From the NCBI GenBank assembly GCA_965220085.1, contig CBDCOZ010000003.1, positions 1,248,001 to 1,312,000 on the forward strand: a stretch of 64,000 nucleotides of DNA, given 5' to 3'. The DNA comes from Candidatus Oxydemutatoraceae bacterium. Its GTDB lineage: Bacteria > Pseudomonadota > Gammaproteobacteria > Poriferisulfidales > Oxydemutatoraceae. Made by a program: the position numbers and the translations under genes. The notes under the pieces are model-generated. The model saw only the letters and a list, made by a program, of their open reading frames with translations, made no database searches and was not told where the DNA came from. The number at the start of each line of letters is the position of its first letter. The stretch's first letter is position 1. Of the stretch, positions 1 to 64,000 are shown piece after piece.

Positions 1-1134
1 GAAGGCTTTGATGTCTCTGACTTTGCGGTCAGGATCGCCGCGACGGTGTCGGATGACTTCAACGCCGGCGATTGGATTTCTCCGAAAGAACAAAAGCGCA
101 CCGATGTGTTCATTCACTACGGCGTCGGCGCGGCCATTCAGGCATTCAAAGATTCGGGGCTTGAAGTCAATGACGAGAACGCGCACCGCATCGGGGTGGT
201 AATCGGTTCCGGTATCGGCGGCTTGCCGTTCATCGAGGCGAACTATGCGGCGTGGAGCAAAGGCGGCCCTCGCAGGATATCGCCGTTTCTGATTCCGGGC
301 AGCATTTCCAATATGGTCTCGGGCAATTTGTCTATCGCTTGCGGGTTTAAGGGGCCCAGTTTTGCCATTGTTTCGGCGTGCACGACCGGCACGCATAGCA
401 TCGGCGAGTCGGCGCGCAAGATCGCCGTCGGCGATGCCGATGTGATGCTGGCGGGCGGGGCCGAGATGGCGACATCGGTGTTGGGCCTCGGCGGTTTCGC
501 TTCCGCCCGCGCCTTGTCTTCCGCGTATAACGACGAGCCACACCGCGCCAGTCGGCCGTGGGACAGCGATCGCGACGGCTTTGTGCTGGGCGAGGGCGCC
601 GGGGTGTTGGCGCTGGAAGAGTACGAACACGCCAAACGGCGCGGCGCAAACATCTATTGCGAGTTAGCCGGTTATGGCGCGTCCAGCGATGCGGCGCATA
701 TCACACAACCCGCGCCCGGGGGAGAAGGGGCGGTGCGTTGCATGGAAAATGCTTTGCGTGATGCCGCGCTCGCTCCCGAGCAAGTCGGCTATATCAATGC
801 CCACGGCACTTCTACTCCGCTGGGCGACAAGGCCGAAAGCGATGCGGTCAAAACCGTGTTTGGCGATTATGCAAAACGCTTGCCGGTCAGTTCGGTGAAG
901 TCTATGATCGGGCATCTGCTCGGGGCTGCCGGCGGGGTGGAAGCGGTATGCTCGGTGTTAAGCCTGCGCGACGGAATCTTGCCGCCGACCATTAATCTGG
1001 AGACACCCGACCCGGAATGCGATCTGGATTATGTGCCGAACGAAGCGCGCGAGCATGACGTTGACTGCGCGCTGTCAAACTCGTTCGGTTTCGGCGGTAC
1101 GAACGCCTCTCTGGTCTTCCGCGCATTGCGCTAA
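1..1134 (+). CDS. fabF: 3-oxoacyl-ACP synthase II (5' truncated by window edge)
   Basis: Frame open from base 1; ACTTG active-site Cys, [23 protein letters not shown] motifs; followed by pabC-mltG-tmk-holB. Confidence 0.97.
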
Positions 1135-1145
1135 AGCCCGCGCCG

Positions 1146-1964
1146 ATGCCCTCGGTTTTGATAGACGGTCGGGAATGCGACCTGATTGCGGTCTCCGACC
1201 GCGCGTTGGCATATGGCGACGGATTATTTGAGACCGTTGCGGCAGAAGACGGACGACTGCGCTTGTGGCGCTTGCATTGCAAGCGTCTGCAAAAGGGGTG
1301 CGAAGTTCTGGGCATACCCTTTGCCGACTACGATGCGCTCGCAAGCGAAGCGCGGCAGTTGGCGCAGGAGATTGGACACGGCAGTATCAAGATTATCATC
1401 TCAAGCGGCAGCGGCCCGCGCGGCTATCGGCGTCCCGACGCGGTCAAACCTGTTCGCATCGTCAGCGCCGAAGCTGCGGTCGCCGCCCATGAAACGTTTT
1501 ATCGCGAAGGCATCGCGGCGACAGTTTGTCGTACGTTGATTTCGGAACAGAAAGCTTTGGCCGGAGTGAAGCACCTCAACCGGCTGGATCAGGTGTTAGC
1601 GCGGCAAGAGTGGGACGGCGAGTATCAGGAAGGGGTGATGCTTGACGCGAAAGGCTATGTGCGGGAAGGAACGATGAGCAACTTGTTTGTTCTCAAGGGC
1701 GCACGGTTGCTGACGCCGGCGCTTGAAAACTGCGGGGTGCGCGGTGTGATGCGCGAGTGGATTATCGGGCGCTGCGCCGAACTCGGTATTACGGTCCAAT
1801 GTGGCGACATGACACTTGAGGAGGCGCTGCAAAGCGACGGACTCTTCTTTTGCAATGCGGTGATCAGGGCCTGGCCGGTCAAAACATTGGCGCATCGCCG
1901 CTACGATACCGGCGCTATCCGAACGCTTCTTGAGCGCTTGTCCTTCGGAGATTGCGCGCGATGA
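1146..1964 (+). CDS. pabC: aminodeoxychorismate lyase
   Basis: DRALAYGDGLFET, KHLNRLDQVLA, EGTMSNLF class IV aminotransferase motifs; synteny. Confidence 0.95.
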   Translation: MPSVLIDGRECDLIAVSDRALAYGDGLFETVAAEDGRLRLWRLHCKRLQKGCEVLGIPFADYDALASEARQLAQEIGHGSIKIIISSGSGPRGYRRPDAVKPVRIVSAEAAVAAHETFYREGIAATVCRTLISEQKALAGVKHLNRLDQVLARQEWDGEYQEGVMLDAKGYVREGTMSNLFVLKGARLLTPALENCGVRGVMREWIIGRCAELGITVQCGDMTLEEALQSDGLFFCNAVIRAWPVKTLAHRRYDTGAIRTLLERLSFGDCAR

Positions 1965-2962
1965 AAGTGAAATCGCTCATCGCTCTCATCGTCTTGGCCG
2001 CCGCCGGAGCAGCGGTCTATGACTACGTGCGCTATATCTATGTTCAGCCGCTCAGCCCGGGACGGGAAACTGTTCTGACACTTGCGCGCGGCGAATCTTT
2101 CGCCGCGGTCGCAACCAAGGTCGCATGGATTGTAGCGGGCGCGCCGGTGTTTTTCCCGCGCACATATATTCGTATCTATGGTCGCTTAGGCGGAGTCGAA
2201 CGTCGCATCAAAGCGGGGGAGTATGCGGTCGGGAAAGAGATGACGATCAGCGCTCTGCTTGGGAAGATCGTCAGAGGCGAGAGTATCTACCGCAACATTA
2301 CCGTTCCCGAAGGCGCGCGCTTTGCCGACTTGCTGCGGATTATCGGGCGCCACCCGGGAATTACATTGAACGATGATGCGCTCCGGCGTATCCGCTTGCA
2401 ATTCCCCGATACGAAGCCGCCGGAAGGGTGGTTCTTTCCGGACACCTATCTTTTCCATGGCGGAAGCGACGGGTTTGAGATATTGAAGAAGAGTCATCTT
2501 GCTATGCGACGGATTCTGCAAAAGCATTGGCAGACACGCAATCCGACTATCCCGCTGAACTCGCCGTACGAGGCTTTGATACTCGCTTCAATAATCGAGA
2601 AAGAGGCAAAGCTAGCAGAAGAGAAAACGGAGATCGCCGCGGTATTCTTAAACCGCCTGAAGCAGAATATGCCTCTTGAAGCGGACCCGACGGTCATATA
2701 CGGATTGGGAGAAAACTTTGACGGCAATCTGACGCGCGCAGACCTTAGAGCCGACACACCGTATAACACCTACACGCGCAGAGCGTTGCCGCCGACACCG
2801 ATCGCGTTGCCGGGAGAACAGGCGATATATGCCGCAACGCACCCGACGACTAGTTCGGCGCTGTATTTTGTCGCTAAGGGCGATGGCAGTCACCATTTCT
2901 CACAAACCTATAAAGAGCATAAACAAATGGTGGATAAGTATCAGAGAAATCGGAAGAAATGA
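1961..2962 (+). CDS. mltG: endolytic transglycosylase MltG
   Basis: EGWFFPDTY, LASIIEKE, LEADPTVIYG, PYNTY...LPPTPI motifs; ATGA overlap with pabC. Confidence 0.95.
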   Translation: MKVKSLIALIVLAAAGAAVYDYVRYIYVQPLSPGRETVLTLARGESFAAVATKVAWIVAGAPVFFPRTYIRIYGRLGGVERRIKAGEYAVGKEMTISALLGKIVRGESIYRNITVPEGARFADLLRIIGRHPGITLNDDALRRIRLQFPDTKPPEGWFFPDTYLFHGGSDGFEILKKSHLAMRRILQKHWQTRNPTIPLNSPYEALILASIIEKEAKLAEEKTEIAAVFLNRLKQNMPLEADPTVIYGLGENFDGNLTRADLRADTPYNTYTRRALPPTPIALPGEQAIYAATHPTTSSALYFVAKGDGSHHFSQTYKEHKQMVDKYQRNRKK

Positions 2963-3582
2963 GGGGGTATTTAGTCACTTTTGAGGGTCTTGAAGCCGCC
3001 GGCAAGAGTACGCAGGTGGCTCGCTTGCAACGGATGCTTGAGGAGCGGGGAGCAGACGTTATCACCACCCGCGAGCCGGGCGGCACTCCGTTGGCGGAGA
3101 AGATTCGTGCGTTTTTGCTCAGCGAGACACAGCGCTCCGGCCTCTGCGAGTCGGCGCTGTTTTCTATCGCCCGCGCGAGCCATGTGCGTCGGCATATCCG
3201 GCCGGCTTTGCGAAGCGGGCGGTGGGTGATCTGCGATCGCTTCGTCGATACCACCAGAGCGTACCAAGGCGGAGGGCGCGCTATGCCGTCGTGGTGGATT
3301 GAGTTGCTGATCAGCGCAACGACCTTTTGTATCAAACCGGATGTGACGATCGTGTTGGACATTCCGCTCGAAGCGATTCACGCGCGCTTGCAACAGCGCG
3401 GCAGGATGAACCGCTTTGACAACGAGCGGGCGGAGTTCTTTAAGCGCGCGCGGCAGAGGTATCACGCGCTGGCGCAAGCGGAGCCCGACAGGATCCGCCT
3501 GATCGATGCTATGCTTCCGCTTGACGAAGCAGAGCGGCAGATTCAGTTGATCATAGAGCCGCTATTGGAAAGCAAACGATGA
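2959..3582 (+). CDS. tmk: thymidylate kinase
   Basis: FEGLEAAGKSTQ P-loop, TREPGGT, CDRF motifs. Confidence 0.96.
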   Translation: MRGYLVTFEGLEAAGKSTQVARLQRMLEERGADVITTREPGGTPLAEKIRAFLLSETQRSGLCESALFSIARASHVRRHIRPALRSGRWVICDRFVDTTRAYQGGGRAMPSWWIELLISATTFCIKPDVTIVLDIPLEAIHARLQQRGRMNRFDNERAEFFKRARQRYHALAQAEPDRIRLIDAMLPLDEAERQIQLIIEPLLESKR

Positions 3583-4538
3583 GTGACATTTATCCGTGGC
3601 AGCGGCGACAGTGGGAGACCTGGATTAATCTGGCGCACAGCGACCGCTTGCCTCATGCGTTGTTGCTGTATGGCAACTCCGGAATCGGGATTCGGGACTT
3701 TGTGATACACGCTGCGCACAGCATATTATGCGAGCACGCCGAGGCCGCGCAGAAACCGTGCGGCCGATGTCGCGCTTGTCGTCTTCTCGCAGCCGGAACA
3801 CACCCCGACTATTGCCCGGCAGAAGCGCAGAAGAAAGAAATACAGATTGACCAAGTGTTGCGGTTGATAGCGTTTCTTCAGTTGGAGCGGCAGTACCGAC
3901 AATACCGCCTTGTCGTCATTCCGGAGATCGACAAATTGAACTACTCGGCGGCTAACGCGTTATTGAAAATCCTTGAAGAGCCGCCGCCGTGGGCGTTGAT
4001 TCTGGCCGGCACCGAGAACCTGTCGCGCCTGCCGGCGACGATACGCAGCCGTTTCCAAAAGATGCGCTTTCCGCTGCCCGGCGAGGAAGCCGAAGGGTGG
4101 CTCGCGGAGAAACTGGGGTGTGACCGGCAACAGGCGCGGCAGAAACTGCGGCGATATAACATGCAGGCGCTGGTCGCATTGGCGGAAAGCGCGAGCGGCA
4201 AAGAGGAAAAAGACAGTTATGAATCCTTTCACGCCGATTTTGTAGCCTACATCCAGGGCCGGGTTTCGCTGACCCGTATGGCCGAAGAATGGCAGGGTGT
4301 CGCTCCCGAGCGGATACAGAACTGGCTGCTGAGAGAGTTGCACAGCGCATTGAAACTGCAATTTCTGCCGGATGCCGACTCGGAGATACCCTTTGCGCAC
4401 ATCAAAGGCAAGCCTCTGGAGAATCTGTATCTGTTGCAGGTCGGGCGCTGTCATATGGCCCATGCAAACTTGAATTCTCGTTTGCTGTTGGAAAGCAGTT
4501 TGCTGGAGTGGGGCAGGGCGTTGGCGCGACCGAACTAG
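3579..4538 (+). CDS. holB: DNA polymerase III subunit delta'
   Basis: HALLL, CGRCRAC zinc motif, HPD, ANALLKILEEPP, TIRSR. Confidence 0.93.
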   Translation: MSDIYPWQRRQWETWINLAHSDRLPHALLLYGNSGIGIRDFVIHAAHSILCEHAEAAQKPCGRCRACRLLAAGTHPDYCPAEAQKKEIQIDQVLRLIAFLQLERQYRQYRLVVIPEIDKLNYSAANALLKILEEPPPWALILAGTENLSRLPATIRSRFQKMRFPLPGEEAEGWLAEKLGCDRQQARQKLRRYNMQALVALAESASGKEEKDSYESFHADFVAYIQGRVSLTRMAEEWQGVAPERIQNWLLRELHSALKLQFLPDADSEIPFAHIKGKPLENLYLLQVGRCHMAHANLNSRLLLESSLLEWGRALARPN

Positions 4539-5235
4539 AATGCTTGCAAACATTCCAGCGCCTTGTCCGGATACGCATTCGGAGAATCTGTATCTGTTGC
4601 AGGTCGGGCGCTGTCATATGGCCCATGCAAATTTGAATTCCCGTTTGCTGTTGGAAAGCAGTTTGCCGGAGCGGGGAGGGCGTTGGCGCGACCGAACTAG
4701 AATGCTTGCAAGCGCTCCAGCGCCTTGTCCGGATACGCACTCGGAGAATCTGTATCTGTTGCAGGTCGGGCGCTGTCATATGGCCCATGCAAACTTGAAT
4801 TCCCGGTTGCTGTTGGAAAGCAGTTTGCCGGAGCGGGGCAGGGCGTTGGCGCGACTGAACTAGAATGCTTGCAAGCATTCCAGCGCCTTGTCCGGATACG
4901 CATTCGGAGAATCTGTATCTGTTGCAGGTCGGGCGCTGTCATATGGCCCATGCAAATTTGAATTCCCGGTTGCTGTTGGAAAGCAGTTTGCCGGAGCGGG
5001 GCAGGGCGTTGGCGCGACCGAACTAGAATGCTTGCAAGCATTCCAGCGCCTTGTCCGGATACGCGCTCGGAGAATCTGTATCTGTTGCAGGTCGGGCGCT
5101 GTCATATGGCCCATGCAAATTTGAATTCCCGGTTGCTGTTGGAAAGCAGTTTGCCGGAGCGGGGCAGGGCGTTGGCGCGACCGAACTAGAATGCTTGCAA
5201 GCATTCCAGCGCCTTGTCCAGATACGCATTCGGAG
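4418..5235. repeat. Five tandem copies of a 162-163 bp unit containing the 3' ends and stops of both holB and the convergent aminotransferase
   Basis: Units start at GGAG at 4418, 4581, 4743, 4906, 5069; last junction at 5232; copies differ by SNPs and one indel. Confidence 0.95.
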
Positions 5236-6352
5236 TATAGAAGTGGGGGGAGAATCTGACACCGCCGCCGCGATGGGCACAGAGAATGTCTTGCTCCAGC
5301 AACTGCCGGAATAATTCCTTTGCTTCTTTGGCGCGCGGTTTTACCGTCAGGATTCCGGCTCTTTGTGTCGCATCCAAAGGCGTCAGAATCTGATATTTTT
5401 CCCGGTCGATGCGCTCCGACAGATAAGCGATTCGGGCCGAGATGCGCTCGCTGATAGCGGCAATTCCGACATCAAGCAATAGTTCAATACTCGTATGCAA
5501 ACCGCTGATTCCTAAGCTATTCGGGCTGCCGCATTCAAAGCGTCGGGCGCTAGGACTCAGTTGCCAGTCGCAGAGCTTGGCGGAATGGAACAAGGTGTCG
5601 TAATCGTTGCGGTTGGCGACCGATGCCCAGCCGAGTTGGCGCGGTATCAATTGTTCAATCTGTTCTTTGCGACAATAAAAAACGCCGATGCCTTCCGGAG
5701 CCAGCAACCATTTGTGACCGTCAGCGGCGGCAAAATCTATTTGGCACGCTTGCACATCAAACGGCAACGCGCCGAGGCTCTGGATCGCATCCACACAAAA
5801 CAGGGTGTTATTCTGCCGACAAGCGGCGCCGAGTTTTTCCAATGCGATTCTATGACCGTAGGCATATTGAACCGAGCTGACCGCCAGCAGGCGGGTGCCG
5901 GAATCCATCTGTTCCAACAACGCTTCTTCGGGCGCGCTTTTTCCGTAAAGGTCTGCGCAACGCGGCTCTACGCCGAACTGTCGGGCGGTCGCCTCCCAGA
6001 CGATGCGGTTGGATGGGAATTCCTGTTGCCCGAACACGATATTGTCTCCGGGCTTCCAGTCTATGCCGTGGGCGACAAAGGATAATCCTTCGGAGGTGTT
6101 TTTTATCAATGCGATCTCATCGGCCGATTGCGCATGGAACAATTTTTGCGCCATCGCCCGCAACTCGTCGCAACGATGTTCCCATTCGCCAAAGTCTATT
6201 CTGTTGTCGGCGCTGTTCTGTTCGGCGAAGCGGCGGATGGCCGCTTGGGTCCGGCGCGGCCACGGCGCAAGACCCGCATGGTTTAAGTGGGTAATCCGAT
6301 CGCTTGCAAAAGGGCCGAATTCATCTTTAACTAGGGTTATAATGTCGTCCAT
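5186..6352 (-). CDS. class V PLP-dependent aminotransferase (cysteine desulfurase-like)
   Basis: HLNHAG, NTSEGL, VDAIQSLG, DGHKWLLAPEGIG, RFSPHFY. Confidence 0.9.
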   Translation of the reverse strand: MDDIITLVKDEFGPFASDRITHLNHAGLAPWPRRTQAAIRRFAEQNSADNRIDFGEWEHRCDELRAMAQKLFHAQSADEIALIKNTSEGLSFVAHGIDWKPGDNIVFGQQEFPSNRIVWEATARQFGVEPRCADLYGKSAPEEALLEQMDSGTRLLAVSSVQYAYGHRIALEKLGAACRQNNTLFCVDAIQSLGALPFDVQACQIDFAAADGHKWLLAPEGIGVFYCRKEQIEQLIPRQLGWASVANRNDYDTLFHSAKLCDWQLSPSARRFECGSPNSLGISGLHTSIELLLDVGIAAISERISARIAYLSERIDREKYQILTPLDATQRAGILTVKPRAKEAKELFRQLLEQDILCAHRGGGVRFSPHFYTPNAYLDKALECLQAF

Positions 6353-7328
6353 GCGTCTATTATGTCTTATGTCGTTATTACTGATAAGCGCGGGCTTTTC
6401 GGCACAAGCGTCTACCTATCGGTATGACCTCGATCATACCCTGATCGGGGCTTTGCAGAGCACGGCGGTGCGCGCGACCGATACCTTGATTGATATTGCC
6501 CGCGACTTTGAGTTGGGCTACGAGGAAATCGTGCAGGCCAATCCCGATTTGGACCCGTGGGTTCCGGGGGAGGGCAGCCGGGTCATTCTGCCAAGCCAAT
6601 TTATTTTGCCCTATCCGGAGTTTCAGGGAGTCTTTATCAACCTGGCGGAGATGAGGTTGTATTACTATCTCCCCGTTGCGGAAGATGGCAAACGGGTCGT
6701 CTCAACTTATCCGATCAGCATCGGTCGCGAAGAATGGAAGACACCCGTTTCCAGCGCGAAGGTTGTCGATAAGTTAGTCAACCCGAGTTGGTATCCGCCG
6801 AAGAGCGTTCGTCGCGAGCACGCGCAGATGGGAGACCCCTTGCCATCCGTCGTGCCCCCGGGAGAGGACAACCCGTTAGGGGAATATGCCTTGCAACTCA
6901 ATTTGTCGGGTTACTTTATCCACGGCACAAACCGGCCGGAAGGCATCGGGATGCGGGTGACCCACGGCTGCATCCGCATGCGCCCCGAGGATATATCGGA
7001 CTTGTTTCACCGCATTCCCCGAGGCACGAATGTCACCATCCGCTTTATGCCCCATAAAACGGTATTGGCAGACGGCGTGATCTATTTTGAAGCGCACCGA
7101 GGCGGCTATGCGCAAAAGAGCTATATGGCGGATTCGCTGATCGCGGTCAGCGAGTTATCCAAACAGCAAAATATTACCGTCGATTGGGAACGTATGTTGC
7201 GGGTCGCAAAGCGCGGTCGGGGGATACCGGTGCCTTTGAATATCGGCATGGAGCATTCCGACTATATCTCTGCGCTGCCGCAAGCGGGCGAACGCGACGC
7301 GACCGCGCGCAAAGATTACATATTTTGA
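6351..7328 (+). CDS. L,D-transpeptidase (ErfK/YbiS-like, LysM + YkuD)
   Basis: Signal peptide; ANPDLDPWVP LysM-like segment; PPGEDNPLG, IHGTN...THGCIRM catalytic motif. Confidence 0.92.
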   Translation: MRLLCLMSLLLISAGFSAQASTYRYDLDHTLIGALQSTAVRATDTLIDIARDFELGYEEIVQANPDLDPWVPGEGSRVILPSQFILPYPEFQGVFINLAEMRLYYYLPVAEDGKRVVSTYPISIGREEWKTPVSSAKVVDKLVNPSWYPPKSVRREHAQMGDPLPSVVPPGEDNPLGEYALQLNLSGYFIHGTNRPEGIGMRVTHGCIRMRPEDISDLFHRIPRGTNVTIRFMPHKTVLADGVIYFEAHRGGYAQKSYMADSLIAVSELSKQQNITVDWERMLRVAKRGRGIPVPLNIGMEHSDYISALPQAGERDATARKDYIF

Positions 7329-7383
7329 GGATAAAAAAAGGGGGACAAGATTGCCCCCCTAAAATCAAAATGAATGATCGAAG

Positions 7384-7692
7384 TTACTTCATCATCTTAT
7401 AATCAAATTTCTCCATCAGAAACTTTTCAGCGCGGCTTGCTCTCATCATTGCCTCGTGAGCCATCTCTTTAGCACGCATCGCTTCGGTTTCTGCGGTATT
7501 CAACTGAAATTGCATTTCAGCTGCTTGCCGCTCCATCTCTTTGTCGTGCATCATCATATCATCGTGCATCATGTCATCGTGCATCATGTCATCGTGCATC
7601 ATTTTGTCGCCGTGCATCATTTTGTCGCTTGCACAACCGGTGATTGCTAATGCGATAATACCGACGAGGGCTGTAGAACGAAAATTTTTCAT
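7384..7692 (-). CDS. OprI/Lpp-like alanine-zipper lipoprotein with Met/His/Asp repeats
   Basis: Lipobox ITGC; (D/K)MMHD repeats; Ala-rich helix; C-terminal Lys; convergent with L,D-transpeptidase. Confidence 0.75.
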   Translation of the reverse strand: MKNFRSTALVGIIALAITGCASDKMMHGDKMMHDDMMHDDMMHDDMMMHDKEMERQAAEMQFQLNTAETEAMRAKEMAHEAMMRASRAEKFLMEKFDYKMMK

Positions 7693-7928
7693 ATCTAATT
7701 ACTCCAGAGTTTATATATGGAAATGTGTTAACACAGTCGTAAGCATAAACGAAAACACGATGCGTATCAAGCGAGGCTGTGAACTCAGGGGTCGGTGGCC
7801 GACCGGGCGCTTTGAAGCCTTGCCTATGTGCCTTCGCATAATATGCATTATGTTAAATAGATACGGGCTTAGCGGAAGGCTTGCAGAGCCCTGTTTTCTA
7901 AGGTTATCCAAGGGCTTAGACAGGATCA

Positions 7929-8031
7929 AGCGGGACGGCCTCAACGTGCGCACTCAGCGGCGATCGTCGGGAGAGGATGTTGCGTTTCGCTATTCAGCGG
8001 GACGGCCTCAACGTGCGCGCTCAGCGGCGAT
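7929..8031. repeat. 36-bp direct repeat x2 (7929-7964, 7996-8031); second copy contains the FAH gene stop
   Basis: agcgggacggcctcaacgtgcgc(a/g)ctcagcggcgat twice, 31 bp apart. Confidence 0.8.
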
Positions 8032-8803
8032 AGTGATTGCGCAACCGCCCCACTTCGTTGATCTCAACCTCAACCAGACAGCCTTCGGGCATCGGCCCGA
8101 GCCCGACAGATGTGCCGCAACAAATGACATCCCCCGGATACAGGGTCATGTTGGCCGACAAAGCGCAGACGATCTCATCGGGACTCATCAGCATATCCGC
8201 GACCGGATATTGCTGGACAACATCGCCGTTGATCTTTGTTGTGATGCTCAGGTCTTTCCAGTTTACATCGGTCGCAAGCGCCGGGCCGATGACGCCAAAG
8301 GTATCAAAACCTTTGGCGCGGCTCCATTGATCAAAGCCGGCATAGTCCTTGAGCAAGCCGAAGGCGGTCACATCGTTGATGCAGGTATATCCGGCGATGG
8401 CGTCGCTACCGGCGCCGGGCGCGAGGTTATTGGCTTCGCGGCCGATGACGATGCCCAGCTCGCCTTCAAAAAAGACCTCGCCGTCATACGCCGGCGGATG
8501 GCGGATGGTTTGTTCCGACGCCAGCCAGGAGTTCGGCGGTTTGAACAGGTACAACGGCGTCGCGGGATACTCCAATTTCTTTTCATCGGCCAGCGCCTTG
8601 AAATTATTCCACAAGGCGATGACCTTTGTCGGGCGACACGGCAACAGTATTTCAACGTCGTCAAGCGCATATTGTTGCGCGGTCTTTTCGGGTGTCGCCG
8701 GTATCGCATCGTGTGCGTTCGCGCAGGCCGTCACGGTATTATTTTCCAGAATCCCGTAGCGCGGCGCAACGTCGGCGGCGGTTTTATAACGTAACCACAG
8801 CAT
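8021..8803 (-). CDS. fumarylacetoacetate hydrolase family protein
   Basis: FEGELGIVIG, GYTCINDVTA, RAKGFDTF, GDVICCGT; start taken at MLWLRY (ORF track start 9010 lies inside dusA). Confidence 0.9.
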   Translation of the reverse strand: MLWLRYKTAADVAPRYGILENNTVTACANAHDAIPATPEKTAQQYALDDVEILLPCRPTKVIALWNNFKALADEKKLEYPATPLYLFKPPNSWLASEQTIRHPPAYDGEVFFEGELGIVIGREANNLAPGAGSDAIAGYTCINDVTAFGLLKDYAGFDQWSRAKGFDTFGVIGPALATDVNWKDLSITTKINGDVVQQYPVADMLMSPDEIVCALSANMTLYPGDVICCGTSVGLGPMPEGCLVEVEINEVGRLRNHYRR

Positions 8804-9827
8804 TTTCTTGTTCCCCCTCGGTCGACTCGAGCATCCGCTCAAATCGTGTTTTGAATTGTCGCATGAAATCGGCTTCGGTCGCGACCGCGGCCTCGTTGCT
8901 AAGCCAGCGACGCCAGTTGCGCGCATGGCGTTGTCCTTTGAACAGATTGAGCAGATGCTTGAGCAACCTGCCGGACGAAGCCTCTTCCTCGCGCAGCGTT
9001 TTTGCGACATAGGCCATGATCAGTTTGCCTAATTCGTAACCGCTTTGCCCGGCAACGCTGTCGCGCGCGTAAAACAGCGCATCCGCATCGCGCAGCATGA
9101 ACGGATTATCGTAAACGGCCCGGCCCAACATCACGCCGTCAAGCGACGCTCGGACACGCTGCGCCTGTTGCAACGACAGGATGCCGCCGTTGAGAATAAT
9201 CTCGCATTCGGGGAACGCTTCTTTCAGACGATAGACAGATTCGTAATCCAGCGGCGGAATAGTCCGATTTTGTTTGGGCGAAAAGCTGTCCAGACGGGCC
9301 AGGCGGGCGTGTACTATGAACACCTTGCAACCGGCATCGGCATTCGCCTCGACAAAGCGCGGCAGATCGGATTCGCCGCGGCGCCCTGCCACCCCTATTC
9401 TGCATTTTATGGACAGCGGCAGATCGCTCGCATCGCGAATCGCTTTGACGCAAGCGGCAGCCTGTTGCGGCATCTTCATCAAGGCGACCCCGAACCCTCC
9501 GGCTTGCGCACATTTTCCCGGACAACCCGCGTTGATATTGAATTCCGCATAGCCCCATCGTTGCGCCAGTTCCGCGCAAGCGGCCATCGCCGCGGGCTCC
9601 CTGCCGCCGACTTGCAAGGCAAGCGGGTGTTCCACCGCGTCATAATCCAATATCCCCCGCGAGTGGCCGTGGATGACCGCTTTGCAACTGAGCATCTCGG
9701 TATAGAGCACGGCGCGCTTTGTCATAAACCGCGCCAAGCGCCGAAAGTAGCGATCGGTGCATTTCATCATCGGCGCGACACAAAAGCGTCTGTCGGGTGC
9801 GGTTGCTGTGGCGGCACTATACTGCAT
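8784..9827 (-). CDS. dusA: tRNA dihydrouridine synthase A
   Basis: VAPMM, LYTEM, EHPLALQVGG, NAGCP, NRTIPPLDY, VMLGRA. Confidence 0.9.
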   Translation of the reverse strand: MQYSAATATAPDRRFCVAPMMKCTDRYFRRLARFMTKRAVLYTEMLSCKAVIHGHSRGILDYDAVEHPLALQVGGREPAAMAACAELAQRWGYAEFNINAGCPGKCAQAGGFGVALMKMPQQAAACVKAIRDASDLPLSIKCRIGVAGRRGESDLPRFVEANADAGCKVFIVHARLARLDSFSPKQNRTIPPLDYESVYRLKEAFPECEIILNGGILSLQQAQRVRASLDGVMLGRAVYDNPFMLRDADALFYARDSVAGQSGYELGKLIMAYVAKTLREEEASSGRLLKHLLNLFKGQRHARNWRRWLSNEAAVATEADFMRQFKTRFERMLESTEGEQENAVVTL

Positions 9828-9906
9828 TGGGATATTTTATCATGCAGAAAGCCGCTATAATAGAGCACATTTGTCAGACCGACCTGCCACGGTCGCACCC
9901 GTTGAT

Positions 9907-10824
9907 ATGAAAACCGCTCTTGAAATTAAAAACCTGAAAAAAGTTTATGCCTCCGGCCACACCGCGCTGAAGGGAATTGAATTGCGCGTTGAGCAAGGTG
10001 ATTTCTTTGCCCTGCTCGGCCCGAACGGCGCCGGCAAGTCGACGACGATCGGCATCATCACATCGCTGGTCAACAAGACCGCCGGCGAGGTGCGGGTGCA
10101 CGGCTTTGACATGGATAAGGACCCCGAACAGGCCAAAGACTTCATCGGTCTGGTTCCCCAAGAGTTCAACTTCAACGGGTTTGAAGGCGTGTTGGATGTG
10201 TTGATTCATCAGGCCGGCTATTACGGCGTGCCGGCGAAAGTCGCTTGCAAGCACGCCGAGGAGCAGTTGCGCAAGCTGGAGTTGTGGGACAGACGGCTTT
10301 CCGAAGTGAGGAGCTTATCCGGCGGCATGAGACGCCGCTTGATGATTGCGCGCGCAATGGTGCACCGCCCTCGCCTGCTGATTCTGGACGAACCGACCGC
10401 GGGGGTTGACATAGAAATACGCCGGATGATCTGGGATTACTTGTGCGAACTGAACCGCAGCGGCACGACGATCATTTTGACCACGCATTACCTGGAAGAA
10501 GCCGAGCGCCTGTGCCGCACCATAGCGATTATTTCGGACGGCGAAATCATCGCCGACACCGATATGCGCAGCCTGCTGGAGAAAACAGAGTCGGAATCAT
10601 TTACCCTCTATCTGCGCCGCCCTATCAGCGAAGAGTTTGCGATCCCCAATGTGCGCAGCAAGCGGATCGATGACCACACCTTGGAAGTGGTGGTGCGCAC
10701 CGCGGATGACTTGCCCGATGCTTTGCATGCCCTGAAACAGCGCGGCATACAATTGAGCGGCATACGCAATACCAGCAATCGGCTGGAAGAATTATTCCTG
10801 CAATTGGTAGCGGAAAATGAATAG
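9907..10824 (+). CDS. ABC transporter ATP-binding protein (YadG-like)
   Basis: GPNGAGKST, LSGGMRRR, LDEPTAGVD, TTHYLEEAE. Confidence 0.92.
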   Translation: MKTALEIKNLKKVYASGHTALKGIELRVEQGDFFALLGPNGAGKSTTIGIITSLVNKTAGEVRVHGFDMDKDPEQAKDFIGLVPQEFNFNGFEGVLDVLIHQAGYYGVPAKVACKHAEEQLRKLELWDRRLSEVRSLSGGMRRRLMIARAMVHRPRLLILDEPTAGVDIEIRRMIWDYLCELNRSGTTIILTTHYLEEAERLCRTIAIISDGEIIADTDMRSLLEKTESESFTLYLRRPISEEFAIPNVRSKRIDDHTLEVVVRTADDLPDALHALKQRGIQLSGIRNTSNRLEELFLQLVAENE

Positions 10825-11596
10825 GTTTGTGCGCAACAAGATAGTCGCTCTGTATACGCTGATTCGCCGCGAGGTCATACGCTTCATGCGGATTTGGCCG
10901 CAAACCCTGTTGCCGGCGGCGGTCACGACGATACTCTACTTTGTTATCTTCGGCAAACTGATCGGCTCGCGAGTCGGCGACATTCAAGGCTTCTCGTACG
11001 TTGATTTCATCGCCCCCGGGCTGGTCATGATGACAGCGCTGACCAACGCATACAACAATGTCGCCTCGTCATTCTTCAGCGCCAGGTTTCACGGCAACAT
11101 CGAAGAGATGCTCATCTCCCCGATGCCAAACTACATTATCCTCACAGGCTTTGTCATCGGCGGCATACTGCGCGGCTTGGCGGCGGGCGTCATCGTATCG
11201 CTCGTTGCGATGTTTTTCACGCCGTTCCTTTTTGACAACATCGGCCCCAGTCTGCTGGTCATGGTCGCAACATGCGCTTTGTTCGCTTTGGCCGGATTGA
11301 TCAACGGCATCTATACAAAGAACTTTGACGGCATATCGATCATACCGACATTTGTCTTGTTGCCATTGACGTATCTCGGCGGCGTATTTTTTCCGGTGGA
11401 ATTGCTGCCCGGTATCTGGCAAAAAGTATCCCTGTTAAACCCGCTGTTTTATATCATTAACGCATATCGTTCAAGCACATTGGGAATATCCGATGTGCCC
11501 TTTGTGCCGTCGGTGCTGATGATTTTTCTGTTCTTGATTGCAGCGGTCATCTTCGCGCTCTATTTGCTCCGCAAAGGCGTCGGGATTCGCACCTGA
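10817..11596 (+). CDS. ABC-2 permease (YadH-like)
   Basis: RFMRIWPQTLLP, YVDFIAPGL, LTYLGGVF; about six hydrophobic segments. Confidence 0.92.
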   Translation: MNRFVRNKIVALYTLIRREVIRFMRIWPQTLLPAAVTTILYFVIFGKLIGSRVGDIQGFSYVDFIAPGLVMMTALTNAYNNVASSFFSARFHGNIEEMLISPMPNYIILTGFVIGGILRGLAAGVIVSLVAMFFTPFLFDNIGPSLLVMVATCALFALAGLINGIYTKNFDGISIIPTFVLLPLTYLGGVFFPVELLPGIWQKVSLLNPLFYIINAYRSSTLGISDVPFVPSVLMIFLFLIAAVIFALYLLRKGVGIRT

Positions 11597-11756
11597 TCGG
11601 CGCGGCGATCAACCCGGCGCACCCGGGATTCGCATCTCCTTGAATGCAACCGGCCGGACAAGTCGGCAGTCGCCGTATAAGAGTGTCGCCCTCTCGGTCG
11701 GAAACTCCGGAGTCTGCTTGCGGTCGTTGTTCGGGCAATGATGGCGGCGGTGCGGC

Positions 11757-11832
11757 TGGCGTCCCCAAGGGGAGTCGAACCCCTGTTACCGCCGTGAAAG
11801 GGCGATGTCCTAGGCCTCTAGACGATGGGGAC
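11757..11832 (-). tRNA. tRNA-Glu(TTC)
   Basis: Reverse complement GTCCCCATCGTCTAGAGGCCTAGGAC...TTC...GGTTCGACTCCCCTTGGGGACGCCA. Confidence 0.97.
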
Positions 11833-12194
11833 GCTGTGCACGATGGATAATTGTCTCTGTATAAACCCATTAGTCAAGAGTTTGGAAACCTAAGTTGCCG
11901 CTACGACAGTCGCAGAGATTCGGCGACAACACAAAAACTATCCCCAAACCATCTTCGATGGCACACCCCACAAACAACCCGCAAACAGTTTGTGGAACAC
12001 AAACAATACTTAATTGTTTGTGTGATGAAGTCTGAAGTATTGGCATCTGGCTTGGGTGTGCAAACAATACTAATGAGGCACAAACCGCGGCTTGTCCCGG
12101 CCCGCGCACCATCGCGCGACCGATCGCCATCCGATAAGCGGCGACGCGCGCGCGACCTCGCGTCGGCATAGCACACCGCAACGCAAGCTCCGTC

Positions 12195-12430
12195 TTGGCC
12201 AAGGTTTCAAGACGATGAATGTATCAATGAACGCTTTAACCGCGCGTTTCAAGAAGAGTCTGTGGAATTTGAAGAGGGTTTGTGGCGGACCGATATGCGG
12301 ACATTTAATGATTGTCGGATAAAATATCTATTAGGGTTTAACACCCGACGACCACGCTACAGACTGAAATTTCAAGCGCTTATGCCACAGCACAATATTT
12401 GCCAGATGCCCGATATTTCATGGCATCAAA
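12195..12430 (+). pseudogene. Degraded IS481-like DDE transposase C-terminal fragment
   Basis: Translates across frameshifts as NERFNRAFQEE...FNxxRIKYLLGFNTRRP; homologous to 53395-53705. Confidence 0.6.
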
Positions 12431-12925
12431 AAGGCGCTTGCAAATGATTGAGCTTGTGGTATAGTGCGACGGAATCCATGAGGAGGAGTGCAACAGTTGA
12501 ACTTGCAAATGACTAAATTTATGATACCGTAACAGTTTATGGAGCACAAACAAAAATAAGGACACACAAACAGTTTATGGAACACAAACAATTAATATTG
12601 TTTGTGCCTCATTAAATATTGTTTGTGCTCCCACTTACGTTTGTGCCTCATTAAATGTTTGTGTACATATATCGTATAATTACACTTGCTAGAAACAGGA
12701 GATATGACACTTGTAGATAACTTGCAATTTTGTGGCAGAGTACACAGCACTCATCGCACAACTGCATTTACTAGAAAGAGGAAATACATTCTTAAGAGAA
12801 ATAGGGGAATTATGTATTTAACTTGACAGAGGCGGATTATGTCAGGCAGGAAACTTGACAAAGATACCAGTACGCTATATACCTATATCTTAATTCGTTG
12901 TTAAACCACTTTGGGGATTAGGACT

Positions 12926-13846
12926 ATGAGTAAGAGAAAAGCAGAAATATTAAGCCTATATCAGATTATGGAGCAATACCCGACCGATGAAGCGACCATA
13001 CGATACCTTGAAAGTCTGGCATGGAGTGATAAGCCGGTATGTTCCAAATGCGGATGTGATAACAAAATTACAGAGCAAAAGAAAGCTGGCGATTATTGGT
13101 GCGGTAGCTGTCGTTCATACTTCAATGTATTCACCAATACACCGCTAGAGCGGAATAAAGTAGATGCCAGAAAATGGGTTTATGCTTCCTATACCCTGCT
13201 CACTTCACGCAAAGGGATAAGCAGTCTGCAATTAAGCAAAGAGATTGGAGTGCAACAAAGAACAGCGTGGTATATGCTTCACCGCTTGCGGGTTATATGT
13301 GGCGGGGATATGCAGGCGCTGCATGGGCAAGTAGAGACAGATGAAACTTATATCGGCGGCAAGGAGAAAAACCGCCATCCCAACAAGAAAAAGCGGGCGG
13401 GTCGCGGTGGTGCTGGCAAGACTGCTATACTGGGTATGCGAGAGCGTAAAGGCAGAGTAAAGGCCATGCCAGTAGAGAACACTACAAAGGAAACACTACA
13501 GACCGCCGTACATAAAAATGTCCGCAAGGGTTCTACCCTTTTTACTGATGAAAACCCCTCATACAATGGTGTTGCCAATCGCCACTATGCGGTTAATCAT
13601 TCTGCGAAGGAATATGTAAATGGTATGGCGCACACTAACGGCATAGAATCCGTATGGGCTGTACTCAAGAGAGGTTTTAGCGGTGTGTATCACAACTGGA
13701 GTAAGAAGCATTGCAGGGCTTATGTCAATGAGTTTTCCTTCCGTCTTAACGATGGCAATTGTGAGATAGATACCCAAGACAGATTAAACAGTTTGTTTGC
13801 CGGTATGCACGGCAAGCAGATTACTTATAAGGAATTGACAGGATGA
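12926..13846 (+). CDS. IS1595-family (ISXO2-like) transposase
   Basis: N-terminal CxxC...CxxC zinc ribbon; VETDETYIGG, LFTDE, HTNGIESVW, YVNEFSFR. Confidence 0.95.
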   Translation: MSKRKAEILSLYQIMEQYPTDEATIRYLESLAWSDKPVCSKCGCDNKITEQKKAGDYWCGSCRSYFNVFTNTPLERNKVDARKWVYASYTLLTSRKGISSLQLSKEIGVQQRTAWYMLHRLRVICGGDMQALHGQVETDETYIGGKEKNRHPNKKKRAGRGGAGKTAILGMRERKGRVKAMPVENTTKETLQTAVHKNVRKGSTLFTDENPSYNGVANRHYAVNHSAKEYVNGMAHTNGIESVWAVLKRGFSGVYHNWSKKHCRAYVNEFSFRLNDGNCEIDTQDRLNSLFAGMHGKQITYKELTG

Positions 13847-13998
13847 AAACCACCCACAGCATAACTACAGTTTCGGTGAAGGTAGATAATTCAAAAAGGG
13901 TTCCTTTGATAATAGATTTATCGGTGGTGCTATCCTTCCTTTGAGTATGAAATAGACAATGTAGAGCATGACACATCTAATCAGTCAGATATGCAAAT

Positions 13999-14157
13999 AT
14001 GAAACAGAAAGACTTAGACAGAGCGGCTACGGCACTACTTAAAGCAGGGAAACCGCCGAAGGATAAAGATTGCCCGATACCGACAAAAGCAGACTTAAAC
14101 CGTAAGTTTGTCATGCGGGTAGACCGTCAAGGCAAACCCACAATTATTGAGAAATAA
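13999..14157 (+). CDS. Small passenger ORF inside the IS (52 aa, MKQKDLDRAATALLKAGKPP...)
   Basis: Open frame read from the sequence, ending just before the right inverted repeat; no recognisable family. Confidence 0.4.
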   Translation: MKQKDLDRAATALLKAGKPPKDKDCPIPTKADLNRKFVMRVDRQGKPTIIEK

Positions 14158-14197
14158 TACCTCTGTCAAGTTAAATACATAATTCCCAGAAATAGAT

Positions 14198-15817
14198 ATG
14201 AAAAAAGAAATTTATAATACTACCCCCCCCCATGTAAATAGAAATAGGGGGATTGCGGGTACTTGGCTCTATGGCCTCGTCGCCCTCTTCCTGCCGCCAT
14301 CCCATATAGACTCGCCATACACCGCACAGTTGCGCTACCCGATTTCGCCCGGGCTTTCGCTGTGGTTGCGGCTTGTGGCGCTGTTCGCACCCGCACGGGC
14401 GGCGGTGCATGGCATCGGCTGGGCCGCCATGCATTGTCTGCTGACCCTGTGCCTGGCATTGGGCGCGAACTGGGCGAATGCCCAAGCTCAGGACAGCAGA
14501 ATTGATGTCCCTGTTGGCAACGATATGCATATATTCGATGCAACAGACTTCGGAGCCAGACTCGGTAACAGTGTAACCTTCATCTCCCGCCCCACTTATG
14601 GCAGACTGATTGATCTCTCTGACAATAACATGGTGGAAATCAGAGGAGATGTGCTTGCTGGCGAGCCTGGAGATGTTTTCTTCGCCCACGAACTCAACGG
14701 CGAGAATGATGGCAGCGGCGCCGCATACACACTCCCGGCCGATGCCATCTCTGTCGCCAACGGTTATGACAGTTTTGCTTTCTCGATAGAGGCCGGGGGT
14801 GTCAGTACCGAGGCCATCATGACTATCAATCTGGTGGGAGCGTCCACGCAGATGGCCGCCAGCGGTGCGCCCACTGTTGCGGCCGCCATGGGCCACACCG
14901 CCTATAACGTCGGTGTGCCGCTGACTGCTTCCATCACAGGTGTGACTGAGCTCAACGGCATCAATGTGGAAACTCTGGCATGGAAGTGGCAACAGGCCGA
15001 TGCCCCCGCCAGTGGTGCTCCCATGGCCAGTGCCTACAGCGATATAGCGGGAGCCACTGCCACGGGCGCAGCTTCCTCAGACTTCACACCGCTTGTCGCC
15101 CATGCTGGAAAGTACATACGGGTCTGTGCCGCATTCATGGATCAGTTTTCCACTCCGGCGGCCTCAGGAGATCTGTGCAGCACCGGCAGCCAGGTGACCA
15201 ATGCGCCATTCTTTGGCGATGCATCGGTGGATGATCAAGTCTGGGTGACCGGCACCGCCATAGCCGCCCTGGTTCTGCCTGAGGCCATGTTTGGCAATGG
15301 CACATTGACTTACAGCCTGATCCCCACAAGCCTGCCCACCGGCCTCTCCTTTGATGCAGTCACCCGCACTATCAGCGGCACCCCGACGGCGACAACTTCA
15401 CAGCCGTCCTCATATGTTTGGTCTGTTGCCGATGACGACGGCGATACAACCACGCTGCTCTTCGATATAGAAATCAGTGCCGATGCAAAACCGGCCTTTG
15501 CCACCGAGGCGGCCATCGCCGACCAGACCTGGATTACCGGCACCGCCATAACCGACCTGGTGTTGCCTGCGGCCACCGGCGGCAATGGTGCGCTGACCTA
15601 TACCCTGACCCCGGCACTGCCCGCGGGCCTGAGCCTTGATGTCGCCACCCGCACCATCAGCGGCACACCCACGGCGGCGGCGCAGAGCAACTATACATGG
15701 ACAGCGGCGGATGCCGACAACAACACTGCAAGCAGCGATACGACCAGCCTGACTTTCAGCGTCATCTCAAATATACGCTTGCGCCTGCGCCTCTTTCTTG
15801 AGGGGCCGCTACGATAG
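14198..15817 (+). CDS. Secreted Ig-like (He_PIG-type) repeat protein, LEGPLR-tail family; C9 tract in frame
   Basis: YNTTPP start, extended signal ending ANAQAQ, two LPxGLSxDxxTRTISGTPT repeats, C-terminus IRLRLRLFLEGPLR. Confidence 0.88.
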   Translation: MKKEIYNTTPPHVNRNRGIAGTWLYGLVALFLPPSHIDSPYTAQLRYPISPGLSLWLRLVALFAPARAAVHGIGWAAMHCLLTLCLALGANWANAQAQDSRIDVPVGNDMHIFDATDFGARLGNSVTFISRPTYGRLIDLSDNNMVEIRGDVLAGEPGDVFFAHELNGENDGSGAAYTLPADAISVANGYDSFAFSIEAGGVSTEAIMTINLVGASTQMAASGAPTVAAAMGHTAYNVGVPLTASITGVTELNGINVETLAWKWQQADAPASGAPMASAYSDIAGATATGAASSDFTPLVAHAGKYIRVCAAFMDQFSTPAASGDLCSTGSQVTNAPFFGDASVDDQVWVTGTAIAALVLPEAMFGNGTLTYSLIPTSLPTGLSFDAVTRTISGTPTATTSQPSSYVWSVADDDGDTTTLLFDIEISADAKPAFATEAAIADQTWITGTAITDLVLPAATGGNGALTYTLTPALPAGLSLDVATRTISGTPTAAAQSNYTWTAADADNNTASSDTTSLTFSVISNIRLRLRLFLEGPLR

Positions 15818-15838
15818 CGGTCCCGCCGTAGCATCATT

Positions 15839-16045
15839 CTCTGCGACTCTCCCGCGAGGGGAGAGTATTGGTTGTACTCCCCCCTTGTGGGGGAGTCGGC
15901 AAACCAAGGGCGAAGCCCGCAGGTTGACGGAGAGGGCGTGTGCTTCCAGCTTTCTTAGCGCAAGTGTTTCCCCCTCACCGCATCGTCCTTCGCCTGCGGA
16001 TCGGTCTCTGCGACTCTCCCGCGAGGGGAGAGTATTGGTTGGTGC
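15839..16045. repeat. REP/MITE-like palindromic element
   Basis: ctctgcgactctcccgcgaggg(g)gagagtattggttg at about 15839 and 16006, flanking another ctcccccttgtgggggag hairpin. Confidence 0.6.
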
Positions 16046-16202
16046 GGGTACCCCCTCTCTGGCGTAGCTTTGCTACGCTGATTTGCTTTAAGATAGACAT
16101 ACAGCTGTGGCAAGTATCGGCGGAACATAAAAGATTGGCGAGGCGCGAGGCGGCGGTTCAAGGCGATGCCCGCAAGCCTCCTGTCACGACAAAAGTTTGG
16201 GG

Positions 16203-16278
<76 letters not shown>

Positions 16279-16312
16279 GGAGTTTCGTCATTATAACGGA
16301 ATCGGCGCGGGT

Positions 16313-17083
16313 TCAGCCGGTCACCCCCCGCTCGCTGTCTTCAATGAACTGCAACAGATAGGCGACTTCGGGGTGTTTGCGCCCAAGGTCAAGATACTTC
16401 TGGCGATGTTCTTTGTGCCCCATCGGCGCGCGGATGAGGTCTTTCCATGCTTGGCGCAACGCCTTGATCGTCTCGGCCGAGAACCCGGCGCGTTCCAAAC
16501 CGATGGTATTCGGGCCGTAGGTTTTGACCGGTTCGCCGGCGGATATCATGTAGGGGGGAATGTCTCTCTGGAAATTTGACCGCATTCCGGTGAAGGCGTG
16601 CCGCCCTACCCGACAGCGCTGGTGCACCAATGTGAAGCCGCCGAGGGTCACATGATCTTCGACCGTGACGTGTCCGGCGAGCGAAGCGGCGTTGGCAAAG
16701 ATTGTGTGGTTGCCGACGATACAGTCGTGCGCAATATGGACATATGCCATCAGCAGGTTGTGGTCGCCGATGACCGTTTCCATGCAGCCGTCCTCGGTGC
16801 CTCGGTTGAGGGTGACAAACTCGCGGATGGTGTTGTTATTGCCGATAATCAGCCGGGTCTCGCCGCCGCGGTATTTCTTATCCTGCGGCGGTTGGCCGAC
16901 GGATGCATAGGGCAGGATGTTGTTGTCGCAGCCGATCACGGCGGGCCCTTGGATGACGGTGTGGGATTGCACTACGGTGCCTTTGCCGATTTTGACTTTG
17001 GCGCCGATGACGCAATACGCGCCGATTGAGGCGCCGTCATCAATCTCCGCGTTGGGATCAATGATTGCTGTGGGATCTATCAT
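16313..17083 (-). CDS. lpxA: UDP-N-acetylglucosamine acyltransferase
   Basis: Hexapeptide repeats, PQDKKY, IREFVTLNRGT, HIAHDC. Confidence 0.97.
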   Translation of the reverse strand: MIDPTAIIDPNAEIDDGASIGAYCVIGAKVKIGKGTVVQSHTVIQGPAVIGCDNNILPYASVGQPPQDKKYRGGETRLIIGNNNTIREFVTLNRGTEDGCMETVIGDHNLLMAYVHIAHDCIVGNHTIFANAASLAGHVTVEDHVTLGGFTLVHQRCRVGRHAFTGMRSNFQRDIPPYMISAGEPVKTYGPNTIGLERAGFSAETIKALRQAWKDLIRAPMGHKEHRQKYLDLGRKHPEVAYLLQFIEDSERGVTG

Positions 17084-17115
17084 TGGGAATCCGACCGATG
17101 AGTAACTGGCAATGC

Positions 17116-17556
17116 CTATTCTTTGTTGACCATCAGATTGATCACGGCCTGTGTCGCGACCTCGCCGTCTACCGTCGCGCGCGTATCAAAACTGAAGTAA
17201 TTCTCCCGGCTGCGCTTGACCGTGGCGCGCAAGGTCAGTTGGTCGCCCGGTATGACCATCCGCTTGAAACGCGCTTGGTCGACCCCGACGACAAAAAACA
17301 AATGGTCGCGCAGGTGATGCAGCGAAGGGTCTTCAAACAACAGCAACCCGCAGGTTTGTCCCAGCGCTTCCAGTATCAATACGCCGGGCATGATCGGCTG
17401 GTGCGGGAAATGGCCTTGAAAAAAGGATTCGTTATAAGTGACGTTTTTAATCGCGGTCAACGAACCTTCCTCGTACTTCATGACGCGGTCAACCAGCAAC
17501 ATCGGATACCCGTGCGGCAACAGTTTTATAATTTGTGATATGTCAGCAAGCCTCAT
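17116..17556 (-). CDS. fabZ: 3-hydroxyacyl-ACP dehydratase
   Basis: LPHGYPMLLVDRV, FFQGHFP, MPGVLILEAL. Confidence 0.96.
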   Translation of the reverse strand: MRLADISQIIKLLPHGYPMLLVDRVMKYEEGSLTAIKNVTYNESFFQGHFPHQPIMPGVLILEALGQTCGLLLFEDPSLHHLRDHLFFVVGVDQARFKRMVIPGDQLTLRATVKRSRENYFSFDTRATVDGEVATQAVINLMVNKE

Positions 17557-18575
17557 TTCTTTCCCCCCTTTTGTATGGATTCCGACTTCTCTCCGAACAG
17601 TTTGTAAAGTTTTTTGTATATGGCGAGGTTTTTTAACGCCAGTTTGCGTTCTTGCAACGGAACGCCGCCGTAAGCGCCGGGCTGTCCGATGGATTGCGGC
17701 ACCCAGCTGCCGCCCATAATGACGACATTGTCGCATATCGCGATATGCCCGTTGATACCGCTCTGGCCGCCGATACGGCAATAGCGCCCGATTTTCGCAC
17801 TCCCCGCAATGCAGGTGCACCCGGCAATCGCCGTATGCGCGCCGATGGTAACATTGTGGGCGATTTGCACCTGATTATCTATCTTGACGCCGTCCTCAAT
17901 GACGGTCTCGTCAAATGTCGCGCAATCTATCGTCGTGCCCGCGCCGATCTCAACGTCATTGCCGATTCTGACCGAGCCCGATTGCTCTATCTTCACCCAG
18001 CTTTTATCGGGCGCCTCGGCAACCCCGAAACCGTCGGCTCCGATTACCGCGCCCGAATGAATGATGCTGCGCTCCCCTACTTCGGTGCCGTGATAAAGCG
18101 TGACATGGGCAAACAGATGGCTGTCGCGACCGACTTTGCTGTTGGCCATGACCACGCAATGGTGGTCGATCTCCGCGCCGTCGCCGATGATGCAATGGTC
18201 TTCAATCACACAGTACGCGCCGATGTTCGCTTTGCCGACTTGCGCGGTGGCGGCAACCGTCGCCGTCGGATGCGCGGCGTATGTCGCCGGCGTTCTTTTG
18301 AATAACTGCGAGACGCGGGCGAAAGCAAGATACGGGTCGTCGCAAATCAAAGCGGCTGCGCCGCAGTCGCTGTAGTCTTTCTCCTTGACGATAACCGCAA
18401 TGTCTTTGTTATCCCGCAGCAGATGACGGTAACCGGGTTTGACGCTGAAGGTAATCGTATTCGCGGCGGCCCGGCCGAGGCTGCCGGTGCCGGTAATCTT
18501 TAGGTTTTTATCGCCAATGGCTTGCGCGCCGATGCGCTCGGCCAAGTCACCCAGGGTGTAACCCTTGCCGCTCAC
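17553..18575 (-). CDS. lpxD: UDP-3-O-acylglucosamine N-acyltransferase
   Basis: DPYLAFA, IGADGFG, KIDNQVQIAHNV hexapeptide protein. Confidence 0.96.
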   Translation of the reverse strand: MSGKGYTLGDLAERIGAQAIGDKNLKITGTGSLGRAAANTITFSVKPGYRHLLRDNKDIAVIVKEKDYSDCGAAALICDDPYLAFARVSQLFKRTPATYAAHPTATVAATAQVGKANIGAYCVIEDHCIIGDGAEIDHHCVVMANSKVGRDSHLFAHVTLYHGTEVGERSIIHSGAVIGADGFGVAEAPDKSWVKIEQSGSVRIGNDVEIGAGTTIDCATFDETVIEDGVKIDNQVQIAHNVTIGAHTAIAGCTCIAGSAKIGRYCRIGGQSGINGHIAICDNVVIMGGSWVPQSIGQPGAYGGVPLQERKLALKNLAIYKKLYKLFGEKSESIQKGGKK

Positions 18576-18580
18576 CGGAT

Positions 18581-19102
18581 TTATTGCGATCGCCTGTCGA
18601 GAGCCTTGAGCACATCCTCTGTCAGGTCAACGCGATCGCTGGCATATAAGACAGGCCCTGAGACGACCAAATCAACTCCTTTCCTTTTGGCGACACTTTC
18701 AACGACGGCAGTAATCAGGTTCTGCATCTTGCTGAACTCTTCTCTTCTGCGGCTGGTGAATTCTTCCTGCAGTTCGTCATTGCGATCTTTGAGGTCGCGC
18801 TTGCCGGAAAGAATTTCTCTCTTGGCTTTTTTCACTTCGGACTCTTTCATCTTGCGTCCCGACTTTCTCAGCTTTCTCTCCAAGCTGCTGATCTTGGCTT
18901 CGATCTCCGCTATCTCGTCGAGCTCGCCCGAGAATTCGTCTTCCAGACGGTCTTCGGCTTCCTTCACCTGCTTGGAAGTTTGCATGATCGCGGATATATC
19001 GACGAAGCCGATGCTCGGCTTGTCGGCGGCGAAGGCCGGGATAGCGAGCGCAAACCATGCGCCGATGAAATAGGTAAGTTGGTTTTGAATAGTTTTTTTC
19101 AT
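18581..19102 (-). CDS. skp: Skp/OmpH periplasmic chaperone
   Basis: Signal peptide, IGFVD, coiled coil, VDLTEDVL; lies between bamA and lpxD. Confidence 0.9.
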   Translation of the reverse strand: MKKTIQNQLTYFIGAWFALAIPAFAADKPSIGFVDISAIMQTSKQVKEAEDRLEDEFSGELDEIAEIEAKISSLERKLRKSGRKMKESEVKKAKREILSGKRDLKDRNDELQEEFTSRRREEFSKMQNLITAVVESVAKRKGVDLVVSGPVLYASDRVDLTEDVLKALDRRSQ

Positions 19103-19109
19103 AGTACTT

Positions 19110-21407
19110 TTAAAAGCTCCCGCCAAAATCAAGTTGAAACCTTTCGGTCTCATCGTCCGATTCATTATTATAATGGGTTGCAAAATTTAAGTTAATTATT
19201 CCCAGCGGGGTCAGCCATTGAAGCTCCGTCCCCAATGAGCCCCGCAAATCCGCAAAGGAAAAGTCATCAACATCGTCAAACACATTGCCCAAATCGCTGA
19301 ATAAGCCGACCCGCAATCGGTTCGGGTCATACAGCCCCCCCGTCGGCAAAAACAGATTCACACTGCCGATGGTCCTGAAATCCCCCCCCAAGGGGTCGTC
19401 GTTTTCCACATCTCGCGCCCCCAGAGAATTACTCCTGTAACCGCGGACTGTCTTCGTTCCTCCCGCATAGAACTTGTCATAAAAGGGCACCTCTTCGGTA
19501 CTCCCGAAGGCCCTGGCATACGATATGATACCACTAGGCGCCAAAACCCACTCATTATCTTGGTCAAGCGGCAGATACGTTCTGTGCGTGTAATTCAACT
19601 TTGAATAGACCAAATCGCTGCCCGGGACAAAGGCTTCCACGCTGCCGCGCAATCGCATGCCGGTGGTCGGGAACAATGAGCGGTCGCGGGTATCGTAGAC
19701 CAAACTGGCGCTGAGTATAAAGTTGGTGAAGGATTTTCCCTCGCGCTCGGTAAACGCATGCGCTCTGGTGCCCGAAGTCGGTTCGCCCAGCGTAATCTTC
19801 TGCAGCCGCGCGCCCAACCCCAGCGTATCGTCTTCCGATACCGGAATGCCGAAGGTGAGCCCCAGACTGAGCTCTTTGCTGTCGGTGCCCGACGTGCGGC
19901 TTTCTTCAAAGTCGGTCGATGAGTAGTTGATGCGCCAGGAACGGCTGATACCGTCCACGGTATAGTGCGGGTCGTATACGCTTATGCCATAGCGCGAGTT
20001 GGTCTCGCTGTTGTTAAAAGAAAACTGGACGCGGTCGCCCTCGCCCATAAAATTATCCTGCGTCACACTGATTGAAAACACAGCCCCGTCGCTGTCGGAG
20101 AGACCCGCGCCGATGTTAAAGCTGCCGGACAGGCGCTCCTCTACCGCGAAATCCAAATCGATCTGATTGTCCTCCCCCGCAACCGGGTTTTCGCGCACAT
20201 CGACAGCGGTGATATACGGCAGGCGCTGTAACCTGCGGCGCGAGCGGTCTATGTTCTTGCTTGAATATGCCGCCGATTCCACCTGCCTCAACTCGTGCCG
20301 AAAGACCGAGTCGTTCGTCGTGTCGGTGCCGGAAAAAGTGATTCTGCGCACATAGGCGCGCTCGCCCGGGTCGGCGACAAAAAGCAGATTGACCTTCGCT
20401 TCGTCTCGGTGTTTGTCGGGCACCGTATTTACTTTGGCGAACGCATACCCCTGTTCTTTGAGGCGGTCGATGATGATATTGTCCGAATCTATCGCATTGC
20501 TGCGCGAAAACCGCTCGCCCTCTTTTGCCTTGAGTTGTTGTTTGAGCGCGGCGACATCGTCAATGCCGGAACCGGTGATGTCAATCTCGCCGATTTGATA
20601 AGGCGATTGTTCCGAGACTTTGATGACGATATCTATAAAGCGCTTATCGGGTGTCAATGTGACGCGCACATCGGTGATGGCAAAATCCAAATAGCCGCGA
20701 TCCAGATAGATATTTTTCATCAACTCCAGGTCGGACTCCAAACGAATCTTTGAGTAATGGTCTTTGTTGCTGAAAAATTCGTACCACGCCGGCTTGCCGG
20801 ATTGAAAATCCGCGGTCAGGGTATCGTAGTCAATGCGCCGATTGCCGATGATGCGTATCTCTCGTATCCGTGTCGTCTCCCCCTCATTGACCTCAATGGA
20901 GATATTGACCTGATTGTCCGGCAACTCAACGGTCTCCAGCGATAAGGTCACGGCATATTTGCCCAGTGCGTAATACTGCTGCTTGAGTTCTTTGCGCAGC
21001 CGTTCAAAGACCGTGCGGTCATAGATCTGACCGGCCGCAATGTTGATGGACTTCAAGCCGTCTAACATGGATTCGGTCGTAATCTCATCGTTGCCGGCGA
21101 TGATTATCTCGGCCACCCCCGGTCGCTCGTCGACCGAAATAATCAGCGTGTCATCCGCGTGTTTCAGCGTTACATCGTCAAACAGTTTCGTGCCGTAGAC
21201 AGCATGGATTATTTCCGCGCTGCGGGATACGTCAAAAAAGTCTCCGACCTGCGCCGGCAAGGCGACAAATACGGTACCGGGGTTTACCCGCTCAAGCCCT
21301 TCTATCTCTATGTCTTCAATGACAAAACCGGCGGCCATCAGCCGCCCGCCGCCGCAGAGGATTGCCGCTAATACAAGAACCCTTGGCAGTAATGCGATGC
21401 GAGCCAT
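19110..21407 (-). CDS. bamA: Outer membrane protein assembly factor BamA
   Basis: POTRA repeats (IEIEGLERV, YLDRGY), VRGY motif, terminal Phe. Confidence 0.96.
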   Translation of the reverse strand: MARIALLPRVLVLAAILCGGGRLMAAGFVIEDIEIEGLERVNPGTVFVALPAQVGDFFDVSRSAEIIHAVYGTKLFDDVTLKHADDTLIISVDERPGVAEIIIAGNDEITTESMLDGLKSINIAAGQIYDRTVFERLRKELKQQYYALGKYAVTLSLETVELPDNQVNISIEVNEGETTRIREIRIIGNRRIDYDTLTADFQSGKPAWYEFFSNKDHYSKIRLESDLELMKNIYLDRGYLDFAITDVRVTLTPDKRFIDIVIKVSEQSPYQIGEIDITGSGIDDVAALKQQLKAKEGERFSRSNAIDSDNIIIDRLKEQGYAFAKVNTVPDKHRDEAKVNLLFVADPGERAYVRRITFSGTDTTNDSVFRHELRQVESAAYSSKNIDRSRRRLQRLPYITAVDVRENPVAGEDNQIDLDFAVEERLSGSFNIGAGLSDSDGAVFSISVTQDNFMGEGDRVQFSFNNSETNSRYGISVYDPHYTVDGISRSWRINYSSTDFEESRTSGTDSKELSLGLTFGIPVSEDDTLGLGARLQKITLGEPTSGTRAHAFTEREGKSFTNFILSASLVYDTRDRSLFPTTGMRLRGSVEAFVPGSDLVYSKLNYTHRTYLPLDQDNEWVLAPSGIISYARAFGSTEEVPFYDKFYAGGTKTVRGYRSNSLGARDVENDDPLGGDFRTIGSVNLFLPTGGLYDPNRLRVGLFSDLGNVFDDVDDFSFADLRGSLGTELQWLTPLGIINLNFATHYNNESDDETERFQLDFGGSF

Positions 21408-21426
21408 GTTGTTGCAATGCGGGCGC

Positions 21427-22800
21427 TTAGTGAAGGAGGCGCGTCAGGTCATTGTAGAGCGCGAGGATCAGCAACGACCCTATCATGACCACACCGATTC
21501 CATAGCCGACTATTTGGGCGCTGTGAGAGAGCGGAGAACGTTTGATAAATTCAATCAGGTAATAAAGGAGATGCCCGCCGTCCAATAGCGGAATCGGCAA
21601 CAGGTTCAGAATTCCGATACTGATACTGAGCAATGCCAACGTGAAGAGATAGGTCGTCATCCCTATGTTAAATGTCGTTCCGGTAATCTCGGCGATCGTG
21701 ACCGGCCCGCTGATGTTTTTCAGCGACACGTCGCCGGTCGCCATGCGCGCGATATAGAGCAGCGTCATCCGGGTCAGATCGGCGGTGTCCGCCAAGCCTT
21801 TCCTCACCGCTTGCGGCCACGAATAATTGACAAAGCGCGCATAAGAACGGCGGGTGTCTTCGGAGACATAAGGCGATGCGCCGATGCGCCCCGCCGTTTG
21901 ACCGCCCGCTTCCGTCGCTCCGATTTGCAGTCGCAGATCAACCGACTCCCCGCCTCTTTGCACGGTTATCGGGATGCTTTGGTTCGGTTTCTGTCGAATC
22001 AACTCGACAAACGATTGCCAAGCAGCGATCTCGCGACCGTCCGCAAAAACCACTTTGTCTCGCTCTCGCAGACCGCTGCCGTAGGCGCTGCCCGAAGCGG
22101 TCAGTTCGCCGATGACAGCGGGTATCTCGTAGCGCAGCGGCGCGATGCCGATACCCCGCAACACCGGCTCCTGATTGCTGAGGAAGGCTCCGCTATCGTC
22201 AAACTCCAGTCGGGAGACGCGCAGATTGCCGTCCCTGAGCGCTTCCACTTCGACTGTGGAGTCGTCCAATACCGCTCTGAGCAGGGCGCGTTTCAGCGCC
22301 TTCCAGTTGCTCACTTCGTCCCCTCCGACCCTGACAAATTCATCGTTTGCCCGCAAACCGGCTCGCGCCGCGATGCTGTGCGGCTGTACGCTGCCGATAA
22401 TGGGCTTGATCTCGTAGGAGCCGATCATGTGCGCGCCGGCAAATAATACGACCGCGAGCAGAAAATTCGCCGCCGGCCCGGCGGCGACAATCAGCGCCCT
22501 GATCCACAGAGGTTGTCGGCAAAAAGCGCGGGCGCGATCTTCCTCCGCAACGCGCTCCAACCCTCTTTCATCCTGTCCCAACATACTGACGTAACCGCCG
22601 AGAGGGATCGACGCGATGACGTATTCGGTTCTGTCGGCGCCCGCGACGCGGCGGCAAAGCGGTTTGCCAAAGCCGATTGAGAATTTGAGTATTTTGACGT
22701 TCGCCAAGCGGGCGACATAGTAATGCCCGAATTCATGAAAAGCAATCAGCAGACTGAAGCCCAATATGAAGCCGATTGCGCCTGTGACAAAAGATACCAT
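21427..22800 (-). CDS. rseP: RIP metalloprotease RseP
   Basis: HEFGH, PDZ region, NLLPIPLLDGGH. Confidence 0.96.
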   Translation of the reverse strand: MVSFVTGAIGFILGFSLLIAFHEFGHYYVARLANVKILKFSIGFGKPLCRRVAGADRTEYVIASIPLGGYVSMLGQDERGLERVAEEDRARAFCRQPLWIRALIVAAGPAANFLLAVVLFAGAHMIGSYEIKPIIGSVQPHSIAARAGLRANDEFVRVGGDEVSNWKALKRALLRAVLDDSTVEVEALRDGNLRVSRLEFDDSGAFLSNQEPVLRGIGIAPLRYEIPAVIGELTASGSAYGSGLRERDKVVFADGREIAAWQSFVELIRQKPNQSIPITVQRGGESVDLRLQIGATEAGGQTAGRIGASPYVSEDTRRSYARFVNYSWPQAVRKGLADTADLTRMTLLYIARMATGDVSLKNISGPVTIAEITGTTFNIGMTTYLFTLALLSISIGILNLLPIPLLDGGHLLYYLIEFIKRSPLSHSAQIVGYGIGVVMIGSLLILALYNDLTRLLH

Positions 22801-22804
22801 AAAT

Positions 22805-23983
22805 CTAAATAGCAGCGATTAACTCGGCTGCGTATGCGCGCACCTCGCGGTCGACTGCGTACACATCATCGATGCTGTCCGCCGCCATCCCGCCGTGCTG
22901 TTCCAACATGCGCCGATTAATCGTAAAAATATCGGTGAATTTTAACTTGTTTTCAAGAAAACTTTCAACCGCCGCCTCATTTGCCGCATTGAGTACCGTT
23001 GCCGCGGCGCCGCCCCGGCGCATTGCGTCATACGCCAGTGTGAGGCACGGGAAACGCTCTTCGTCCGGCGCAAGAAAATCAAGGCGCGAATGCTTGAGGA
23101 AATCCACCGTCGCTACGCCGCTGTCCATGATCTCGGGCCAGCCGAGCGCACTCGCTATCGGAATACGCATATCGGGCGCGGCCATTTGCGCCAGCGCCGA
23201 ACCGTCGCCGAGCCGAACCATGCCGTGAATCAGGCTTTGCGGGTGAATCAGCGCCTCGATGCGATCCGGCGCGAAGGAAAACAGCCAATGCGCTTCAATC
23301 GCTTCAAAACCTTTGTTCATCAGCGTCGCCGAATCAACCGAAATCTTCTTTCCCATTCGCCAGTTCGGGTGTGCGACCGCTTGATCCGGAGCGACCGCGG
23401 CAAGTTCTTTTGTCGGCGTGTTGAGAAAAGGCCCGCCCGATGCGGTCAAGATAATACTGTCGACAGCGCTCGCTTCGTCCCGCCTTCTGGCAACGGCATG
23501 CAAGCACTGGAAGATAGCATTATGCTCGCTGTCCAGCGGCAGGATTTCGGCGCCGTTTGCCGCCGCTTCGGACATGACAAACCGCCCCGCCATCACCAGG
23601 CATTCCTTGTTTGCCAACAAAATGCGCTTGCCATTGCGAACCGCTTCGTATGTCGGCGACAGGCCGGCCGCGCCGGTAATGCCGATGACCGCCGTATCGT
23701 AGTCGGGCAATGCCGCCAAGCGCGCCGCATCGCCGGCTTCGCTCCAGACTTCCGTTTTGAGTTTATGCTCCTTCAATGTCCGACGGAGCGTCTGCGCATA
23801 GTTGCTGTCGCCAATCACCGCAATCTGCGGACGAAACTCAATGCACTGTTCCGCCAGCGTATTCATACTGCTGTGCGCCGTCAGCGCAAACACCTCGCAG
23901 CGTTGCGGGTTGCGGCGGATCACATCCAGACACTGACAGCCGATGCTGCCGGTGGAACCCAGTACCGCGACCTTGTGTTTCAT
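22805..23983 (-). CDS. dxr: 1-deoxy-D-xylulose-5-phosphate reductoisomerase
   Basis: LGSTGSIG, LANKE, PLDSEH, HPNWRMGKKISVDSATLMNKG. Confidence 0.97.
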   Translation of the reverse strand: MKHKVAVLGSTGSIGCQCLDVIRRNPQRCEVFALTAHSSMNTLAEQCIEFRPQIAVIGDSNYAQTLRRTLKEHKLKTEVWSEAGDAARLAALPDYDTAVIGITGAAGLSPTYEAVRNGKRILLANKECLVMAGRFVMSEAAANGAEILPLDSEHNAIFQCLHAVARRRDEASAVDSIILTASGGPFLNTPTKELAAVAPDQAVAHPNWRMGKKISVDSATLMNKGFEAIEAHWLFSFAPDRIEALIHPQSLIHGMVRLGDGSALAQMAAPDMRIPIASALGWPEIMDSGVATVDFLKHSRLDFLAPDEERFPCLTLAYDAMRRGGAAATVLNAANEAAVESFLENKLKFTDIFTINRRMLEQHGGMAADSIDDVYAVDREVRAYAAELIAAI

Positions 23984-24852
23984 GGGTTCGTATTCCACCC
24001 GATCAGGGCGGCGAAGCCGAGTAAGAAGATCGGCGCGGCGGCGATAGAAGAGTCGATACGGTCGACGATGCCGCCGTGCCCCGGCAACAAATTGCCGCTG
24101 TTTTTAACCCCTGCCAGCCGCTTGGCCATGCTCGCTGTCAAATCACCGATGATGCTGCTCAAACCGGTCAGAACCGACAGCATGATGAAGTTAATAATAT
24201 CTGGTAACCCAATGAGATAGCCCGCAAAGTTCATGCTTCCTATCAGCCCCGAATGCAGTAGCCAGGCCATCGCTCCTGCGAGCGCGATCATCGCCCCGAG
24301 TGCGCCGACGACCCCCGCGCGGGTTTTGCCCTGACTCAACTCCGGACACAACGGTGTGCGTCCGAAACGACGTCCCGAGTAATATGCGGCGATGTCACAC
24401 CCGGCAACCAGAGTGATCAGATACAAAAGCCAGATCCAACTTTGCGCGTGTAACTGATAGATTGCAAACCAACACGCCGGCAACGCGATAACAATATGCG
24501 CGCGCAATACGCGCGCAAACCATTTCCGGCGGCACAGCGATCGTGTAAAGCAAGTCGTCAGAAAGAGCATGCCGCCCCACCATATCGCGACGGGAACGAG
24601 CACAAAGGTTGCTGACCGGTAACGTATCAAAGCGGCACACACGAACAAGCAAACTATCGGGTATGCCCAACACATCGCGTTTTTTTCCACCAACTTCCCC
24701 CACTCCAAAGCGGCCAATGCGACGACGAAGAGGAAGGCTCCCGCCAGCGCCTGCGTCGGCACATAGCCGATAGCCGCGACTGCCGCCGCCGCCATGATAA
24801 CGCCGGTGCAGACCCGTCGGCGGCTGTCGCTGCTTGTTTGTTCGCCGCTCAT
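23980..24852 (-). CDS. cdsA: phosphatidate cytidylyltransferase
   Basis: DIAAYYSGRRFG, KRLAGVKNSG..LPGHGGIVDRIDS. Confidence 0.93.
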   Translation of the reverse strand: MSGEQTSSDSRRRVCTGVIMAAAAVAAIGYVPTQALAGAFLFVVALAALEWGKLVEKNAMCWAYPIVCLFVCAALIRYRSATFVLVPVAIWWGGMLFLTTCFTRSLCRRKWFARVLRAHIVIALPACWFAIYQLHAQSWIWLLYLITLVAGCDIAAYYSGRRFGRTPLCPELSQGKTRAGVVGALGAMIALAGAMAWLLHSGLIGSMNFAGYLIGLPDIINFIMLSVLTGLSSIIGDLTASMAKRLAGVKNSGNLLPGHGGIVDRIDSSIAAAPIFLLGFAALIGWNTNP

Positions 24853-25556
24853 TTAACTGTGCCAAACTTTCTGTCGCGTTGTCCGAACCACTTTATCGCA
24901 TCCAAATATTTGCGCTTGTCAAAGTCCGGCCACAAGGTGTCGGTGAAGTACAACTCCGCATAAGCGCTTTGCCATAAGAGAAAATTACTCAGACGGTTCT
25001 CACCGCCCGTGCGTATCAGCAGGTCGACATCGCCGACGCTGCTGTGCGCCAACTGTCGCCCGATGGCGGCTTCAATCTGTCCGCAATCAAGAGCGCTTCC
25101 CGACCCTTCGCGCATCAATTTCTCGCAAGCATGCGCAATGTCCCAGCGGCCGCCATAACTCAGCGCAATATTCAATTGCAGTTGCCGCATACCCGCAGTC
25201 GCCCGCTCGGCGTTGGCTATCTCCTTCGACAATTTGCCGGCAAGCCGGGCGCGGTCTCCGATAAAACGAAGGCGCACTTCGTTTTCCATCAACTCATCCA
25301 GATACTTATGCAGCGATGCGGAAAACAGCATCAGCAAAGTCCGCACTTCAACCTGCGGTCGTTTCCAGTTCTCACTGCTGAAGGTAAAAAGGGTCAATGC
25401 CCGTACGCCGTATTCCACGCTGGCCTTGACGATTTCGCGGACTACTTCGACCCCTTTGCGATGGCCGCAGGTTCTTTCGCGGTTGTGGGATTCCGCCCAG
25501 CGCCCGTTGCCATCCATGACAATAGCAACATGCGCGGGACATACTCGGTCGGTCAT
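24849..25556 (-). CDS. uppS: undecaprenyl diphosphate synthase
   Basis: HVAIVMDGNGRWA, FSSENWKRP, IRTGGENRLSNFLLWQ. Confidence 0.97.
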   Translation of the reverse strand: MTDRVCPAHVAIVMDGNGRWAESHNRERTCGHRKGVEVVREIVKASVEYGVRALTLFTFSSENWKRPQVEVRTLLMLFSASLHKYLDELMENEVRLRFIGDRARLAGKLSKEIANAERATAGMRQLQLNIALSYGGRWDIAHACEKLMREGSGSALDCGQIEAAIGRQLAHSSVGDVDLLIRTGGENRLSNFLLWQSAYAELYFTDTLWPDFDKRKYLDAIKWFGQRDRKFGTVK

Positions 25557-26116
25557 CAGACTGCCATCAATTCGGCTTCTTTCTGTTCCAGAATCTCGTC
25601 TATCTTTTTAATCTTGGCGCTGCTCAATTTATCCACCGATGCCTGCGCCAGCTTTTCTTCGTCCTCGCCCATCGCCGAATTTTTGACCGCATCTTTCAGA
25701 TGGCGGATGGCATCGCGCCGGATGTTGCGCACCGCGACCCGCGCCGACTCGCCATACTGGCGCACGACCTTAGTCAACTCTTTGCGTCGTTCCTCGGTCA
25801 GCGCAGGCATCGGGATTCGCATGACGGTACCCTGCACGACGGGATTGAGCCCCAGCCCCGCCGCCACAATCGCTTTCTCAATCACCTCGACCATATTCTT
25901 CTCCCATACCGTCAGCACCAGGTTTCTGGATTCTTCCACCGTGATATTGGATACCTGATTGAGCGGCGCCCGGCTGCCATAATACTCCACGGTAATGTGC
26001 TCCAGCAGGCTGGGGTGAGCGCGTCCGGTTCTGATCTTTTGCAACTCGGAGACAAGCGTCGCCACGCTCTTGTCCATGTTTTTCTCAACCGCTTGGCTGT
26101 TTAAAGTATCGCTCAT
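25556..26116 (-). CDS. frr: ribosome recycling factor
   Basis: IRTGRAHP, PALTEERRKEL, VRNIRRD. Confidence 0.97.
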   Translation of the reverse strand: MSDTLNSQAVEKNMDKSVATLVSELQKIRTGRAHPSLLEHITVEYYGSRAPLNQVSNITVEESRNLVLTVWEKNMVEVIEKAIVAAGLGLNPVVQGTVMRIPMPALTEERRKELTKVVRQYGESARVAVRNIRRDAIRHLKDAVKNSAMGEDEEKLAQASVDKLSSAKIKKIDEILEQKEAELMAV

Positions 26117-26121
26117 CGTAA

Positions 26122-26883
26122 TCAGGCCTCGCTTGAAATTAAAGTTCCGCATTCCTCATTGCGCAGAATCGTGCCGAGGGCGCCGACCTTATGCATATTG
26201 AATACCCGGATAGGTATTCCGTTGTCGCGGCACAACACAATCGCCATCGTATCCATCGCCGCCAACTTATCTTTGATGACCTGATCATAACTCAGGCTGG
26301 CATACATCGTCGCATCGGGATGGCGCTCCGGGTCCTTATTGTAAACGCCGTCGACTTTGGTCGCTTTCAGCAGCAAGGTCGCGTTGATTTCAACCGCGCG
26401 CAAACTGGCGGCGGTATCGGTGGTGAAAAACGGATTGCCGGTGCCGGCGGCAAAGATGGTAATCAGCCCTTTCTCCAGATGGCGCATCGCGCGCCGGCGG
26501 ATATAGCTCTCGCAGACCGCATTGATCTCAATCGCCGACATGACCCGCGTTTGCATGCCGCTGCGCTCCAGCGCCTCCTGTAGCGCAAGCGCATTGATCA
26601 CAGTGGCCAACATTCCCATCTGGTCCGCGGTGACCGGGTCAATCCTGGCGCTTGAAGAATCTCTGCCTCGGAATATATTGCCGCCGCCGATGACGATAGC
26701 AATCTCTATGTCTCTTTCGCGCGCTTGTTTGATCTCGCCGACCAAGTGATTGACAGCGGCAATATCGATGCCGTGCTTCTTCCCCCCCATGAGGATTTCG
26801 CCGCTCAATTTGAGAATAACCCGTTGCTTCCCGATCTGTAAGGGTTTGTTCTCTGCTTTCAGCGCGGCAGGTTTCGGAGTCAT
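26122..26883 (-). CDS. pyrH: UMP kinase
   Basis: [24 protein letters not shown]. Confidence 0.97.
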
Positions 26884-27752
26884 TGAATCTGAGCCATGAC
26901 TTCTTCGACAAAGTTCTCTTTTTTCTTCTCTATCCCTTCGCCGATTTCATAGCGGTGAAAGCTGTTCATGGTCGCCGATGCTTTCTGCAACAATTGGCCG
27001 ATGGTCACATCGGGGTCTTTGACAAACGGCTGACCGACCAGCGTAATCTCCTTGAGAAATTTCTTCATCCGCCCGCGCACCATCTTGTCGACGATATCGG
27101 CGGGCTTGCCTTCGGCGGCGGCCTGCTCGGTTAAAAACGCTCTCTCTTTATCCGCCATCTCGGCGGGCACGTCGTCTTCGCTGATAAATTGCGGACGGCT
27201 GGCCGCAATATGCAATGCGATATCTTTCGCCAGCGTTGCGTCGCCGCCTTGCATATCCGCAACCACACCGATGCGGGTGTTATGCATATAGACCGCGTGC
27301 GCATCGCCATCCAGCGGGATGCGAACAAAACGCCGTACTTGGATATTTTCTCCGGTCTTAATCACCAGAGTCTTGCGGGTGTCTTCAACGGAGTCCGCGC
27401 CGATTGCAAGCTTGGCGAGCGCCTCGCCGTCGGCCGGGTTTGCCTCCAGCGCCGCTTGTGCGACACGATGACAGAATGATTGAAAGCTCTTTTCTTTGGC
27501 GACAAAATCGGTTTCGCAATTCACTTCCAGCAACAGAGCCGCCGATTTGTCGTCGGCAACCGCCACGCTGATCAGACCTTCCGCGGCAATCCGCGCGGCT
27601 TTGTTATCGGCCTTGGCCTGCCCCGCTTTGCGCAACAACTCAACCGCCCTCTCCATATCCCCGTCGGCTTCGGTCAGAGACTTCTTGCACTCCATCATTC
27701 CGGCGCCGGTTCGCTGCCGCAATTCTTTGACCATTAAAGGAGTGATTTGCAT
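26880..27752 (-). CDS. tsf: elongation factor Ts
   Basis: [28 protein letters not shown]. Confidence 0.98.
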
Positions 27753-27764
27753 CGCCTGAGAATG

Positions 27765-28565
27765 CTACTCGCGCGCGTCCGCCGCATCGTCGTCGTCATC
27801 GGCGATGAGCGGCGCCGTCGGCGCAACCGTTTCTTTTGCCTTGTCGCTTTCGGCAACGACATCAAGCCCCTGCCTCTGACGTTCGTCGCGCCCTTCGATG
27901 ACCGCATCCGCAAACGCCGAGGCGTATAGCTTGATAGAACTGATGCTGTCGTCGTTGGCCGGAATCACATAATCTATGCCGTCGAGCGAGTTATTGGTAT
28001 CAACCACCGCCACCAGCGGGATGCCAAGCCGCACCGCCTCTTGTATCGCGATGCTCTCGTAGCCCACATCGATTACAAACAAGGCATCGGGCAGGTGGCC
28101 CATCTCTTTTATGCCTTCAAAGTTCCGCCGCAGTTTGAGGTATCTGCGGCGCATCTTCTGCGCGTCCTTTTTGCTCATGCCGCCCAACACGCCCTTGTTC
28201 TCGACCACATCCTGAAGCTCTTTGTATTTGTTGATTGACACGCGCAAGGTTCTGTAATTCGTCAACGTGCCGCCGAGCCAATGATGATTCACATACGGCA
28301 TTTCGCAACGTCTTGCCTGATCCCGAATCGCAAGCGAAGCGGCTCTCTTGGTGCCGACAAAAAGCACAGTCTTGCCATCGAACGCCAAGTCCCGAACGAA
28401 CGCCAACGCATCTTTTAGCATCGGCAACGTCTTATCCAAGTTTATGATGTGAATGCCATTGTGTTTGCCGTAGATGTACGGAGCGATTTGCGGATTCCAA
28501 TAACGAGGGCGGTGGCCCAAGTGCGCTCCGGCGGCAAACAAATTTTGTATAGTTGTTTCAGTCAT
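27765..28565 (-). CDS. rpsB: 30S ribosomal protein S2
   Basis: GAHLGH, LFVGTKR, WLGGTLTN, VDTN, PANDD. Confidence 0.98.
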   Translation of the reverse strand: MTETTIQNLFAAGAHLGHRPRYWNPQIAPYIYGKHNGIHIINLDKTLPMLKDALAFVRDLAFDGKTVLFVGTKRAASLAIRDQARRCEMPYVNHHWLGGTLTNYRTLRVSINKYKELQDVVENKGVLGGMSKKDAQKMRRRYLKLRRNFEGIKEMGHLPDALFVIDVGYESIAIQEAVRLGIPLVAVVDTNNSLDGIDYVIPANDDSISSIKLYASAFADAVIEGRDERQRQGLDVVAESDKAKETVAPTAPLIADDDDDAADARE

Positions 28566-28696
28566 TCAAATCTGGCGTATCAAACGGGAGTCGCCCCCCA
28601 AGATAATTTAGCCGACCATTATAACCATCTCTGCCGTTTGAAGCAATAACAAATTGTATGTTGCCAAGACCTATCGGACACCCGGGGCAACTCGCG

Positions 28697-30031
28697 CTAC
28701 CGCAACGGGCCTTCCAGGAAGAGCCGCAACCGCAAGCTCAGGCCCATCAGGTTTATCGTCAGGGTGGCATCCTCTCTGGCCTGATTGGTGCTGACATTGA
28801 TGGTCTCGCAAAGGAACCCGCCGGCATCGAGTCTGCATAGTCTTGTTGAGGCGCTGCTGGCGCCGGTGTCCAGCACTCTATATGCGAGGGTTGCGTAACC
28901 CGCTGTGCCGGCGGCGGCATCGGCTTCCGGATAGTATGCCAGAGCATCCAGCTGGGCCAGTGTCAACTCGGTGTCGGCGGCTATGGTGACACTGGCATCG
29001 CCCACTACCAGCAGGGTGCCCCGTTCGGGCGGGGTGATTATGCGGATGCCATTGATGGTGTCGCCGTCCTCATCCTCAAAGGGGAAGTTGCCCCGCACAA
29101 AGCGGTGCGGATTGGCGGAGCTGGCAGTGCTCGCTACCCAGACGGCGCTGTCGCCGCCCACGGGCCAGTCGCTCACGGCTGTTATTCGGCTGCTTGCGGA
29201 GCACAACGGCCCCTCGCTACCGGAGGGAGAATGCAAGTCCATGAAACTGACACAGACGCGAATGTACTGGCCCACCTGCTCCTGCATGGGCTGGTAGAAC
29301 TGGGTGGTCTCACCGCTGATGGCGGCGTAGGCGCCGGTCTCGGTGGCGGACTGTTCCCATTGCCATTTCAGGGTCTCGCTGTCTATGCCGTTGAGGTCAC
29401 TAACATTGCCAAGTGCGGTCTGGAGCGGCGTATCCTCGCTGTATGTGGTACCGCTGGCACCGGTGTCCAGGGTGCCCACTCTGGGCGCGCCAGTTGCGGA
29501 AACCTGCGCGGATGCGCGCAGGCTGATGGTGATGGTGCCGTTGTTGGCCGAGGATTCGCCGGCGGTCGTGACGCTGAATGTGAAGGAGGTGTATCCGGCC
29601 TGCGCACTCTGCCCCGCTTCCGGATAATAAGTGATGGTGCCGATGCTGGCGGTTGCCACAGTCTCATTCACAGTGGCGGCGGAGCTGCCCACCCTCAGTG
29701 TGCCGAGGGATGGCAGGCTCTTTATCGTGATGCTGTCCAGGTCATCATCATCGTCCACTTCCGTAAAAGGGAAGTCGTCCTCCTCAAAGGTGTACGGGCT
29801 GTTGGCGGTGGCATTGTGCAATACCCAGATGGTTTTGTGGTTGGCAGATGGCTTGGCTTGAGCGGCCGAGACAGCCGGGTCCGCATCGTTGTGCGGTTGC
29901 GCCTGCGCCTGTGCGCAGATAACAAACAGGGCTGGCAGAACCAGCGACCAGAGGCTAAACCGAGTTAGTCTTGCCCGCTGATGCGGGGGGGGGGGGGGGG
30001 GGGGGGTAGTATTATAAGTTTTTTGCTTCAT
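28697..30031 (-). CDS. Secreted beta-rich (Ig/cadherin-like) protein, LEGPLR-tail family; C22 tract in frame
   Basis: MKQKTYNTTPPPPPPPH, signal ending AQAQAQ, two FP(F)xxxDxDxxxxIxI repeats, module shared with the 14198 gene (WxWxQ...YIRVCxxFMD), C-terminus LRLRLFLEGPLR; AAGGAG upstream. Confidence 0.88.
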   Translation of the reverse strand: MKQKTYNTTPPPPPPPHQRARLTRFSLWSLVLPALFVICAQAQAQPHNDADPAVSAAQAKPSANHKTIWVLHNATANSPYTFEEDDFPFTEVDDDDDLDSITIKSLPSLGTLRVGSSAATVNETVATASIGTITYYPEAGQSAQAGYTSFTFSVTTAGESSANNGTITISLRASAQVSATGAPRVGTLDTGASGTTYSEDTPLQTALGNVSDLNGIDSETLKWQWEQSATETGAYAAISGETTQFYQPMQEQVGQYIRVCVSFMDLHSPSGSEGPLCSASSRITAVSDWPVGGDSAVWVASTASSANPHRFVRGNFPFEDEDGDTINGIRIITPPERGTLLVVGDASVTIAADTELTLAQLDALAYYPEADAAAGTAGYATLAYRVLDTGASSASTRLCRLDAGGFLCETINVSTNQAREDATLTINLMGLSLRLRLFLEGPLR

Positions 30032-30424
30032 AGTTCTTCTCCTTATGGTTTAAGTTTCATGAATGCAGATGTACTAATGAGTGCTGGGCACTCTGCCACA
30101 AAATGCAAGTTATCTATAAATTCTGTATCTCCTATTTCTAGCAAATGTAATTATACATGCAATTATACAATGAGTACTACGCTATAAATAATCCACAAAC
30201 AACTGAGTGTTGTTTGTGCTCCACAAACTGTTCATTGTTTCCCTCATCTAGCGCACTCTACCACAAAACGCAACATTTGCAAGTCGCCGTTGCTCAGAGC
30301 ATTACACCCAGAGTCAGGTTGCGCTCTGCCACAAAATGCAAGTCCTTTGCAAGCGCTTTTTGCATCCTGCCTCACTCCCCTTGGGTGCGCCCACAACACT
30401 CCCCTCCTCCGCCAGTCACTCGCG

Positions 30425-30837
30425 CTATCGCAACGGGCCTTCCAGGAAAAGGCGCAGCCGCAAGCGCAGACTGTCCGGAGGGGGATCCACCAGGTCTATG
30501 GTGAGGACGGCTATGTTGGCGCTGGTTGTTCGCTACCATCGCTAGCGGCCTGATTAGCGCTGACATGGATTGTGTGGCAAAGGAAACTGTCGTCGCCATC
30601 AGATGCGCATAGTCTTGATGAGGCGCTGCCGGCACCGGTGTCCGGCACTCTATATATCAGGATTGCGTAACCCGCTGTGACAGTGACATTAGCTTCCGGA
30701 TAGTATGCCAGGGTATCCAACTGGGCCAGTGTCAACTCGGTGTCTGCGGCTATGGTGACACTGGCATCGCCTGCCACGGCCAGAGCGCCCCGTGCGGGCG
30801 GAGTGATTATGCGGATGCCATTGATGGTGTCGCCATC
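30425..30837 (-). pseudogene. Truncated 3' copy of the 28697 gene with LEGPLR tail
   Basis: Near-identical to about 28697-29070 (GDASVTIAADTELTLAQLD), no 5' end, frameshifted before LRLRLRLFLEGPLR*. Confidence 0.85.
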
Positions 30838-30967
30838 GATGCGCGCACGGGGGCAGTATCAGAAGTTTAGCAGTTCATAGTATTTCTGTTGATGCCGACA
30901 TATCGGATGCCAGCCTGCTCTGGGACAAGTCGGGCACAAGCCCTTTCGGCTTGCGCATAAAATGCTT

Positions 30968-31807
30968 TTAATTAATCCTGTGATAGGGTCGTAAGTCCAC
31001 AGACTCTAGTAGTGTAAAAGTTAGTTTTGAATCAATTTGCTTTTTAGCGACCGCCCGAAACTTTTGCTGTAATTGATCTTTGTAATTTTTGCCGACATCG
31101 TCAAACACGTCCAGTAGCGGAGTCAGTGTGTTGTCGCCGCCAATAAAATCCCAATACTCACTGCCGACCAAAAAGTCATTCGGAGCATCCATCATATTGG
31201 TTTCTGTGAATCGCTCATAGGTTGCGGGGTGATAAGGGTTATAAGGGAGCGCTAAAAATACACGAACAGGCTTTTGCCTTCTGGCAACCCACTCTAACAA
31301 CTTCGTTTTGCTTTCTTTGAAGACATCTATGTTCGGTTTCGCTGTCTTTATCTCAAAGTAGTGTTCTATGCCGTCTTTGTTCATATAGAAGTCAACAACA
31401 GCACCGGCCTTCTGGTGTTGTCCGCCCTTGGCATCCGCGGCGAGCGCTTCCTCGCTTTCTCTCTTAATGTCAGCGTCTCTGTCCCCGTTCCTCAAGTCTT
31501 TGACAATCTCTCCGATAGTCGCTTTCTGTGCCTTGGATATTGTTCCGCCGATTTTGTATCCTCTGCTTACTTCGGTGGCGGTCTCGCGCGCTACGATGAC
31601 CGAAACTTCTTCGTAGATGCTCATACCAAGGGTAGTTGCCAGAGAGTGTATAAAGGAATATGCGGCGACCTTTTCGTTGTCTTGTATGAGCCTTTCCAAA
31701 AAAAGCATGGATGTGGTCTCCCTGCCATAATTTTCAAGCTTCTCCTCTAATTTCTGATTGAGTAGTGCGGAGATATCTCGTCGTTGTGCATCGCTTAACG
31801 CCATCAC
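30968..31807 (-). CDS. Type II restriction endonuclease (TdeIII/MjaII-like)
   Basis: SFIHSLATTLG, D-x-FEIKTAKPN PD-(D/E)xK core, ALPYNPY, EYWDFIGG; adjacent to a methylase. Confidence 0.8.
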   Translation of the reverse strand: MMALSDAQRRDISALLNQKLEEKLENYGRETTSMLFLERLIQDNEKVAAYSFIHSLATTLGMSIYEEVSVIVARETATEVSRGYKIGGTISKAQKATIGEIVKDLRNGDRDADIKRESEEALAADAKGGQHQKAGAVVDFYMNKDGIEHYFEIKTAKPNIDVFKESKTKLLEWVARRQKPVRVFLALPYNPYHPATYERFTETNMMDAPNDFLVGSEYWDFIGGDNTLTPLLDVFDDVGKNYKDQLQQKFRAVAKKQIDSKLTFTLLESVDLRPYHRIN

Positions 31808-31808
31808 C

Positions 31809-33398
31809 TTATAGTTCCTTCAAGTGAAAAATCATTTCGGCGTAACTGCGACGGTCTTTTTCCACACGATTAAGCACTGGGCGTTTGTAATGCTGTACTA
31901 TTTTCATGTTGGCTTTTTGTGCGATAGTCGGGTATAGGTTGTGCTTGTCATTAGCAACCAGAAAAACATCATAGTCAGGTTTCATGTAGCGGCGGCAGTT
32001 GTTCAGCGCTGCCGACACGCCATTGACATAGGATTGTCTGGCCGCCGCGCCCTGCCCTTTGCAAAGGGGGCCGATTTCCAAATCATCTTTTCTGGCAAAG
32101 CCTAACAAATCGTATGCATATGCGTGCTGTTCATGATAATCAATCAGGCCCACATAAGGCGGGCTGGAAAATATGCCATCAATTTTTTGTTCGCTGATTC
32201 GCTTGGCTAAGCGTGTGTGCTTGTTCCGTAAGGTTTCAGCTATATCAATGGTTCTGCTATCCCCGATTAAACAATATTGATCAGTGGGTGTTTTGTATTG
32301 CTTGAACTCTGCCAGGCGATTGACCGTATCGGATGCATAGCGTCTCCACCAAGCATAAATAGAAAACAAGGGTTTGCATATCTTCCCATGCTTTCTGCAG
32401 TAGTATGTTTCCATCGTCGGTGTTTTGAGTGTGCCTAAATCGGCATGTGTGGTGGCGCGGCATGACCGGATGGTTCGACTGAGTATTAGTGCGAGAATCT
32501 TTTTGGTATTGCTATTTGGAATTCTTTTTATCCGTTTGAACACAAAATCAATCTCTTCGCAAACCGGCTTTATAAACCACCGTCTCAGAAATGTATCGTC
32601 ACTCTCTTGTTTCAGAGTAATGTTGTATTTTGATAGCAGACGACGGTATATTACTAGAAACTCCTGCACTTTTTCGTGTGTGTAGACTTTTTCGTTAATT
32701 TCTCCATGGCGCACTTTATACTTGAACTCGGGTGATGGGAAGTGGCACTCATTAAATCGCTTTAACTCAGCCAGCAAATGTTGCTCAAAACGAGCATTGT
32801 TTCTTTGTTTGCGGAAATTCGCTAATTAATTGCTAATCTCACGTGCATATGAGATTATGTCCGTAGTGTCGTAATCATCGATTTTGGCGTTGCTAATAAA
32901 AGCGTTAAATGCCGAGACATCAATTCCGATAGCATGCAGTCCTAATTCAGATGACTGTACGAGCGTGGTACCGCTTCCGCAAAACGGATCTAAAATGATA
33001 TCGCCCGCTTTGAAAAACACTTGCCGTTTGAATTCGTCAGTATGATTGTCGAGAAAATATTCAACCAGCTGCGGAATGAATTTGCCTTTGTAAGGATGCA
33101 GGCGGTGTACATGTTTGGTGGTTTCGGCTTCTTTGTAATTGGCAAAAGACAGACGCCAGTTAAGATCGTCTCCCAGTTGTTTCTTCCACAGAGCTTCTTT
33201 CGTGTCGGCGTGCCGGTTATAGTAGGTCTCCAAGTCAAGGCGGCTTACTTGCGTTCTGCCGTTAAGCCCTATCTTTGGTATCCTGCCATACTGAACCAGA
33301 TAAGAGATGTTGGACGGTGTGACATTCTTTCCAATGTAGTTACTTGCCCAGACACTCGCTTCCTTGAAGTTCATCAACTCTTGATACTTTTCAGTCAT
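31809..33398 (-). pseudogene. N4-C/N6-A DNA methyltransferase split by an in-frame TAA at 32826-32828
   Basis: ORF 32826-33398 (HPYKGKF, DPFCGSGTT) and ORF 31809-32777 (FSSPPY) are in the same frame; the linker reads ISN*LANFRKQRNNARFEQHL. Confidence 0.85.
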
Positions 33399-33837
33399 TG
33401 CGCGATACCTCGGTTGTATTGATTTTGCTACCCATCTTGGAGAAGCATTATACCTAATGAGACTATACTACGCCGCATGATACCGATATATCTCCGGATG
33501 CTTCATGTTCGGCAGTGTCACATATCTTGTTTTTTAATCTGTCCGTCAAAGCCCCTGCAAACTCACAGAAACATCATGGCTACGAACACTTTGCCATCGC
33601 TCGTAGCGCTGCGATACTACAGACACACATGCCCGTTTGTCGGGCATATATGATCACGCCTTCAGCCAAGTCTGCGCGCAACTACGAATATCCGGAGACG
33701 TTTTGCAAGGCAACCGAAGCCGTGCCGGGAGCCCTCCTTGTAAGCGATTGAAAACATTGCGCATTTTGCAACCCATAAAAGGAATACCACCAGATCATGA
33801 AGACGAAAAAAGGAAGCAGTTGGACTCAGATAACAGG

Positions 33838-33872
33838 TTATCCACAACCTTATGCACAGGAGCTGTGGATAG
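33838..33872. promoter_or_regulatory. Cluster of three DnaA-box-like 9-mers
   Basis: TTATCCACA (33838), TTATGCACA (33850), inverted TGTGGATAG (33864). Confidence 0.5.
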
Positions 33873-34029
33873 TAGCCTGCCCTTCGGGTGGCAAAGAAGC
33901 CGCTTTATCGGGAAGCGCCGGATGGTGGCACACAACGCCTCTTTGCAGGTTGCTGTTTTCGGGTCCGCAACTCTCTGTCCAGAGTACGGTTTGATGCCAT
34001 GCCATATCGGACACCCGGGGCAACTCGCG

Positions 34030-34392
34030 CTATCGCAACGGGCCTTCGAGGAAAAGCCGCAAGCGCAAGGCAATCACCCCCAGATTTATAGCGGGGTGGA
34101 ATCGGCGGCGGCCTGATTAGCGCTGACATGGGTTGGGTGGCAAAGGAAACTGTCGTCGCCATCAGATGCGCATAGTCTTGATGAGGCGCTGCTGACGCCG
34201 ATGTCCGGCACTCTGTATACGAGGGTTGCACAGCCCGCTGTGCCGACGATGGCATCGGCTTCCGGATAGCATGCCAGAGTGTCCGGTTGGGACAGTGTCA
34301 ACTCGGTGTCGGCGACTGTGGCGGTGTCGCGTCATCAGTCAAGCTCCGAGTCACACCGCTCACCGAATCAACTCGGTGTCGGCGGCTATGGT
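34030..34392 (-). pseudogene. Second truncated 3' copy of the 28697 gene with LEGPLR tail
   Basis: TELTLSQPDTLACYPEAD...SASSRLCASDGDDSFLC; ends ALRLRLFLEGPLR*; 25 bp downstream (34005-34029) identical to 28672-28696. Confidence 0.82.
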
Positions 34393-34470
34393 CGCGCGCC
34401 TGTCGTGTTGATGCCGGGAAGCCGGAATGTTTCCGGCATTATTCGGTGCGCCGCGCGATTGCTTGGGCGG

Positions 34471-34544
34471 GGTGAGCGATGGGGATCGAACCCACGACCT
34501 CAGGAGCCACAATCCTGTGCTCTGCCAACTGAGCTACGCCCACC
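34471..34544 (-). tRNA. tRNA-His(GTG)
   Basis: Reverse complement GGTGGGCGTAGCTCAGTTGGCAGAGCACAGGATTGTGGCTCCTG...GTTCGATCCCCATCGCTCACC; followed by CCG, so CCA is not fully encoded. Confidence 0.93.
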
Positions 34545-34588
34545 ACAAGCAAAATATGATATGTCATCATCACGGTATCGGCAAATGC

Positions 34589-34665
34589 TGGCGCGCCTGG
34601 CAGGACTCGAACCTGCTGCCCCCGGTTTAGAAGACCGATGCTCTATCCAGATGAGCTACAGGCGC
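34589..34665 (-). tRNA. tRNA-Arg(TCT)
   Basis: Reverse complement GCGCCTGTAGCTCATCTGGATAGAGCATCGGTCTTCTAAACCG...GGCGCGCCA. Confidence 0.96.
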
Positions 34666-34676
34666 GAAGCCTTCGG

Positions 34677-34753
34677 TGGTCGGGGCAAGAGGATTTGAAC
34701 CTCCGACCCCCTGCTCCCAAAGCAGGTGCGCTACCAAACTGCGCCATGCCCCG
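34677..34753 (-). tRNA. tRNA-Pro(TGG)
   Basis: Reverse complement CGGGGCATGGCGCAGTTTGGTAGCGCACCTGCTTTGGGAGCAGG...CCCCGACCA. Confidence 0.96.
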
Positions 34754-34871
34754 TGCGGGTATTATATATCAACATCAATGCGGACTGCGCGTGTGCCCGC
34801 CAAGCGCCGTTAGTGTTATCATTTGCATCTCATATTTCACTACTACTAACTGCGAGGTTAAAAATAATACG

Positions 34872-35444
34872 ATGAACAAACTCATTTTGCTTACCGCTAT
34901 TGTTGCGGGTCAGGTAGCCGCGGCGGACGAAAAACTTCCCCGTGTGCAACTCACTACGACTTATGGCGATATCGTCCTTGAACTCTATCCCGACAAAGCG
35001 CCGATTACTGTGGAGAACTTTCTCAAATATGCGAACTCGGGTTTTTTTGACGGCACAATCTTCCACCGAGTCATCGACGGTTTCATGATACAAGGCGGCG
35101 GTTTCATCATGAAAGACGGACAGATAAAACAAAAGACTACGCTGGCTCCGATCAAAAACGAAGCCGACAACGGTCTCAAGAACTTCAAGGGGACCATCGC
35201 GATGGCGCGCACATCGGACCCCGATTCCGCCAGCTCACAATTTTTCATCAACCACAAAGACAATGCGTTTCTCAACTTCAAGAGCAAAACAATCCGCGAA
35301 TGGGGGTATTGCGTATTCGGCAAAGTCGTCAAAGGAATAGAGGTTGTGGACAAAATTGCCAAGGTGCGAACGGCGACAGTCGGCGGCCACGGCGATGTTC
35401 CGGTTGATCCTGTCACTATCAAAAAAGTTGCCGTTGTGAAATAA
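34872..35444 (+). CDS. Cyclophilin-type peptidyl-prolyl isomerase with signal peptide (PpiA/PpiB-like)
   Basis: [36 protein letters not shown]. Confidence 0.95.
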
Positions 35445-35457
35445 GTCATCGGAGCAA

Positions 35458-36195
35458 ATGAAAACTGTTTTCGTTTCCGATTGCCACATCAGCCCCGAAC
35501 GTCCGGAAATCATCGAGTACTTTGATACGTTTCTAAGGACTGTCGGCAACGAGGCGGATCAGTTATTCATACTCGGAGACTTGTTTGACCTCTGGCTCGG
35601 CGACGATATCCCATCGGATGACGGCGAGCGAATCAGCGTTGCGCTGCGTCAACTGAGCAAGGAAATCCCCGTCTTCTGTATGCGCGGCAACCGCGACTTT
35701 CTGATTGGCGGGGACTTTGCCGCGCGTTCGGGTTGCCGGCTGTTGCCGGATATATGTCTGCGCCGGTTTGACGAAGAGTTGATACTGCTGATGCACGGCG
35801 ACCTGCTGTGTGCCGCCGACCGCAGTTATCAAATTTATCGCCGCATCGTTCGCCACCCGCTGACATACCGCCTGATTATGTCGATCAAGCCCGAGCGCCG
35901 CCGACGCATAGCGAACGCCTTGCGCAACTACAGCAGCAAAGCGGTGAAGACCAAGCCTCTGATTGAGATGGATGCGGCGCAATCCGCCGTGGAGGAATAT
36001 ATGACACGTTTTGCGGTCACCCGCCTCGTTCACGGCCATACCCATCGCCCCGCCATCCACGAGTTTGAGTTAAACGGCAAACCGGCGCAGCGCATCGTCT
36101 TGGGCGACTGGTATCACAACGGCAGCGCGCTGGAGCTGGAAGCCGGTCGGATGAACCTGCGCTCTCTGACAATCAACCCGTCTTCAAGCCGATGA
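35458..36195 (+). CDS. lpxH: UDP-2,3-diacylglucosamine hydrolase
   Basis: SDCH, LGDLFD, GNRDFL, HGD, HGHTHRP, LGDW; follows the cyclophilin gene. Confidence 0.95.
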   Translation: MKTVFVSDCHISPERPEIIEYFDTFLRTVGNEADQLFILGDLFDLWLGDDIPSDDGERISVALRQLSKEIPVFCMRGNRDFLIGGDFAARSGCRLLPDICLRRFDEELILLMHGDLLCAADRSYQIYRRIVRHPLTYRLIMSIKPERRRRIANALRNYSSKAVKTKPLIEMDAAQSAVEEYMTRFAVTRLVHGHTHRPAIHEFELNGKPAQRIVLGDWYHNGSALELEAGRMNLRSLTINPSSSR

Positions 36196-37414
36196 TTAAA
36201 TCCATCACATTGGTTCCGGTCGGCCCGCTAATCACCGCATCCCCGACGGCGCTCAGATAGGTGTGGCTGTCGGCGGCAACGAGCGCCTTTCGCGCGTCGA
36301 GCCCGGCCGTTTTGCCTCTGGCAACGGTCGTGCCATCGACCAAACCGCCCGCCGCATCGGTCGGCCCGTCGGTGCCGTCGGTGCCGGCGGATAACAACCA
36401 GACACCCGGCGTATCCTCCAGCAGCAACGCGGCGGCAAGCGCCAAATGCTGGTTGCGCCCGCCGGCCCCGGGCGCGGGCGGCAATACCAGACATGTTTCG
36501 CCGCCAAAGATCAGTACTTGTTCCGGAGCATCACGCACTTCTTTTGCTATCCGCTCGGCGGCTGCCGATGTGTCGCCTTCAATAAACCGCTCCGCGCAAC
36601 GCGCGCTATATCCCATCGCAAGCGCCGCTTCCTCGCAACGCTTCTTGGCGTCTTCAAGGCAGGCGACGATGTGCGTTTGCACGTTATCAAACGCTTTTGC
36701 ATCGGGTACGGCAACGGTGTTGATGCGCTTGAGCATGTCGATCACCGCCGCCGGGTAATCGGCGGCATCCGCCTCGTCATACACCGGGCTCAGCAAGCCG
36801 GAACCAATGACCCCGGGGTCATCGCCCGGCACATCCGATATCAACAAGACCAGCGCCTGCGCGCCGTTGAGAAAAGTGGCAAGCCGCCCGCCTTTGATTT
36901 TTGAGATCGACCGCCGCACCGTATTGATTTTCTGTATATCCAAGCCATGCGCCAACAAAAGTTGCGTCAACTCCCGCAAATCATCAAGACTGCCGCCCTC
37001 GCCCAACACTTCGACCAGACTGGAGGCGCCGCCCGACAATAAAAAGACAAAGCGGGCACCCCTGCGCGCGCGGCCTGCGAGGTATTCAAGCAACGCTTGT
37101 CCCGCCGCCAGGCTGGCATCGCCCGGCACCGGATGATCGGACTCCAGGCAAGCAATCTGCGGGTACGCCTTCAGCGCGTCATCCAGATGATCGCGCTTCG
37201 TGATGACCAGACCGCTCACAACCTGTTCGGCAAGGACATCCATCGCCCCCAGCGTCATCGATGCCGCCGCTTTGCCGATGGCGACCAGATGCAGTCGCTG
37301 CCCATCCGGCGGCGCACTCTTCAGATAGTGAGAAACCGCACTGCGGCCTTTCACCCGCTCCACTCCGGCGTTAAAGATTTTGATCAGGTCTTGGCGCGGT
37401 TTATCGTTTTGCAT
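36173..37414 (-). CDS. glycerate 2-kinase / hydroxypyruvate reductase (DUF4147+MOFRL)
   Basis: IGKAA, SGGASSL, SDVPGDD, GGRNQ, GTDGTDG, TGTNVMD. Confidence 0.92.
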   Translation of the reverse strand: MQNDKPRQDLIKIFNAGVERVKGRSAVSHYLKSAPPDGQRLHLVAIGKAAASMTLGAMDVLAEQVVSGLVITKRDHLDDALKAYPQIACLESDHPVPGDASLAAGQALLEYLAGRARRGARFVFLLSGGASSLVEVLGEGGSLDDLRELTQLLLAHGLDIQKINTVRRSISKIKGGRLATFLNGAQALVLLISDVPGDDPGVIGSGLLSPVYDEADAADYPAAVIDMLKRINTVAVPDAKAFDNVQTHIVACLEDAKKRCEEAALAMGYSARCAERFIEGDTSAAAERIAKEVRDAPEQVLIFGGETCLVLPPAPGAGGRNQHLALAAALLLEDTPGVWLLSAGTDGTDGPTDAAGGLVDGTTVARGKTAGLDARKALVAADSHTYLSAVGDAVISGPTGTNVMDLIIGLKTG

Positions 37415-37437
37415 ATCTGTCCTGTCGGGGAAAAACC

Positions 37438-38007
37438 TCAACTATAAGCCATGTTGAAAATATAAATAAGCGAGTCGATCTCAACGGTGTCAAACAGACG
37501 CACTACATCGGCATTGCGCATGCGGATACAGCCGACGGAAGCCGAACGGCCGATATGCCGCTCGTGCGGGGTGCCATGGATGTATATATAGCGCGAATAC
37601 GAATCCATAAAACCGCCGCGATTGATGCCCGGCTCCAGCCCTTCCAGACGCAAGATGCGGGTGCATATCGCATCGTTTGCGGCGCTGTCGGAACGGCGGG
37701 TCGGCGGCGCGCGTTCGCCCGTTGTGCGACGCCCGATGAAACGTGTGTGCAAGGGTTGTCCGTCCCCGATCTTGTCGGCAACACGATGGACTCCGTAAGG
37801 CGTGCGCAACGAATCATCCAGGTTGCCGAGCCCAAAGCGCGACAGCGAAACCGGATAGACCGTGTCGTTTTTGAAATGGCGCACCACATACAGCCGTTGC
37901 TGCGGCGGCACGATCAGCGCCAGCGGCAGGTGTGCCGCGAACGGATAGTGACGCACCAGATTGCGGCTCAGTTGATGCACATGCGCCGCCGACAGCCGCG
38001 CGGTCAT
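37438..38007 (-). CDS. YkuD-domain L,D-transpeptidase family protein
   Basis: TPYGVH, IYIHGT...SVGCIRM. Confidence 0.88.
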   Translation of the reverse strand: MTARLSAAHVHQLSRNLVRHYPFAAHLPLALIVPPQQRLYVVRHFKNDTVYPVSLSRFGLGNLDDSLRTPYGVHRVADKIGDGQPLHTRFIGRRTTGERAPPTRRSDSAANDAICTRILRLEGLEPGINRGGFMDSYSRYIYIHGTPHERHIGRSASVGCIRMRNADVVRLFDTVEIDSLIYIFNMAYS

Positions 38008-38031
38008 CTCGTTGCGCCGGGTAAAAACAGC

Positions 38032-39534
38032 CTAACTGACACAGCGCAAGTCGATGCTTTTGGCGTCGGGGTCTTTTCCCGCATCCTTTCTGCTGTCCGC
38101 CAGTTTCGCCAAATATTCTTTGCCCGGATTGATCACATAGTCGCCGTCAAAGATGGAACAATCCAAGTTTTTCAGTTCGGGGTTGCCGTATTGAACCGAT
38201 TGCACCAGCGTATCGAGGTCTTGATACAGCAGTTGGTCGGCGCCGATCAGTTTGCTTATCTCATCGGCGCTTTTGTCGTGCGCGATCAACTCGTCGGCGT
38301 TCGGCATATCTATGCCGTAGATATTCGGGTGCTTTACCGGCGGCGATGCCGAGACCATATATACTTTTTTCGCGCCGGCATCGCGCGCCATTTGCACAAT
38401 CTGTCGCGAAGTGGTGCCGCGAACGATGGAATCATCGACGATCAACACATTTTTATCCTTGAACTCCGGCGTCAACGGGTTCAGTTTATAGCGCACATGC
38501 GCATGCCGCGCCTGCTGCCAGGGCATGATAAATGTTCTGCCGATATAACGGTTTTTGATAAAGCCTTCGCGGTACGGGATGTTCAGCCGCGTCGCCATCG
38601 CAAGCGCCGCCGTGCGGCTGGTATCGGGCACCGGTATGACCACATCGGCATCGCAACCCGACCATTCCGCGCGCAACTTTTGCGCCAGATGGCCGCCCAT
38701 TCTGGTGCGCGATTTGTGCACGAATACTTTGTCTATGACAGAATCGGGGCGGGCAAAGTAGACGTATTCAAATATGCAACTGCATTGCTGCGCCCAATCG
38801 GCGCATACCTGCGCGTATTCCCTGCCGGCGGCGTCTATATAGACGGCCTCGCCCGGCCTGATGTCTCTGACAATATCAAAGCCGAGCATATCCAGAGCGA
38901 CACTTTCCGATGCGAACATATACTCTTTCCCTTTGTCGCTTTCTCGGCAGCCGTAAATCAGCGGGCGGATGCCGTGGGGGTCGCGAAAAGCCAGCAGACC
39001 GGAACCGGCGAGCATAGCGACGACCGAGTACGCGCCGTGACAGCGGCTGTGCAGTCTGCGCACCGCGGCAAAAATATCCGCCGGTCGGGGCTCGAGTGCG
39101 CCCTGTTCCAGCAGTTCGTGCGCAAAGATGTTCAACAGAATCTCGGAGTCGGAGCCGGTATTGATATGGCGCATATCCTGATTGAACAGATCGCGCACCA
39201 ACTCCTCGGAGTTGATCAGGTTGCCGTTATGTCCCAATGCGATGCCGTAAGGGCTGTTGACATAGAACGGTTGCGCTTCGGAGACGCCGCTGTCGCCGGC
39301 GGTCGGATAACGCACATGGCCGATACCGTATTGCCCGGTCAGACGGGTCAGGTGTTCGGCGGCGAAGGATTCTCTTACCAGACCGTTCCCTTTGTGCTGG
39401 TAAATTTTGTTGCCGTCACAGGTGACGATGCCGGCGGCATCTTGTCCCCGGTGTTGCAACGCGAGCAGGCCGTCGTAGAGGCGTTGTCCCAAGTCTTCGT
39501 TGCGATGTCCGAATATTCCGATAATTCCACACAT
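38032..39534 (-). CDS. purF: amidophosphoribosyltransferase
   Basis: MCGIIG, QHRGQDAAG, VDDSIVRGTT. Confidence 0.98.
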   Translation of the reverse strand: MCGIIGIFGHRNEDLGQRLYDGLLALQHRGQDAAGIVTCDGNKIYQHKGNGLVRESFAAEHLTRLTGQYGIGHVRYPTAGDSGVSEAQPFYVNSPYGIALGHNGNLINSEELVRDLFNQDMRHINTGSDSEILLNIFAHELLEQGALEPRPADIFAAVRRLHSRCHGAYSVVAMLAGSGLLAFRDPHGIRPLIYGCRESDKGKEYMFASESVALDMLGFDIVRDIRPGEAVYIDAAGREYAQVCADWAQQCSCIFEYVYFARPDSVIDKVFVHKSRTRMGGHLAQKLRAEWSGCDADVVIPVPDTSRTAALAMATRLNIPYREGFIKNRYIGRTFIMPWQQARHAHVRYKLNPLTPEFKDKNVLIVDDSIVRGTTSRQIVQMARDAGAKKVYMVSASPPVKHPNIYGIDMPNADELIAHDKSADEISKLIGADQLLYQDLDTLVQSVQYGNPELKNLDCSIFDGDYVINPGKEYLAKLADSRKDAGKDPDAKSIDLRCVS

Positions 39535-39546
39535 AGCGAGGTTCTC

Positions 39547-40119
39547 TTAAAGTTCTATCTCATCAACCGGCGCGGCTTCTTTGGGCGCTTCAAACTGAAA
39601 GTGTCGCGCATATTCCGGCGGTAAGAACTCGACGGCGTATTGCGCGCCTGTGACAAAAGAAGGCAACATACGCGATTCATGCCACCAGTCGCTAAGCGGC
39701 AGGCGCGTGGCGCCGGCGAGCATGACCAACGCAATCACGATGGCGGCGCCGCGCAACAAACCGAAGCCGCCCCCCAGCAACCGATCGAAAAAATTGAGCG
39801 GGCCGTCGCTGACCATCCGCCCCAGCAGATTGATCAGCAGGTGACCGGGCAACAGGACGAGCAGGAAGACGAGGATAAAAATGATCGCGCTCGCGATGTC
39901 GTCGCCGGTGATATCGGTTTCAAACACCGAGAAGCCGTAATCGGTCGCGCCGTCGGGCAACCACTGCAGAGGATAGCCGCTTGAGTACGAATAGAAAGCC
40001 GCCATGAATGCGAGAATCAATGTCAGCAGTCCGAGAGTTTCTTTGACAAACCCTTTGTAAAGCCCGAAGCCGAAAGAAACGAAGATGATAAAAATGATAA
40101 AGACATCAATATAAGTCAT
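39547..40119 (-). CDS. cvpA: colicin V production protein
   Basis: GFVKE, DRLLGGGFG; directly upstream of purF. Confidence 0.9.
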   Translation of the reverse strand: MTYIDVFIIFIIFVSFGFGLYKGFVKETLGLLTLILAFMAAFYSYSSGYPLQWLPDGATDYGFSVFETDITGDDIASAIIFILVFLLVLLPGHLLINLLGRMVSDGPLNFFDRLLGGGFGLLRGAAIVIALVMLAGATRLPLSDWWHESRMLPSFVTGAQYAVEFLPPEYARHFQFEAPKEAAPVDEIEL

Positions 40120-40120
40120 A

Positions 40121-40657
40121 TTATTTGTCGCGCTTTATCAGCGGTTTTATCTTCATCTTTGCGGTCACATCGTCGGCGATACGTTCCGCTTTTTCCAACC
40201 CGAAAGGCCCCAAACCGACCGCGTGAACCGGCTTGCCTTTCAGGGTGGTTTGGCGACGGTACACATCGGCGAACCGGTTTTGACGAAGTTGTTTTTCAAT
40301 TTTATCGGCGCCGCCTTTTTCGCCGAAAACCCCCAACTGCACCAGCCACATTCCTTGTTTGTCCAGCAAGTCTTCGATAGCGGGTTTTTTGGCATCAACG
40401 GTCGCCTGCTTCTCTTTCGCGACAGCAGTATCGGCGGCTGTCTGCGGCGGACGAACGGGCGGTTTGTCATCGTTCATTTCCTCTTCAATCTCGGGAAAAT
40501 ACTGCTCGTACACGATCTGCGGTTTTTTGCCGACAGCCGTGTGCGGCAAGTTTTGATAACCCGATCCGTCAAATAAAATAGGCAGAAAAATGACCATCAG
40601 TGCGACCAGAACAATCGCGCCGACAAGGCGATGCTTGAATATCTCTTGCGCTTCCAT
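40121..40657 (-). CDS. dedD: SPOR-domain cell division protein
   Basis: KHRLVGAIVLVALMVIFLP N-terminus, WLVQLGVF SPOR motif; folC-dedD-cvpA-purF synteny. Confidence 0.85.
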   Translation of the reverse strand: MEAQEIFKHRLVGAIVLVALMVIFLPILFDGSGYQNLPHTAVGKKPQIVYEQYFPEIEEEMNDDKPPVRPPQTAADTAVAKEKQATVDAKKPAIEDLLDKQGMWLVQLGVFGEKGGADKIEKQLRQNRFADVYRRQTTLKGKPVHAVGLGPFGLEKAERIADDVTAKMKIKPLIKRDK

Positions 40658-40713
40658 GGGTGATAATCCTTAAATAATCCACAAACAACTGAGTGTTGTT
40701 TGTGCACACTATA

Positions 40714-42012
40714 TCATACAGCCTGCGCAGCGATCAGCGCTTCGGCGACGGTAATCATGGAACCGAACGACAACAACTTATCCCCCGCTTCCAGCTTGTC
40801 ATACGCCAGACGATACGCGCCAGCGACATCTTCGGCGGCAAATATCCGTTCCGCCGCCGCATATTCTGCGACTATCCGATACAGCTCCGCGGTCGCCAGC
40901 GCGTGCGGCGAGGCATTCTGCGTGACATACCAGTAATCGACGGTATCGCCGACGGTTTGCAGTATCGCGCGCACATCTTTGGTCGCAAAGATAGAAAAGA
41001 CGGCGTGCAACTTGCCGCCTGTCGGCAGGCGCGCAAGGTTCGCCGCCATGACCTCGACCCCCTTGGGGTTGTGGGCGATATCAAAGATACCGGTAAAGCT
41101 GCCGCCCGGCGCCGTTCCGCTTTCCACTTGAAAGCGCCCTTCCAACTTTACGTCACGCAAGCCGTTGCCAATCGCCTCACAGCCAAGCGGCAAACTGTCG
41201 CGCGAGCACATCAGAGCGGCGAGCGCGCAACTGGCATTGCCGAGTTGGGTATCGCCGAACAATGCCGGCCGCGGCAGGTCGTTCAGCTCCATGTCGCGAA
41301 AGCGAAAGTCCCAGCATCCGTTTCTCTTGCGATACGAAAAGTCTTCGCCTATGCGGCGCAACAAAACGCCTTTGTCGGCGAGCTCCGCGATGCTTGCCGG
41401 CGGGTTGGGATCGCCGCAGAGGCACACCCGGCCTTTGCGCGCAATGCCGGCTTTCTCCCTGCCGATCGATTGGCGGTCTTTGCCCAGCCACTCGACGTGT
41501 TCAATATCTATCGCGGTGATGATTGCGACATCGGCATCGACGATATTGACCGCATCCAGCCGGCCGCCCAAGCCGGTTTCCAGAATCACCGCATCGGGGC
41601 GACAATGGCGGAAATGATATAACGCGGCGAGCGTGCCGAACTCAAAGAAACTCAAACTGGTGCGCCCGCGGCGCGCTTCGACCTCGGCAAATATTGCGCA
41701 CAGGTCGTCGTCGGTCACAGGTTCTCCGCAAACCTTGATACGCTCGTTGTACGAATGCAAGTGCGGCGAAGTGTAACTGGCGGTTTTGTATCCGCCCGCC
41801 CGCAAGATGGCATCCAGCATCGCCACCGTCGAGCCTTTGCCATTCGTTCCGGCCACGGTGATGACCGGGCACTCCAGCGGCAGTATCTTCATCGCGCGGG
41901 CGACTTGCGCGACCCGCTCAAGCCCCAACTCAATGGATTGCGAGTGGATGCTTGCCTGATACGCAAGCCACTCGGCAACAGTCCGCTTATCTGTCAATAC
42001 GGCGGCGCGCAT
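40714..42012 (-). CDS. folC: folylpolyglutamate synthase/dihydrofolate synthase
   Basis: VAGTNGKGS, TSPHL, ETGLGGRLDAVN, DIAHNP. Confidence 0.96.
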   Translation of the reverse strand: MRAAVLTDKRTVAEWLAYQASIHSQSIELGLERVAQVARAMKILPLECPVITVAGTNGKGSTVAMLDAILRAGGYKTASYTSPHLHSYNERIKVCGEPVTDDDLCAIFAEVEARRGRTSLSFFEFGTLAALYHFRHCRPDAVILETGLGGRLDAVNIVDADVAIITAIDIEHVEWLGKDRQSIGREKAGIARKGRVCLCGDPNPPASIAELADKGVLLRRIGEDFSYRKRNGCWDFRFRDMELNDLPRPALFGDTQLGNASCALAALMCSRDSLPLGCEAIGNGLRDVKLEGRFQVESGTAPGGSFTGIFDIAHNPKGVEVMAANLARLPTGGKLHAVFSIFATKDVRAILQTVGDTVDYWYVTQNASPHALATAELYRIVAEYAAAERIFAAEDVAGAYRLAYDKLEAGDKLLSFGSMITVAEALIAAQAV

Positions 42013-42857
42013 TATCGGCTCTTTAATAACGAGAGAATGTTGGCCACTTTGTCGCGCATATCTTTGCGCGCGACGATCATATCCACCGCGCCGTGCTTAA
42101 ACAGAAACTCGCTGCGCTGAAAATCCTCCGGCAGTTCGCCGCCGACAGTCTGCCGGATGACTCTCGGCCCGGCAAACCCCACCAGCGCTCCGGGTTCGCA
42201 GATGATCACATCGCCCAGCATCGCAAGGCTCGCCGAGACGCCCCCCATCGTCGGGTTGGTCAGGATGGAAACGAACGGCAAGCGATGTTTTGCCATCTGT
42301 GCCAGCGCGGCGCTCGTCTTTGACATTTGCAACAAGGACGTCAGACCTTCCTGCATCCGCGCGCCACCGCTGGCGGAAAAACATACCAACGGCAACTGCT
42401 TCTCAAGGCAATGTCGTGTCGCGAGCAAGAAGCGTTCGCCGACGACCGAGCCCATGGAGCCGCCGATGAAGCCGAACTCAAAAGCGCAGACCGCCAGCGG
42501 TCGCTCTTTGAGCCGCCCTTCGATCACGACCAAGGCGTCGTTCTCGCCGGTCTTCTTTTGCGCTCCGCTCAATCGGTCTTTGTAGCGGGACTTGTCTTTG
42601 AATTGCAAAAAATCTGTCGGCGCTATATCGGCGCCCACTTCCGATTGCATGCCGGGATCAAGAAACACCTCCAGCCGTTTGCGCGCCGACATGGACATGT
42701 GGCAGCCGCACTGCGCGCACACTTCCAGGTTGCTCTCCAAGTCGGGACGATACAAGACCGCCAAACAAGACGGGCACTTCTTCCACAAACCTTCGGGGAC
42801 ACGGCGGTTGGTAACCTTGCGGATGCGCGACGGGATCAGGCGTTCGTACCAACTCAT
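42012..42857 (-). CDS. accD: acetyl-CoA carboxylase carboxyltransferase beta
   Basis: [10 protein letters not shown] zinc finger, [19 protein letters not shown]. Confidence 0.97.
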
Positions 42858-43696
42858 TGCGCGCCTCCTCCGACGGCTCGCGCGCCGCCCGCCGCATCCA
42901 TGGCGCGGCGCAAGCCGCCGATAAAATCGCTCACGGCGTCCTTGCACGCCGCGATATCATCCGCGTGTTGCTCGATGATTTGTACCAAAGCGCTGCCGAC
43001 AATAACCGCATCCGCAATGTCGGCAACCGCAGCCGCCGTGGCGGCATCGCGGATACCAAAACCGACGCCGACCGGCAGCGTCGTTTTGCGTTTAATCGTC
43101 GCAACATGTGCGGCCATTTCGTCGAGATTCAGGCGCGCAGAACCGGTCACCCCCTTTAACGAGATGCAATAGACAAAGCCTTGGGCGAGAGCGGCAATCG
43201 CTTCCATACGCTCGCTGACAGTCGTCAAAGAAAGCAGAAAAATCATAGTGATACCGTGTTTTCTTAATTCGTCCATTAGGTCCCGGGCCTCTTCGGGCGG
43301 CAGGTCGACGACGAGCACGCCGTCGACGCCGGCCTGCGCCGCCGCCTCGGCAAACGCGCCCCCGCCCATGCGTTCGATCGGATTCAAATACGTCATCAGG
43401 ACGATCGGCACATCGTCGTCGTCGCGTCTGAAGGTCGCCGCCGCCGTCAGCACATCGCGCAAATTCGTATGCCGCGCCAGCGCGTGTTCGCCGGCCTGCT
43501 GTATCGCAGGCCCGTCCGCCATCGGGTCGGAAAACGGCGCCCCGAGTTCGATCAAATCGGCGCCCGCTGCTTTCAAGGCGCGCATCAGATCCACCGTCGC
43601 CTCCAGCGACGGAGCGCCCGCCATCAGATAGGGAATCAGCGCGCTGCGCCCGGCGGCGGCGGTCTTCTCAAAACATTTTGTAATCCGCATCGTCAC
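42854..43696 (-). CDS. trpA: tryptophan synthase alpha
   Basis: [26 protein letters not shown]. Confidence 0.97.
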
Positions 43697-44889
43697 AGCG
43701 CCGCCTCGGCATATTCGGCGACCACATGGACATCTTTATCGCCGCGTCCGGAGAGATTGACAATCACCCCGTCGGCGGGTGTCATCGTCGTCGCCAATTC
43801 GGCGGCGTAAGCCAGAGCGTGACTGGTCTCAAGCGCCGGGATGATGCCTTCGCAGGCTGTCAATTCCTTGAACGCCCGCAGCGCTTGCGCATCGTCGACG
43901 CTGACATACTCGGCGCGCCCGCTGTCCTTCAGCCACGCGTGTTCCGGCCCGACCCCGGGATAATCGAGCCCGGCCGAAATAGAATGCGTCGGCTGTATCT
44001 GCCCGTGTTCGTCCTGCACCAAATACGTACGGTTGCCGTGCAACACGCCGGGGTAACCCCTTGCCAGCGGCGCCGAATGCTTGCCGCTGTCAAGCCCTTT
44101 GCCGGCCGCTTCCACACCGCAGAGCCGCACCTCTTTGTCATCCAGAAAAGGATAGAACAAACCGATCGCATTGGAACCGCCGCCGACGCAAGCGACCAGA
44201 GCTTGCGGCAACGCGCCGCGCATTTCCATAATCTGTTCGCGCGCCTCGCGCCCGATGACAGACTGATAATCCCGCACCATCTCCGGATACGGGTGCGGCC
44301 CGGCAACGGTGCCGAGAATGTAAAAAGTGTCATCGACATGGGCGACCCAATCGCGCATCGCTTCGTTGAGGGCGTCCTTCAAAGTGCGCGAGCCGCTTGT
44401 AACCTCCGCGACTTCGGCGCCGAGCAGATGCATCTTATAGACATTGAGAGCCTGACGCTTGGCATCTTCGCTGCCCATATAGATGACGCATTCAAGCCCG
44501 AGCCTGGCGGCGACCGTTGCGGTGGCGACCCCGTGTTGCCCCGCCCCGGTCTCCGCAATGATCCGCGTTTTGCCCATGCGCTTGGCCAGCAAACTCTGCC
44601 CCAGCGCGCTGTTGATCTTGTGCGCGCCAGTGTGATTCAAATCCTCGCGCTTGAGATACAACTGCGCCCCGCCGTGTTCTTCGCTCCAGCGGCGGGCGTG
44701 GTACAAGGGGCTCGGGCGCCCGACATAGTGGCGCAACTCGCGCTCAAACTCGGCGACAAACTCGGCATCGGCGCGGTACGCACGATACGCTTGGTCCAAC
44801 TCATCCAGCGGTTGCATCAATGTCTCGGCGACAAACCTGCCGCCGTATTTGCCAAAATGGCCGCGGCTGTCCGGCAAAGCGTGTGTCAT
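43693..44889 (-). CDS. trpB: tryptophan synthase beta
   Basis: [30 protein letters not shown]. Confidence 0.98.
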
Positions 44890-45538
44890 CTGTTCTCCAC
44901 CTCCGCGATGATGCCATCGGCGGTCTGCACCGCCGCCATAAAGTCGTCCATCAGACGCCGGTCTTTGATACCCTTTGCCGACTCCACGCCGCTGCTGACA
45001 TCCACCGCATACGGTCTGAGTTGCTCGATCGCAACGCCGACATTATCCGCCTGCAAGCCGCCGGCGACGATTATCGGCGCCCGCGTATCCTGCGGCAGTT
45101 GCGCCCAATCAAAGGTCTCGCCGCTGCCGCCCATTGTCTGCGGGTCGTACGAATCAAACAGCAACGCGTTTGCGGAATCGCCGAACATGTCAATCAGGCC
45201 CGCCGTATCTGCGGTCGCATCGCCCATCGGGATCGCTTTGATATACGCGCGGTCAAACGAAGCGCAAAACGGCAGCGATTCCTCGCCATGAAACTGAAGG
45301 TAATCAATCGTGAGTTCATCGAGCACATCTTCTACTTCGTCCGCCGACGGGTTGCGGAACAACGCGACGATGCTGACCAGCGGCGAGCACGCGTCTATCA
45401 ATTCCTGCGCTTGCGGCAACGCAACAGTGCGCGGGCTGCTCGGGCAAAACACCAAACCGATCGCATCGACCCCCGCTTCGCATGCCAGCGCCACATCGGT
45501 CGGCCGCGTCATGCCGCAGACTTTGACCCGCGTACGCA

Positions 45539-45539
<1 letters not shown>
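44886..45539 (-). CDS. trpF: phosphoribosylanthranilate isomerase
   Basis: [27 protein letters not shown]. Confidence 0.97.
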
Positions 45540-48142
<2,603 letters not shown>

Positions 48143-48405
48143 ACCGGGTAAATGTCTAATCGATAAAAGGCCATTTTAACAAACTTATGACCTCGTACTA
48201 ACTATTAACTTTCTTTGCGGCGACTATCACCCTCCCCTCGGCAAGGGGTCAAGCGGGCTTTGCTCTGCCGGTAAGGGGGAATATTCCGTATGTATAATGC
48301 AGGTATGGCAGGCGACGCAAGCCCCTTTGCCGGTAAGGGAGTTGTAATAAAATCTTCCGTATGTATAATATGGGCTTCTGCAAAATTTTAATAGAGGTTT
48401 GCGAT

Positions 48406-49179
48406 ATGATTTATAACATGACTCCTAACTCTTTCGTTTGTGTGCGCACGATTCAAACTTTCTGCGGAAAGTTAAAGACCTTCGCCGCGTCTTTTAACGC
48501 CACACAACGCCGCGCAGGTGCCTTAACGCAAGTTTCTAATACCCCCCCCCCCCCCCCCCCCCCCCCCTATCCCACTCTCTCTTTAATATTTAGCAAGGTT
48601 TTCGCGGCGATGATTGTCGCTGCATCCGTTTGCTTTGCGAACAACGCACAGGCACAATCCTGTGCGGCGGACGAATTCCGTGACGGAAACGAGTGCGTGA
48701 AAACTTGTCCGACGGGAAAAGTGACGTCGGAGCGCAGATGCGTGACGCCGAAAGAAAAATGCACGGAGATGGGTTGGGAAGCCGTTGATTTCAACAACAG
48801 TTGCGTGGTGGGTGTTTGGAACGTCGAAGGCCGCGACACCGATGCCGGATGCGCCTATGTCTCTGGCGGCCAATGCTACGATGCCTTCGGCCCCAACTTG
48901 GAGTTTCCGCAAAGGCCGGCAGACGGAAGCTCCCCGCGTTATCTTTACAACTGTGACCCGGACGGAACGCGCGGTTTGATTCCGGCAACCATCAACACTA
49001 TCGGCTTAACCGAGAGTCGGGAATGCGAATGCGCGCTTTCATCACATACCCGACAAGGTGCTTTTAGCATTGCTGATGATGTCACCGTTGACGGATACTC
49101 TCCCCTCGTCGGCGGCCAATGCGTCTTTCTGGGATTACGGATGCGCCTGCGTCTCTTCCTGGAAGGGCCGTTGCGGTAG
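48406..49179 (+). CDS. Cys-rich secreted protein, LEGPLR-tail family; C26 tract in frame
   Basis: GAGG-n8-ATG at 48406, conserved leader, poly-Pro, signal ending NNAQAQ, CPTGK furin-like Cys repeat, LRMRLRLFLEGPLR. Confidence 0.85.
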   Translation: MIYNMTPNSFVCVRTIQTFCGKLKTFAASFNATQRRAGALTQVSNTPPPPPPPPYPTLSLIFSKVFAAMIVAASVCFANNAQAQSCAADEFRDGNECVKTCPTGKVTSERRCVTPKEKCTEMGWEAVDFNNSCVVGVWNVEGRDTDAGCAYVSGGQCYDAFGPNLEFPQRPADGSSPRYLYNCDPDGTRGLIPATINTIGLTESRECECALSSHTRQGAFSIADDVTVDGYSPLVGGQCVFLGLRMRLRLFLEGPLR

Positions 49180-49576
49180 CCATCAGCCCATGCCCGAATA
49201 CTCTCTGCTCGCACGGTCTGTTTGCAAGTAAGCGGCGACCTCGCCGCACACGAACTGCGCTGGGACGCGCCGGTCACATCGCACCGGTGCCTGATACTCC
49301 TCCCCTTTGCAGGGGGTCGGCGAGCTTTGCGACGTCGGCGAGGGAGAGCAAAATCTTCCGTATATATAGTGTAGGTATGGCAGGCGACGCAAGCCCCGCC
49401 GGCAAGGGGTTGCAATAAAATCTTCCGTATGTATAATGTCGGTCTCATGCGAGACATTCTGCATATATGATGTAGGCTCTGACATATTTTATATGTATAA
49501 TGTGCTCCCATGCGGGACTTTAAATGTACACAAATAACACTCCGTTATTTGTGGATTGTTAATGGAGGTCTGTGAT

Positions 49577-49768
49577 ATGATTTGCAACATGACTCGGAAT
49601 TCTTTTATTTGCGCGGGCGCGATTCAAACCTTCTGCGGAGGGTTGAAACCCCTCGTCGCATCTTTTAACGCCGCACAGTGCCATACAGGCGCCTTAACAC
49701 CCGTTTATATTACCCCCTCCCCCCCCCCCCCCCCCCCCCCCCCCTGTCCACTCTCTCTCAATGTTTAA
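49577..49768 (+). other. Conserved leader ORF of the next gene, out of frame at the poly-C tract (C5-T-C26, 49713-49744)
   Basis: GGAGG SD; MICNMTRNSFICAGAIQTFC...GALTPVYIT homologous to the N-terminus of the 48406 gene; loss of one C fuses it to 49761. Confidence 0.75.
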
Positions 49769-51860
49769 CAAGGTTTTTGCGGCGATGGCGGTTGCCGCAG
49801 CCGCTCTCTTTGCGGATGTCGCCAGCGCACAGACCGCACCTTCCCACGCCCCTGTCATCACCCGACCCGTCATCGCCGACTTTACCGCCGAAACCTTCAC
49901 CTTCTTCTGGGGACCCCCGGCACAAAATACCGGCGCCCCCATCACCGGATACCGCATCTTCCGCGAGCAAACCGCCGGAAAACAGCCCACCGCGCACCCT
50001 ACCGTCTGCGACTCCGCTAACTTCTCTGTCTCCTTGGAAAATCACGCCTTCACCCTCTCCGATCAAAGCGAGTGGTTCCGGCACACCGCCCACCCCCTCG
50101 GAAACCCTCCGACCGTCGCCGTCGGTTCCACACACGGAAATTGTTACCGATGGAAAATTGCCGCCGTCAACGAACACGGAACCGGACCCGCCGCAACCAC
50201 CGCGCCCATTCTTGCGCGCGGATTCGTAGTGACAGTGGACGGGAAAAAAATCGTGCGCGCCTACGACACCACCAGAACCGCAGGCAACGCGAGAGTGCCG
50301 TGCGCCGACGGAGAATACGGTGTCTACGGCTACAAGGGCAACTGGGGCGTCGGGTGCGCCCCTCCGGAAAAATTGGGACAAGCGGAGACCTGCCATGCGC
50401 TGCGAGACCGCAACCCTTCCCTCGCCTCCGCCCATCGCGGGACTTTCTGCGGCATAGAAGACCTCCCCGCCAGCAGCACGATATGCTCAGACTTGGAATT
50501 TACCGACTTGGGAGAGGTGCCTTTTTGGAAGATGGGCGTGTTGGGAACTTTGGAACGCTGCCAGATTGACAACCCCTGCGGCGGAACCTTTTCCGAATAC
50601 AACACAGACTACCGCGAATGCCTCTGCACAGGATGGGCGACGCCCAAAGCCTCTGGCAGCGGATGCGAATGCAACACCGCCGGCGCGGACAGCAACTGCG
50701 AATGTCCCGGCATCGTTGGAAGGATATACTTGGCCGAAAGCAACGCTTGCGGATGTGCGACCGGAGAGGAAGTCGTTTCCGAACTCGGCGCTTGCTACGC
50801 CGTTTGCGAGGAAGGGGAAACGCGATTCACGAATACGGATCTTGGCACCACCGCCTGCATGACCCCCGACTCTATTTGCGCCACGCAGGGCTGGGCTTAC
50901 GACTCCGCAACCGGCAAATGCCAAGTCCCTGTCACTTCCGCCGGAACCGACTATGACGGATGTTTTGTTTCCGGCGCAAGCGCTCCTCAGTGCGACGATG
51001 TCTTCGGCGAATCCTTTGCCTTCCCCGCGTCTTCCACAGTGGTGTGGACCCTTTACAACGCCTTTGACTCCCGAGCCTCCAACACCAATCCTGCCGTCGC
51101 CACCGCCATGGGCCTTTACCGCGACGCCGTCGTCGCGCGGCACAACGGCGACCCGGACTATCTCTCCGGCCCCATCGGCAATCTCGGCGACCACGGCTCG
51201 GTCACAAACCGATTCATCGCCCAACACACGCAAGACGCTTTCGCCGCCGCCGGCATCACTTTTGACGAGGGTGCTAATAACCTTGCGAATGAAATCAGAG
51301 CCGCCTTTTCACAAATCCCCATCCCCACTCCTTTCGTTTTCAACTGCGGCGAAGGCGCAACCCCCGCAACCGCAAACACCATCGGCGCCACCCAATGCCA
51401 ATGCGGCGGCGCGAAGCCGGTACTTTCCGGCGGCGTTTGTGTTGCGCAATGTCCGCAGGGGGAGCTGGCGGACGCGGGCGTTTGCCGAACCTCCTGCTCG
51501 ACGGGGAGTTTTCCGCTGGACGGGGCCTGCGTTTCGCCGGCGGAAAAATGCGAAGGAAGAGGATGGAGCGCAAGCACGGAAAGCGGAGTATACGGGTGTG
51601 CGATCAACTTTCGCGATGCGGCGGATGCGGCGGGCGCGCAAGGCAGTCATTGCGGCTTTGCGCTCTGCGATGATTATTTTGGTCCTGATTTGGAGTTTCC
51701 GCAACGGCCGGCGGACGGCAGCAATCCGGTTTATATTTACAACTGCGATCCGGACGGAACCACCGGGCTGGTTCCCGTCTTCGCCGACGGTTCCACGGAA
51801 TGCAGGCGCCGAAGCCTGCTCCTGCGCTTGCGCCTCTTCCTGGAAGGCCCGTTGCGGTAG
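49761..51860 (+). CDS. Fn3 + Cys-rich secreted protein, LEGPLR-tail family (leader frameshifted)
   Basis: Signal FNKVFAAM..ASAQ; Fn3-like WGPPAQNTGAPITGYRI...AAVNEHGTGP; many Cys repeats; LRLRLFLEGPLR. Confidence 0.87.
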   Translation: MFNKVFAAMAVAAAALFADVASAQTAPSHAPVITRPVIADFTAETFTFFWGPPAQNTGAPITGYRIFREQTAGKQPTAHPTVCDSANFSVSLENHAFTLSDQSEWFRHTAHPLGNPPTVAVGSTHGNCYRWKIAAVNEHGTGPAATTAPILARGFVVTVDGKKIVRAYDTTRTAGNARVPCADGEYGVYGYKGNWGVGCAPPEKLGQAETCHALRDRNPSLASAHRGTFCGIEDLPASSTICSDLEFTDLGEVPFWKMGVLGTLERCQIDNPCGGTFSEYNTDYRECLCTGWATPKASGSGCECNTAGADSNCECPGIVGRIYLAESNACGCATGEEVVSELGACYAVCEEGETRFTNTDLGTTACMTPDSICATQGWAYDSATGKCQVPVTSAGTDYDGCFVSGASAPQCDDVFGESFAFPASSTVVWTLYNAFDSRASNTNPAVATAMGLYRDAVVARHNGDPDYLSGPIGNLGDHGSVTNRFIAQHTQDAFAAAGITFDEGANNLANEIRAAFSQIPIPTPFVFNCGEGATPATANTIGATQCQCGGAKPVLSGGVCVAQCPQGELADAGVCRTSCSTGSFPLDGACVSPAEKCEGRGWSASTESGVYGCAINFRDAADAAGAQGSHCGFALCDDYFGPDLEFPQRPADGSNPVYIYNCDPDGTTGLVPVFADGSTECRRRSLLLRLRLFLEGPLR

Positions 51861-52149
51861 CATCAACCCGCGCGGCGAATGCTCTCGCGCAATCTGTTTG
51901 CAAGCGAGCGGCGAGATCGCCGTACGCGAACTGCGCTGGGACGCGCCGGCCGCATCGCACCGGAGCCCGTTGCGGTAGCCGCCAACCCATGCCCGAATAC
52001 TCTCGCACAGCCTATATACTCCTCCCCTTTGCAGGGGGTCGGCGAGCTTTGCGACGTCGGCGAGGAGGAGCGAATCATGCCGGAAACATTCCGGCATAGC
52101 AATGGAGCCGGGACGACAAGGACATGCTCGCTCCCATCGCAATGCCGGA

Positions 52150-52334
52150 CACTCATTCCGTGATTTCGCGCCCCGACAGGAGCATGCGAGCAACGCCTTG
52201 CAGATCTGCGCATGCTTCGCCGATGGCCATGGCAACGCAGAGCGCAGTTGCGCCGCTATGCCGGTTGTCAGGCCCGCCGTGCGGGGTACCTGCGCTTGCA
52301 GCTGCGCCTCTTCCTTGAATGGCCGTTGCGATAG
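52150..52334 (+). pseudogene. Decayed LEGPLR-family 3' remnant
   Basis: 52290-52334 reads LRLQLRLFLEWPLR*; upstream Cys-containing text is in another frame. Confidence 0.65.
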
Positions 52335-52386
52335 TGCGAACAATCCCCTCGCGGCAGAGTCGGCGCAAACAAGATACGGCACAGGC

Positions 52387-52857
52387 CTAAACGGAGAGCG
52401 CAACAAATATAGCTAGCGTCGTAACAATAAGAGCCGCTAACCCAAGGGAGACCATCACGAACAGATTTGTGATTTTGGCTATTTGCTCATCTATGTGTTT
52501 TTGGGTTTTTGCCCCGGACTCGGCTATCATCACTTTCAACTCAGCTACTGCTACTTGCAACTTAGTTACTACTGCTTTCATCTCATCTGTGTCTTTTTGG
52601 GCTTCCGACCTATGCTTGGCAAATTCCGCTCTGATCACTGACTCAAACTCGGCAATTTTTTCTCTAATCTCTGATTCAAACTCGGCAAATTCGCCTTTCG
52701 TTGCCAGAGCGCTCAGGTATTTGTGCAACAGCGCGGATAGCTCGCTGGCAATCGCGCGCGCTTTCTCTTTGTCAAAGCCTGCGTCGGTCAAGTTCTCGAC
52801 GGAGCCATAAGCAGCAACCGCTGCATCTTCCGCTTTTAAGTCTTTTGGTTTCTTCAT
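52387..52857 (-). CDS. CCDC90/DUF1640-like coiled-coil protein with C-terminal TM helix
   Basis: LTDAGFDKEKARAI, LATKGEF, heptad repeats, hydrophobic C-terminus; GGAGGG SD. Confidence 0.75.
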   Translation of the reverse strand: MKKPKDLKAEDAAVAAYGSVENLTDAGFDKEKARAIASELSALLHKYLSALATKGEFAEFESEIREKIAEFESVIRAEFAKHRSEAQKDTDEMKAVVTKLQVAVAELKVMIAESGAKTQKHIDEQIAKITNLFVMVSLGLAALIVTTLAIFVALSV

Positions 52858-53177
52858 GATTATTCCCTCCGGGTTGTAATAATAATACTAATTAAGAGGT
52901 TATGGTCAACAACCTTCGTGCCGGATAATAGCGCTCATTTGGGCGGCCATGCTCAACTCATAGACAGGCGGTTTCAATTGTCTGACGAACGGTCTGTTAC
53001 ATCGATTCCCGGCGTGATTTTTCCGCACAAAGAAGCGTTCAAAAAACGTTTTGTGCGAGCGCTGTCATGATGCTCCCATCGCAGGAGTCGCAGAGTCCGA
53101 GCACAAACGAAGGACGATGCGGTGTTCGTGCTTGCACTCACTACCGCAAAACTTTCTGCCGTACTCGTGAGGCGCGC

Positions 53178-53365
53178 ATGATGCCGGAAACATTTTAGAT
53201 TGCCGGCATCAACACAAGTTGTCATGAATGATGCCGGAAACATTTTAGATTGCCGACATCAACACAAGTCGTCATGAATGATGCCGGAAACATTTTGGAT
53301 TGCCGACATCAGCACAAGCCGTCATGAATGATGCCGGAAAGATTTTGGATTGCTGACATCAACAC
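53178..53365. repeat. 50-bp tandem repeat x4 with internal hairpin
   Basis: atgatgccggaaacatttt(a/g)gattgccg(g/a)catcaacacaag at 53178, 53228, 53278, 53328. Confidence 0.9.
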
Positions 53366-53394
53366 GGGTTGCTACAATATCACATCGGCCACGG

Positions 53395-53705
53395 CGCACC
53401 GACAACGGCTCAGAGCTCTGCGACACATTTGATCGCTACTCGCAACGAGGTATCCGCCGCTGCTACACGTATCCCAATGTCCGAAGATGAATACATTCAA
53501 TGAACACTTTCACCGGCGCTTCGGGAAAGGTTTGCGGGGTTTGAAGAGGGTTTGTTGCCGACCGACATGCGGACATTCAATGAGCGTCGGATAAAGTATC
53601 TGCTATGGTTTAATATACCTAACGGTCACACTATGGACTGGAACTTCAAGCGCCTACGACACCCATAATATTTGCCCAAAGTTTCCAATATGTCATGGCA
53701 TCATA
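53395..53705 (+). pseudogene. Degraded IS481-like DDE transposase fragment
   Basis: TDNGSE, Y..CPKMN..NE, KYLLWFN motifs across frameshifts; homologous to 12195-12430. Confidence 0.65.
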
Positions 53706-53890
53706 CTGGCATCATACAGGGGGTTGTAATAAAATTTTCCGTATGTATAATGTCGGTCTCATGCGAGGCATTCTGCGTATATAATGTAGGCTCTGACATA
53801 TTTTATATGTATAATGTGCTCCCATGCGGGACTTTAAATGTACACAAATAACACTCCGTTATTTGTGGATTGTTAATAGAGGTTTGTGAT

Positions 53891-54067
53891 ATGATTTATA
53901 ACATGACTCCTAATTCTTTCGTTTGCGTACGCACGATTCAAACCTTCTGTGCAAGGTTCAAAACCTGCGCTGCGTTCTTTAAGGCCGCACAATACCGCGC
54001 AGGCGCATTGATGCTTGTTTATAATACCCCCCCCCCCCCCCATGTCCCCTCGCCTCTCAATGTTTAA
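53891..54067 (+). other. Conserved leader ORF, out of frame at C15 (54027-54041)
   Basis: GAGG SD; MIYNMTPNSFVCVRTIQTFC identical to the 48406 N-terminus; loss of one C fuses it to the downstream ORF. Confidence 0.75.
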
Positions 54068-55709
54068 CAAGGTTTTCGCGGCGATGGCACTCGCTTGCGC
54101 TCTCTTTACAAACAACGCACAAGCGCAAACTTGTGCGGCGGACGAATTCAGCAACGGGAACGACTGTGTGAAGACCTGCCCGGCAGGGAAAGTGACCCTG
54201 GATCGCAAATGCGTGACACCAGCGGAGAAATGCACGGAAAGGGGATGGAGCAAACCCGCCAACGGCAATGTCTGCCATTTTGGAAACAGCGGGCCCATGG
54301 GCGGCTTCTACGAACTTGCCGATATTGCAGGCATCGCGAACATAAACCGCGACGCCCTTTGCAACCTGGGGTCCGGCTCGAGTGAGTTTCCGGAATGCGC
54401 GACGGTTTTCGGCCCGAACTATGAATTCCCGCAAATCCCGGACCCGCATTCGCGGAGGACCTATATCTACAACTGCGACCCCTCCGGGACGCGCGGCCTG
54501 ATGCCGGCGACCTACAACGTCAACGGCGCGACGAACTGCACTTGCGCCGAGCCCTCCAAGGTTCGGCGCGGCGCCACTTCCCGCGTGATCAACGGCGCTA
54601 CGGTGATGCTTGGCGGACAATGCGAATGCCCGGAGGGGATGGTGGAGAATGACAACGGCATGTGCATCCCCCGCCCGGCAAACGCGCCCTCCCACGCCCC
54701 CTCCGTCACCCGACCCGTCGCCGCCGACTTTGTCGCCGAAACCTTCACTCTGTTCTGGCGGCCGCCGGCACAAAACACCGGCGCACCCATCACCGGATAC
54801 CGCATCTTCCGCGAGCAAAACGCCAAAACACAGCCCACGGCGCACCCCACCGTCTGCAACTCCGCCAACTTCTCCGTCTCCCTGGAAGATCACGCCTTTA
54901 CCCTCACCGACCCAAGCGAGTGGTTCCAGCACACCGTCCACCCGCTCGGAAATCCCCCGACCGCCGCCCCCGGTTCCACACACGGAAAGTGCTACCGATG
55001 GCAAATCGCCGCTGTCAACCAACACGGAACCGGACCCACCACCGCCACCGTCCCGATTCTTTCGCGCGGATTCGTCGTGACAGAGGACGGAGAACAAGTC
55101 GTGCGCGCCTACGATACCACGCGCACCGACAACTCCGAGGAGGGAGGCGGAGCAAGAGTGCCGTGTCCGACGGGAGAATACGGCGTCTACGGCTACAAGG
55201 GCGACTGGGGCGTTGGGTGCGCTCCGCCGCAAAGCTTGGGGCAGGCGGAAACCTGCCATGCGCTGCGAGACCGCAACCCTGCTCTCGCCTCCGCCCACCG
55301 CGAAACCTTCTGTGGCATAGAGGATATGCCCGCCAGCAGCACGATATGCGCGGACTTGGGATTCACCGACTTGGGGGAGGTGGAGTTTTACAAAAACAAC
55401 GAATTGGGGTCGCTGGAGCGTTGCGAGATTGCCGACCCGTGTAGCGGAACCTTTTCCGAATACAACGCAGACCACCGCGAATGCCTCTGCGCAGGATGGG
55501 CGACGCCCAAAGCCTCCGGCAACGGATGCGAATGTACCACCGCCGGCGCGGACGACAACTGCGAATGCCCGGGCCCCGTAGGAGCGACATACCTGGTCGC
55601 AAGCAACGCTTGCGGATGTCCGGAAGGACAGGAAATCGTTTCCGGCGCATGCGTTCCCCAAGGTCTGCGGTTGCGCTTGCGCCTCTTTTTGGAAGGGCCG
55701 TTGCGGTAG
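54060..55709 (+). CDS. Cys-rich + Fn3 secreted protein, LEGPLR-tail family (leader frameshifted)
   Basis: Signal ending NNAQAQ; N-terminal module like 48406, C-terminal module like the N-terminal half of 49761; LRLRLRLFLEGPLR. Confidence 0.87.
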   Translation: MFNKVFAAMALACALFTNNAQAQTCAADEFSNGNDCVKTCPAGKVTLDRKCVTPAEKCTERGWSKPANGNVCHFGNSGPMGGFYELADIAGIANINRDALCNLGSGSSEFPECATVFGPNYEFPQIPDPHSRRTYIYNCDPSGTRGLMPATYNVNGATNCTCAEPSKVRRGATSRVINGATVMLGGQCECPEGMVENDNGMCIPRPANAPSHAPSVTRPVAADFVAETFTLFWRPPAQNTGAPITGYRIFREQNAKTQPTAHPTVCNSANFSVSLEDHAFTLTDPSEWFQHTVHPLGNPPTAAPGSTHGKCYRWQIAAVNQHGTGPTTATVPILSRGFVVTEDGEQVVRAYDTTRTDNSEEGGGARVPCPTGEYGVYGYKGDWGVGCAPPQSLGQAETCHALRDRNPALASAHRETFCGIEDMPASSTICADLGFTDLGEVEFYKNNELGSLERCEIADPCSGTFSEYNADHRECLCAGWATPKASGNGCECTTAGADDNCECPGPVGATYLVASNACGCPEGQEIVSGACVPQGLRLRLRLFLEGPLR

Positions 55710-55955
55710 CATCAACCCGCGCCCCGAATGCGTATGCAATCCGGGTTCGCACTTTAGCGACTGACCGAACTCGCTCCGGGCCCGCGGTTGCGGTTGCGCT
55801 TGCGCCTCTTTTTGGAAGGGCCGTTGCGGTAGCATCAACCCGCGCCCCGAATGCGTATGCAATCCGGGTTCGCACTTTAGCGACTGACCGAACTCGCTCC
55901 GGGCCCGCGGTTGCGGTTGCGCCTCTTCCTGGAAGGGCCGTTGCGGTAGCATCAA
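55667..55955 (+). repeat. Tandem repeats (123 and 117 bp spacing) giving three successive LEGPLR-stop tails
   Basis: Stops at 55709, 55832, 55949; identical intervening sequence. Confidence 0.9.
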
Positions 55956-55985
55956 TCTATGCCGAATGCTCTCGCGCAGTCTGTT

Positions 55986-56480
55986 ACTCCTCTCCTTGCG
56001 AGGTCGGCGTGACAATTCCGTCAATCGTATCCGCCGACTTGTATGACTCCTCCCTTGCGAAGGTCGGCGTGACAATTCCGTCAATCGTATCCGCCGACTT
56101 GCATTGCTTCTCTCCTTGTGAAGGTCGGCGTGACAATTCTGTCAATCGTATCCGCCAACTTGCATTGCTTCTCTCTTTGCGAAGGTCGGCGTGATAATTC
56201 CGTCAACCGTATCCGCCAACTTGCATTGCTTCTCTCTTTGCGAAGGTCGGCGTGATAATTCCGTCAACCGTATCCGCCGACTCGCATGACTTCTCTCTTT
56301 GCGAAGGTCGGCGTGATAATTCCGTCAACCGTATCCGCCGACTCGCATGACTTCTCTCTTTGCGAAGGTCGGCGTGATAATTCCGTCAACCGTATCCGCC
56401 GACTCGCATGACTTCTCTCCTTGCGAAGGTCGGCGTGACAATTCCGTCAATCGTATCCACCGACTTGCATTGCTTTTCCC
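55986..56480. repeat. 60-61 bp tandem repeat x8 with internal hairpin
   Basis: ggtcggcgtga(t/c)aattccgtcaa(c/t)cgtatccgccgac core at 56002, 56062, 56123, 56184, 56245, 56306, 56367, 56428. Confidence 0.93.
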
Positions 56481-56699
56481 TTGGCAGGAGGTAGCGAGCT
56501 TTGCTACGTCGGCGAGAGGAACGGTAGCAAAATATTTTGTATGTATAATGTGGGTACGGCAGGCGGCGCAAGTCCTTTGCCGGCAAGGGAGTTGTAATAG
56601 AATCTTCCGCATGTATAATGTAGACCCCATGCGAGACATTTATATAGAGAAGGTCTATGGGGACATTTAATAGATTTGCGATATGAGGAAATTTGTGAT

Positions 56700-56879
56700 A
56701 TGGTTCATAACATGACTTTTAACATGACTGCTAATTCTTTCATCTGCGCGGGCGCGGTTCAAACCTTCTGCGGAAGGCTAAAAACTTGCGCCGCGCTTTT
56801 TAACGCCGCGCAGTGTCGAACAGGAGCGTTAACGCACGTTTATAGTACCCCCCCCCCCCCCCCCCCCCTCGCCTCTTAA
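56700..56879 (+). other. Conserved leader ORF, out of frame at C21 (56848-56868)
   Basis: MVHNMTFNMTANSFICAGAVQTFC...GALTHVYST; +1 or -2 C fuses it to the downstream frame. Confidence 0.75.
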
Positions 56880-57898
56880 TATTTAGCAGGGTTTGCGCGG
56901 CGATAACGCTCGCTTGCGCCCTCTTTGCGAACAACGCACAAGCGCATCCCGACACTTGCGACGAAGGCGAAGCCGCCGTTGTCGGAACAACCTTTTGCGT
57001 CGATTCCGCCCGGCTGGAATTTCTTGACTGGTGCGAGACACAAAACGGCACACGCACTGCATCCTCATTTGATGTCGGCGAATGGTTTTGCACTCTTCCC
57101 CTAGGGGAGCGCACGACGGTGTGCGGCGTGTTCCGGGATGCGGGGGCTGACGCAACCAACTCTTTTTGCGAGAGCACTCCGATTGCCGGACAGTCAAGGG
57201 CAACCCAATGCTCCGCCGCAAAGCCATACTCCGCCGAGTTTCATATGTGCGCGTGTCCGCCGGGGCAGGCCGAGTCCGACGGCGCTTGCGCGCCGTGTCC
57301 GACCGGAAAACTGGAGTCCGAGCGCGCCTGTGTCGACTCTTGTCCGACCGGGAAATTGGCATCCGACAACATTTGCGTTTCGCAATGCCCGCCGGACAGG
57401 GTTGAAGCCGACGGCGTCTGCGTTGCCTGTTCGGCAGAGCAGAAAGTGTCCGACGGCGTTTGCGTTTCGGAATGTCCGCAGGGGCGGCTGACGGACGGGC
57501 GCGTTTGCCGAACCGCCTGCCTGACGGGGAAAGTCCCGCTGGATGGGGTCTGCGTTTCGCCGCAGGAAAAGTGCGAAGGGAGAGGATGGACTGCATACGA
57601 GGTACTCGGAGTACCCACCTGCGAAATTAGGTATCGCGATGCGGCGGATGCGGCGGGTGTGCCGGCCACTGTCTGCCACCTTTCGCTCTGCAACATTCAC
57701 TTCGGCCCTGATTTGGAATTTCCGCAAAGGCCGGCGGACGGCAGCAGTCCGGTTTATGTTTACAACTGCGACCCGGACGGAACCACCGGGCTGGTTCCCG
57801 CGACTTTCGCCGATGGTTCCACGGAATGCGCTCGCCAAGAGGCGCACCGGCGCTTACAACTGCGCTTGCGCCTCTTTCTGGAAGGGCCGTTGCGGTAA
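56870..57898 (+). CDS. Furin-like Cys-repeat secreted protein, LEGPLR-tail family (no start of its own before the signal peptide; ORF track start 57119)
   Basis: Frame reads RLLIFSRVCAAITLACALFANNAQAHPD... through CPTGK repeats to LQLRLRLFLEGPLR. Confidence 0.82.
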   Translation, partial: RLLIFSRVCAAITLACALFANNAQAHPDTCDEGEAAVVGTTFCVDSARLEFLDWCETQNGTRTASSFDVGEWFCTLPLGERTTVCGVFRDAGADATNSFCESTPIAGQSRATQCSAAKPYSAEFHMCACPPGQAESDGACAPCPTGKLESERACVDSCPTGKLASDNICVSQCPPDRVEADGVCVACSAEQKVSDGVCVSECPQGRLTDGRVCRTACLTGKVPLDGVCVSPQEKCEGRGWTAYEVLGVPTCEIRYRDAADAAGVPATVCHLSLCNIHFGPDLEFPQRPADGSSPVYVYNCDPDGTTGLVPATFADGSTECARQEAHRRLQLRLRLFLEGPLR

Positions 57899-58034
57899 TA
57901 CCTTCCGATTATCCTTCCCCCGCGGGCGCGGGCAAAACGCAGTGCGGCGGTTGTCGGCGGACGGCCCGCCGGTCGGCCTGAGCGAGCGTATCGGTTGCCG
58001 TGCGCTTGGGTTTGCGGCGCACCCACGCACACAT

Positions 58035-60311
58035 CTAAGGAGCTTGGTGACGCCAATATTTGCGTTCTGCCCGACGCCAGGCAACGACATCAATCGGCGC
58101 GCCCGGCGTTGCGCTGAGGCTGATCATGCCGTCTGTCGCGGTGTTATAAATCTTGGCGCCGCGATAGCGGGCAAGAACATCCGGAAACGGAAAGCCGAAG
58201 TGATTGCGGTAGCCCGAAGTCACGACCGCGATGGAAGGCGAGACCGCGCGGACAAATTCCGCCGTCGACGAGGTGCGGCTGCCGTGATGCGGCACCAACA
58301 CCACGTCGCTTGCAATGCGCGGATGGGCGATGAGGCTGCGCTCGGCGGCGGCTTCGATGTCGCCGGTCAGCAACAGCGAATGTTGCGAGTTTGAGATGCG
58401 CAAGACGCACGATGCGTTGTTGCCTTCCCATTGCGCATCGATGGCCGGATGCAATATCTCAAAACTCACGCCGTCCCAAGTCCAGAACTTCCCCTTCTCG
58501 CATTGCCGCATGGCGGTCGCAGCCGCTTCGCCGCCCAACTCCTCTTCGATGCGGATATTTTTGCGGATGGCCTCCGCGCTGCCGGCGTGGTCGTTATCGC
58601 TGTGCGATACGATCAACGTATCCAAAGTGTCGATGCCGAGCGAGCGCAGATAGGGAATGCCCACCGCCTCTCCCGTATTAAAGCCGCTGCGAAAGGCCGG
58701 CCCGGTATCAAACATCAATGCGCGCTTCTGCGTTCTGACCACTACCGACAGCCCCTGTCCGATATCCAGAAAGTCCGCTTTGAACTCGCCGAACTCCGCG
58801 CTGTCCGCATGCGGGTTCGCTAACAGCGGCAACAGCAACAGCAACGCAAACAGCCTGTGCTTGACTTCCACCAACGCGAACGGCAGCAAGATTCCGGCCA
58901 GCGCAAACCCGAATACCCACCACGGCGGCTGCCAGAACCACTCAAGGTCGAGGGCATAAAACCATCCAATCAGCTTCCAAAATACCGAGAACAGCCAGTC
59001 CGCCACAGCGAGCGTCCAATCGGCGAGCGCCGACTCTTTGCCGACCCACAATGCGCCGACGGCCAGCAGACACGCCGGCAACAGCAAGAGGCCGACGAAG
59101 GGAACCGCAATTACATTGGCAAGCGGCGAACCGAGCGCGCCGCGCGAAAAAAGCAGCATCGCCACCAAACCCATCGCGAGCGACAGATAGACTTGCAACA
59201 TCCCCCATTGATACCACCGCTTTTGCGGCGGCATATTGGAGACATAGAAAATGATCAGCGCCACGGCGATAAACGACAGCCAAAATGACAGGGATAAGGT
59301 CGCCAGAGGATCGTATGCGAGGACGGCAAGCAATGCGATTGCGAACAGTTGCGACATCGGCAACCGCCTGTGCAACTGCCAGCCGACGACAAAACAGGTC
59401 AGCATGATCAGCGCCCGTTGCGTAGGCAACGAGAAGCCGGCCAGCAAGGCGTAGCCAATCGCCACCGGCAGCGCGCCCCACAGCGCGGCGAGATACGCCG
59501 GATACTGCGTCCGCACCAACAGCGTCCGCGACCACAGCGCGCGCAGAATCAGCACAAAGAAACCGAACACAAGATTGACATGCAGGCCTGACACCGCGAA
59601 CAGATGACGGGTGCCGGTGCCGACGAGCTTATCGTTTTCTTTCCGCGGCAAGGCGCCGGCAAAACCCAGGCCCAGCGCCGCGATAGATTCGCCGTGGTCG
59701 AGCGAGCGCCGCTGCGTGAGGTCGCCGATCAACTCTTGCCGCAGATGACCGGGACTCCATCGCGCGGGCGGCGTATCCAGAAGCCGGTAGTCACGAACAT
59801 AACCGCTGCCGCCGATGCGTTTTGCGAACAGCCACTTTTCGTAGTCAAACAATCCCGGGTTGGCATAGCCGTACGGACGTTTGAGGGTCGCCGTCAGTTG
59901 CAATCTGGAATGCAGGCGAATGGGCTCCTCGGCCTGGTAAATCTTCAGCGACAAACGCTCGGGCAATGCGCGGTTGGCATCCTGATCGGGTCGGAATATA
60001 AACGAATATCCCTCAATATAGCGCTTGGGTATCGTGACCACTTCGCCGCTAAAGTCCAATGTCCGCCCCTCCGCCTCGGCGGGCAAAATATCGTCCGCAT
60101 GCATGACCGCGACCAGCGCCGTCCAGCAAAAACCGACGATCCATGCGCCGCAGATTCTGCTCAAATGCGACGGTATCAAAATGATAGCGCCGCCGATGAT
60201 AGCGAGCACAAACAACAACGGCGGCGGCAACGGCGGCAGTTGCGGCAAACCGTGCAGCGCCAGATTGCCGACCAGAAATGCCGGCACTATCAGATGAATC
60301 GCCGCAATCAT
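58035..60311 (-). CDS. comEC: DNA internalization competence protein ComEC/Rec2
   Basis: NPGLFDYE, HLFAVSGLH, DIGQG, SHSDNDH, HHGSRTSS. Confidence 0.95.
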   Translation of the reverse strand: MIAAIHLIVPAFLVGNLALHGLPQLPPLPPPLLFVLAIIGGAIILIPSHLSRICGAWIVGFCWTALVAVMHADDILPAEAEGRTLDFSGEVVTIPKRYIEGYSFIFRPDQDANRALPERLSLKIYQAEEPIRLHSRLQLTATLKRPYGYANPGLFDYEKWLFAKRIGGSGYVRDYRLLDTPPARWSPGHLRQELIGDLTQRRSLDHGESIAALGLGFAGALPRKENDKLVGTGTRHLFAVSGLHVNLVFGFFVLILRALWSRTLLVRTQYPAYLAALWGALPVAIGYALLAGFSLPTQRALIMLTCFVVGWQLHRRLPMSQLFAIALLAVLAYDPLATLSLSFWLSFIAVALIIFYVSNMPPQKRWYQWGMLQVYLSLAMGLVAMLLFSRGALGSPLANVIAVPFVGLLLLPACLLAVGALWVGKESALADWTLAVADWLFSVFWKLIGWFYALDLEWFWQPPWWVFGFALAGILLPFALVEVKHRLFALLLLLPLLANPHADSAEFGEFKADFLDIGQGLSVVVRTQKRALMFDTGPAFRSGFNTGEAVGIPYLRSLGIDTLDTLIVSHSDNDHAGSAEAIRKNIRIEEELGGEAAATAMRQCEKGKFWTWDGVSFEILHPAIDAQWEGNNASCVLRISNSQHSLLLTGDIEAAAERSLIAHPRIASDVVLVPHHGSRTSSTAEFVRAVSPSIAVVTSGYRNHFGFPFPDVLARYRGAKIYNTATDGMISLSATPGAPIDVVAWRRAERKYWRHQAP

Positions 60312-60380
60312 GCTTGCCAGCCTTGCATCGCGTATACTAAAATCATAAGTCGTGATTCAACTCCGCACTCGGCAGACAGC

Positions 60381-60893
60381 ATGAACAAGAAATGGCTTAA
60401 GAAAAAAATCGTTCGCCACCGCTTGGACAGCCATCCGCAACTATCCAAATTCGGCGGCATATTCAAGCAACAAGAGCTCTGGCACATCAACCGCCGTTCG
60501 ATTCCCATCGGCGCCGCCATCGGTCTGTTCTGCGCTTTTCTGCCGATACCGTTTCAGATGGTTCTGGCCGCCGCCATCGCCGTCATCGTGCGCGGCAATA
60601 TTCCGGTGGCGGTAATCCTAGTGTGGATATCAAATCCCCTGACTTGGGGACCGATTTACTATGCGTGTTATAAAATCGGACAAACGGTATTGAACATGCC
60701 GCCGGTGCCGTTTTCAAGCCAATCCAATGCCGAGTGGTTTGCCTCAAACTTCGTCAATGTGATGGGGCCGATGACTTTGGGCGGCGTCATTGTCGGCGGC
60801 ATCGCCGCCGCCGCCGGCTATGCGGTCGTCACCCTCGTCTGGCATTGGAACATCGTCGCGTACAAGCGCCACAAGCGCCGCCGCGACCGCTAA
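60381..60893 (+). CDS. DUF2062 family membrane protein
   Basis: LWHINRRS, AIGLFCAFLPIPFQM, WISNPLT. Confidence 0.88.
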   Translation: MNKKWLKKKIVRHRLDSHPQLSKFGGIFKQQELWHINRRSIPIGAAIGLFCAFLPIPFQMVLAAAIAVIVRGNIPVAVILVWISNPLTWGPIYYACYKIGQTVLNMPPVPFSSQSNAEWFASNFVNVMGPMTLGGVIVGGIAAAAGYAVVTLVWHWNIVAYKRHKRRRDR

Positions 60894-61502
60894 GCCGCGC
60901 GGCGCAAGAAGCCGTCTTCCAGTCGGCAGACAGAATTCGCCAGACAGAATCCAGCCGCGCGGCAAACTCGCGATCGCGGGTCGCGACGACCAAGGCGATG
61001 CCTGTCTCGTGATTGAGCCGAATCATCTGTTCGGCGACATCGCCGCCGCGACCGGTTATGCGGTCGTCACCCTCGTCTGGCATTGGAACATCGTCGCTTA
61101 CATGCGCCACAAGCGACGCCGCGACCGCTAAGCCGCGCGGCGCAAGCAACCGTCTTCCAGTCGGCAGACAGAATTCGCCAGACAGAATCCAGCCGCGCGG
61201 CAAACTCGCGATCGCGGGTCGCGACGACCAAGGCGATGCCTGTCTCGTGATTGAGCCGAATCATCTGTTCGGCGGCATCGCCGCCGCCGCCGGCTATGCG
61301 GTCGTCACCCTCGTCTGGCATTGGAACATCGTCGCTTACATGCGCCACAAGCGACGCCGCGACCGCTAAGCCGCGCGGCGCAAGCAACCGTCTTCCAGTC
61401 GGCAGACAGAATCCAGCCGCGCGGCAAACTCGCGATCGTGAGTCGCGACGACCAAGGCGATGCCGGTCTCGCGATTGAGCCGAATCATCTGTTCGGCGAC
61501 AT
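60793..61502. repeat. Three tandem units (238, 238, 224 bp) spanning the overlapping stops of DUF2062 and lolD
   Basis: TCGGCG(G/A)CAT junctions at 60793, 61031, 61269, 61493. Confidence 0.95.
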
Positions 61503-62055
61503 TGAGCGCGTTCTTGTGATCCAACTGGCCGGTCGGCTCATCGGCGAGGATGATGTCGGGGCGCATGACCAGCGCGCGGCACACCGCCGCCCGCTGCCGT
61601 TCGCCGCCCGACAGTTGATGCGGCTTGTGGCGCAATCTGTCTTGCAAGCCGATTTGCGCCAGCGCATCGCGGGCGCGGGCAAGCGATTGCTTCGCGCTGT
61701 GTTGCGCGATGCGCAAAGGCAACGACACGTTTTCCAGAATCGTAAAGTCTCCCAGCAGGTGATGAAATTGATAGACGAAGCCGATGTGCCGATTGCGATA
61801 ACGGCACAACTCCGACTCATCGATCCGCCCCAAGTCGCGACCGGCCAGCATCACCTGTCCGTCATCGGGCGTATCCAGTCCCCCCATCAGGTGCAACAGA
61901 CTGCTCTTGCCGGAACCGGAAACGCCGGTGATCGCAACGCTCTCCCCTTTGCCGATGGCGAGGTCGATGCCTTTCAGCACGGCCACCTTTTGCCCGGCGG
62001 CGCCGAAGCTCTTCGTCACCGAGCGGCATTCAAGAATGTGTTGCGCGTCGCTCAT
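61366..62055 (-). CDS. lolD: lipoprotein-releasing ABC ATPase
   Basis: GVSGSGKSS, GFVYQFHHLL LolD motif, LSGGERQR. Confidence 0.96.
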   Translation of the reverse strand: MSDAQHILECRSVTKSFGAAGQKVAVLKGIDLAIGKGESVAITGVSGSGKSSLLHLMGGLDTPDDGQVMLAGRDLGRIDESELCRYRNRHIGFVYQFHHLLGDFTILENVSLPLRIAQHSAKQSLARARDALAQIGLQDRLRHKPHQLSGGERQRAAVCRALVMRPDIILADEPTGQLDHKNALNVAEQMIRLNRETGIALVVATHDREFAARLDSVCRLEDGCLRRAA

Positions 62056-62058
62056 CGC

Positions 62059-63321
62059 TCAGTTCGCCTTCAAGACTTCCGCCGGACGGATACGCGCCGC
62101 TTTCCACGCCGGATAAATCGTCGCGCCTACGGTCAGGATGAAAGTCAGCGATGCCACGATGATCACATCCTCGGCCAACAATTGCGACGGCACGCGCGTA
62201 ATCGGATAGACATCCGGCGACAGAAACCTGAAACCAAACGTATCCTCCAACGCGCGGATCAGCGCTTCCAGATTGCCGGCCAAGGCGATGCCGCCGGCGA
62301 CGCCGAGGGTGTTGCCGAGGATGCCTATCAGGCAGCCTTGGGTGATAAAGATCCGCATCACCTGCCGCGAACGCATGCCGATAGTGCGCAGAATCGCAAT
62401 GTCTCCGCGCTTTTCCATCACGACCATCATCAGCATGGACACGATGTTAAACATGGCGACGACGACAATCAGAAGCATGATGATCAGCAACAGCAATTTT
62501 TCCATTTCCAGCGCGCGAAAAAAATTGCGATGGCTTTTCGTCCAATCGCTGACCCAATAATCGGGGCCCAAGCGGCTCCGTAACTCGCGGGTAATCCGCG
62601 GCGCGGCCAGAATGTCATCAATTTGCAGGTGCAACGCGCTGATATGTCCCCGCTCCATGCGCGCAATTTTGCCGACATCATCCAAATGCATCAGCGCGAT
62701 ATAGCGGTCAAACTCGGACAGACCCGACTCAAAGATGCCGCTGACATGCAAACGGCGCATGCGCGGAATCATCCCGGCAGGCGTTGTCATGCCCTTGGCG
62801 GTCATCACCGTCACCCGGTCGCCGACGCCGACGCGCAGGTAATTCGCCAGCGAGGAACCGAGCACGATGCGGTATGCGTCGGGTTGCAACTGCGCCAGCG
62901 AACCGGTCACGACGCGCGCTTCTATCGCCGCGGCGCCGCTGTCGGCGGCGGGCAGGATGCCGCGCAGATAGGCGCCGCTGACGCGCTCGCCATTGACTAA
63001 GATCCCCTGCGTTTCAACAACCGGCGCGGCGGCGATGACATCGTCGCGCTCTTCCAGCGCGCGTTGCAGAGGTTGCCAATCGCGCAACACCCCGCTTGGG
63101 CTTGCGGTGACCATATTGTGCGAGAGCATGTCCAGCATGCGGGCGGTGATCTCTTCGCGAAAGCCGTTCATCACCGACAGCACCGTGATGATGACGGCGA
63201 CGCCGATGGCGATGCCGAGAATCGATATCAGCGACACCATAGACACGAGATAGCCGCGCTTTTTGCTGCGGATATAACGCCAGCCGATCAGGTATTCAAT
63301 CGCGCTCACTGTCTTTGACAA
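62059..63321 (-). CDS. lolE: lipoprotein-releasing ABC permease LolC/E
   Basis: VLSVMNGF, VAMFNIVSMLMMVVMEKRGDIAILRT, YPAWKAA. Confidence 0.9.
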   Translation of the reverse strand: MSKTVSAIEYLIGWRYIRSKKRGYLVSMVSLISILGIAIGVAVIITVLSVMNGFREEITARMLDMLSHNMVTASPSGVLRDWQPLQRALEERDDVIAAAPVVETQGILVNGERVSGAYLRGILPAADSGAAAIEARVVTGSLAQLQPDAYRIVLGSSLANYLRVGVGDRVTVMTAKGMTTPAGMIPRMRRLHVSGIFESGLSEFDRYIALMHLDDVGKIARMERGHISALHLQIDDILAAPRITRELRSRLGPDYWVSDWTKSHRNFFRALEMEKLLLLIIMLLIVVVAMFNIVSMLMMVVMEKRGDIAILRTIGMRSRQVMRIFITQGCLIGILGNTLGVAGGIALAGNLEALIRALEDTFGFRFLSPDVYPITRVPSQLLAEDVIIVASLTFILTVGATIYPAWKAARIRPAEVLKAN

Positions 63322-64000
63322 TCTCGGTGATCTCTATCGCAATTGTCGGCTGCGCTTGCGGCGACAGCGGCATGCTCTCGCCGTACAGATCGCCGGGCTG
63401 TTTCCGCGCCCCGCCCGATTTTGAGACGCGGGCAATCACGGTGACCGGATCAAAGTGGCGCAATGTCATCGCCGGCATCATCGCATCGTCGCTGCTCAGA
63501 CTGACTCTGGCGGGCAGGTCGGCGACGGTCAAGCGTTTGATCGCAAGCGGCATCGGCGGGCCGTTTGCGGCTCTGGCGTAGACAAACACCGTGTCTTCCG
63601 CCGCCGCTTGCGGTTGCAAGTGCGCGGCCAAAGCGACCGTCACGGTCACGGTCACAACCGGCATATCGGCCGCGGTCGGCGGGGCATCGGAGCGCAGCTG
63701 CTCGGCTTCGGCGATCTGTCGGTCCAACTCCGCTGCGATCTCAGAACCGTCCTCGACATTGCGCCGCAGATAGCTCCAACGATTCACCGCGCCCGAATAA
63801 TCCTCTTCTATAAAAGAGGCAAAGCCGCGCAACCAGAGCCCGCGCTCGTTATTCGGCGATACCGCCAGCGCTGCGTCCAGCAAGGCAATAGATTGGGAAT
63901 CAAACCGCTCTCCCGATGACAGGAAGATGGCTTCGGCATAGGCAATCTTGTCTTCGGGCATCAACTCACCGCTCGCCTCGGCCTGCTCGTAAGCGGCGAC
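63296..64000 (-). CDS. ccmI: c-type cytochrome biogenesis protein CcmI/CycH (5' truncated)
   Basis: TPR segment, VFVYARAANGPPMPLA, LSSDDAMMP, ARVSKSG, GDLYG. Confidence 0.9.
   Translation of the reverse strand, partial: VAAYEQAEASGELMPEDKIAYAEAIFLSSGERFDSQSIALLDAALAVSPNNERGLWLRGFASFIEEDYSGAVNRWSYLRRNVEDGSEIAAELDRQIAEAEQLRSDAPPTAADMPVVTVTVTVALAAHLQPQAAAEDTVFVYARAANGPPMPLAIKRLTVADLPARVSLSSDDAMMPAMTLRHFDPVTVIARVSKSGGARKQPGDLYGESMPLSPQAQPTIAIEITEIVKDSERD

Follow-up and report, generated by a model that had tools for sequence, protein, structure and literature searches.

Probable translational phase variation of the Opa/PilC type in a new form: leader peptides and long C tracts before signal peptides at 88 loci of an uncultured Candidatus Oxydemutatoraceae bacterium

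The pilC genes of Neisseria carry a poly-G tract in the region of the signal peptide, and Campylobacter, Helicobacter and Bordetella have poly-G/C contingency loci in or before surface-protein genes, with many such loci in one small genome. The ESPR of type V secreted proteins, which we take to be Pfam PF13018, is an unusually long pre-sequence that stands before an otherwise classical Sec signal peptide. In the Opa genes of Neisseria, CTCTT repeats lie within the coding sequence of the leader peptide (PMC3745409), and in pil1 of S. gallolyticus, GCAGA repeats lie in a separate leader ORF that destabilises a terminator (PMC3894217).

The genes described here were found in a window of 64,000 nucleotides (positions 1,248,001 to 1,312,000 of contig CBDCOZ010000003.1, assembly GCA_965220085.1), and belong to a system of leaders and C tracts that is probably translational phase variation of the Opa/PilC type in a new form. 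As in Opa and PilC, a repeat is placed after the start codon and ahead of the site of signal-peptide cleavage, its number would restore or disrupt the frame, and the genes form a multigene surface-protein family whose members would switch independently. Unlike in those genes, the repeat consists only of C, is 9-28 bases long (mostly 13-28) and would be translated into poly-proline; a separate leader of 7-49 codons stands ahead of it and the n-region comes after it. There are 88 such loci in a genome of 2.5 Mb, which belongs to an uncultured, apparently sponge-associated bacterium. Opa and PilC have no sequence relationship to these genes. Compared with the loci of Campylobacter, Helicobacter and Bordetella, the tracts are longer, 88 of 90 agree in position, orientation and 5' module, and 82 of the 88 genes share one C-terminal tail. 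As in pil1, a repeat would make an upstream leader peptide longer or shorter, or shift its frame, and expression of a surface structure would thereby become stochastic; unlike in pil1, no terminator follows the tract and most genes lack a start of their own, so that the leader must be fused to the protein.

Genes 1-4 have a common layout when the sequence is read directly, namely GAGG and ATG, a conserved open frame of 45-49 codons, a C tract 15-26 bases long (C5-T-C26 in gene 2) and a signal peptide (Table 1). All coordinates checked in the first-pass annotation, including the four starts with GAGG and ATG, were correct. The SD spacer is 8 nt in genes 1-3 and 11 nt in gene 4. Promoter-like TTGTAA-16-TATAAT sites lie 5' of all four leaders; that of gene 1 is one copy of a repeated TTCCGTATGTATAATG module, for which 9 matches were found against 0.32 expected. 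The 10-bp hairpin of gene 2 is present also in gene 3, at 53843-53867. As assembled, only gene 1 is ON, while genes 2-4 stand in OFF frames; these assignments are provisional because the tract lengths come from one assembly and are possibly a base off. Over 48200-51800, both tracts interrupt the contigs of read run X1, and the depth of the raw Hi-C data of X2 is near zero.

Table 1. Features of genes 1-4, in positions of the window; ON and OFF are provisional.
Feature	Position	Strand	Remark
Gene 1 promoter, sigma-70-like (TTGTAA-16-TATAAT)	48342..48369	+	36 nt 5' of leader ATG
Gene 1 SD-like GAGG	48394..48397	+	8 nt 5' of ATG 48406
Gene 1 leader, 45 codons + 1 base	48406..48541	+	in frame through tract (ON)
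Gene 1 C26 tract	48542..48567	+	would encode Thr + 8 Pro
Gene 1 signal-peptide region YPTLSLIFSKVFAAMIVAASVCFANNAQA	48568..48654	+	ATA replaces start ATG
Gene 1 mature Cys-rich protein	48655..49179	+	C-terminal end LRLRLFLEGPLR
Gene 2 promoter-like site	49410..49437	+	additional TTCCGTATGTATAATG-module copies 49356-71, 49487-502
Gene 2 hairpin, 10-bp, CACAAATAAC-ACTCC-GTTATTTGTG	49529..49553	+	between promoter and SD
Gene 2 SD GGAGG	49564-68	+	before ATG 49577
Gene 2 leader	49577..49712	+	leader ORF stop in assembled frame, TAA 49766-68, overlaps signal-peptide ATG 49761
Gene 2 tract C5-T-C26	49713..49744	+	
Gene 2 signal peptide and mature protein	49761..51860	+	699 aa from SD-less ATG; LEGPLR tail
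Gene 3 promoter-like site	53724..53751	+	
Gene 3 SD GAGG	53879-82	+	before ATG 53891
Gene 3 leader (OFF)	53891..54026	+	leader ORF stop TAA 54065-67 overlaps ATG 54060
Gene 3 C15 tract	54027..54041	+	
Gene 3 signal peptide and mature protein	54060..55709	+	weak fn3 match; LEGPLR tail
Gene 4 promoter-like site	56592..56619	+	
Gene 4 SD GAGG	56685-88	+	11 nt before ATG 56700
Gene 4 leader, 49 codons, 12-nt in-frame duplication FNMT (OFF)	56700..56847	+	leader ORF stop TAA 56877-79
Gene 4 C21 tract	56848..56868	+	+1 or -2 nt would join leader to signal peptide
Gene 4 signal peptide (without start codon) and mature protein	56870..57898	+	LEGPLR tail

The long leader of these genes shows features of coding sequence. 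A genome-wide nhmmer search found exactly eight copies in the 2.49 Mb genome, each directly 5' of a C tract: those of genes 1-4 and four outside the window (h1-h3 and k1). The shared peptide pattern that had been noticed in the island is real, and 11 residues are invariant among the eight copies. The leader frame is open in all eight, while each of the other two frames has 1-5 stops, and all indels are multiples of three (-12, +12 and +21 nt). The leaders show a synonymous bias: dN/dS is 0.42 for the leader frame (bootstrap 0.23-0.73) but 0.76 and 0.99 for the control frames. Variable columns are distributed 22/17/26 over the three codon positions; this coding signal is modest and its basis is eight paralogues of about five lineages. 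An SD-like motif lies 8-11 nt 5' of the ATG in 8/8 copies, and Asp and Glu are absent from six of them. Three of the eight (gene 1, h1 and h2) are in frame with the long ORF.

Starts after the tract are few. The ATGs at 49761 and 54060 exist as previously described, behind pyrimidine-rich sequence and without an SD, and the same position is occupied by ATA in genes 1 and 4. Six of the eight long-leader genes (genes 1 and 4, h1-h3 and k1) have no ATG, GTG or TTG between tract and hydrophobic core. Gene 4 has, as had been noted, the TAG at 56843-45 in its signal-peptide frame and no start codon between tract and core, and a change of tract length is therefore needed for an exported form. The proposal that the leader ATG is the true start, with the tract setting the frame, is supported by several independent sequence arguments: the open frame, the 3n indels, the dN/dS contrast, the upstream promoters, the scarcity of downstream starts and, as described below, the genome-wide leader frames, the depletion of acidic residues and the paralogues without a tract.

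The leader could instead be an untranslated promoter or a structured UTR, with the tract as a spacer or UTR element and translation starting at ATGs such as 49761 and 54060, where the public record of gene 3 begins. A TATAAT-like hexamer adjoins the tract in genes 1-4, and the first-pass annotation had considered that transcription might start there. The hexamer is exact in gene 3 only, reads TCTAAT, TATATT and TATAGT in the other three genes and is missing from the four copies outside the window, and a promoter scan found no + strand -35/-10 pair ending at any tract, the promoter-like sites lying 5' of the leaders; a promoter at the tract was accordingly rejected. RNA pairing is a point in favour of this alternative. 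In three candidate leader helices 92-96% of cells are paired, among them the hairpin AAYYTTC-UGCG-GRRRGTT (96%, one compensatory change, with U-G pairs in the sense orientation only) and a possible pairing of the SD with CAAACCTT (94%). Hairpin potential in the leader is conserved, and part of the conservation could be at the RNA level. The observed pairing was, however, reached by 124/500, 208/500 and 235/500 shuffles, so that covariation is not significant, the fold of gene 1 has a z-score of -1.68, and Rfam covariance models gave no match at E <= 1 over 48000-57600. Non-coding DNA would not be expected to have an open frame, indels of 3n, a dN/dS contrast between frames and a depletion of acidic residues; together with the genes that lack a downstream start, these features make an untranslated leader quite improbable.

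The four genes had been treated as an island; they belong instead to a sub-family within a system that comprises 88 C-tract loci across the genome. Among 90 C/G runs of at least 9 bases, 88 lie directly 5' of an ORF of at least 150 codons with C on the coding strand. Leaders of these loci have 7-49 codons and the tracts 3-9 prolines, and in 77/88 an SD and ATG are followed by a frame open to the tract. The opening of the leader frame has a median of 35.5 codons, whereas the medians of the alternative frames are 7 and 1, and acidic residues make up 2.5% of the leaders against 10.0% in the other frames. No start codon occurs 3' of the tract in 55 of 81 loci. The strongest test comes from paralogues without a tract that carry the DNA motif of the short leaders: in 18/18 the motif continues in frame and without a stop into the signal peptide. 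This result concerns short-leader families, rather than the long leader, and the paralogues are not independent of one another.

As in a phase-variable locus, a simple-sequence repeat is situated within an ORF, behind the start codon and ahead of the functional part; in gene 1, h1 and h2, SD and ATG, leader, tract and signal peptide share a single frame. All three frame states, again as expected of such loci, occur among the paralogues (20/36/21 of 77 loci), and the in-frame class (20/77) is not enriched above one third. The ORF is intact to the shared C-terminal tail in 82/88 loci though only 20/77 are in frame, which argues for reversible switching and against decay. Of the 176 OFF frames, 148 stop no more than 10 codons past the tract; among the exceptions are one long OFF frame of gene 2, at 160 codons, and one of gene 3, at 42 codons. 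Loss of mismatch repair as a cause of the tracts was rejected, MutS being intact.

The same counts may be looked at from RNA polymerase slippage, which reportedly occurs on poly(A) tracts of insect endosymbionts. On C tracts of at least 15 bases it would give transcripts in mixed frames, a small share of them always in frame, and DNA length would matter little. The tracts of 13-28 bases are far beyond the length a DNA switch needs, the in-frame loci are not enriched and the ORFs remain intact, as this explanation expects. Since it too needs the leader ATG as start, it is a modification of the main reading and no substitute for it; we regard it as highly improbable.

Another alternative takes the leader as an independent upstream ORF whose end is set by the tract, with coupling or attenuation, the exported protein starting at the signal-peptide ATG. 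Control by an upstream ORF has a precedent in pil1 of S. gallolyticus (PMC3894217). In genes 2 and 3 the signal-peptide ATG is present and the leader stop of the assembled frame lies 5 nt past its A. Genome-wide, 20 loci have an ATG ahead of the hydrophobic core, and at 12 of them an OFF frame stops between -3 and +8 nt from this ATG, in most cases as ATGA; these 12 loci are largely paralogues with a common GCAACGATGA. A terminator hairpin into which the leader ORF runs, as in pil1, was not found; + strand hairpins occur only upstream of the SD, and the + strand has nothing resembling a terminator from the tract to the signal peptide. Since six of the eight long-leader genes and 55/81 loci overall have no downstream start, upstream-ORF control is not the general mode. 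It would be at most an extra third state of a minority of loci, and as a full explanation it is unlikely.

Translation from the leader ATG would place the leader and poly-proline directly before an n-region bearing K/R, a hydrophobic core and an AQA site. A core of nine residues with a mean Kyte-Doolittle value of at least 2.0 is present in 81/88 loci and is followed by AQA-type sites; by sequence, the basic n-region, core and small -3/-1 residues are those of Sec substrates of signal peptidase I. From these features we infer export of the leader-bearing proteins. An extended signal peptide of 80-90 aa had been suggested; its length agrees with the 83 residues from leader ATG to AQA|Q in gene 1, and the depletion of acidic residues is as in an n-region, which leaves export as the inferred part. 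We know of no tested precedent for an 83-residue signal peptide with 8 prolines. An efp gene is present in the genome, and the poly-proline may impose a requirement for EF-P.

The leader had further been likened to ESPR-type extensions, a likeness that holds as analogy and not as homology. The position before a Sec n-region and the unusual length of the pre-sequence hold; the leader is longer (45 aa + poly-Pro) and tied to a frame switch, Pfam gave no ESPR match at E <= 1 for the N-terminus of gene 1, P0002, P0003 and P0005, and the four proteins of the island have no beta-domain or beta-barrel of type V secretion, only weak furin-like and fn3 matches.

The long leader was found in none of 40 related genomes (DNA search), in none of 52 genomes of the order (profile search) and nowhere in searches of genome and metagenome contigs; the sole foreign ORF with leader and poly-Pro is P0005 (E 3.5e-6). 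Among six matches homologous to gene 1, none outside this genome has the leader. Long C tracts occur in 21/40 other genomes searched, and by eye only 2/11 and 3/30 foreign loci have the same layout from tract to signal peptide. Because the layout is rare in foreign loci, the uniform system seems specific to this lineage. A literature search brought up no publication that describes it.

Our preferred reading, to which we give a probability of about three in four on sequence grounds, is that translation begins at the leader ATG and that tract slippage switches the frame. Each of genes 1-4 would then be a single translational unit from promoter to C-terminal tail LRLRLFLEGPLR, in the order of promoter, SD, leader ATG, leader, C tract encoding poly-proline, Sec-type signal peptide, Cys-rich secreted protein and tail. 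Leader and poly-Pro would lengthen the signal peptide at its N-terminus by a basic stretch free of acidic residues, cut off together with it at AQA|Q. Slipped-strand mispairing would alter the tract length in vivo; one length class in three would join the leader ATG to the signal-peptide frame (ON), and in most loci the other two frames would terminate within about 10 codons of the tract (OFF). In genes 2 and 3 the leader ORF stops on the SD-less signal-peptide ATG (ATGTTTAA), and coupling by termination-reinitiation may occur there. A bolder idea, tentative and on balance doubtful, is that the module acts genome-wide as a three-state translational gearbox, with an EF-P-gated poly-Pro signal peptide of ~80 residues, a handover to an SD-less start (ATGA / ATGTTTAA) and an off state. 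If this were true, 88 loci of one tail-tagged surface-protein family could create an enormous combinatorial surface repertoire purely via translation initiation.

If the preferred reading is right, this genome and related ones require a corrected annotation; most of the 88 genes would have no usable start after the tract, and gene callers truncate them or split off leader ORFs as 'hypothetical' (P0001, P0004). The expectation that callers mis-start these genes came true in part: gene 3 is recorded from 54060, with its leader as a separate 58-aa ORF (P0001), and gene 4 only as a 259-aa fragment from GTG 57119 without signal peptide, while h1, h2 and gene 1 (257 aa, from 48406) are recorded from the leader ATG. 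The natural series of signal peptides, with leaders of 7-49 residues and 3-9 prolines, is usable for studying the limits of Sec extension and the effect of EF-P on export. To our knowledge, the set would be among the largest of homopolymer switches, and all of the switches would control one tail-tagged secreted family with eukaryote-like Cys-rich and fn3-like parts. In a small, uncultured and probably sponge-associated bacterium, this would point to stochastic surface variation as a strategy in symbiosis, beyond pathogens.

Four genes for secreted proteins in the window (genes 1-4) probably start at the ATG of a conserved leader directly 5' of a C tract, and this module would represent a new form of translational phase variation; judged from sequence, we put this reading at about three in four. 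The coordinates of the four-gene island in the first-pass annotation proved all correct by direct reading of the sequence (see the table). GAGG or GGAGG precedes each leader ATG, with a spacer that measures 8 nt except in gene 4, where it is 11 nt, and the frames of 45-49 codons opened by all four ATGs carry the common peptide pattern described there. The leader frame continues into the C tract in each gene, and 3' of each tract lies a stretch that resembles a signal peptide and has AQA or ASA at its end. Downstream ATGs are confirmed in genes 2 and 3, with pyrimidines in front; in genes 1 and 4 that position is occupied by ATA. As had also been noticed for gene 4, the signal-peptide frame contains a TAG, and ATG, GTG and TTG are absent from there to the hydrophobic core.

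Features of genes 1-4 and their flanks (window positions)
Feature	Gene 1	Gene 2	Gene 3	Gene 4
Intergenic tandem array upstream of promoter			53178-53365 (50 nt x 3.8)	55986-56470 (61 nt x 8.0)
Serial copies of TTCCGTATGTATAATG	48284-48370	49356-49502	53737-53816	56535-56620
Promoter-like site (+)	48342-48369	49410-49437	53724-53751	56592-56619
Hairpin between promoter and SD		49529-49553	53843-53867	
Leader ATG	48406	49577	53891	56700
TAG in signal-peptide frame				56843-56845
C tract	48542-48567 (C26)	49713-49744 (C5-T-C26)	54027-54041 (C15)	56848-56868 (C21)
Downstream ATG		49761	54060	
Leader-ORF stop, TAA		49766-49768	54065-54067	
Tail LRLRLFLEGPLR	49144-49179	51825-51860	55674-55709	57863-57898
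123-nt tandem unit			55666-55955 (2.4 copies)	

Using nhmmer with a profile of the four window leaders, eight copies of the long leader were detected in the 2.49-Mb genome: those in the window, three (h1-h3) 3-9 kb before its start, and one (k1) at 168 kb on contig 3. A C tract adjoins the leader in 8/8 copies; since three different signal-peptide types are found behind the eight leaders, the leader behaves as a module. Its frame is open in 8/8, with 1-5 stops in each of the remaining two frames, and the length differences are -12, +12 and +21 nt. The dN/dS comparison proposed earlier (Nei-Gojobori, 39 common codons, 15 pairs of 6 representatives, ranges by codon bootstrap) gave 0.42 (0.23-0.73) for the leader frame versus 0.76 (0.45-1.30) and 0.99 (0.57-1.84) for shifted control frames, a synonymous bias that is real and modest. 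The comparative evidence on the long leader all derives from eight paralogues. Variable columns per codon position number 22/17/26, Asp and Glu are absent from 6/8 copies (Lys/Arg, 2-6), and a direct count puts G+C at about 30% over the initial 30 nt of the leader in gene 1, compared with 56% for the genome.

As a rival to coding we considered RNA structure, which may exist alongside it in the leader. The hairpin AAYYTTC-UGCG-GRRRGTT within the leader has 96% of its cells paired and shows one compensatory change, its U-G pairs being confined to the sense orientation, and two alternative helices, one including the SD, are paired in 92-94% of cells. This pairing is not significant, as in 500 trials each the shuffles matched the observed value 124, 208 and 235 times. 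For gene 1, folding gave a z of -1.68, and an Rfam scan of the four-gene region gave no match.

Another rival is a transcription start downstream of the leader, for example from a TATAAT just before the tract. This hexamer is exact in gene 3 and inexact in the other three genes; a consensus scan of the window found no + strand promoter-like site at the tracts, and no TATAAT-like hexamer is present at the tract in the four copies outside the window, so the sequence lends this scenario no support. The consensus scan found TTGTAA-16-TATAAT (TTGCAA in gene 2; 10/12 consensus matches) upstream of every leader in the window. These sites are part of a repeated module, TTCCGTATGTATAATG, with 9 window matches against 0.32 expected, all on the + strand. 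The matches lie ahead of the four leaders at a distance of up to about 220 nt, serially arranged in 2-3 copies per gene.

The hairpins between promoter and SD have a 10-bp stem, CACAAA(T/C)AAC-loop-GTT(A/G)TTTGTG. That of h1-h3 (loci L003/L004/L007) has a T run behind it and is terminator-like within the 5' UTR, and similar hairpins precede many further tract genes. Between genes 2 and 3 there is a repeat-rich, Glu/Lys/Ala-rich ORF of 156 aa (52387-52857, - strand) with a hydrophobic C-terminus. The 123-nt unit comprises the tail-coding end of gene 3 and its 3' flank, and free-standing tail-like fragments occur near 51950-51980 and 52290-52335.

Tract lengths, and hence frame states, were read from one assembly. 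As assembled, gene 1 is in frame, with 83 residues from the leader start to AQA/Q, the tracts of genes 2 and 3 have one base in excess, and a change of +1 or -2 nt would bring the leader and signal-peptide frames of gene 4 together. In genes 2 and 3, the leader-ORF stop overlaps the signal-peptide ATG, which suggests termination-reinitiation as an additional state of the switch. Genome-wide, a wrong-frame stop falls within -3 to +8 nt of the ATG in 12 of the 20 loci with a pre-core ATG, and GCAACGATGA is common by descent to most of the 12. The prediction that gene callers mis-start such genes held in part, gene 1, h1 and h2 being recorded from the leader ATG. In the public record, gene 3 starts at 54060 with its leader recorded apart as a 58-aa ORF, gene 4 is a 259-aa fragment starting at GTG 57119, and gene 2 has no entry in its 699-aa form.

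The whole genome contains 90 C/G runs of at least 9, most of them 13-28 long; A/T runs of at least 11 are absent. With the runs oriented as poly-C, an ORF of at least 150 codons lies directly 3' of 88 of the 90. An SD-like motif and an ATG open to the tract are present at 77/88 loci, the ATG usually being 22-28 nt upstream and the peptide resembling MNRQxFNT; 32 of the 77 leaders have at least 30 residues and fall into several unrelated families. Median open length upstream of the tract is 35.5 codons in the SD-ATG frame versus 7 and 1 in the others, and acidic residues make up 2.5% of the 77 leaders (1,777 residues) versus 10.0% when the same DNA is read in its two remaining frames. A hydrophobic core follows within 60 codons at 81/88 loci, and between tract and core ATG/GTG/TTG are absent from 55, and ATG from 61, of these 81. 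Wrong frames are closed within 10 codons in 148/176 cases (median, 5). As 20 of the 77 loci are in frame, 36 at +1 (one base too long) and 21 at +2, the in-frame state is not enriched; the +1 excess could reflect biology, paralogy or assembly homopolymer bias.

Each of these approximately 88 tracts (9-28 nt) has on its 5' side a short SD-ATG leader, with the consensus MNRQxFNT (DNA ...TTTTAATACTA), and on its 3' side a signal peptide, and C is always on the coding strand. Two of them, besides those of genes 1-4, are in the window: C9 at 14223-14231 (+) and G22 at 29985-30006 (gene on -). Several long leaders of other families resemble tandem duplications of SD-ATG, short leader and tract, with the first tract decayed to ACCGCCCCCTC (…NTAPSS…), e.g., G000 (this genome) C1:132883, C3:582816 and C3:688433, which hints that long leaders originated by tandem module duplication with tract decay.

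In Opa, a repeat within the leader-peptide coding sequence sets the frame (PMC3745409), and the present module would share this mechanism. In pil1 a repeat alters an upstream leader peptide (PMC3894217); no terminator lies 3' of the tract here. The likeness to ESPR goes no further than a functional analogy. The genome encodes EF-P and MutS, and the proteins of genes 1-4 gave weak furin-like and fn3 matches only. A DNA search of 40 relatives, a profile search covering 52 genomes from the order, and scans of genome and metagenome contigs all failed to recover the long leader; among 1.84 billion representative proteins, the sole foreign match with leader and seven prolines was the ORF P0005 (E 3.5e-6). 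Runs of at least 14 C occur in 21/40 relatives (11/18 in the same family, 10/11 in a second family, 0/11 in two small-genome families), so that part of the order is characterised by long C tracts. The uniform tract/signal-peptide layout is rare among inspected foreign loci (2/11 and 3/30, by eye).

The ORF is intact through to the C-terminal tail at 82/88 tract loci, which favours reversible switching over decay. This tail ends 186 ORFs of at least 150 aa, 83 with and 103 without a 5' C run of at least 9. When the 140 nt preceding the hydrophobic core were searched in the 103 for the short-leader DNA motif, blind to frame, 18 matches resulted, and the ATG is in frame and open to the core in 18/18, e.g., MNRQIFNTAPHWRATLARLGLR; an untranslated leader would predict one third in frame, the 18 copies being paralogues and hence yielding no exact probability. 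These fusions look like collapsed tracts locked ON. From the distribution of the tail over tract genes and other ORFs, the N-terminal switch module and the C-terminal tail mark one very large family.
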